Assembly: GCF_000196555.1 (NCBI RefSeq)
Contig: NC_015067.1
Coordinates: forward strand, 90,001-122,000
Source: Bifidobacterium longum subsp. longum JCM 1217
GTDB taxonomy: Bacteria > Actinomycetota > Actinomycetes > Actinomycetales > Bifidobacteriaceae
Direction: 5' to 3'
Length of the DNA: 32,000 nt
Every line of letters begins with the position of its first letter. Within the stretch, counting starts at the first letter, position 1. Below are positions 1 to 32,000 of this stretch, piece after piece. The notes under the pieces are model-generated. The model was not told where the DNA came from. It made no database searches and was given only the letters and a program-made list of their open reading frames with translations. Made by a program: the position numbers and the translations under genes.

Positions 1-44
1 GCGTGAGCTTACAAGGCGAGGAGCCTGGAGCGCGGGGGTGAAGG

Positions 45-1427
45 ATGAAGAACTCCGTTTGGAAAACGTTCATGGAATTGTCTCTGGTCCGCGGAATCGT
101 GCCGCGGACCGTGTTCGGACTGACCGCGATCGCGGCAATCATACTGATTATTGGGCTGGCATTGAGCAAGAGCAAGAAGCGCGGCCGCCTGCACCCGCTG
201 ATTGTCTCGCTGATTGCCGCCGTGCTCGCCGGCGCGGCTGGACTGCTGGTTGCATGGCTGGTGTCCGACGTGTTTATGGTGTTCGGCGTATCGCTGGGCT
301 GGCCGGTGATCTTCACCATCGCGGGCGGCATCGCCGGCGTCGGCTTCGTGATCGCCGCAGCCGTGACCCTGCGCGGGGTCCGCCGTGCGCTGGCCGTCGT
401 GCTGGTGCCGCTGGTGCTGCTGTCCACCGCGCTCGGCGTGGACTCGATTTACGGCGAATACCAGACCATCGGCACCCTCGTCGGCTACACGCCGTACGCC
501 TCGCTCGGCTCAATCGAGGTACACAAGGCCGCGATGAGTGTCAGCGACTGGCATAGCAAGGCGCGGAAGGGCAGCCTGCCGTCCATGCCCAGCCAAGGCA
601 AGGTGCTCACCGTCGACATTCCGAACGCCAAATCCAACTTCACGGCCCGCAAGGCGATGATCTACCTGCCGCCCGCCGCGCTGTCCGACCGTCCGCCGGC
701 CTTGCCGGTGATGGAGCTGTTGGCCGGGCAGCCCGGTAGCCCCAGTCGCCTCATCGACGCCGGCAACATCGCCGCCACGATGAATGCGTACGCCGCCAAA
801 CATGACGGGCTCGCGCCGATCGTGCTCGTGCCCGACCAGAACGGCGAGGCCACGCACAACAGCCTGTGCGCCGACACCACGCAAGGCAACGCCGAAACCT
901 ACCTCACCACAGACGTGGTGAACTGGGCCAAGAAGATGCTGCCCGTGGCCAAGTCGGCCCGCATGTGGGCGATGGGTGGGTTCTCGCAAGGCGGCACCTG
1001 CACCACGCAGCTCGTCCCGCGTCATCCCGAAATCTACGGCGCGATGTTGCCGGTGGACGGCGAACTCAAGCCGACCAACGGCAGCGTCGGCAAGATGGTC
1101 CAAGAGTATTTCGCCGGCGACCGCAAGGCATACGACGAACAGGTGCCGGTCAACGCCATCGCCTCCAGCGGCACATCTGAGCAGGCGCTGTTCACCGGTG
1201 CTGGCGAACGGGACAAGGAATCGATTAGCAACATGCGCACGATTGCCGCCGCCGCGCGCAAAGCCGGCATGGAGGTCACCGAGCTGATCGTGCCCGGCGC
1301 CGGCCACGACTGGCACGCGGTGCAGGCGGTCTGGCGGCCCGGTCTCGACTGGTTTGGCGAACGGACCGGCTTGGGCGAGATGGCGAAATCGTTGAAGGAG
1401 TACCCACAAGTGGAGGTGTTGCAATGA
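45..1427 (+). CDS. membrane-anchored alpha/beta-hydrolase of the 'putative esterase' (esterase D / mycolyltransferase-like) type
   Basis: 460-aa ORF. The N-terminal ~130 aa form several hydrophobic helices. The C-terminal domain has a nucleophile-elbow-like 'GGFSQGG' and a 'PGAGHDWH' histidine region. Its stop overlaps the next start (ATGA at 1424-1427). Confidence 0.8.
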   Translation: MKNSVWKTFMELSLVRGIVPRTVFGLTAIAAIILIIGLALSKSKKRGRLHPLIVSLIAAVLAGAAGLLVAWLVSDVFMVFGVSLGWPVIFTIAGGIAGVGFVIAAAVTLRGVRRALAVVLVPLVLLSTALGVDSIYGEYQTIGTLVGYTPYASLGSIEVHKAAMSVSDWHSKARKGSLPSMPSQGKVLTVDIPNAKSNFTARKAMIYLPPAALSDRPPALPVMELLAGQPGSPSRLIDAGNIAATMNAYAAKHDGLAPIVLVPDQNGEATHNSLCADTTQGNAETYLTTDVVNWAKKMLPVAKSARMWAMGGFSQGGTCTTQLVPRHPEIYGAMLPVDGELKPTNGSVGKMVQEYFAGDRKAYDEQVPVNAIASSGTSEQALFTGAGERDKESISNMRTIAAAARKAGMEVTELIVPGAGHDWHAVQAVWRPGLDWFGERTGLGEMAKSLKEYPQVEVLQ

Positions 1428-3997
1428 GCGAAGAATCGCGTAAGCACAACAGTCATGCGGCGGAAAGCTGGCGCGAACTGGCCGGCGACGTGCGACAGTG
1501 GGCGGACGGTCATCGACTGGCCATCACTGCCACGGTGGCGCTGGTGGTGCTGAACTTGGTGGTGTGGCTGGTGGTCGCGATGGCCGGATTCGCGTTCCCG
1601 CTGCGGCTCGACACCAGCATGGCCGAATTCGATTTCGGCAAACTCTTCTGCACGCTGTTCTTGGCGCGCGGCGTCATCCAGCTCATTCTTGATGCCGTGC
1701 TGTGGCTCGTCATGCTGTCAATCGCCGAGCCGTGGCTTGGCCGCGCACGTACCGTCGGCACCGCGCTCGCCTGCGCGCTCGGCGGCGTGATCGTGGGCCT
1801 GATCTTGTGTGCGGCGGCCGGATGGCTGTTCCAGGACTCCCAATTCGTCTCCCGCATGCAGTTCGCCCTGAGCCCGCTGGTGTTGCCGGTCGGCGCGCTT
1901 ATGGCGGCCAGCGCGTTCTGCAGCCATCTGTTGCGGCGGCGTATTCGGCTGATCGGCTACGTGGCGATTCTGGTCGCGCTGCTTTACAGCGGCAATCCTG
2001 GCGATTACTGCATTCTCGCCGCCGCGCTGATCGGACACGCGGTCGGCCGCGTGATGGCCGGGTCGCCCGCGCACGCCGAAACCGGATGGCACTGGCTGCG
2101 CAGCACCTCCTTCGAGGCGCGGCGCATGTTCGCGGCCATCGCCGTGGTGCTGGCGCTGGGGCCGGTCATCGCCATCACCTCGCATAATCACGCGGGGCCG
2201 CTCAGCACAGTCGGCCTGCTCATGAGTCCGGTCTCCGTCGACGACGGCACGCTCGCGCGCTGCCTGGCCGGCGCCACGCACAGCGGCTGCTTCCTGCAAT
2301 TCGACCTGATGCGCGCCTCGATGCCCGGCGCGGTACTGCGCTCGCTGCTGCCCACCGCCGTGACTCTGGTGCTGGCGTGGGGCCTGTATCGCGGACGTCG
2401 GTTCGCGGCCACCTGCGCCGTGGCCATCAACCTGTTCACGGCGGGCGTTGCCATCGCCTATTACCTGGTCGTGCCGCTGAGCTTTGCGCCGGATGGCATG
2501 ACCTCCCTGCTGCAGCACGGCGCGATCACCGCCTGCGTGACGAACACCTTGCCGCCGCTGATCTTCGCCATCGCCTTGGCTGCGGCAATGAAGCACTTCC
2601 CGATTCGCGTCGGCTGGCGCCGGCTGATCGGCGGCGTCGGTGCCATCGTGCTGGTTCTGCTGGCGTGCGCCGCCGTGTACCTGATGTACGGCATTGCCCA
2701 GCCGGACGCCTTCTCGCCGCGCGCCACGGCCTCGTCGCTGTTGGCCGAACTGCCGGGGCGCTTCCTGCCCATCGGCTTCCTGAGCCATATGAAGTTGTCG
2801 TTCGTGCCGCGTACCCCGATGGCCTCGATCGTGTATCAGGGCGTCGGCCTGGTGTTCTGGATCGTGGTGCTGGTCGTGGTGATCCGCTGGATGAGCGACG
2901 TGAGCGAATCGAACGAGCGGGCGCAGGCACGCGCCGAGCGGCTGGTCGAAACCGGCGGCGAATCGATGAGCTTCATGACTACGTGGGAAGGCAACAGCTA
3001 CTGGCTCTCGCCCACGGGCAAATCGGCCGTGGCATATCGCGTGCTCAACGGCATCGCCTTGACCTGCACCGGGCCGTTCGGCGAGCCCTCCGAGTGGATG
3101 GACGACCTGACCGGCTTCACCCAGTATTGCGTGGAGCGGTCGCTTTCGCCGGTGTTCTACAGCGTGCATCGCGAACAGCGCGACGCGTTGCTGGAGGTCG
3201 GCTGGAGCTCCATCGAGGTCGGCAGCGAAATGGTCGTGGACCCGCGCGGCTGGAAGACGACCGGCAAGAAATGGCAGGATGTGCGCACCGCCATCAACAA
3301 GGCCAAGCGCGACGGCGTGACCGATGTGCAGTCCACGTTCCTGGAAGCGTCGCTCGATGTGCGCGAGCAGATCGAGGACATCTCCGAGGAGTGGGCGCAG
3401 CTCAAGGCGCTGCCGGAAATGAAGTTCACGCTCGGCGGTGTCGAGGAACTGCGCGACCCGCGCGTGCGGCTGCTTTACGCCATCGACGCGGACGGGCGCG
3501 TGCTGGGCGTCACCAGCTGGCTGCCCACCTGGCGCGACGGGCGCATCGTCGGCTGGACGCTGGACTTCATGCGCCATCGCACCGACAGTCCCAACGGCAT
3601 TATGGAGTTCCTGATCGCGCGCATGGCCGAGCGCCTGCGCGACGAGGGGCTTGCGGATCCTGAGCATGCCGTGGAGTTCATGAGCCTGTCCGCGGCACCC
3701 TTGGCCGGCATGAACCCCGAGCGAGACAATGCCCGGGAAGGTGGGGTGGCGGCCGGCGAAGGCACGCAGGTGCTCCAACACGCGCTGCAGATCGTGGCCG
3801 ACTGGATGGAACCCGCCTACGGCTTCCACTCGCTGTTCAACTTCAAGCGCAAGTTCCAGCCCGCCGAAGCGCCGGTCTACGTGTGCTACCCGGACCCGGC
3901 GGCGTTGCCGCAGATCGGGCTCGCGGTGGTGCGCGCCTACGTGCCCAGCGTGACGCCCGCCGAAGTGGCCGGCATGCTCAGTACGCTGCGGTCGTGA
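1424..3997 (+). CDS. MprF-like aminoacyl-phosphatidylglycerol synthase (polytopic membrane N-terminus + DUF2156/LPG-synthase C-terminal domain)
   Basis: 857-aa ORF. About 480 aa are hydrophobic multi-pass region. The cytoplasmic C-terminal domain carries family-typical strings 'PEMKFTLGG', 'WTLDFMRHR', 'GIMEFLIARM' and 'HSLFNFKRKFQP'. It is translationally coupled to the upstream esterase. Confidence 0.8.
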   Translation: MSEESRKHNSHAAESWRELAGDVRQWADGHRLAITATVALVVLNLVVWLVVAMAGFAFPLRLDTSMAEFDFGKLFCTLFLARGVIQLILDAVLWLVMLSIAEPWLGRARTVGTALACALGGVIVGLILCAAAGWLFQDSQFVSRMQFALSPLVLPVGALMAASAFCSHLLRRRIRLIGYVAILVALLYSGNPGDYCILAAALIGHAVGRVMAGSPAHAETGWHWLRSTSFEARRMFAAIAVVLALGPVIAITSHNHAGPLSTVGLLMSPVSVDDGTLARCLAGATHSGCFLQFDLMRASMPGAVLRSLLPTAVTLVLAWGLYRGRRFAATCAVAINLFTAGVAIAYYLVVPLSFAPDGMTSLLQHGAITACVTNTLPPLIFAIALAAAMKHFPIRVGWRRLIGGVGAIVLVLLACAAVYLMYGIAQPDAFSPRATASSLLAELPGRFLPIGFLSHMKLSFVPRTPMASIVYQGVGLVFWIVVLVVVIRWMSDVSESNERAQARAERLVETGGESMSFMTTWEGNSYWLSPTGKSAVAYRVLNGIALTCTGPFGEPSEWMDDLTGFTQYCVERSLSPVFYSVHREQRDALLEVGWSSIEVGSEMVVDPRGWKTTGKKWQDVRTAINKAKRDGVTDVQSTFLEASLDVREQIEDISEEWAQLKALPEMKFTLGGVEELRDPRVRLLYAIDADGRVLGVTSWLPTWRDGRIVGWTLDFMRHRTDSPNGIMEFLIARMAERLRDEGLADPEHAVEFMSLSAAPLAGMNPERDNAREGGVAAGEGTQVLQHALQIVADWMEPAYGFHSLFNFKRKFQPAEAPVYVCYPDPAALPQIGLAVVRAYVPSVTPAEVAGMLSTLRS

Positions 3998-4045
3998 AGG
4001 TGTGCACACGGGTACGCAGGCTAGCCGATTCGAGCCTGAGACGGG

Positions 4046-4240
4046 GTATCTGCTTTCAGGAGGTACATTTGGCCTCTTGCGGACAGCTAACTGCCTTCAA
4101 AGAGATACCTAAACTCTGAAATCCCGAGTATGAGCGTTGCAATGACGGCGTTTGTACTCGGGGTTTCCCGTATTCAGTACCTCTTTGAACGGAGAAAGCA
4201 TTCTGCAGAAGCCCGAATGTACCTCTTTGAGCGGCGAAAG
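4046..4240. repeat. diverged copy of the ~190-nt imperfect-palindrome intergenic element (copy 1 of 3)
   Basis: The 5' arm 'ctttcaggaggtacatttggcc' pairs with the 3' arm 'gaatgtacctctttgagcgg'. An inner 'CCCGAGTA...TACTCGGG' pair is present. The segment is collinear with the better-conserved copies at 4274-4464 and 14982-15173. Confidence 0.55.
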
Positions 4241-4273
4241 CCCAGCGAGAAGGGCGCAGAAGGCGCTATCTCC

Positions 4274-4464
4274 GTTTCGAGGGGTTGATTTGGCCTCTCC
4301 GGGAGGTCTACTCCTGCTTCGAGGGGCTGATGGCCGAGTATTCACGCTCCAAAATCGGCGGAATGGCGTTGACGCGGATGGGCTTTTACATGCGGTCTAG
4401 CTGCCGACCAGCCCCCTTGAAACGGGAGTAGACCTCCTGCGAAGGCCGAATCAGCCCCTCGAAA
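4274..4464. repeat. ~190-nt imperfect-palindrome intergenic element (copy 2 of 3)
   Basis: Arm 4274-4295 'gtttcgaggggttgatttggcc' pairs with 4444-4464 'ggccgaatcagcccctcgaaa'. Segments 4302-4314 'ggaggtctactcc' and 4425-4437 'ggagtagacctcc' are exact reverse complements. The central motif 'ggcggaatggcgtt' lies at 4357-4370. Confidence 0.8.
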
Positions 4465-4524
4465 GCGGTTTTGCCGGTGCAGAGGTGTCGTTGACTGCAT
4501 CGCGAGCCGCCTCGACGTAGTAAC

Positions 4525-5508
4525 GTGGGGCGCATGAGCGAACGTAACGAACACAATGACGGAAATACGCAAACCGCATACTTCGCCGGCGGCTGCTTCT
4601 GGGGACTGGAGCGCTACTTCCAGAACGTCGACGGCGTCACGGACACCACGGTCGGCTACGCGCAATCCACCGTCGAATCGCCGACCTACGAGCAGGTATG
4701 CGCGGGCGGCACGGATGCGGCCGAAACCGTGAAAGTCGAGTTTAACCCGGCACAGGTCAGCCTGCGGACGCTGACATTACTGTTCCTGGAGGTCATTGAC
4801 CCGTTCTCCGTGGACCAGCAGGGCGAAGACCGCGGCCGGCAGTACCGCACTGGCATGTTCTACACGGACGAGACGCAGCGCGCCGTGTATGTGGCGGCCT
4901 TGGAGCAGCTGGTCGACCGCCAGCCGCAGCGCCCGGCCGTACTGGTCGAACCGCTGCGCAACTTCTACCCGGCCGAGGCACATCATCAGGACTATCTGGT
5001 GAACAATCCCGGCGGCTACTGCCATGTGCCGATCGCCGCAATCGCGAACGTAAAACGCCGTCAGAAGTACGTGGAACGCATCTGGGATCTGACGCTTGAG
5101 CAGTTCGCGGTCACACAGAACGCCGCTACCGAGCGCCCGTTCGTCAACGAGTATGACGAGGAGTTTGAGCCCGGCATTTACGTGGACATCGTCAGCGGCG
5201 AGCCGCTGTTCTCGTCGCGAGACAAGTTCGATTCCGGCTGCGGCTGGCCCGCGTTCTCTCGCCCGATTGCCGGTGACTTGCTGACCGAGCATGAGGACCA
5301 CCGCATTCCGGGCCGCGACCGCATCGAAGTGCGCACGTCGGACACACAGATTCACTTGGGCCACGTGTTCACCGACGGCCCGGCCGACCGCGGCGGCCTG
5401 CGCTACTGCATGAATTCCGCCGCCCTGCGCTTCGTGCCGCGCTCGCGCATGGCCGAGGAAGGATACGGCGACTGGATTTCGGTTGTGGATGGGGATGAGC
5501 AGGCATGA
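4525..5508 (+). CDS. msrAB: bifunctional peptide-methionine (S)/(R)-sulfoxide reductase MsrA-MsrB fusion
   Basis: 327-aa ORF. The N-terminal half carries the MsrA signature '[11 protein letters not shown]'. The C-terminal half carries MsrB 'GCGWPAF' and '[11 protein letters not shown]'. The start may be the ATG at 4534 instead of the GTG at 4525. Confidence 0.93.
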
Positions 5509-5795
5509 GCATGGAGAATATTGCGGGCGCTCGCAAGCCCGCCAAGCGTGAGGATGAGCACACGGTCGCCGGCGAGCATCGCATGATGCGCCGCGCGTAA
5601 CCGTGGCATCGCCGCCACGTTCGTGTCGCATAATTGCTGCCCGGCCACGTCATAATTCGCCGTGCCGCGTGGGAGCGCTGTGGCGGCTACGACGAGTCGA
5701 TGCGCGGCGACGCCACCGCCAGTCAAGCCTTCATGGCCCACCCCACCTACGGCGACGGCGGAATGGCCGCCGCCGTACGGTTGAGGAGCTGATGG

Positions 5796-8700
5796 TCAGC
5801 CGGCTAAATGCCGATAGAGCTCTGGATCGATTGGCCGGGCCAAACGCAGGACCGACAGGGTGACCTTCACACTGCCCTGTCCGGTTGCGTCAGGCTTGGT
5901 GGTGAGCTGAGGATTCTCAAACGCAGCGACGTGGCCAACGTAGTAGTACTTGCCATCGGCCTCTTCCGCCTTGCGCATGACGAATAGCGGGACGAAATGT
6001 GTGTGGTCCCAATTCGGGCCAATGCCGCTAAGCGCCCATCGGAATTCCGGAGACTGCGGAGTGCGTCCGTTCTTGCTGAAGTATTTCATTTCCTGTGTGC
6101 TCAGGAATTCATCCTCGTATTGGCTGGCCGCGTATTTCACGAAGATGGGCATGGTGTTGGTTTCCTTGTCGAGCAGGTAACCACCCACGTTTTGCGGAGT
6201 GTTTTCCTTCTTCCATCCGCACAGGCGCATGACGTCAGCCATGGAATATTTGCGCTCGTACAAGAACATGTGGTCGAAGACCTGTTGCCTGGCGGCGGCC
6301 TCGCGGAACATATCTCGGCAATTGGCCATACCGGTGCGCAAAGTGTCCGCGAAGAAGATGCGGAACGTTCGGTTCGTGGCAAGTATGTCGGCGAATCTGC
6401 TGCTCAACCGATATGCGGTGTCGCTTCCTGTGCCGGTGCTGTTCAAGGTTTCGACCAATGGCTGGTTGCCAAAACGATTGCAGTTCGGGCCGGTGAAATA
6501 TGAATAATCGAGCACGCTGATCGCAGAGTCGAATTGCGCGTCTGAACCATCGGCCAGCGGGAATTCAGTACGAATCGCATCGAGCAGTTCGCTGCGGCCG
6601 ATTGACGAGCCCGCACTCCAATGCTGAGGTACGTCGTCGTCGAGCCGTTCGCTGACGAAATGGCATAGCTGAGCAAGAATGACCAATTCGTGCGGTCGCA
6701 ATCCGGGCAGCAGCAGCTCCGCTGCCATCTTGAGTATCGCGTCTTCAACGTCGGTCACCGGCTCCAACTGATCCTCAAATGTCGCTTCATGATGTTTGCC
6801 TTTGCCCAGGCTTTTTTCACGGGAACGCACGAAATCAAGATAGTTGCTGCGCTTCGATGCGATGGTATACGGCAGTGAGGGGTCGTAGTTATAGATGTCC
6901 GTAAGCATGGGGATGCGGCCCAGCTCGTAACGGACTTGGCGATACTGTTCGGACAGCTTTTTCATGTCGGACCAGTCGGCGGTGTCCAAAGACTTAAGGA
7001 TGCGCTCCTTGGCGATCGGGTCGAAACTGATGGACGACAGGCCGATTGACTTTCGCTGCAGGTTCTTGCGAGCCCTGTCGCGGTCGCCAGTGTTGCCGTA
7101 TAACGCCACCGGAATCAGATAGTTGTTGTTGTAATTGCCGATGAAATCGATAACCACAACGCTTTCTTTGTGAGGGAATTTGCGCAGTCCGCGCCCGAGC
7201 TGCTGCGTGAAGATAATGCTGGATTCGGTGCTGCGCAACATGACGATTTGGTTGACGGCGGGAATATCGACTCCCTCATTGAACATATCGACAGTGAAGA
7301 GATAGTCGAGTTCGCCTTCAGTGAGCTTGCGGACGTATTCGTCTCGCTGCGCTTGGGACACGGGCCTGCCGTCATCGTCCGTGCTGGTAACGGCAGCGGT
7401 GCGATAGGGGCGTTCATCTTGTTGATTCCACTGCTGGTTAAACAGCTGGGACAGCTTATGGGCTTCCTCCTGTCGGCTGCAGAACACGAGTCCGGTGACC
7501 GGAATGTTGAACTGCCCATATTCCTGCAACTTGTCAATGATGTAGCGGACTCGCTTTTCGGTGGCAAGCTGCTCGATCTCGTACTTGAGCTGTTTCGAGT
7601 CCTTCGCATCAAGACCCTTGGAGACATCGAGACGATGGGCGATTCCATTCGGATCGTCGTCGGAGCCAAGGTATTCCGCAACGCCGTAGTAGTGGAATGG
7701 ACAGAGCATGTTCTCGTCCAACGCCTTTTGCAAGCGAATTTCGTACGCGATGTTATGCCCGAATAGCTCGAAGATGTTGATGCCGTCGGTGCGCTCTGGC
7801 GTGGCGGTCATGCCGAGCATGAAGTCGGCATCTTTGAAATGATTGATGACGCGCTGATATCCTTCGGCTCCAGCGTGATGAACTTCGTCAACCAGAACGT
7901 AGTCGAATTCATCGGATTTGAATTGCGCCAAAACCTCCGGCTGCCGCATCGTCTGTACCGTGGCGAATACGTAGCGGCGGTCCTGTTGCTTGCTGGTGCC
8001 TGAATACAATCCCAATTCGGATTCATCACAGCCGAGCACCTTTTGGTAAGAGTTCATTGCGGTTTGAAGAATCATCTGCTGTTGGGCGATGTACAGCATG
8101 CGCTTCGGCTGGCATTCGCGTACGTCGAATGCGGAAAGGTACGTCTTTCCGGTGCCGGTGGCCGACACGATAATTGCGCGGTGCTCGCCTTGTTCACGAA
8201 GTTTCTTGAGATTCGCCAACGCCTCCTGTTGCATGGCGTTTGGCTGAATGTCATGCCCCTCAAACGACTGCAGAATCTCATGACGCGGTGGGGCGTATTT
8301 CTTGAAATCTTCCTCATACTGTTTGATCCACTCTTCGGTCAGCGGAACGGAATCGGCCACCTGTGAGTCGATTTCATCCTGGAACTGCCCGACCAGCTCT
8401 CCATCCGCCAGCGATGAGACTTTGAGATTCCATTCGCGTTGCGTGGTCAATGCGGCTCCAGTGAGATTGGAACTGCCAACGTACAGGTCGTAATAGGGCG
8501 TACCGTCTTTCATGCGGCGAGAAAAGATATATCCCTTTGGATGGAATGGCTGTCCTTGAGCCATTGCGGCCACTGAGGCATTGCGGGAGCCTTCCCACAC
8601 GCGAACGTCAACACCAGTGGTGTTCTGAAGATGCAGCAGCTCCCAGAATGCCCTGGGATCGTTGAAATGATTTTTCGTTGAGGTAATCAGTGTGCCCGCT

Positions 8701-9074
8701 CGGGTCGCTGTTTCATGGTGACTTCTGAAGTCTTCAAATAAGCTGAGCACGGCCTCAGCCGAGACGAATGCGACAGAAATGTCGAAGGAATCGCTAGTAG
8801 CCAAGGAATTGCCGATTTCCTCGCGCATGGTCAATCCACCGGGGCGATTTGCGATGAGGGTCGGCTTATATTCGCCGGGAGCATCTGAGCGCGGCTCGAT
8901 CAGACCTGAGATGACATCTTCGAGGATTGAGGGTGTCGGGCCAGGATCACTATGTTGCGTGTTGGCCGGAGAGCTTGAGGTGCTGGCCAGATTGATAGAC
9001 ATGTTGTCTTGTTCCCTTGCGATTCGAATTGTTTGTTGATGACTGCATGACTGCATGGCTGCGCTATGGCGCAT
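5796..9074 (-). CDS. PLD-family nuclease + SF2 (DEAH) helicase + C-terminal DUF3427 protein; SauUSI-like type IV modification-dependent restriction endonuclease architecture
   Basis: 1092-aa ORF. The single HKD motif is 'FHPKGYIF...YVGSSNLTGAAL'. Helicase motifs are I 'SATGTGKTY', II 'VLVDEVHHAG', III 'MTATPER' and VI 'QQLGRGLR'. The C-terminal ~200 aa ('FLYERKYSMADVMRLCGW...VGGY...PIFVKY...YYYVGHV') look like DUF3427. An alternative start is the ATG at 9002 (MSINLAS), preceded by AAGGGA. Confidence 0.85.
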   Translation of the reverse strand: MRHSAAMQSCSHQQTIRIAREQDNMSINLASTSSSPANTQHSDPGPTPSILEDVISGLIEPRSDAPGEYKPTLIANRPGGLTMREEIGNSLATSDSFDISVAFVSAEAVLSLFEDFRSHHETATRAGTLITSTKNHFNDPRAFWELLHLQNTTGVDVRVWEGSRNASVAAMAQGQPFHPKGYIFSRRMKDGTPYYDLYVGSSNLTGAALTTQREWNLKVSSLADGELVGQFQDEIDSQVADSVPLTEEWIKQYEEDFKKYAPPRHEILQSFEGHDIQPNAMQQEALANLKKLREQGEHRAIIVSATGTGKTYLSAFDVRECQPKRMLYIAQQQMILQTAMNSYQKVLGCDESELGLYSGTSKQQDRRYVFATVQTMRQPEVLAQFKSDEFDYVLVDEVHHAGAEGYQRVINHFKDADFMLGMTATPERTDGINIFELFGHNIAYEIRLQKALDENMLCPFHYYGVAEYLGSDDDPNGIAHRLDVSKGLDAKDSKQLKYEIEQLATEKRVRYIIDKLQEYGQFNIPVTGLVFCSRQEEAHKLSQLFNQQWNQQDERPYRTAAVTSTDDDGRPVSQAQRDEYVRKLTEGELDYLFTVDMFNEGVDIPAVNQIVMLRSTESSIIFTQQLGRGLRKFPHKESVVVIDFIGNYNNNYLIPVALYGNTGDRDRARKNLQRKSIGLSSISFDPIAKERILKSLDTADWSDMKKLSEQYRQVRYELGRIPMLTDIYNYDPSLPYTIASKRSNYLDFVRSREKSLGKGKHHEATFEDQLEPVTDVEDAILKMAAELLLPGLRPHELVILAQLCHFVSERLDDDVPQHWSAGSSIGRSELLDAIRTEFPLADGSDAQFDSAISVLDYSYFTGPNCNRFGNQPLVETLNSTGTGSDTAYRLSSRFADILATNRTFRIFFADTLRTGMANCRDMFREAAARQQVFDHMFLYERKYSMADVMRLCGWKKENTPQNVGGYLLDKETNTMPIFVKYAASQYEDEFLSTQEMKYFSKNGRTPQSPEFRWALSGIGPNWDHTHFVPLFVMRKAEEADGKYYYVGHVAAFENPQLTTKPDATGQGSVKVTLSVLRLARPIDPELYRHLAG

Positions 9075-9494
9075 TCATCGGAGCGTCAGCTGTTTGCTGG
9101 CGATAATCGCGACTGCTTCGCGATCTACCGGAGCCCAGTTCAATGTCGGCATATCGGCAGGATTCAGCCATCGGATATCAGTATGCTCGGTGAGATGCGG
9201 TGTGCCGGCGATGAGGTGACAGACGAATGTAGTGAGCCGTACGGTCCCAAAGTCGTAGGCGTATTCGCTGGTGCACACTTCTTCCGCGACTTCAACTTCG
9301 CATAACAGCTCTTCTTCGATTTCGCGGTGTAAAGCCTGCCGCGCTGTTTCATGAGGTTCGATTTTGCCGCCGGGGAATTCCCAGTATCCGGCCAACGACT
9401 TCCCCGGACCGCGTTGTGCACATAGTACGGTGCCGTTGGTGACGATTGCGGCTCCCACGACGTTAATGATTTTGCGTTCCGGATCCATGAACAA
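9075..9494 (-). CDS. NUDIX hydrolase, MutT/NudG-like (deoxy)nucleoside-triphosphate pyrophosphohydrolase
   Basis: 139-aa ORF with a NUDIX box 'GGKIEPHETARQALHREIEEELL', preceded by 'VVGAAIV.NGTVLCAQRG...LAGYWEFPGG'. Its stop codon (9075-9077) directly abuts the first possible start codon (9074) of the helicase-nuclease ORF. The likely start is the ATG at 9488; 9494 is a TTG. Confidence 0.9.
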   Translation of the reverse strand: MFMDPERKIINVVGAAIVTNGTVLCAQRGPGKSLAGYWEFPGGKIEPHETARQALHREIEEELLCEVEVAEEVCTSEYAYDFGTVRLTTFVCHLIAGTPHLTEHTDIRWLNPADMPTLNWAPVDREAVAIIASKQLTLR

Positions 9495-9629
9495 CCAGGA
9501 TACAACGCTTCAAGATCCACAAGCGATCCACGATCCTCGACAGTTTCGCAAGAACGATCCTGATTCAATCGGAACTACTGGAATCGCAGTGTTCTAGGGC
9601 ATTTGTGGAACGAAAAGAAAGGCTGATCA

Positions 9630-10883
9630 ATGGTGAATGAACGGCAGACCGATACGTGTGCGGACGTGATGTACAGGCGTGAACGGCAGAGAGGCTGTGG
9701 CGAAGCAGGGCTGGACTTCGCCCCTTTCATTCCCTCACAGGATGAAGTTGATCAGCAGATGAGCGCATTGGATGACAAGCTTGTGTCCAAGGCTCAGGAA
9801 CAATACGCGAACCGAGAAATCTATCCTTTGGACGAGTGCTATCAGTTGGACGGGTCGACGTTTATCTCAGCCGAGGCGTTTGAAGAGATTCTTGGCGACG
9901 AGCAAACGCATTATATGGCTTGGAAAAACGGCTGTATTGATAAGCTGTCCATTGATTATTGGGAGATGCCGGATGTGATGGCCTATCTTGTGGAGCGCAG
10001 CATTGCGGAAGGTGACGGCGGTGAATGCTGTTATACGGATGCTCAGCCGATTGATTATGCGGAAGATTGTGCGTACTCGCCCAGCGAGATGTTGGAGTGC
10101 TTAGGCGCCAATTGGCAAGAGCAGGGTGTTGCCGATGATGGTTTGAGTTACGCGTTGTACGGGCACCCGAATATCAATGTCGAGAACGTGTCCGGTTCGA
10201 TGATGGTCGTATCGACGGAGCAGCCTGGGCTTTCGGTGATGGTTGATTATCGCAGCGGAATTTGGGTGGTCCAGCCGTTTGCCCATGACGAGTCATTTGG
10301 GTCTGCGATTCAGTTTGGTGAGCGGCTTGCGCCCGTTGAGGCTGGCCTTTTGCGGCCCAATGTCTATCAGCATTTTTTGGAGGCGAAACATGCGTTTGAT
10401 TACGCAATCGCGTGGATTGAAGATGTTGGGGAAGGCGCTCTCGACTATTGTGGTAGCCAAGAGAAGCGATCCGTTTCCGAGGTGAGATTCGGGAGCGATC
10501 CGACTCTCGGCAGTGATTCATCTACGCAGACAAGCCAAAGGAGCCTCGCCATGATTCTCGTCACCACCACCCCGTCCGTCGACGGATACACCATCACCAA
10601 CTACCAGGGCATCGTCTTCGGCGAAGTGGTATCCGGTGTGAACATGTTCAAGGATCTTGGCGCGGGCCTGCGCAACATGTTCGGCGGCCGCAGCCAGGGC
10701 TATGAGGAGGAGCTGATGCGCGCCCGCAACGAGGCCATCGCCGAGATGCAGCAGCGCGCGGAGGCGATGGGGGCGCACGCCGTGGTCGGCGTGGACATCG
10801 ACTACGAGGTGCTCGGCGCCGACAACGGCATGCTGATGGTCACCGCGTCCGGCACCGCCGTGCAGATCGCGCGTACGGCCTGA
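9630..10883 (+). CDS. 417-aa composite ORF: 307-aa very acidic orphan region read in-frame into a YbjQ (UPF0145) domain
   Basis: No stop codon occurs between 9630 and 10883. GAAAGG lies 8 nt upstream of the ATG at 9630. The N-terminal 307 aa have about 55 D/E against about 19 K/R by my count, and I recognise no motif in them. Confidence 0.55.
10551..10883 (+). CDS. ybjQ: YbjQ/UPF0145 family (heavy-metal-binding-domain-like) protein, probable independent start inside the longer ORF
   Basis: AAAGGAG lies 7 nt upstream of the ATG at 10551. '[29 protein letters not shown]...' is the canonical N-terminus of ~105-110-aa stand-alone YbjQ proteins. GC content rises sharply at this point. Confidence 0.75.
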
Positions 10884-10964
10884 GTCCATCGAGCACAGCC
10901 TGGGCCCGGACTCGTCCATCGAGCCGGGCTTTGTCGGTTATCGTGACGCATTGCACTGACGCTC

Positions 10965-11429
10965 ATGACCATACGAATCGAAGCATACGACCGGCTGCCC
11001 GACGCGGCCCGCGCCATACGCGAGCAGGTGTTCATCCGCGAACGCGACTGGCGGCCGGAATTCGATGAATGGGATGCCGCGTCCGCGCATCTGCTGGCGT
11101 TCGATTCGGTCGATTCGCCCGATCGCCCCGGCCCGTCCGCGCAATCGGCCTCGCCTATTCAGTCCGGCCAGCCCGACCAACCCGGGCGATACATCATCGC
11201 GCGACTGGCGGTGCTGCCCGAGGCGCAAGGCAGGCACATCGGCTCGCGGCTGCTGGCCGACGCCGAACGCCGCATCGCGCAAGCCGGCGGAGCCATGGCC
11301 GCCGTGCACTCGGAAAACGACCACTACAAGTTCTACGAACAGCGCGGCTACCGGCTCACTGACGAGGTCTATGAAGGCGGTCGTCACGGCTGGCTGGTCA
11401 AGGACTTGATTCTTGGCTCCGAGAATTAA
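10965..11429 (+). CDS. GNAT family N-acetyltransferase
   Basis: 154-aa ORF. The acetyl-CoA binding region is 'LAVLPEAQGRHIGSRLLADAERRIAQAG' and the C-terminal string 'FYEQRGYRL' is typical of GNATs. Confidence 0.85.
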   Translation: MTIRIEAYDRLPDAARAIREQVFIRERDWRPEFDEWDAASAHLLAFDSVDSPDRPGPSAQSASPIQSGQPDQPGRYIIARLAVLPEAQGRHIGSRLLADAERRIAQAGGAMAAVHSENDHYKFYEQRGYRLTDEVYEGGRHGWLVKDLILGSEN

Positions 11430-11509
11430 GGGCCGCTGTCTGTCCCGCGCCGTGTTCAAATCGCTGCAATACAGCGAGTTCGAAGCATCCTGTATGAATT
11501 GCTGGACGA

Positions 11510-12376
11510 CTACAGCGCGCAGACAATCAGATAAATCGCCACGACGTGGCAGGCGTACCCGATGACCGTGCCCAAGTGAAACACCTCGTGGAACTCGAAC
11601 CAGCCGAGAACGGGGTTCGGCTTGCGCAGCGCGAAGCATACAGCGCCGGCGATATACGCGGCGCCTCCGCATGCGATGAGTATGGTCGCAGCCGGACCCA
11701 CTGCGGGAGCCGTCCATAGCTGCGGAATAAGCGTCACCGGCGCCAATCCCAGCACAACATACACAGTGGTGAACACCCAGTTCGGGGTGCGCAGCCAGAC
11801 GATATGCAGTATCGTGCCGATCGCCGCGGTCACCCAAATCACCGTGAGATATGGCCGGCGAATCGCCGGGCTGAGCGCGAACAGCACGGGTGTGTTGGTG
11901 CCGGCGATGATGAGGAAGATGTTCGAATAATCGATGCCGCACAGTACGCGAGTCACCTTCGCGCTGCGCCACGGCACGACGTGCAGCAGCGCGCTGTTGC
12001 CGAACAGCAGCATGGCCGAGGCACCGTACACTGCGCAGGCCGCTTTGACCGAGCCGGCCGGCGCGATGCAGATGAGTACGATGGACGCCGCGATGCACAG
12101 CGGCAGGGTGGCGAGGTGAAGCCATCCGCGCAGTCGCGGCTTGCGATTGCCGAATGCATCCACGGGGACGATCTGGCGCTTGATCGCCTTCAGTGCGGCC
12201 TTGGCTTGGCGGTAGCGCGATTGCGCGGCCCTGTATCGGGCCGATGCACGGTCCAGTGCGGTGGGGTTGGCGCTTGCGCTGGATTTTTGACTCGCGGTTG
12301 CGGAAGGCGCAACTGTTGCGGCGGAAGCCATGGTTCGTCCAGATGGCGTGCTGATGGAAACGCTCATACTGATCAC
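11510..12376 (-). CDS. hemolysin III / PAQR family membrane protein
   Basis: 288-aa ORF with 7 predicted TM helices. It has 'LRGWLH' before TM1 and 'FHEVFHLGTVIGYACH' near the C-terminus. The S/A-rich N-terminal extension makes the exact start uncertain. Confidence 0.85.
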   Translation of the reverse strand: MISMSVSISTPSGRTMASAATVAPSATASQKSSASANPTALDRASARYRAAQSRYRQAKAALKAIKRQIVPVDAFGNRKPRLRGWLHLATLPLCIAASIVLICIAPAGSVKAACAVYGASAMLLFGNSALLHVVPWRSAKVTRVLCGIDYSNIFLIIAGTNTPVLFALSPAIRRPYLTVIWVTAAIGTILHIVWLRTPNWVFTTVYVVLGLAPVTLIPQLWTAPAVGPAATILIACGGAAYIAGAVCFALRKPNPVLGWFEFHEVFHLGTVIGYACHVVAIYLIVCAL

Positions 12377-12470
12377 CTCGCTATGGCCGGCGACGCTCTC
12401 CCGACCACTAACCTACGCTACCGTAACCTAGTATAGGCCCGCGCAATAATCAAGGTTGATTTCGTAATGC

Positions 12471-12707
12471 TTACAGTTCTTCCGTGGTGTGGTATTCGGT
12501 GGTGCGGTTGCGGAATACATCGCCGAGTCTGTGAACTCGTATTATGCGTGTCTGCTGGGTCCGACTTGTGTCGGTTCCTGATTTCGGATTGCTGCGAATG
12601 ATGCGCCCGACGCCGCCCCGCCAGTTGCCGGATTCGTACGGCTCGGCCGTTCGGCCGAGCTGGTCGTCGGTGACTCCAGATACTTCGTTGGTTTCGTCTC
12701 GGTTCAT
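12471..12707 (-). CDS. hypothetical small protein. The N-terminal half resembles the 'PYE.G.W' region of actinobacterial RHH-type antitoxin-like proteins; it may be a decayed remnant.
   Basis: 78-aa ORF in an AT-richer patch containing 'DDQLGRTAEPYESGNW'. There is no convincing Shine-Dalgarno sequence and the C-terminal half has no recognisable RHH. Confidence 0.3.
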   Translation of the reverse strand: MNRDETNEVSGVTDDQLGRTAEPYESGNWRGGVGRIIRSNPKSGTDTSRTQQTRIIRVHRLGDVFRNRTTEYHTTEEL

Positions 12708-12790
12708 GATGTTATGTAATGCTAGTTTATGGCGGATGGAAAGTTGAGGAAAGTTAAATCTGCTTCATGGGCTTCTCTCTGATCTGTATT

Positions 12791-13105
12791 TGTCCCGGTT
12801 CATATGTCAATCGTTTGACCTGTCGACCGGGGCAGAATCCGCTGTCCCGGTCGGCGATTTCGGCTTGTTTTCGTGAACCGGGACACTCCGGTTTCCTCAA
12901 CTCATATCGTCTGGCAGACGGAATCGGCGGAATAAGGCCGATTCTGGAATTGGCACGTTGTCCCGGTTTTCGCATAAATCGATTGACATTTATACCGGGG
13001 CAACAAAAATTGTCCCGGTTTGCAAAGATCGCCCGAAATCGCGAACCGGGACAGCGGATTCTGGCCTGGCTTGAACGTCAAACGATTGATGCAGGTACCG
13101 GGACA
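12791..13105. repeat. nested inverted/tandem array of nine TGTCCCGGT / ACCGGGACA motifs
   Basis: Plus-orientation copies start at 12791, 12843, 12959 and 13011. Inverted copies start at 12827 (variant ACCGGGGCA), 12877, 12994 (variant), 13045 and 13097. Motifs recur with ~168-bp periodicity. The outer ~61-bp arms (12791-12851 vs 13045-13105) are imperfect reverse complements that include an exact 19-mer, 'cagaatccgctgtcccggt' / 'accgggacagcggattctg'. Confidence 0.85.
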
Positions 13106-13169
13106 TTTTCCGCCACGAAAGTTGGGCCATAAGTCTCAAGTCCTAAGCCCCCCCTGAAAAACGGCGCTT

Positions 13170-13215
13170 GCCCGAACAAAGCAAAAGGGCTGGAACCTTC
13201 CGATTCCAGCCCTTT
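13170..13215 (-). terminator. rho-independent terminator downstream of tRNA-Leu
   Basis: Read on the minus strand: AAAGGGCTGGAA-tcggaagg-TTCCAGCCCTTT followed by TGCTTTGTT. Confidence 0.7.
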
Positions 13216-13221
13216 AGTTGC

Positions 13222-13307
13222 TGGTGCGAGTGGGGGGAGTTGAACCCCCACGAGCATACACTCACTGCCACCTGAAGACAGCGCGTCTACCATTCCGCCA
13301 CACTCGC
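13222..13307 (-). tRNA. tRNA-Leu (anticodon CAG), class II with long variable arm, CCA encoded
   Basis: The reverse complement folds by hand. Acceptor GCGAGTG pairs with CACTCGC, followed by ACCA. The anticodon stem is CTGTC/GGCAG with loop TTCAGGT. The T-arm is GGGGG-TTCAACT-CCCCC. Confidence 0.9.
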
Positions 13308-13520
13308 AGACAATCGACTAACTTACACCCGGCTGGGTAATCATGCAATCTTCGGCGTGTCGCATGGGAGGCAGGGATATATCGCTTGTGGGTCTCCTGC
13401 GGGCGCCGTGATCTTTGAGGGTGGCGGCACTCCCCTCAGTCACTTCGTGACAGCTCGTCCGCAATTAAGGACGGGCCTTGCCTGCAACCTGCTGGTTCGA
13501 CTATCGTCTCACCTTCGACT

Positions 13521-13545
13521 ACAAACAGCCCACTGGGCTGTTTGT
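13521..13545. terminator. hairpin downstream of tgt (possibly bidirectional)
   Basis: ACAAACAGCCC-act-GGGCTGTTTGT, an 11-bp perfect stem about 70 nt past the tgt stop. The T-tract is only modest on either strand. Confidence 0.5.
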
Positions 13546-13613
13546 TTAACGTCTCAGCCTCAGCGAGGGGAGCAGAGAGAAGTTCGGCACAAGCCGCAAC
13601 GAAGGAGAAAAAC

Positions 13614-14927
13614 TCACAACCCTGGCCGGCGCTCGCCGTTGCCGTAGAAGTGGGCCAACGCTTCGTCGCGGAACTCATCAAAGTATCCGCCGTCGATCGA
13701 GGCGCGGATGTCGTCCAGCAGCTTCACGAAGAAATGCTCGTTGTGAATCGTGGCCAACGTGAAGCCGTTGAATTCGCGTGCGCGAAGCAGGTGGTCGACG
13801 TATGCGCGCGAGTAGTGACGGCACGTGTAGCAGTCGCACCCTTCCTCCAGCGGCCCGAAATCGAACTTGTGCTGGGCGCGCTTGATGTTGTACCGGCCGG
13901 CGCGCGTGTAGATCGCGCCGTTGCGGGCGCAGCGCGCGGGGGCCACGCAGTCGAAGGTGTCGCCGCCGTTCTCCACGCACGCGAAGATATCGTCCACGGA
14001 GGCGATGCCCAGCACATGGCGCGGCCGGCTCTCCGGCATCGCGTCGCAGATCCAGGCGCAAGTGTCGCCGATGACGCGTTTCTCGATCGCGCCGCCGATT
14101 CCCACGCCGTCGAAGTCCAGAGAGGCGATTTGCGAGGCCGCACGTCGGCGCAGATCCTCGTAATTCGCGCCCTGCACCACGCCATACAAGGCCTGATAGG
14201 GCTTGCCCAGCCGCTCAGCCGTCAGCCGCTGGTGCTCGTCCACGCATCGGCGGGCCCAGCGGAAGGTGCGCTCCACCGAGTCCTCCTGGTAGGAGCGGGT
14301 GTTCATCAGCGTGGTGAGTTCGTCGAACGCGAACATGATGTCTGCGCCGATTTTGTGCTGGATGCCCATCGAAATCTCAGCGGAGAAACGATGTGCGTCA
14401 CCATTCAAAGGCGACTTGAACGTCACGCCGTCCTCATCCACCCAGGCCATGCGCTCCTTGCCCTTGGCGATGATGTCGTCCGACTTCATGCCGGTCACGT
14501 CCATTGCCAGCGTCTTCTTGAAGCCGACGCCCAGCGACATCACTTGGAAACCGCCAGAATCGGTGAACGTGGGCCCATCCCAGTTCATGAAACGCGCCAA
14601 GCCGCCGGCCGCGTCCAGCACGTCCTCGCCCGGGCGCTCGAACAGGTGGAAGGCGTTGGCCAGCAGGCACTGTGCGCCTAGATCCTTCATCTGCTCGGGC
14701 AACACGGCCTTCATCGCGGCTTGCGTGCCCACCGGCACGAAGGCAGGCGTGCGAATATCGCCGTGGGGCGTGTGAATGATGCCGGTGCGGCCGTATCGGG
14801 CACCGTCTCGCCCAAGCCCGCTGGCCGTGGATGGCAGGCGGGTGATCGTTTCGAAATGGAAGGCGCTGCGGTCGCCGGGCTGTCCGGGCTGTGCGCCCAA
14901 CGGATGTTCAAGAAGGCTGATCGTCAT
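13614..14927 (-). CDS. tgt: tRNA-guanine transglycosylase (queuine tRNA-ribosyltransferase)
   Basis: 437-aa ORF with 'TDSGGFQVMSL', the zinc-site string 'CDCYTCRHYSRAYVDHL' and 'LATIHN'. Confidence 0.95.
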   Translation of the reverse strand: MTISLLEHPLGAQPGQPGDRSAFHFETITRLPSTASGLGRDGARYGRTGIIHTPHGDIRTPAFVPVGTQAAMKAVLPEQMKDLGAQCLLANAFHLFERPGEDVLDAAGGLARFMNWDGPTFTDSGGFQVMSLGVGFKKTLAMDVTGMKSDDIIAKGKERMAWVDEDGVTFKSPLNGDAHRFSAEISMGIQHKIGADIMFAFDELTTLMNTRSYQEDSVERTFRWARRCVDEHQRLTAERLGKPYQALYGVVQGANYEDLRRRAASQIASLDFDGVGIGGAIEKRVIGDTCAWICDAMPESRPRHVLGIASVDDIFACVENGGDTFDCVAPARCARNGAIYTRAGRYNIKRAQHKFDFGPLEEGCDCYTCRHYSRAYVDHLLRAREFNGFTLATIHNEHFFVKLLDDIRASIDGGYFDEFRDEALAHFYGNGERRPGL

Positions 14928-14981
14928 ATGTTCACTTTAGGCAGAAGGGCCAGAAAAGGGCCGGAAATTGTGAAGAACTCG

Positions 14982-15173
14982 GTTTCGAGGGGCGGATTTC
15001 GCCGCTCCCGAACGTCTACTTCCGCTTCAAGGGGTTCCCGGTCAAGTAGGCCGGCTGCAAAAATGGCGGAATGGCGTTAAATGAGGGCCCTTGATACTCG
15101 GAATTGACCGCGCGAACAGCCCCTTGAAGTGCAAGTAGATGTTCCCGAAACAGGAAATCAGCCCCTCGAAGCC
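14982..15173. repeat. ~190-nt imperfect-palindrome intergenic element (copy 3 of 3)
   Basis: Collinear with 4274-4464. Shared blocks are 'gtttcgaggggcggatttcgcc' (14982-15003), 'ggcggaatggcgtt' (15065-15078), 'cagccccttgaag' (15118-15130) and 'gaaatcagcccctcgaagcc' (15154-15173). Confidence 0.8.
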
Positions 15174-15343
15174 GAGATGCCCATAAGACTCTGCGATGAT
15201 TACGCATAGACTTTCAATCAACGTTCAGAAAACCTCCAGATTGACTGCCTTTACTACTGAGGTAGCACACGAGAAGTGGCAATGGGCAAGTGCCCGAATA
15301 GCCGCCGAACAGACGTGATAGGAATTTAGGAAAAGGAGCAGCA

Positions 15344-17380
15344 ATGGCTGACGAATTTAACCCGCAGGGCGTCGACCAGACCCCGCGGAATAACGAAAAC
15401 CCCAATAGTACTGCCGATACCGGCAACGCCGAGCCGAAGAACCCGTTTGTGGGTGGCGACTCGGTTGATGCCGGCAACGCCAGCGATTCCAGCGAGCAGC
15501 AAGCCCCGGTTTCCTCGGCCGCCCTCGCTGCCGATCAGCAGCCTACGCAAGCCGCTACCGACACTGCCGCCACCGAGCCCATCCCGGACTACGCCTCCGC
15601 CAAGGGCGAGAGCACGGTGGTCTCCTCCTCGCCGGCTTCTCCGGCAGCGCCGGCCGCAGACCAGACCTCGGCCACAACTCCGCTGTACCGCCCGGCCCCG
15701 GAATACGGCGCTTATGGGCCGACCCCGACTCAGGCACAGGGCCAGCAGGGCGGCCAGGCCGGCAACAATGCCCAGCCCACGCAGCAATTCCCGTTCGGCC
15801 AGCCTGCACAGCAAACCCCACAGGGCCAGCAGGGCAACCGCAACCCCTACTACACCAATAACCCGCAGCCGCAGGGTAACGGCAATCCGTTCAATCCGCC
15901 CACGCAGCCGCAGCAGAACAACGGCAACCCGTTTGCCAGCCAGTCCGGTCAGAATGGCCAGAATGGCCAGCAGCCCCAGCAGGGCGGTCTGTTCGGTTTC
16001 GGCGTTCCCGGTACCGGTACGCCGAACGGTCAAGGTCCGACCCAGCCGGGACAGCCCGGTCAGCCCGGTCAGCCCGGCCCCGCCAAGCAGGGCATGTCCA
16101 AGACGGCGAGCAACATCCTCATCGCCGTGGTCGCCGCCGTTCTGGCTGCGGCCCTCTGCCTGGGCCTCGGCTACGGTGCCCTCACCAGCGGCCTGATCAC
16201 CTTGCCGACCAGCAACTCGCTTACCAACGTCAGCTCGAATAAGTCCGGCTCCGGGTCCGCCACCGCCAAGAGCGGCGAAGCCCCCGACTGGCAGACTGTC
16301 GCCAGCGATGTCTCCGGCTCCGTGGTCTCCATCCAGACCGCGTTGAGCAACGGCACCGCCAAGGGCTCCGGTGCCATCATCGACACCGAAGGCCACATCA
16401 TCACCAACAACCACGTGATCTCCGGTGCCCAGCAGATTCAGGTGACGCTTGCCAACGGCAACATGTATTCCGCCACGCTCGTCGGCACTGACGCCACCAC
16501 CGATCTTGCGGTCATCAAGCTCGACAACCCGCCGAGCGACCTCAAGGCCGTGGAATTCGCCGATTCCGACAAGCTCGCCGTCGGCGAGAACGTGATGGCC
16601 ATCGGCAACCCGCTCGGCTACGACGACACCGCCACCACCGGTATCGTCTCCGCCCTGAACCGCCCGGTGACCGTGACCGACGACAACAACAACGAGATCG
16701 TCACCAACGCCGTCCAGATCGACGCGGCCATCAACCCCGGCAACTCCGGCGGCCCGACCTTCAACGCGGCCGGCCAGGTGATCGGCATCAACTCCTCGAT
16801 CGCCTCCACCGCCACCTCCTCCGACTCCGCCGGCTCCATCGGCATCGGCTTCGCCATCCCGTCCAACCTCGTCAAGCGTGTGGCCGACGAAATCATCAAG
16901 GACGGCAAGGTCAAGCACGTTGCCCTCGGCGTGGTCATCAAGTCCGACACGGTTGAAGCCGACGGCGTGACCCGCGGCGGCGCGACCATCACCAAGTCCA
17001 GCGCCACCGGCAGCGCGGTCGTCTCCGGCGGCCCGGCCGACAAGGCCGGCCTTAAGGAGGGCGACACCATCGTGGCCTTCAACGGCAACGCCGTGAACAA
17101 CAACTACTCGCTGCTTGGTTACGTTCGTGCCGCGGCTTTGGGAGACAAGGTGACGCTGACCATCGTGCGCGACGGCAAGACCATGAATGTGGACGTGACG
17201 CTCGATCAGGAGGAGTCGTCGGTGAACGGTTCGTCCGGCTCCGATTCCAACGGCAACAGCCAGAATAACCAGAACAACCAGAACGGCAATGGCCAGAACG
17301 GTTACGGTAATGGCAATGGCAACAGCGATGGCGGCACCGGTGACGGCGGCGGCTTCTCCGACCCGTTCGGCCTGTGGTAA
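15344..17380 (+). CDS. htrA: HtrA/DegP-family trypsin-like serine protease with PDZ domain and long low-complexity N- and C-terminal tails
   Basis: 678-aa ORF with AAGGAG upstream. It has one TM helix ('ILIAVVAAVLAAALCLGLG'). The catalytic context is 'ITNNHVI', 'DLAVIKL' and 'NPGNSGGP'. The PDZ region is 'PADKAGLKEGDTIVAFNG'. Confidence 0.9.
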   Translation: MADEFNPQGVDQTPRNNENPNSTADTGNAEPKNPFVGGDSVDAGNASDSSEQQAPVSSAALAADQQPTQAATDTAATEPIPDYASAKGESTVVSSSPASPAAPAADQTSATTPLYRPAPEYGAYGPTPTQAQGQQGGQAGNNAQPTQQFPFGQPAQQTPQGQQGNRNPYYTNNPQPQGNGNPFNPPTQPQQNNGNPFASQSGQNGQNGQQPQQGGLFGFGVPGTGTPNGQGPTQPGQPGQPGQPGPAKQGMSKTASNILIAVVAAVLAAALCLGLGYGALTSGLITLPTSNSLTNVSSNKSGSGSATAKSGEAPDWQTVASDVSGSVVSIQTALSNGTAKGSGAIIDTEGHIITNNHVISGAQQIQVTLANGNMYSATLVGTDATTDLAVIKLDNPPSDLKAVEFADSDKLAVGENVMAIGNPLGYDDTATTGIVSALNRPVTVTDDNNNEIVTNAVQIDAAINPGNSGGPTFNAAGQVIGINSSIASTATSSDSAGSIGIGFAIPSNLVKRVADEIIKDGKVKHVALGVVIKSDTVEADGVTRGGATITKSSATGSAVVSGGPADKAGLKEGDTIVAFNGNAVNNNYSLLGYVRAAALGDKVTLTIVRDGKTMNVDVTLDQEESSVNGSSGSDSNGNSQNNQNNQNGNGQNGYGNGNGNSDGGTGDGGGFSDPFGLW

Positions 17381-17399
17381 AGCCGACTCGACAACGTCA

Positions 17400-17432
17400 C
17401 ACGGTGTTGAGCGGTAACCGCTGAACACCGTG
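17400..17432 (+). terminator. hairpin after htrA
   Basis: CACGGTGTTgAGCGG-taa-CCGCTgAACACCGTG, 20 nt after the stop codon. Confidence 0.55.
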
Positions 17433-17442
17433 TCGGACAAGC

Positions 17443-17490
17443 AAAGGCCCGTGACAGTGAGCAAACTCCTGCCACGGGCCTTTCGTATGC
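17443..17490 (+). terminator. second hairpin with a T-rich tail after htrA
   Basis: AAAGGCCCGTG-(19 nt)-CACGGGCCTTT followed by CGTAT. Confidence 0.55.
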
Positions 17491-17788
17491 GCGATTGTGC
17501 CCCGCGCCCATGCCGCCAACGCAGTTTCGATATCCGGCATGTCGCGCAACGCTCGTTGATAGGGTAGGCCAAGCACTGAGTTCGGGCGACGTCCTGAACA
17601 CAGCGCATAATTCAATACAAAACTGAATACATTTCTTTACGCCGTGTATCGGAAGGTTGCGCGGGAGCCGAGCAAAGCGAAGCCCCAGGCAAAGCCGCCG
17701 GTGGGTTAACAAGGCGTGACCGTAGCGCCGATTGCGCGGGCCACGCTTGCCGTACCGCAATCGACTCCGTATACGAGCGTAAGGAGCA

Positions 17789-19912
17789 ATGATGAGCAGA
17801 CTCATCAGATTCTTCACCAAAATTCTCGACATCTGCAAGCTTGTGCCGATGCTTCCGGTCGTCGTCATCGCCGCAATTCCGTTGGCTTTACTGGGCGATT
17901 GGCGTCCGTGGGGCAATGCGATGGCGATTCCGGTACTCGGCAATCCGGGTTTCGGCCAGTGGCTGGTTATCGCACTGGTGCTGGTTATTGTGATTGACAC
18001 TGTGCGCGGCATGATTGACGATTTGCGTCATGGGCAGGTTGGAGTCGATGTGCTGGCCGTGGTCGCGATCCTCTCCACCGTGGCCGTCGCCGAATACTGG
18101 GCAAGTTGGGCGGTGACGCTGATGATCACGTCCGGCGAGGCCATTGAGGAATACGCCCAAGCCAAGGCCGAGCGCAGTCTGACCGCGCTTATGGAAGCCG
18201 CGCCGCAAACCGCGCACGTCGTCAACCTGCCTGGCGTGGGGCGTGGGTTTGCTGCCGATAAGGGCGATTCGTCCGATGGCTTCCGGCGCGTGGGCTCGGC
18301 ATCGGCTGCCGCCGCCGCGCACCGCTTCGACACGGTGCCGGTCGAGCAGGTGCAGCTGGGCGACGTACTCATGGTGTTGCCGGGCGAAACTGTGCCGGTT
18401 GACGGCGAACTGCTGTCCGGCACGGCCACGCTCGACCTGAGCAATATCAACGGTGAGCCGGTGCCGCGTGAAGTGTTCGCCGGCGCCCGCGTGATGTCCG
18501 GCGCGGTGAACGGCTCGACTGCATTGACCATGCGCGCCACCCAGGTGGCCGCCGATTCGCAGTACCAGCGCATCCTCGAGCTCGTGGCCTCCGCGCAGGA
18601 GTCGCGCCCGGCCGTGGTAAAAACCGCCGACCGCTTGGCTGTGCCCTTTACCGTGCTCTCGCTGGTGATTGCCGGCGTCGCATGGGCGGTGTCCGGGGTG
18701 CCGACGCGATTCGCCCAGGTGCTGGTGCTGGCCACGCCCTGCCCGCTGCTCATCGCCGCACCGGTGGCATACATCGCCGGAACCGGACGCCTCGCCGCAG
18801 CCGGCGTGCTTATCAAAGCGCAGGACGTGCTGGAAAATCTCGGCCGCGTCACGCAGGTGTTCTTCGACAAAACCGGTACGCTCACCGTCAAGCAGCCGCA
18901 GGTGGTGCGCGTCGAGATGTTGCCCGGCGCTGCAACCCGTCTCAACGAAGACCATGTGCTGATGATGGCCGGCGCGGTGGAAAGCTACTCGGTGCACATC
19001 CTGTCCAAAGGTATCGCCAAGGCCGGCGCGGAGGCGCTGGCCGGACTGCGCCAGCGGTTCGAGGATGGTCAGCGCCTATGCCCCGAGCCGGAGGCCAGCT
19101 GGCCCGGCCATGGACGGGAGTATCCGGTCGTCAAGAACATCAATGAAGACGCCGGCAAAGGCGTTTCCGGCGAGGTGAACGGCCACGCGGTGCGCGTTGG
19201 CCGGCTGTCTTTCGCGGCCGCCGGGGAGGATGGATTCTTGGCGGTCGGCGAGGCTGTTCCCAGTCGGTCTGAGGATGACCTGCGCACACGATTTGGGCTG
19301 CTTCAGCCGGACGAAATGGCGTCGTATGTGTCTGTTGATGGTCAGCTGATCGCGCGCATTGTGCTGCGCGACGTACCGCGTGCCAACGCCAAGGCAGTGC
19401 TCGCCAAACTGCATGAGTTGGGCGTCACCGAGCTCGCCATGCTTACCGGTGACAAGCGGGCTTCCGCCAATATCATTGCCAGCGAAGTCGGCATTGACGA
19501 GGTTCACGCCGAACTGTTCCCGGAGGATAAGGTAGCCGCAGTCAAGGCCGCTACAGGAGCCGGCAAAACCGTCACGATGATGGTTGGTGACGGTGTGAAT
19601 GATGCCCCGGTGCTCGCTGTTGCCGATATCGGCGTGGCCATGACCGATGGCACGTCCACCGCCGCTTCCGAAAGCGCTCAGGTGGTCATTATGAATGACA
19701 ATATCGCCGCCGTGCCGCGCGCCATCGCCATTGCACGCCGCACCAAGCGCGTGATGCTTCAAGCCGTAATCGCGGGCCTTGTGCTTGCCGCCATCGGTAT
19801 GATCGCCGCCGCGTTCAACCTCATTCCAGTGGTCGTCGGAGCCTTCCTCCAGGAAGCCATCGACGTGGTGAGCATCCTCTGGGCTCTCACTGCTCTGATT
19901 GATCGGGATTGA
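17789..19912 (+). CDS. P1B-type heavy-metal-translocating P-type ATPase lacking an N-terminal metal-binding domain; TM4 motif is TPCP
   Basis: 707-aa ORF with AAGGAG upstream. It carries 'DKTGTLT', 'MLTGD' and 'GDGVNDAP'. The transmembrane strings are 'LATPCPLLIAAP' and 'LQEAIDVV'. There is no CxxC/HMA domain. Confidence 0.9.
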   Translation: MMSRLIRFFTKILDICKLVPMLPVVVIAAIPLALLGDWRPWGNAMAIPVLGNPGFGQWLVIALVLVIVIDTVRGMIDDLRHGQVGVDVLAVVAILSTVAVAEYWASWAVTLMITSGEAIEEYAQAKAERSLTALMEAAPQTAHVVNLPGVGRGFAADKGDSSDGFRRVGSASAAAAAHRFDTVPVEQVQLGDVLMVLPGETVPVDGELLSGTATLDLSNINGEPVPREVFAGARVMSGAVNGSTALTMRATQVAADSQYQRILELVASAQESRPAVVKTADRLAVPFTVLSLVIAGVAWAVSGVPTRFAQVLVLATPCPLLIAAPVAYIAGTGRLAAAGVLIKAQDVLENLGRVTQVFFDKTGTLTVKQPQVVRVEMLPGAATRLNEDHVLMMAGAVESYSVHILSKGIAKAGAEALAGLRQRFEDGQRLCPEPEASWPGHGREYPVVKNINEDAGKGVSGEVNGHAVRVGRLSFAAAGEDGFLAVGEAVPSRSEDDLRTRFGLLQPDEMASYVSVDGQLIARIVLRDVPRANAKAVLAKLHELGVTELAMLTGDKRASANIIASEVGIDEVHAELFPEDKVAAVKAATGAGKTVTMMVGDGVNDAPVLAVADIGVAMTDGTSTAASESAQVVIMNDNIAAVPRAIAIARRTKRVMLQAVIAGLVLAAIGMIAAAFNLIPVVVGAFLQEAIDVVSILWALTALIDRD

Positions 19913-19937
19913 TTAAGATAAACCGGAATTGATTGGA

Positions 19938-20007
19938 GCCGCATCCGGATTATGTGCAATATAACAAGTTGATATCAATATTTTGTGTGTGCTTACCGGA
20001 TGCGGGC
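19938..20007. repeat. 10-bp perfect inverted repeat with an AT-rich 47-nt loop after the ATPase gene
   Basis: CCGCATCCGG (19939-19948) pairs with CCGGATGCGG (19996-20005). The loop contains the palindrome TTGATATCAA. Confidence 0.4.
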
Positions 20008-20088
20008 GCCGTAGGTGGCAGTCTATTAGACTAAAGGCTGTTTGCAGCATCATTTAGGGGCATTGAGGCCCTTGCCAGAGGAGTCGAT

Positions 20089-21138
20089 ATGTCAGAGGGT
20101 GAGGAAGAGCTCAATGTGGGCGCAGTCCGTTTGGAGGAAGTGGCATCGGCGGCTAATGTATCGCTGTCCACTGCGTCCAAGGCCTTGCGTGGAAAGCCTC
20201 ACGTCAGCGAGAAAACCCGTATTCGAGTGATTGATGCTGCGCAGAGGTTGGGCTATAGCGCTGCAGAAGCTATGGCATCGATGGCAAGGTTAAGCGTCAG
20301 GGATTCTCACGGCGTGCAGGATTTTCGCGTTGGCATCATTGGCGTTGATATGAAAGGCGTCTTTTCCCCGACCATTCTTATTGGAGCGGAGAATGCGTTT
20401 CAAGCGCGCTCAGCCGCAGCGCTGCTGTTCAATGCGTCAGGCAATGAGGCATTGTTCCACAGTGGTATTGAACGAATGTTGGTGCAAGGAGTGTCGGGAC
20501 TGTTGATTATCAGCAGGCGTACGGATCCGGTGCCATACTACGTGGATTCTCCGGTACCTGTGGTCTACGCCTATGGCCCGTCCCGTGATCCCGATGATTG
20601 TTCCGTGGCACAAGACAATGTGGAATCAGGGTGTTTGGCCGTTCGCCACCTTCTTTCCTGCGGGCGCACTCGTATTGCGATTATTGCTGGCGACTCCGAG
20701 TACTCGGTTGCACATGAACGGATGCGGGGTGCGCTCAAGGCCTTGCATGATGCTGGATTACAGTTGGTTGGCGAAGCGCGGTTCGGTTCATGGGAAGCGG
20801 AATGGGGGCGCGCCGCTGCCCGTCTGCTGCTCAATGACGGTGCTGCATTCGACGCAGTGATATGCCAAAACGATGTGTTGGCTCGTGGCTGCATCGAGGA
20901 ATTGGAACGTAGCGGATGTCGCGTGCCGCAAGACGTAGCGGTTATCGGGCACGACAACAGTCCGGATTATGTGTCGTACGCGCATCCGTTGCTTACTTCT
21001 ATTGATGACAACAACGAAATGCTGGGGCGTCAAGCTGCCCTATGTCTACTGGATGCGATTGCGGGGCATCCTCACCATGGTGTGGAGCGTGTGCCGGTGA
21101 AGCTAATCCAACGCGAGTCAACGTTGCCGTTGGATTGA
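20089..21138 (+). CDS. LacI-family transcriptional regulator
   Basis: 349-aa ORF. The N-terminal HTH is 'VRLEEVASAANVSLSTASKALRGKPHVSEKTRIRVIDAAQRLGY', followed by a periplasmic-binding-protein-like sugar-binding fold. Confidence 0.9.
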   Translation: MSEGEEELNVGAVRLEEVASAANVSLSTASKALRGKPHVSEKTRIRVIDAAQRLGYSAAEAMASMARLSVRDSHGVQDFRVGIIGVDMKGVFSPTILIGAENAFQARSAAALLFNASGNEALFHSGIERMLVQGVSGLLIISRRTDPVPYYVDSPVPVVYAYGPSRDPDDCSVAQDNVESGCLAVRHLLSCGRTRIAIIAGDSEYSVAHERMRGALKALHDAGLQLVGEARFGSWEAEWGRAAARLLLNDGAAFDAVICQNDVLARGCIEELERSGCRVPQDVAVIGHDNSPDYVSYAHPLLTSIDDNNEMLGRQAALCLLDAIAGHPHHGVERVPVKLIQRESTLPLD

Positions 21139-21143
21139 TAACG

Positions 21144-21404
21144 TCACCGGATAGGCGGCAGCAGCCGGTTTACATCTTGCGTGGCATCATCCAGACCTTT
21201 GCGAATATCATTGATGCCGGAATCCCGTACAAGGCCGTGAACGTCGATGTTGCTTTGTTCGCTCAACGCTTGGCCGCGTACGCGCATGCTATGGATAAAT
21301 CGTCCGGCCTTGCGTGCGTAGTCGGGCAGCTTGTCGGGGCCTACCAGCACTAAAGTGATGACAAGAATCACCATGAGTTCCGTGCCCGAAATGCCGAACA
21401 ACAT
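21144..21404 (-). CDS. tatB: TatA/TatB-family protein (TatB-like) of the twin-arginine translocase
   Basis: 86-aa ORF. 'MLFGISGTELMVILVITLVLVGPDKLP' is the TatA/B family N-terminus, followed by an amphipathic region. It starts 1 nt after the tatC stop. Confidence 0.7.
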   Translation of the reverse strand: MLFGISGTELMVILVITLVLVGPDKLPDYARKAGRFIHSMRVRGQALSEQSNIDVHGLVRDSGINDIRKGLDDATQDVNRLLPPIR

Positions 21405-21405
21405 A

Positions 21406-22488
21406 TTATTCTCCTTCTGCAGTTATTGTTGCAGGGGCTTCCTGTTTGCCGGTGCGCTTGGCTTTGCGCGCCGCGCGAAATGGTAACGCGGCGCGCATTT
21501 TATGTAAAAGTTTGAGAAGTTTGGGTTCTTCGCCCGCCGCGCGCATGACTTTCCATAGCTGGATGTGCTCGTATACTGCGCATACGGCTATGGCTGCGAA
21601 ATAGATTGCGATGATGGGCAAGGCGAGTGCACATAATGTGCCTGGGTCGCCGGTTGGCGTGGCCACGGCCGCGAAGATAAACGCTATGACCGTTGCGAGA
21701 CGCCACTGCTTCAACCATGTTCGTGTTTCGACCGCATTCATCATCGTCAATGCCACCATGACTGCGGGTAGCAGGAATGAGAGGCCGAAAGCGACTGTCA
21801 TGCGCAGAATGAAATCAAAATAGACGTCGGCGCTGAGCAATGTGGCGGTGTTTGCGGGGGCAAAGCCGGTAAGGATCGCCACCGCTTGGGGCAGCAGATA
21901 CCATGCCAGTCCGGCTCCGGTGAGGAACAGCGGCACTGAGGCTCCGATGAATGCAACCGCGGTCCGGCGCTCTTTGCGCTTCAACCCTGGATTAATGAAT
22001 GCCCACACTTGGTATGACCACCACGGGCAGGAGGCCGTCAGACCAAGGAAGAACGCAATCTCCAGCTTTACGTTGAATGCGGAGACCACGCCATTGAATG
22101 TGATGCTCATCAGTCCCTGTTGCTGCCCGGCCGCCGTCAGGAACGGCTGTTGCAGGATACGAAACACCTGATCGCTGAACATCCATCCCACCATCGACAT
22201 GATGATGATGCCGGCAATGGCCCGAACAAAGCGTTTGCGAAATTCGACAAGATGATCGGCCAGAGGCATCACCGCATCGGGGTTGCGAGGCTTGCGCGTT
22301 TTGGACTTGCGCCCTACACCCCGCTTCCACCGGCGTGTAGGGCGTTGCGCACCCGCGCTGGCCTGCTGCGTGGCCTCGTGTGAGTGATCGATGAGATCGT
22401 CGAGGTCAAGATGTGTATCCCGATCGCCGGGATGCATCGCCGGTGCAAGGGGTGCCGGAAGCGCAGGGTTTCCGGGAACCGTGCTCAT
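21406..22488 (-). CDS. tatC: twin-arginine translocase subunit TatC
   Basis: 360-aa ORF with 6 TM helices. The conserved core begins at 'MPLADHLVEFRKRF'. The ATGA overlap with the tatA stop supports the start at 22488. An alternative start is 22269. Confidence 0.9.
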   Translation of the reverse strand: MSTVPGNPALPAPLAPAMHPGDRDTHLDLDDLIDHSHEATQQASAGAQRPTRRWKRGVGRKSKTRKPRNPDAVMPLADHLVEFRKRFVRAIAGIIIMSMVGWMFSDQVFRILQQPFLTAAGQQQGLMSITFNGVVSAFNVKLEIAFFLGLTASCPWWSYQVWAFINPGLKRKERRTAVAFIGASVPLFLTGAGLAWYLLPQAVAILTGFAPANTATLLSADVYFDFILRMTVAFGLSFLLPAVMVALTMMNAVETRTWLKQWRLATVIAFIFAAVATPTGDPGTLCALALPIIAIYFAAIAVCAVYEHIQLWKVMRAAGEEPKLLKLLHKMRAALPFRAARKAKRTGKQEAPATITAEGE

Positions 22489-22775
22489 CGCTGTTCGGCT
22501 CCGGTTGCTGTAGTCGGGGCGGCGGTGGCGTTCATCGTGACGGCTTGGGGTACGGCGGGAGCGGGAGCCGGTGCTGCCGCCGGAGCTGGGGCAGGGGCGT
22601 CGCTGACTGTATTGACGGTTTGTTGTGTTGCCGGGTCATCGGTCTTGGTCTCGGCACGGAAAATCTTCATCGATTGGCCAATGCTTTTGGCTAGCTCAGG
22701 GAGCTTCTTCGCGCCAAACAGCAGCACGATGATAAGTAGAATGATAATGAGCTCGGTGGGGCGAAGATTAGGCAT
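22485..22775 (-). CDS. tatA: twin-arginine translocase subunit TatA
   Basis: An internal ATG at 22775 with GGAAGGA upstream gives 96 aa, starting 'MPNLRPTELIIILLIIVLLFGAKKLPELAKSIGQSMKIF' and ending in an A/P-rich tail. The 76 aa upstream in the tracked ORF look non-coding. Confidence 0.85.
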   Translation of the reverse strand: MPNLRPTELIIILLIIVLLFGAKKLPELAKSIGQSMKIFRAETKTDDPATQQTVNTVSDAPAPAPAAAPAPAPAVPQAVTMNATAAPTTATGAEQR

Positions 22776-23141
22776 GATAGTATGTCCTTCCAATTTCTGT
22801 GTTGTGACAGGGGAAGGGTATACCTCATTAACGCACCAATTTATCAGTATAGCGAGGAATGGTGTGTTGTTCAAGTTGAAGTGCGGTGTTGCGTTTGAGC
22901 TGCTTGTGAGAGTTGCTCGGGAACATGTTAATTTGAATGCATTTACTGTGTTATTGGTGAGCATATGTGTTTGGGTTCGTTGGTTTTCGCAAGAGGAAAA
23001 CAAAAGGAAAATTACGAAAATAGCATGGCTGGAAATGCTGATAAAGACTGATTTTCATTGGTATTGTGCGCTACGAAAACCAGAGAAAAAATGAGTGAGT
23101 CGCTTTCTTTGACGCATGGTGAGAATCGTCTGTTTGAGTTA

Positions 23142-23157
23142 TTGTGAACGCGCACAA
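23142..23157. promoter_or_regulatory. candidate LacI-family operator (lacO-like palindrome)
   Basis: TTGTGAACGCGCACAA differs at 2 of 16 positions from the symmetric lac operator core TTGTGAGCGCTCACAA. It lies in the AT-rich 680-bp tatA/GH127 divergent intergenic region, about 300 bp upstream of the glycosidase start. Confidence 0.4.
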
Positions 23158-23454
23158 CGAAGACAAGCGGCATGGAGGGCGCGCAAAAACTCGAATAATC
23201 GCATATGGTAACTGTTTGCTTTACCGTCATCTCTCCCATACATACATGACGACGGGGACGCACCACAATGATGTGATGGTAAAACGGGCAGTACCAGACG
23301 ATTCCGAGTATGTGTGTGCCATCCACTGACGCATCTTACCTGCGTCGTCGGGCCATTGAATGGATTAAGTGCATTGAATGGTTGCGAATGCGGCAGAGTG
23401 TCTTCGTCCGTCATGCCTCGCAATGAACGCGCGGCAGTCCAACGAAGGAGCAAG

Positions 23455-25857
23455 ATGAGTTCAACGGAAGCAACAAACGGCATCTCTCGCCGTGCTGTGC
23501 TCGCAGGCGCGGCCGCCATCGGCGGCACCATCGCCGTGGCGAGTGCATTGGGTACAGGAGTGACAACGGTGCAGGCAGCGCCATCCGTCGCTGGCACGGC
23601 AGGTGCAACGGGCGCGAACGGCGCGGGCGGCGTGGCCGTTCCCGCAGCGCAGCGCACCACGAAAAGCGCGAAGACCATTACCGACGCGCCCGCTCTGCCG
23701 GGCTGGAAGGTAGCTCCGTTCCCTCTGCGGAACGTCGCCATCACCTCGAACAGCGTGTTCGATCGTGCCAAGGAAGGGATGCTCGACTATGCACGCAACT
23801 ATCCGGTAGACCGCTGGCTGGTTTGCTTCCGTGCGCAGGCGAACCTGCTGCCTAAGGACAACACGACGCAGCCTTCCGGTGGCTGGGAGAACTTCCCCAG
23901 CGGCTCGCTAGACAAGGCTGTTGAACAGCAATGGGGCGATGCCGAATACACGCGTGGCCAGAACAAGAACGGTGCTGATGGTCTGTTGCGCGGCCACTTT
24001 GCCGGACATGCATTGCACATGCTCTCCCAAGCGTATGCCGAAACGGGGGAGGAAGCGATTCTCAACAAGATCAACGAGTTCGTCTCCGGCCTGAAGGAAT
24101 GCCGAGATTCCCTGCGCGAGATGAAGTATAACGGCAAAGCCCGCTACAGCCACCCCGGCTTCCTTGCCGCCTATGGCGAGTGGCAGTTCAAGGCATTGGA
24201 GGAATATGCTCCCTATGGCGAGATTTGGGCACCGTGGTACACGGAGCACAAGATTCTTGCCGGTCTGATTGCCGCTTACGAGTTTGCCGGTAATGCCGAC
24301 GCGCTCGACCTGGCTGAAGGCATCGGACATTGGACCTATGCGCGTCTGAGCAAATGCACCAAAACCCAGCTGCAGAAGATGTGGGACATCTACATCGGTG
24401 GTGAATACGGCGGCATGAATGATTCGCTGGTGGATTTGTACAACGTCTCCAAGGACAAGGACCGTAGCGAATTTCTTAAGGCCTCCGCATTTTTCGACAC
24501 TGACAAGCTCATTGACAACTGTGGTGCTGGTGTCGATATCCTCAACAACTTGCACGCCAACCAGCACATTCCACAGTTCGTCGGTTACGCCAAAGACGCG
24601 GCCATGGGCGACGCGGATATCGATGCTGATGCTCGTGCGCGTTATCTCAAGGCCGTTGAGGGGTACTGGGGCATGATTGTGCCCGGCCGTATGTATGCTC
24701 ACGGTGGTACTGGCGAAGGCGAGATGTGGGGGCCGGCACATACTGTGGCCGGCGATATCGGCAAGCGCAACGCGGAATCCTGCGCGGCATACAACATGCT
24801 CAAGGTGGCTCGCTATCTGTTCTTTATCGAACAAAAACCTGCCTACATGGACTATTATGAGCGCACGATTCTCAACCATATTCTCGGAGGTAAGTCCCGT
24901 GACCTCGATTCCGGCACGGCCCTCACGCCGGGCAACTGCTACATGTACCCAGTGAATCCGGCTACGCAGAAGGAATATGGTGATGGCAACATCGGCACTT
25001 GCTGTGGCGGCACCGCTCTGGAAAGCCACTCGAAGTACCAGGATTCCATCTACTTCCACTCGACGGACAACAAGGAACTGTACGTCAATCTGTTCACAGC
25101 TTCCACACTCGACTGGACCGACACCGGCCTGAAGCTCGCACAGGAAACCAACTATCCGGAGGAGGAGACCTCGACGATTTCCATTACGGCCGCGCCGAAG
25201 AGCGCCGTCACCTTCCGCATCCGCATCCCCGCGTGGAGCAAAGGTGCGAAGATCGAGGTGAACGGCAAGGCTATAGATGGCGTCACCGCTGGCGAATACG
25301 CCACCGTGGCCGGCAGCTGGAAGGTCGGGGACAAGATCGTCGTCACCATCCCGCTGCAGCTGCGCACCGAGTCGACTGATGACCGCAAGGACATCCAGAC
25401 GCTGTTCTACGGTCCCACGGTGCTCAACGCGCTCAACCCATCCACCAAGTTCATCCAACGCGGCTTCTACGAGCGCAACGGCTTGGATGGCACCATCAAA
25501 CTGGGCGTACAGAAGAAGGAAGGCACGAAGAACTACTTCATCATTGACGGCGACGAGTTCGAGCCCGCCTACAACGGCGACAACACCCCGTACCACATGT
25601 ACTTCCAGCGCAAGGACGAGTATGTGGGCTTCGCAGGCAAGCTCACCGATGTGCTGAACCCGAAGCGCCCGGCTGCACAGGACCGTAGCGAGAGCACGCT
25701 GATGGATGACATCTGGGCGGGCGCGCCGTTCAAGGACCGTGCCGCCTTCATCAAGAAGGTGCAGGAGGTCACGAAGACCTATCAAGACGAGGGGCTGCTT
25801 TCCAGTCGTGATCGTCAGGTGGTTCTGCTTGCCTCCGCTCGCGCCAAGATGAGCTGA
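23455..25857 (+). CDS. GH127/GH146-like (DUF1680, HypBA1-type beta-L-arabinofuranosidase family) glycoside hydrolase with twin-arginine signal peptide
   Basis: GAAGGAG lies upstream of the ATG at 23455. The N-terminus 'MSSTEATNGISRRAVLAGAAAIGGTIAVASALG' is a Tat signal. 'LLRGHFAGHALHML', 'NAESCAAYN' and 'GTCCGGTALE' match my memory of the E-x-C ... C-C Zn/cysteine site of HypBA1. Confidence 0.85.
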   Translation: MSSTEATNGISRRAVLAGAAAIGGTIAVASALGTGVTTVQAAPSVAGTAGATGANGAGGVAVPAAQRTTKSAKTITDAPALPGWKVAPFPLRNVAITSNSVFDRAKEGMLDYARNYPVDRWLVCFRAQANLLPKDNTTQPSGGWENFPSGSLDKAVEQQWGDAEYTRGQNKNGADGLLRGHFAGHALHMLSQAYAETGEEAILNKINEFVSGLKECRDSLREMKYNGKARYSHPGFLAAYGEWQFKALEEYAPYGEIWAPWYTEHKILAGLIAAYEFAGNADALDLAEGIGHWTYARLSKCTKTQLQKMWDIYIGGEYGGMNDSLVDLYNVSKDKDRSEFLKASAFFDTDKLIDNCGAGVDILNNLHANQHIPQFVGYAKDAAMGDADIDADARARYLKAVEGYWGMIVPGRMYAHGGTGEGEMWGPAHTVAGDIGKRNAESCAAYNMLKVARYLFFIEQKPAYMDYYERTILNHILGGKSRDLDSGTALTPGNCYMYPVNPATQKEYGDGNIGTCCGGTALESHSKYQDSIYFHSTDNKELYVNLFTASTLDWTDTGLKLAQETNYPEEETSTISITAAPKSAVTFRIRIPAWSKGAKIEVNGKAIDGVTAGEYATVAGSWKVGDKIVVTIPLQLRTESTDDRKDIQTLFYGPTVLNALNPSTKFIQRGFYERNGLDGTIKLGVQKKEGTKNYFIIDGDEFEPAYNGDNTPYHMYFQRKDEYVGFAGKLTDVLNPKRPAAQDRSESTLMDDIWAGAPFKDRAAFIKKVQEVTKTYQDEGLLSSRDRQVVLLASARAKMS

Positions 25858-25910
25858 CGTTTTCCTGCGACCAAACCGTCTCCCGTAGTGCACGACACGG
25901 CGGGAGATGA

Positions 25911-28427
25911 GTGATACAAACCATAACGCCTAACAGAAAGAATATTATGACCATCGAAAGCACTACTTCGGCCGTGAAGGGCGGTGTGGCGAAACGATTC
26001 GCCGCACTGTTCGTAGCTGCGGCCACGCTGCTGGCTGGCGGTGTCTTCTCCGTATCGGCCGCGCCGAGTGCACTGGCGGACGACGCTGAAACGAATGTTG
26101 CGCTCAATGCAGAAAAAGGCAACGACAATGCACCAGACGTTCAGGTCAGCTATGTCACTGGCTGGAACAGCACTGCTGCCATCAATGACGATAGCTTGGA
26201 CGGCAACGCCAGCTATGGCGGTTGGGGCACTTGGGGCAACACCAGTGCCAGCGAAACTGCCACTTACACATGGAATCGCGCCGTGACCACGTCCAAGTCT
26301 GTGGGCTACTACTGGACGAACGTCAAGACCGGTGATGGTGGCGTGCCGCTGCCCAAGGATGTCTCGATTGAGTATCTCAATGCTGATTCCGGCCAGTACG
26401 AGACCGTGCCGAACCTGAAGGTGGACAAGACATTCCCCGCCGACGACGAGCTCGACGCCACCAACCCGGTGTATGGTCCGTATACCTACACCTTCGACCA
26501 GGTCACCACCAAGTCCATGAAGCTTGTGGTGAACAAGAAGGCCAATGACAACAAGGGTATTACCGTCACTGAGTGGCAGGTGTTTGGTACCAGCGCTGCA
26601 CTACCAGTGGATCCGGGCGACCCAGGTGCTTTCTTAGACGTGCAGCAAGTTGCCGTGCGCACCACGCCGGGCGTGGACCCGACCTCGAAGTTGCCTGCAG
26701 AAGTGTGGGCGACACCTCAAGATGGTCCCAGCATTAAGGTTCCAGTGACTTGGGAAACCGTTCCGGCCGACGCTTATGCTACAGCTGGTACTACCGCCGA
26801 AGTCAAGGGCACTACTGCTGCCGGTACCTATGACAACATCAAAGTTGCGGCCGGTCAGGCGACGGCCACTATTGGTGTCTACGACCAGCTCAACACCGAG
26901 GTGACCGACGCGGAGTACGTCTCCACCATCACCGCTCCCGGTGTCAAGCCGGTATTGCAGGATACCGTGGCGCTGACCTACGCTGACGGCTCGGTCGAGT
27001 CGGGTCACAAAGTGACTTGGGACAGTATCCCGGCCGCCGAGTATGCTGAAGCCGAACAGGTCGGCTTCGTGGAAGGCTCTATCGAGGGTGTCGGCAATAT
27101 CAAGGCGGAAGGCACGTTCTTCGTCGTCGCGCCTTCCGACCCGAAAGCCCAGCCGATTGTTGCTATCGATTTCGACTCCGCGGCCCCCGGCTCCGGCTGG
27201 TACACCACTGCCCCGAAGTTCACCATCACCGCGCAGCGCGGCGTCTCCACCGTGCCGATAAAGACGATCGAGTACAAGATCGGCAAGGGCGAGTGGACCA
27301 GTGGCAAGGGCCCGATCAGCGTGACCGCGCAGGGTTCCGTGACCATTTCCGCCCGTGCCACCGATGAAAACGACAACAGCCGCGAGGTCTCCCAGACCAT
27401 CAAGGTCGACACCAACGTGCCGGTGGTCACCGCTAAGCAGGAGAGCAAGAACGGCAACGATGTGGTCGTCTCTCTCACCGCTGATGACGGTGCCGCAGGC
27501 TCCGGCGTGACCCGTGTGCTGTACTCCACCGGCCCGTCCAGCAACCCGAAGTCCAACGAGAACACGATGTGGGGCACCTACACCGACGAGGACAAGGTGA
27601 AGGTGCAGCTCTCCGCTGACCACGACACTTACGTGCACTTCTATGCGCAGGATGCCGCCGGAAATGAGTCCGACTACGCCAACATCAATCTCGGCAAGGG
27701 CGAAGCCGTGACCCCGACCCCGACTCCGTCTGTGGATTCCGTTGCCGTCTCCGGTGATGGTGTCAAGGATGGCAAGCTGGCGCTGGTCGCTGGTGATACT
27801 GCCCAGTTGTCGGCCGAGGTGAAGGTGACCGGTGATGCGGCCAAGACCGTGGCCTGGAAGTCCTCCGACGCGAAGGTCGCTACTGTGGACAAGGATGGCA
27901 AGGTGACCGCCGTTGCCGAAGGTACGGCGACCATCACCGCCACCTCCACGGTTGACGAGAACAAGTCCGCGTCCGTCGAAGTCACGGTAACTAAGCCCGA
28001 GGCTCCGGTTCCGCCTGCCACCGATGAGGAGCGCAAGCCTCTTACCGACAAGATCGCCGCTGTTGAGAGTGAGAAGCTCAACCAGAACGACTACACGGCT
28101 GATTCGTGGAAGGCATATGCGGATGCACTTGCTGCCGCAAAGCAGGTAGTCAAGGATCCGGCCGCAACCGCACCGCAGGTGACCGCTGCGCTCAACAAAC
28201 TCACTGCCGCACACGATGGTCTCGCCAAGAAGGATAGCGGCGAAAAGCCTGAACCGCAGAAGCCCGGTCAGCAGAAGCCTGGGCAAAACCAGAAGCCTGA
28301 CCAGCAGCAGAAGAACGCTACTACCACTGCCCCCACGGGTAGTGCGGTGGCTGCCGTTGCTGCGGCCGTAGTTGTGCTCGGCGCGGCTGGCGCCGGTCTG
28401 GTTATCTGGCGCAAGCGCCGTGCCTGA
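25911..28427 (+). CDS. secreted, C-terminally anchored multidomain surface protein with no catalytic domain recognised. Domains are discoidin/CBM-like, Big_4-like repeats, Big_2 and FIVAR, followed by a P/Q-rich stalk and a TM anchor.
   Basis: 838-aa ORF. The Sec signal is 'RFAALFVAAATLLAGGVFSVSAAPSALA'. The CBM-like region is 'NVALNA...SYVTGWNSTAAINDDS...TEWQVFG'. Big_4-like strings are 'VPVTWETVPADAY' and 'VTWDSIPAAEY'. Big_2 is 'LVAGDTAQLSAEV...VAWKSSDAKVATVDKDGKVTAVAEGTATITA'. FIVAR is 'YTADSWKAYADALAAAKQV'. The C-terminus is 'TAPTGSAVAAVAAAVVVLGAAGAGLVIWRKRRA'. The start is either the GTG at 25911 or the ATG at 25947. Confidence 0.85.
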   Translation: MIQTITPNRKNIMTIESTTSAVKGGVAKRFAALFVAAATLLAGGVFSVSAAPSALADDAETNVALNAEKGNDNAPDVQVSYVTGWNSTAAINDDSLDGNASYGGWGTWGNTSASETATYTWNRAVTTSKSVGYYWTNVKTGDGGVPLPKDVSIEYLNADSGQYETVPNLKVDKTFPADDELDATNPVYGPYTYTFDQVTTKSMKLVVNKKANDNKGITVTEWQVFGTSAALPVDPGDPGAFLDVQQVAVRTTPGVDPTSKLPAEVWATPQDGPSIKVPVTWETVPADAYATAGTTAEVKGTTAAGTYDNIKVAAGQATATIGVYDQLNTEVTDAEYVSTITAPGVKPVLQDTVALTYADGSVESGHKVTWDSIPAAEYAEAEQVGFVEGSIEGVGNIKAEGTFFVVAPSDPKAQPIVAIDFDSAAPGSGWYTTAPKFTITAQRGVSTVPIKTIEYKIGKGEWTSGKGPISVTAQGSVTISARATDENDNSREVSQTIKVDTNVPVVTAKQESKNGNDVVVSLTADDGAAGSGVTRVLYSTGPSSNPKSNENTMWGTYTDEDKVKVQLSADHDTYVHFYAQDAAGNESDYANINLGKGEAVTPTPTPSVDSVAVSGDGVKDGKLALVAGDTAQLSAEVKVTGDAAKTVAWKSSDAKVATVDKDGKVTAVAEGTATITATSTVDENKSASVEVTVTKPEAPVPPATDEERKPLTDKIAAVESEKLNQNDYTADSWKAYADALAAAKQVVKDPAATAPQVTAALNKLTAAHDGLAKKDSGEKPEPQKPGQQKPGQNQKPDQQQKNATTTAPTGSAVAAVAAAVVVLGAAGAGLVIWRKRRA

Positions 28428-28498
28428 CGTGAGGCTATTGCCCCTAGGCTAATAACAACCCAATAATTGAATACAGGTCTTATACCTGAAGTTGATCT

Positions 28499-28551
28499 GC
28501 GTCGCACTGGCTTGAACCCGAATCGATGTTCGGGCTAAGCCTGTGCGGCGC
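28499..28551 (+). terminator. long imperfect hairpin after the surface-protein gene
   Basis: GCGTCGCAC-TGGCTT-GAACCCGAA ... TTCGGGCT-AAGCC-TGTGCGGCGC followed by ATTTCGTT. Confidence 0.5.
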
Positions 28552-28594
28552 ATTTCGTTGCGGCTGTGTTGCTCATAATCCGGTATCGGAGTTA

Positions 28595-28718
28595 TTCATT
28601 AGGTCGGTTTGACGTTTATTAGGTCGGTCCTTGGTCGGAGCGGCCCTTGAAACCCCGCCGTTCCAAGGGATGGCTTCAGCACCCTCCGACCTAATGAACG
28701 AAGAAATGGCCTAATGAA
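28595..28718. repeat. 124-bp nested palindromic element (MITE/REP-like)
   Basis: TTCATTAGGTCGG (28595-28607) and TTTATTAGGTCGG (28615-28627) face CCGACCTAATGAA (28686-28698, an exact 13-bp reverse complement) and GGCCTAATGAA (28708-28718). The inner pair is CCCTTG...CAAGGG. Confidence 0.7.
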
Positions 28719-28816
28719 TGCAATCGAGGTCGTAAAGAGCCGTTGGAGGTGACGTCTTCAGTGTCATCAAGGGATTCGCCGGTTGTGCAGTATTGTTATT
28801 GTTCTGCGGCGGCTCT

Positions 28817-29680
28817 TTACCGTCGGCCTTCTAGCCAATCGAGGGCGGAAGTGACGCGGATTCCTTGTGAGACATAACTATGTTCAACCCGACTGGTTAC
28901 GTACTGTCGCTCACACGGTATACCGAGAACATTGCCAATTAAAGTGAGGTGCCGAGCGAATCGGTCATGATAGGTTTGTCCGGATTTGATTTCTATGAGC
29001 ATACGGTTGTTAGGATCGGTGAAATCCAACAAATCCACCTCGACCTTGCTGGCATCGCGGTAGAAGAATAATTGTGGCTCCTGATTGGCGTTCAAATGCT
29101 GTTTCATGGTTTCCGCAATGATGAGGTTTTCAAATATATCGCCGAACTTGGGGTGCGCAACCAGTGCTTCGACCGTCCGAATGCCCAAGAGATGGCACAG
29201 CAAGCCAGTGTCATAAAAATAGAGTTTCGGCGTTTTGACCACCTGTTTGCGTGCGTTCGTGTAGAACGGTATGAGATGGAATGCGATGTAACTTGATTCC
29301 AGAATCGACATCCATGCCTTTACGGTTCGCGGACTTACACCAAGTTCATTGGCGATGTTGGTGTAGTTTATGAGTGCTCCGGAACTGAGTGCGCAAAGAG
29401 TCAAGAATCGGCGGAAGTCAGCCAAATTGCGTACATCAAGATATTCGGAAACATCACGTTCGATATAAGTGTCGATGTAGTTCGAGAAGAACAGATTGAG
29501 CGGCATTCTCGTGTCGTAAATGCGTGGATAACCGCCTTGCAGCATAAACGTATCCGGAGTAAGGGCCTGATCCGCCTTGCATGCTTCTTGGAATGAGAAC
29601 GGCAATAACTTGACCAATAGGAAAACCCATAATCTGACATTAGCAGTGCTCGTAGGTTTCCCAAACGCACAAACTATGGC
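28817..29680 (-). pseudogene. 5'-truncated DUF4143-containing AAA ATPase (COG1373-like); the N-terminal ATPase domain is missing
   Basis: The reading frame is open from the stop at 29681-29683 but has no ATG or GTG; the track begins at a TTG. Recognisable similarity starts at 'LLPFSFQE' and continues through 'GGYPRIY', 'YIDTYIERDV', 'LADFRRFLTLCALSSGALINYTNIANELGVSPRTVKAWMSILESSY' and 'PKLYFYDTGL'. No Walker A region is present anywhere upstream. Confidence 0.7.
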
Positions 29681-29747
29681 CTAATACACAGAATTCCCAC
29701 CACCCTCCCTCTGTTGCAACGGAAGGCTTTGCGTTAGGCTAGAGCGC

Positions 29748-31199
29748 GTGACTGAATCTGTGAATACTGAACTCCGCATTGCTGTAATCGGCGCTGGCCC
29801 GGCCGGCGTCTACTCATCCGATATCTTCCTGCGCCAGCTCAAGAAGCTGGGCGAAGAACTTGGCCTCGGCACCGAAGCGCGCATCGACCTGTTCGAGAAG
29901 CTGCCGGTGCCGTTCGGCCTGGTGCGTTACGGTGTGGCCCCGGACCACCCGTCCATCAAGTTCATCGCCTCCGCGCTTGAGAAGACGCTCGACAACCCGA
30001 ACATCCACCTCTACTGCGACGTGGAATTCGGCAAGGACGTGACTCTTGACGACCTGTTGGCCCGTTACGACGCCGTGCTGTTCGCCACCGGCGCGGTCAA
30101 GGACAAGCCGCTGAACCTGCCCGGTGCCGACCTTGAAGGCGTGTACGGCGCCGCCAAGTTCGTCGAATGGTATGACGGCTACCCCACCGGTGCCCGCGAA
30201 TGGCCGCTTACGGCCGAGAACGTCGCCGTAATCGGCGGCGGCAACGTGGCCATGGACGTGGCCCGCGAACTCATGCGCAACGCCGACGACCTCAAGGTCA
30301 AGACCGACATTCCGGACAACGTGTACGAGGGCATCGGCCAGAACAAGGCCAAGGTGCTCCACCTGTTCATCCGCCGTGGCGTGGCCCAGGCCAAGTTCAG
30401 CGTGCAGGAACTGCGCGAGATGGAGAAGCTGCCCGGCGTGCAGCTCATCATCAACGAGGACGACTTCGATCTGGACGACGAGACCATCGAGGTGGCCGGC
30501 AAGGACAAGCTCACCCGCCAGATGGTCGAGGAGCTGTTCGCCATCCGCGAGATGGCCGAAGACATGGAAGACGACGGCGACGTCGACTTCGAAGGCAACC
30601 CGGCCGACCGAAAGTACTACGTGCACTTCAACTCCGCCCCCACCGAGATTCTCGGCGAGGACGGCAAGGTCAAGGCCATCCGCGTGGAGCGCACCGAAAC
30701 CGGTGCCGACGGCAAGATGCACCGCACCGGCGAGTTCACCGACTACCCGGTTGAGGCCGTCTACCACGCCATCGGTTACAAGCCCGCCGAAGCCCCCGGC
30801 ATTGCCTACGACGAGCACGGCGCCCACCTGGCCAACGCCAACGGCGACGGCCGCATCACCACCGAGGCCGACGGCGGCGAAGTGCGCGACCGCCTGTACG
30901 CCACCGGTTGGGCCAAGCGCGGCCCGGTGGGCCTGATCGGCTCCACCAAGTCCGATGCGCTCGCCATCGTGACCAACATGCTCGAGGATCTGGCCAAGGC
31001 CGCTGAAGGTGGCCGTGTGGCAGCCGACCGCGACCCCGAATCCATCGACCGACTGCTGGCCGAGCGCGGCATTCGCCCGATCGACTTCGCCGGCTGGAAG
31101 AAGGTCGACGCTTTCGAGCGCGCCGAGGGTGCCAAGGAAGGCCGCGAGCACAAGAAGGTCATCGAGCCCGACCAGATGCGCGAGCTCGCCCACGCCTGA
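29748..31199 (+). CDS. fprA: FprA-type ferredoxin/adrenodoxin--NADP+ reductase (FAD/NAD(P)-binding oxidoreductase)
   Basis: 483-aa ORF with a GTG start. 'RIAVIGAGPAGVYSS', 'PFGLVRYGVAPDHPSIK', 'VAVIGGGNVAMDVAR' and 'GWAKRGPVGLIGSTKSDA' are collinear with mycobacterial FprA as I recall it. Confidence 0.9.
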   Translation: MTESVNTELRIAVIGAGPAGVYSSDIFLRQLKKLGEELGLGTEARIDLFEKLPVPFGLVRYGVAPDHPSIKFIASALEKTLDNPNIHLYCDVEFGKDVTLDDLLARYDAVLFATGAVKDKPLNLPGADLEGVYGAAKFVEWYDGYPTGAREWPLTAENVAVIGGGNVAMDVARELMRNADDLKVKTDIPDNVYEGIGQNKAKVLHLFIRRGVAQAKFSVQELREMEKLPGVQLIINEDDFDLDDETIEVAGKDKLTRQMVEELFAIREMAEDMEDDGDVDFEGNPADRKYYVHFNSAPTEILGEDGKVKAIRVERTETGADGKMHRTGEFTDYPVEAVYHAIGYKPAEAPGIAYDEHGAHLANANGDGRITTEADGGEVRDRLYATGWAKRGPVGLIGSTKSDALAIVTNMLEDLAKAAEGGRVAADRDPESIDRLLAERGIRPIDFAGWKKVDAFERAEGAKEGREHKKVIEPDQMRELAHA

Positions 31200-31214
31200 C
31201 GGCCCGCCCACGCC

Positions 31215-31252
31215 CGTCCGGCATTCGTCCGGCATTCGTCCGGCATTCGTCC
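31215..31252. repeat. tandem repeat, 11-bp unit CGTCCGGCATT x 3.5
   Basis: Perfect copies at 31215, 31226 and 31237, plus a partial CGTCC. The repeat begins 16 nt after the fprA stop and is followed by the GC-rich hairpin CCGGCCGCG-(11 nt)-CGCGGCCGG (31255-31283). Confidence 0.85.
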
Positions 31253-31373
31253 ACCCGGCCGCGCCCCGTGCGGACGCGGCCGGGCTCGGGGCCGGACGGG
31301 CCGGGCGAATATGGGACATTTCTCGCGGCGCATATCCAGCAATCATTCAGCCTGCGATTTTAGTGTGTGCATT

Positions 31374-32000
31374 ATGGATGCCAAAGTACGGGTGCACGGC
31401 CATTTCAACGGCCTGAAGACAACGCTGCTGTTTGCCCTGATGTGGGCCATCATCATGCTGATTTGGTGGGCCACGGGCGGCAGTCGGCAAACCCTGAGCA
31501 TCTATATTGTCATCGGCCTGATTACCACGTTCGGCACCTACTGGTTCTCCGACAAACTCGCCATCGCCTCCATGGGTGCGCGGGAAGTCAGCGAACAGGA
31601 AGCCCCGGAAATCTACCAGATCGTGCGTGAACTGAGCGCCAAGGCCGGCAAGCCGATGCCGCGCATCTACATCGCCCCCACCATGAGCCCGAACGCCTTC
31701 GCCACCGGACGCAACGAACGGCACGCGGCTGTCTGCTGCACCCAAGGCATCCTGCAGATTCTCAACGCCCGTGAACTGCGTGGTGTGCTGGGCCACGAAC
31801 TTATGCACGTGTACAACCACGACATCCTGACTTCCGCCATCGCCTCTGCCATGGCCACTGTCATCTCCTATCTGGGCTATTCGCTGATGTATTTCGGTGG
31901 CGGCTCGCGAGACGACCGCGATAGTTCCGGTGGCCTCGGCCTGATCGGCGCATTGCTGAGCGTGATTCTCGCGCCGATTGCCGCGTCTTTGATCCAGATG
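31374..32000 (+). CDS. htpX: HtpX-family M48 zinc metalloprotease (3' end beyond window)
   Basis: This frame is absent from the ORF track because it has no stop in the window. My own translation reads 'MDAKVRVHGHFNGLKTTLLFALMW...PMPRIYIAPTMSPNAFATGRNERHAAVCCTQGILQIL..ELRGVLGHELMHVYNHD', with an HEXXH motif. Confidence 0.9.
   Translation, partial: MDAKVRVHGHFNGLKTTLLFALMWAIIMLIWWATGGSRQTLSIYIVIGLITTFGTYWFSDKLAIASMGAREVSEQEAPEIYQIVRELSAKAGKPMPRIYIAPTMSPNAFATGRNERHAAVCCTQGILQILNARELRGVLGHELMHVYNHDILTSAIASAMATVISYLGYSLMYFGGGSRDDRDSSGGLGLIGALLSVILAPIAASLIQM

Follow-up and report, generated by a model that had tools for sequence, protein, structure and literature searches.

A conserved NUDIX gene beside a SauUSI-type restriction gene in Bifidobacterium longum: a possible safeguard against modified dCTP

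In a 32,000-nucleotide stretch of the genome of Bifidobacterium longum subsp. longum JCM 1217 (contig NC_015067.1, positions 90,001 to 122,000; hereafter the window), a NUDIX hydrolase gene sits next to a gene for a SauUSI-like protein. A pair of this kind was first recorded in 2011, in Staphylococcus aureus, and the B. longum locus is a further copy of it; the pairing does not reflect chance but represents a conserved two-gene module. In our estimation, the chances are evenly balanced that the module joins a SauUSI-type nuclease to a NUDIX enzyme that spares host DNA from modified dCTP and thereby prevents self-restriction. Enzymes of the SauUSI type are the chief obstacle when staphylococci are to be manipulated genetically, and they occur widely in gut commensals, Bifidobacterium among them; the NUDIX neighbour conserved beside SauUSI was already reported in 2011 but has since gone unexplained. 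Added here are the connection of the pair to the 5m/5hm-dCTPase activity of a clade member and the occurrence of the same clade in m5C restriction-modification (R-M) cassettes.

Results

The features of the locus in the window are as follows.

9494..9075, minus strand: NUDIX hydrolase gene, from the ORF list (139 aa, TTG start at 9494)
9303..9371, minus strand: Nudix box G42-L64 (GGKIEPHETARQALHREIEEELL), with catalytic E49, R57, E58, E61 and E62 intact
9123..9266, minus strand: clade signature outside the Nudix box, from the alignment (Y80, H104, W109, W120 and D124; WAPxD motif)
9072..9077, minus strand: TGA/ATG junction, the NUDIX stop directly before the earliest start available to the large ORF
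9000..9018, minus strand: alternative start of the large gene, from genome annotations (ATG 9002-9000, with AAGGGA at 9018-9013)
5796..9074, minus strand: large ORF, a putative SauUSI-type restriction gene of 1092 aa (7clg_A, PADLOC and Pfam matches)
8367..8687, minus strand: predicted PLD-type nuclease domain
7182..8249, minus strand: predicted SF2 ATPase/translocase, ResIII plus Helicase_C (motifs SATGTGKT, DEVH, TATPER and QQLGRGLR)
5805..6719, minus strand: DUF3427, a putative SRA-like 5mC/5hmC reader (TRD), from the Pfam score and the pocket alignment

The large protein aligned over its whole length with the SauUSI structure 7CLG (7clg_A, E 1e-152, residues 56-1091) and matched the PADLOC mREase_IV model (E 5e-162). 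Of the domains expected from the preliminary description, DUF3427 (193 bits), ResIII (129 bits) and Helicase_C (42 bits) were recovered by Pfam, as was the NUDIX domain of the smaller protein, whereas PLDc_2 scored 24.5 bits, under its cut-off of 27. The four PLD catalytic residues are nonetheless kept in the alignment, H178, K180, N203 and E214 corresponding to H119, K121, N139 and E150 of SauUSI (PMC3141236). Within the putative reader domain, Y966, F978, V979, D988 and Y998 align with Y831, F841, I842, D858 and W868 of the SauUSI 5mC pocket (PMC7913695); five of the six pocket residues are kept, the tryptophan position being occupied by Tyr, and M829 is replaced by Gly. DUF8090 is also recorded on a protein identical to the large protein. 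With a whole-length homologue and its catalytic residues and motifs kept, the SauUSI architecture of PLD, SF2 ATPase and DUF3427 proposed for this gene was borne out, and we infer that it encodes a SauUSI-family type IV restriction enzyme, with cleavage of modified DNA predicted.

Both genes lie on the minus strand and are AT-richer than their surroundings, as had been described, with 55% GC in the NUDIX gene and 54% in the large gene compared with 63–67% in the flanking msrAB and LPG-synthase genes. The NUDIX ORF, which has an alternative start two codons in (ATG 9488, 137 aa) and whose identical protein is annotated in B. longum genomes, ends with TGA at 9077-9075. Base 9074 opens the first ATG of the 1092-aa ORF (minus-strand junction CTC CGA TGA ATG CGC), and the two ORFs lie in one reading frame with a single TGA between them. 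Gene calls in six B. longum genomes, however, start the large gene at ATG 9002 (MSINL..., 1068 aa), 10 nt downstream of AAGGGA, which leaves a 72-nt spacer; protein P0121 is 100% identical to the large protein over 1068 aa, and the N-termini of homologues vary too much for a choice between 9074 and 9002. The translational abutment claimed earlier therefore stands as one possible reading only, hinging on the choice of start codon.

For the gene-neighbourhood survey, a varied set of 80 relatives of the large protein was drawn from Actinomycetota, Bacillota, Bacteroidota and Archaea. A NUDIX gene of the same clade was found within 1.3 kb in 77 of them, directly upstream on the same strand in 63, convergent and downstream in 12 and otherwise within this distance in 2, and it was absent from only one locus among those with full flanks. 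The remaining flank of about 12 kb per locus yielded one other NUDIX match, a weak one, and the linkage suspected in the preliminary description was thus confirmed in four phyla and exceeds chance. Two mobilizable plasmids, from L. plantarum and Hymenobacter, carry the pair as well, and the distance matrices of the NUDIX and large proteins are correlated (Mantel r 0.57; none of 2000 permutations gave as high a value). Among 62 co-directional pairs, a candidate start of the large gene lies between -14 and +15 nt from the NUDIX stop in 44, and 15 show a 4-nt overlap of the ATGA type. Convergent arrangements retain adjacency without co-transcription, and no NUDIX-nuclease fusion was found in 160 loci.

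In metagenomes, 8 of the 34 clade NUDIX genes with full flanks did not adjoin a SauUSI-like gene, from which it follows that the enzyme can stand alone. Some of these solitary genes lie in unrelated contexts (rubrerythrin, FloA, CDP-alcohol phosphatidyltransferase). Clade members away from SauUSI-like genes also sit inside R-M cassettes of the HpaII type (loci L100 and L130) or the Bpu10I type (L101), both of which carry a C5 cytosine methyltransferase. These cassettes suggest that it is 5mC, and not SauUSI as such, to which the NUDIX gene is tied.

The NUDIX protein matched the Pfam families NUDIX (60 bits) and NUDIX_4 (61 bits), and its best PDB match was 5x1x (E 8e-38). A full-length match to the PADLOC model PDLC04899 (E 4.1e-51, residues 4-133 on model positions 4-130 of 135) places it, by sequence, in the clade that PADLOC names PDC-S07. 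It satisfies the Nudix box consensus GX5EX7REUXEEXGU (G43-x5-E49-x7-R57 E58 I59 x E61 E62), with the final consensus Gly being Leu in the window protein and Lys in the S. aureus protein. The five catalytic residues of the box are invariant across 78 NUDIX proteins linked to SauUSI-like genes, and so are Y80, H104, W109 and D124 outside it (78/78). At these four positions, NudG has V/H/W/D and MutT has F/G/W/N, so that D124 aligns with D118 of NudG and with N119 of MutT, the Asn that reads 8-oxoguanine.

These residues support the view that the window protein is nearer to the NudG-type cytidine-nucleotide hydrolases than to MutT. E. coli NudG (Orf135) is a 5-methyl-dCTP/CTP hydrolase whose H98 and D118 correspond to H104 and D124, a pair not found in MutT, and the window protein probably works like NudG in part. 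The two proteins are 34% identical, NudG lacks Y80 and W120, and the nudG gene adjoins ynjF, which is not a restriction gene. The MutT/NudG-like label given earlier is supported in part: the Asp at the D118/N119 position draws the protein towards NudG, but its score of 95.4 bits is below the NCBIfam NudG cut-off of 156 (PRK10546), and it is not a NudG orthologue. Assignment as a MutT 8-oxo-dGTPase was also rejected, with 70.9 bits against a cut-off of 97.9 for TIGR00586, 62.9 against 148 for PRK10776, and Asp in place of N119.

A characterized relative bears on the substrate. With an HMM built from the SauUSI-linked NUDIX proteins, the window protein scored 183 bits, the linked proteins a median of 154, the Bacteroides fragilis protein Q5LBB1_BACFN (PDB 3GWY) 153, NudG 117 and MutT 87. 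Q5LBB1_BACFN falls in the clade by this score, by the signature Y80/H104/W109/D124 and by the shared WAxAD motif. Its identity is 50–57% to linked NUDIX proteins yet no more than about 33% to the window protein, and it belongs to a Bacteroidota/Clostridia subgroup (YEFPGGKVE...YPDF), whereas the window protein is in a Bifidobacterium/Staphylococcus subgroup. Out of a library of 74 compounds, this enzyme prefers 5-substituted (d)CTP, with kcat/Km values (M-1 s-1) of 6.7e6 for 5-Me-CTP, 4.8e6 for 5-Me-dCTP, 4.4e6 for 5-MeOH-dCTP (5-hydroxymethyl-dCTP) and 8.5e4 for 5-OH-dCTP, a kcat of 14–45 s-1 and a Km of 3–10 uM, and canonical NTPs are hydrolysed far less (PMC5158307); the paper describing it drew no link to restriction. 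The window NUDIX is thus, as judged from its sequence, a member of a 5-methyl/5-hydroxymethyl-(d)CTP pyrophosphohydrolase clade and probably destroys methylated or hydroxymethylated dCTP. The earlier idea of a NUDIX that clears modified dCTP receives strong indirect support from these measurements. Since the ribonucleotide 5-Me-CTP is as good a substrate of Q5LBB1_BACFN as 5-Me-dCTP, room is left for a role on RNA precursors, which clade enzymes may also have.

No earlier account of the pairing was known to the preliminary description, but Xu et al. (2011) had already reported a conserved NUDIX gene adjoining SauUSI, in at least 60 such pairs (PMC3141236). S. aureus (SAUSA300_2431/2432; NWMN_2386/2385) has the same two-gene order as the window, with the NUDIX gene ending 1 nt before sauUSI, and SauUSI has the same PLD-SF2-coupler-SRA architecture as the large protein. 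The NUDIX proteins (5x1x in S. aureus) are about 55% identical and the large proteins only about 35–40%; the window copy differs further in its actinobacterial host, in the Gly and Tyr at the M829 and W868 pocket positions and in a possible 24-codon N-terminal extension of the large gene. Deletion of the NUDIX gene in S. aureus Newman did not make the strain transformable (Monk et al., 2012; PMC3312211), which means that the NUDIX is not needed for restriction. Intact restriction after NUDIX deletion is an outcome that the preliminary description had itself named as refuting, and it speaks against a two-component restriction enzyme. The deletion result does not argue against a safeguard role; the mutant was viable with no phenotype reported (PMC3312211), so a safeguard would not be essential in the laboratory.

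Discussion

Our proposal begins with the nuclease. As shown for SauUSI and as expected here from homology and conserved residues, the SRA-like C-terminal domain would flip out 5-methyl- or 5-hydroxymethylcytosine, base flipping would switch on the SF2 ATPase motor, and the N-terminal PLD nuclease would then cut the modified foreign DNA. Modified deoxycytidine nucleotides could be recovered by salvage when methylated DNA is broken down, be it the nuclease's own fragments or DNA from the host, the diet or neighbouring cells. The NUDIX, like the one clade member for which this has been shown, would hydrolyse 5-methyl-dCTP, 5-hydroxymethyl-dCTP and 5-methyl-CTP to the monophosphate and would clear the dNTP pool before the polymerase puts 5mC or 5hmC into the host chromosome. 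Self-restriction would be avoided, and so would 5mC-driven mutation. The NUDIX would not be part of the cutting machinery: we regard it as a safeguard rather than a co-factor because SauUSI restricts by itself both in vitro and in E. coli, deletion left restriction intact and convergent pairs persist without co-transcription. More tentatively, at somewhat short of an even chance, the NUDIX is a dedicated pool safeguard by which type IV enzymes tell self from non-self at the precursor level, instead of by methylation or an antitoxin, and which m5C type II R-M cassettes have reused to limit stray 5mC.

The main rival explanation is an attack on the phage nucleotide pool, in which the NUDIX would destroy the 5m-dCTP or 5hm-dCTP made by cytosine-modifying phages. 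The phage would be starved of dCTP analogues or forced into unmodified or unglucosylated DNA, and could no longer evade the adjacent nuclease or type II enzyme by hypermodification. The same 5m/5hm-dCTP substrate data apply, the measured kcat is no trivial rate compared with what a phage requires, the family figures in PADLOC as a defence candidate, and it also accompanies type II R-M systems with nucleases that cytosine modification blocks. Moreover, glucosyl-hmC DNA is left uncut by SauUSI (tabulated in PMC3874153), so blocking the supply of hm-dCTP would be complementary. We nevertheless consider this reading rather unlikely. The literature found on PDC-S07 reports no phage phenotype, the low-micromolar Km is typical of house-cleaning enzymes, and loss of modification would remove the adjacent nuclease's own target. 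Co-occurrence that is close to obligate (77/80) and the usual NUDIX-first order are also more readily reconciled with a safeguard than with an optional second weapon.

A generic gene of the MutT type, serving as antimutator or for house-cleaning and brought next to the nuclease gene by chance or hitch-hiking and without any functional tie, is very improbable. Homologues are indeed annotated as MutT or 8-oxo-dGTP diphosphatase, some clade members stand alone and restriction was unaffected by the S. aureus deletion (PMC3312211), but adjacency persists in 77 of 80 loci, in four phyla, on plasmids and through co-directional and convergent rearrangements. The MutT score (71 bits against a cut-off of 98), the Asp in place of N119 and the preference of the characterized member for 5-substituted (d)CTP among the 74 compounds also speak against it. 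We likewise give very little credence to a regulatory or physical partner that tunes the ATP/dATP supply, removes an inhibitory nucleotide or binds the enzyme. Tight operon structure and frequent 4-nt overlaps, suggesting coupled translation, would fit such a partner, as would the suggestion of Xu et al. that the NUDIX breaks down pyrophosphate (PMC3141236); against it stand the activity of SauUSI alone in vitro and in E. coli and the deletion without effect on restriction (PMC3312211). Fusions were lacking in all 160 loci, and convergent arrangements are common. Free pyrophosphate, to our knowledge, is not hydrolysed by NUDIX enzymes.

The safeguard reading draws one concrete hypothesis from three results, namely the linkage in four phyla, the published hydrolysis of 5m- and 5hm-dCTP by one member of the clade and the m5C R-M cassettes. 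If the hypothesis is true, it would account for the way in which a modification-dependent nuclease escapes autoimmunity from recycled modified nucleotides, PDC-S07 would acquire a role as accessory gene rather than as a defence standing on its own, and feeding of 5-methyl-deoxycytidine is predicted to sensitize NUDIX mutants.

The same logic of a damage-control enzyme accompanying a 5mC system is seen elsewhere. Vsr endonuclease, linked to Dcm-type methyltransferases, repairs 5mC deamination, and mammalian DCTPP1 is reported to hydrolyse 5-methyl-dCTP and so to keep modified C out of the pool; the folds of both are unrelated to that of the window NUDIX, and neither is known to be coupled to a modification-dependent nuclease. 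Nucleotide-depletion defences (dCTP deaminase, dGTPase) and the T4 dCTPase also act on the dNTP pool in phage-host conflict. These enzymes deplete canonical dNTPs on infection, whereas the window NUDIX appears to act selectively on modified C, and its activity is probably constitutive.

The NUDIX and SauUSI-like genes of the window

The genes considered here, with the nearest neighbour, are as follows.

9494 to 9075, minus strand: NUDIX gene, 139 aa, stop codon TGA at 9077-9075
9074 to 5796, minus strand: PLD-helicase-DUF3427 ORF, 1092 aa
9630 to 10883, plus strand: YbjQ_1-domain gene, 417 aa; no Pfam family matches its 300-aa N-terminal part

The ORF list and the sequence confirmed the coordinates in the preliminary description, and Pfam searches confirmed its domain calls: NUDIX and NUDIX_4 in the small protein and DUF3427 (193 bits), ResIII (129 bits) and Helicase_C (42 bits) in the large one, together with a PLDc_2 match that at 24.5 bits is sub-threshold relative to the cut-off of 27. 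Both genes have a GC content of 54–55%, compared with 63–67% in the flanking msrAB and LPG-synthase genes. A promoter and terminator scan of 5400–9800 gave no signal above shuffled expectation, with neither an internal promoter nor an intergenic terminator detected. The two genes had been described as translationally abutted, and the first ATG of the 1092-aa ORF does begin at 9074, the base directly after the NUDIX TGA; gene calls, however, start 72 nt past this stop, the large gene being called from the ATG at 9002 (1068 aa, AAGGGA 10 nt upstream) in six B. longum assemblies with an identical NUDIX protein. This identical protein is present in AP014658.1, AP022868.1 and other assemblies. The N-termini of 29 Bifidobacterium homologues could not be aligned before a conserved SxLEDVxSGLI motif and therefore conservation does not discriminate between the two starts; abutment is possible but unproven. 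The two ORFs lie in the same reading frame with one TGA between them, so that stop read-through at 9072-9077 would yield a NUDIX–nuclease fusion; no natural fusion or read-through was found in 160 related loci.

By all sequence criteria tried, the large protein is a member of the SauUSI family. Residues 56–1091 align with the SauUSI structure 7CLG (E = 1e-152), the PADLOC type IV model matches (E = 5e-162) and the SF2 motifs are intact. SauUSI is inactivated by mutation of H119, K121, N139 or E150 (PMC3141236), which in the alignment correspond to H178, K180, N203 and E214 of the large protein. The residues of the SRA-like pocket of SauUSI (Y831, F841, I842, D858 and W868; PMC7913695) have counterparts in Y966, F978, V979, D988 and Y998, whereas SauUSI M829 is replaced by Gly. 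The large protein would thus be expected to cleave 5mC/5hmC DNA. In B. longum AP022868.1 (locus L006, 10493-13698), gene calling splits the SauUSI-like gene into ORFs of 184 and 884 aa; this copy has probably been inactivated by a frameshift, which recalls S. aureus RN4220 and its sauUSI nonsense mutation.

A known pair that moves as a unit

Pairs of this kind, taken to be undescribed in the preliminary description, were reported by Xu et al. (2011; PMC3141236), who found a conserved MutT/NUDIX gene (SAUSA300_2432) linked to sauUSI and NUDIX linkage in at least 60 SauUSI-like genes, and whose guess for the NUDIX role was pyrophosphate breakdown. The window locus is a further member of these SauUSI and NUDIX pairs. 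The best PDB match of its NUDIX, 5x1x (E = 8e-38), is the S. aureus NUDIX of this pair, whose gene ends 1 nt before sauUSI. PADLOC lists the NUDIX family as candidate PDC-S07, and our literature search found no paper giving the linked NUDIX a function.

The adjacency held up in a survey of one genome per GTDB species, in which an alignment of 11 Bifidobacterium homologues retrieved 594 relatives of the large protein, and all six frames of the best 80 loci were searched with the window NUDIX. Among these best 80 of 594, the NUDIX is directly upstream on the same strand in 63 loci, directly downstream and convergent in 12 (streptococci, several Bacillaceae and Clostridia), downstream on the same strand in one, and upstream at 400 bp and at 1250 bp in one locus each; it is absent from only three, two of which are truncated contigs. 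The remaining flank of about 12 kb per locus yielded one further NUDIX match only, a weak one. A candidate start of the large gene lies between −14 and +15 nt from the NUDIX stop in 44 of 62 co-directional pairs, 15 of which show a 4-nt ATGA-type overlap.

Linkage extends across Actinomycetota, Bacillota, Bacteroidota, Methanobrevibacter and Methanolobus, and the distances of the NUDIX and the large protein co-vary (Mantel r = 0.57, with 0 of 2000 permutations as high). The archaeal pairs cluster with those of Clostridia or Bacteroidota, indicating that the two genes move as a unit. Two plasmid copies, from L. plantarum (14-nt overlap) and Hymenobacter (9-nt gap), also carry the NUDIX. The survey supports a mobile two-gene module. 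Of four further Bifidobacterium species, two also have msrAB downstream, but at a greater distance, and synteny across these four is insufficient to date the insertion.

Probable substrate of the linked NUDIX

When 78 linked NUDIX proteins were aligned with E. coli NudG and MutT, the Nudix box was intact throughout, and Y80, H104, W109 and D124 were invariant beyond it. H104 is common to NudG but not MutT, and D124 corresponds to NudG D118 and MutT N119. On the NCBIfam models the window NUDIX reaches the cut-off of neither NudG nor MutT. The linked NUDIX is a sister clade, orthologous to neither. A role of Y80 and W120 in specificity is a guess; our literature search found no open paper on base contacts of MutT2 or NudG.

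The third-best PDB match of the window NUDIX is 3GWY (Q5LBB1_BACFN), which is 50–57% identical to linked NUDIX proteins of Bacteroidota, Megasphaera, Clostridia and Methanolobus. An HMM of the linked NUDIX scored it at 153 bits, compared with a linked median of 154, 117 for NudG and 87 for MutT. Nguyen et al. (2016; PMC5158307) screened this protein on 74 NUDIX substrates, without considering restriction, and found canonical NTPs to be much poorer substrates than those listed below.

Catalytic efficiency of Q5LBB1_BACFN (kcat/Km, M-1 s-1; PMC5158307)
5-Me-CTP: 6.7e6
5-Me-dCTP: 4.8e6
5-hydroxymethyl-dCTP: 4.4e6
5-OH-dCTP: 8.5e4

The marks read by SauUSI are exactly 5mC and 5hmC. The window NUDIX, like this clade member, would be predicted to hydrolyse 5-substituted (d)CTP.

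NUDIX genes in other contexts

In a reverse survey, metagenome contigs were scanned with a consensus-led NUDIX alignment. Among 34 loci with 3 kb or more of sequence on each side, 26 had a PLD-helicase-DUF3427 gene within 1.5 kb of the NUDIX; in most of the 26 this large gene lies upstream of it, a third arrangement. Three unlinked NUDIX genes with the clade signature were found inside m5C type II restriction–modification (R-M) cassettes.

L100 and L130: HpaII-type endonuclease, C5 methyltransferase and clade NUDIX
L101, 4884-7431: NUDIX, Bpu10I-type endonuclease and C5 methyltransferase, between hemA and the hemD/cobA gene

The L101 cassette, in which there is an overlap with the endonuclease gene, looks like a mobile R-M insertion with the NUDIX carried along. 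No C5 methyltransferase was found within 6 kb of the SauUSI-like gene in the 80 genome loci. Given these cassettes and this absence, the NUDIX tracks 5-methylcytosine biology, not one given protein partner. Matches to the clade in phage records fell solely on unannotated or doubtful 'phage' contigs.

Several gathered loci carry additional genes. In metagenomic loci L127 (4980-5999) and L109 (677-1711), the clade NUDIX carries a class-I SAM-dependent methyltransferase domain (Methyltransf_25/11) at its C-terminus, the L127 fusion sitting after a PLD-helicase-DUF3427 gene. At L143 (2151-9715), genes for a C5 cytosine methyltransferase and for an AAA_5 protein of 697 aa come after the SauUSI-like gene and NUDIX, and such a 5mC writer beside a presumed 5mC-dependent nuclease would need non-overlapping specificities. 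On the L. plantarum plasmid NZ_CP028230.1 (L173, 5865-7945), the NUDIX and SauUSI-like pair is directly followed by another of similar make-up, with a MazG-like nucleotide pyrophosphohydrolase (106 aa) and then a GIY-YIG/Schlafen-type helicase (580 aa); an NTP pyrophosphohydrolase with a nuclease-helicase may be a wider theme.

A proposed role for the NUDIX

The preliminary description was right or plausible as to architecture, operon and substrate. It was wrong to take the pairing as undescribed, and the NUDIX forms no part of the restriction activity: deletion of the NUDIX gene in S. aureus Newman left restriction unaffected (Monk et al., 2012; PMC3312211), and SauUSI alone is sufficient for restriction without the NUDIX. 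That the NUDIX acts as a co-factor of the nuclease is unlikely, as is the notion that it merely hitch-hikes with the restriction gene. We propose instead that the NUDIX, by hydrolysing 5-substituted (d)CTP, would block salvaged modified dCTP from entering host DNA. Beside a nuclease that cuts 5mC/5hmC DNA, as SauUSI does and the window protein presumably would, this action would avert self-restriction; in a type II context it would avert stray mutagenic 5mC. Protection of the host fits the S. aureus deletion phenotype, the sufficiency of SauUSI, the near-obligate co-occurrence and the tolerated convergent gene orders. Its strongest competitor is a role against phages, in which the NUDIX would destroy the modified dCTP required by cytosine-modifying phages, and both roles could hold. 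For the role of the NUDIX, a question raised in 2011, host protection is a proposed answer that is specific, has good support and is easy to test.

Features flanking the module

A YbjQ_1 neighbour was also seen at loci L008 (4187-4564), L059 (8864-9355) and L171/L172 (8431-8748); the species with this neighbour are B. imperatoris, Corynebacterium dentalis and C. jeikeium. As a general third component this gene was rejected, occurring only in the window, 2 of the 80 genome loci, two Bifidobacterium-like metagenome contigs (L091 and L093) and C. jeikeium. The window further contains two intergenic clusters of long imperfect inverted repeats with arms of 45–95 nt that are 71–83% complementary.

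4054-4464: inverted-repeat cluster
12790-13105: inverted-repeat cluster, beside tRNA-Leu(CAG) at 13222-13307
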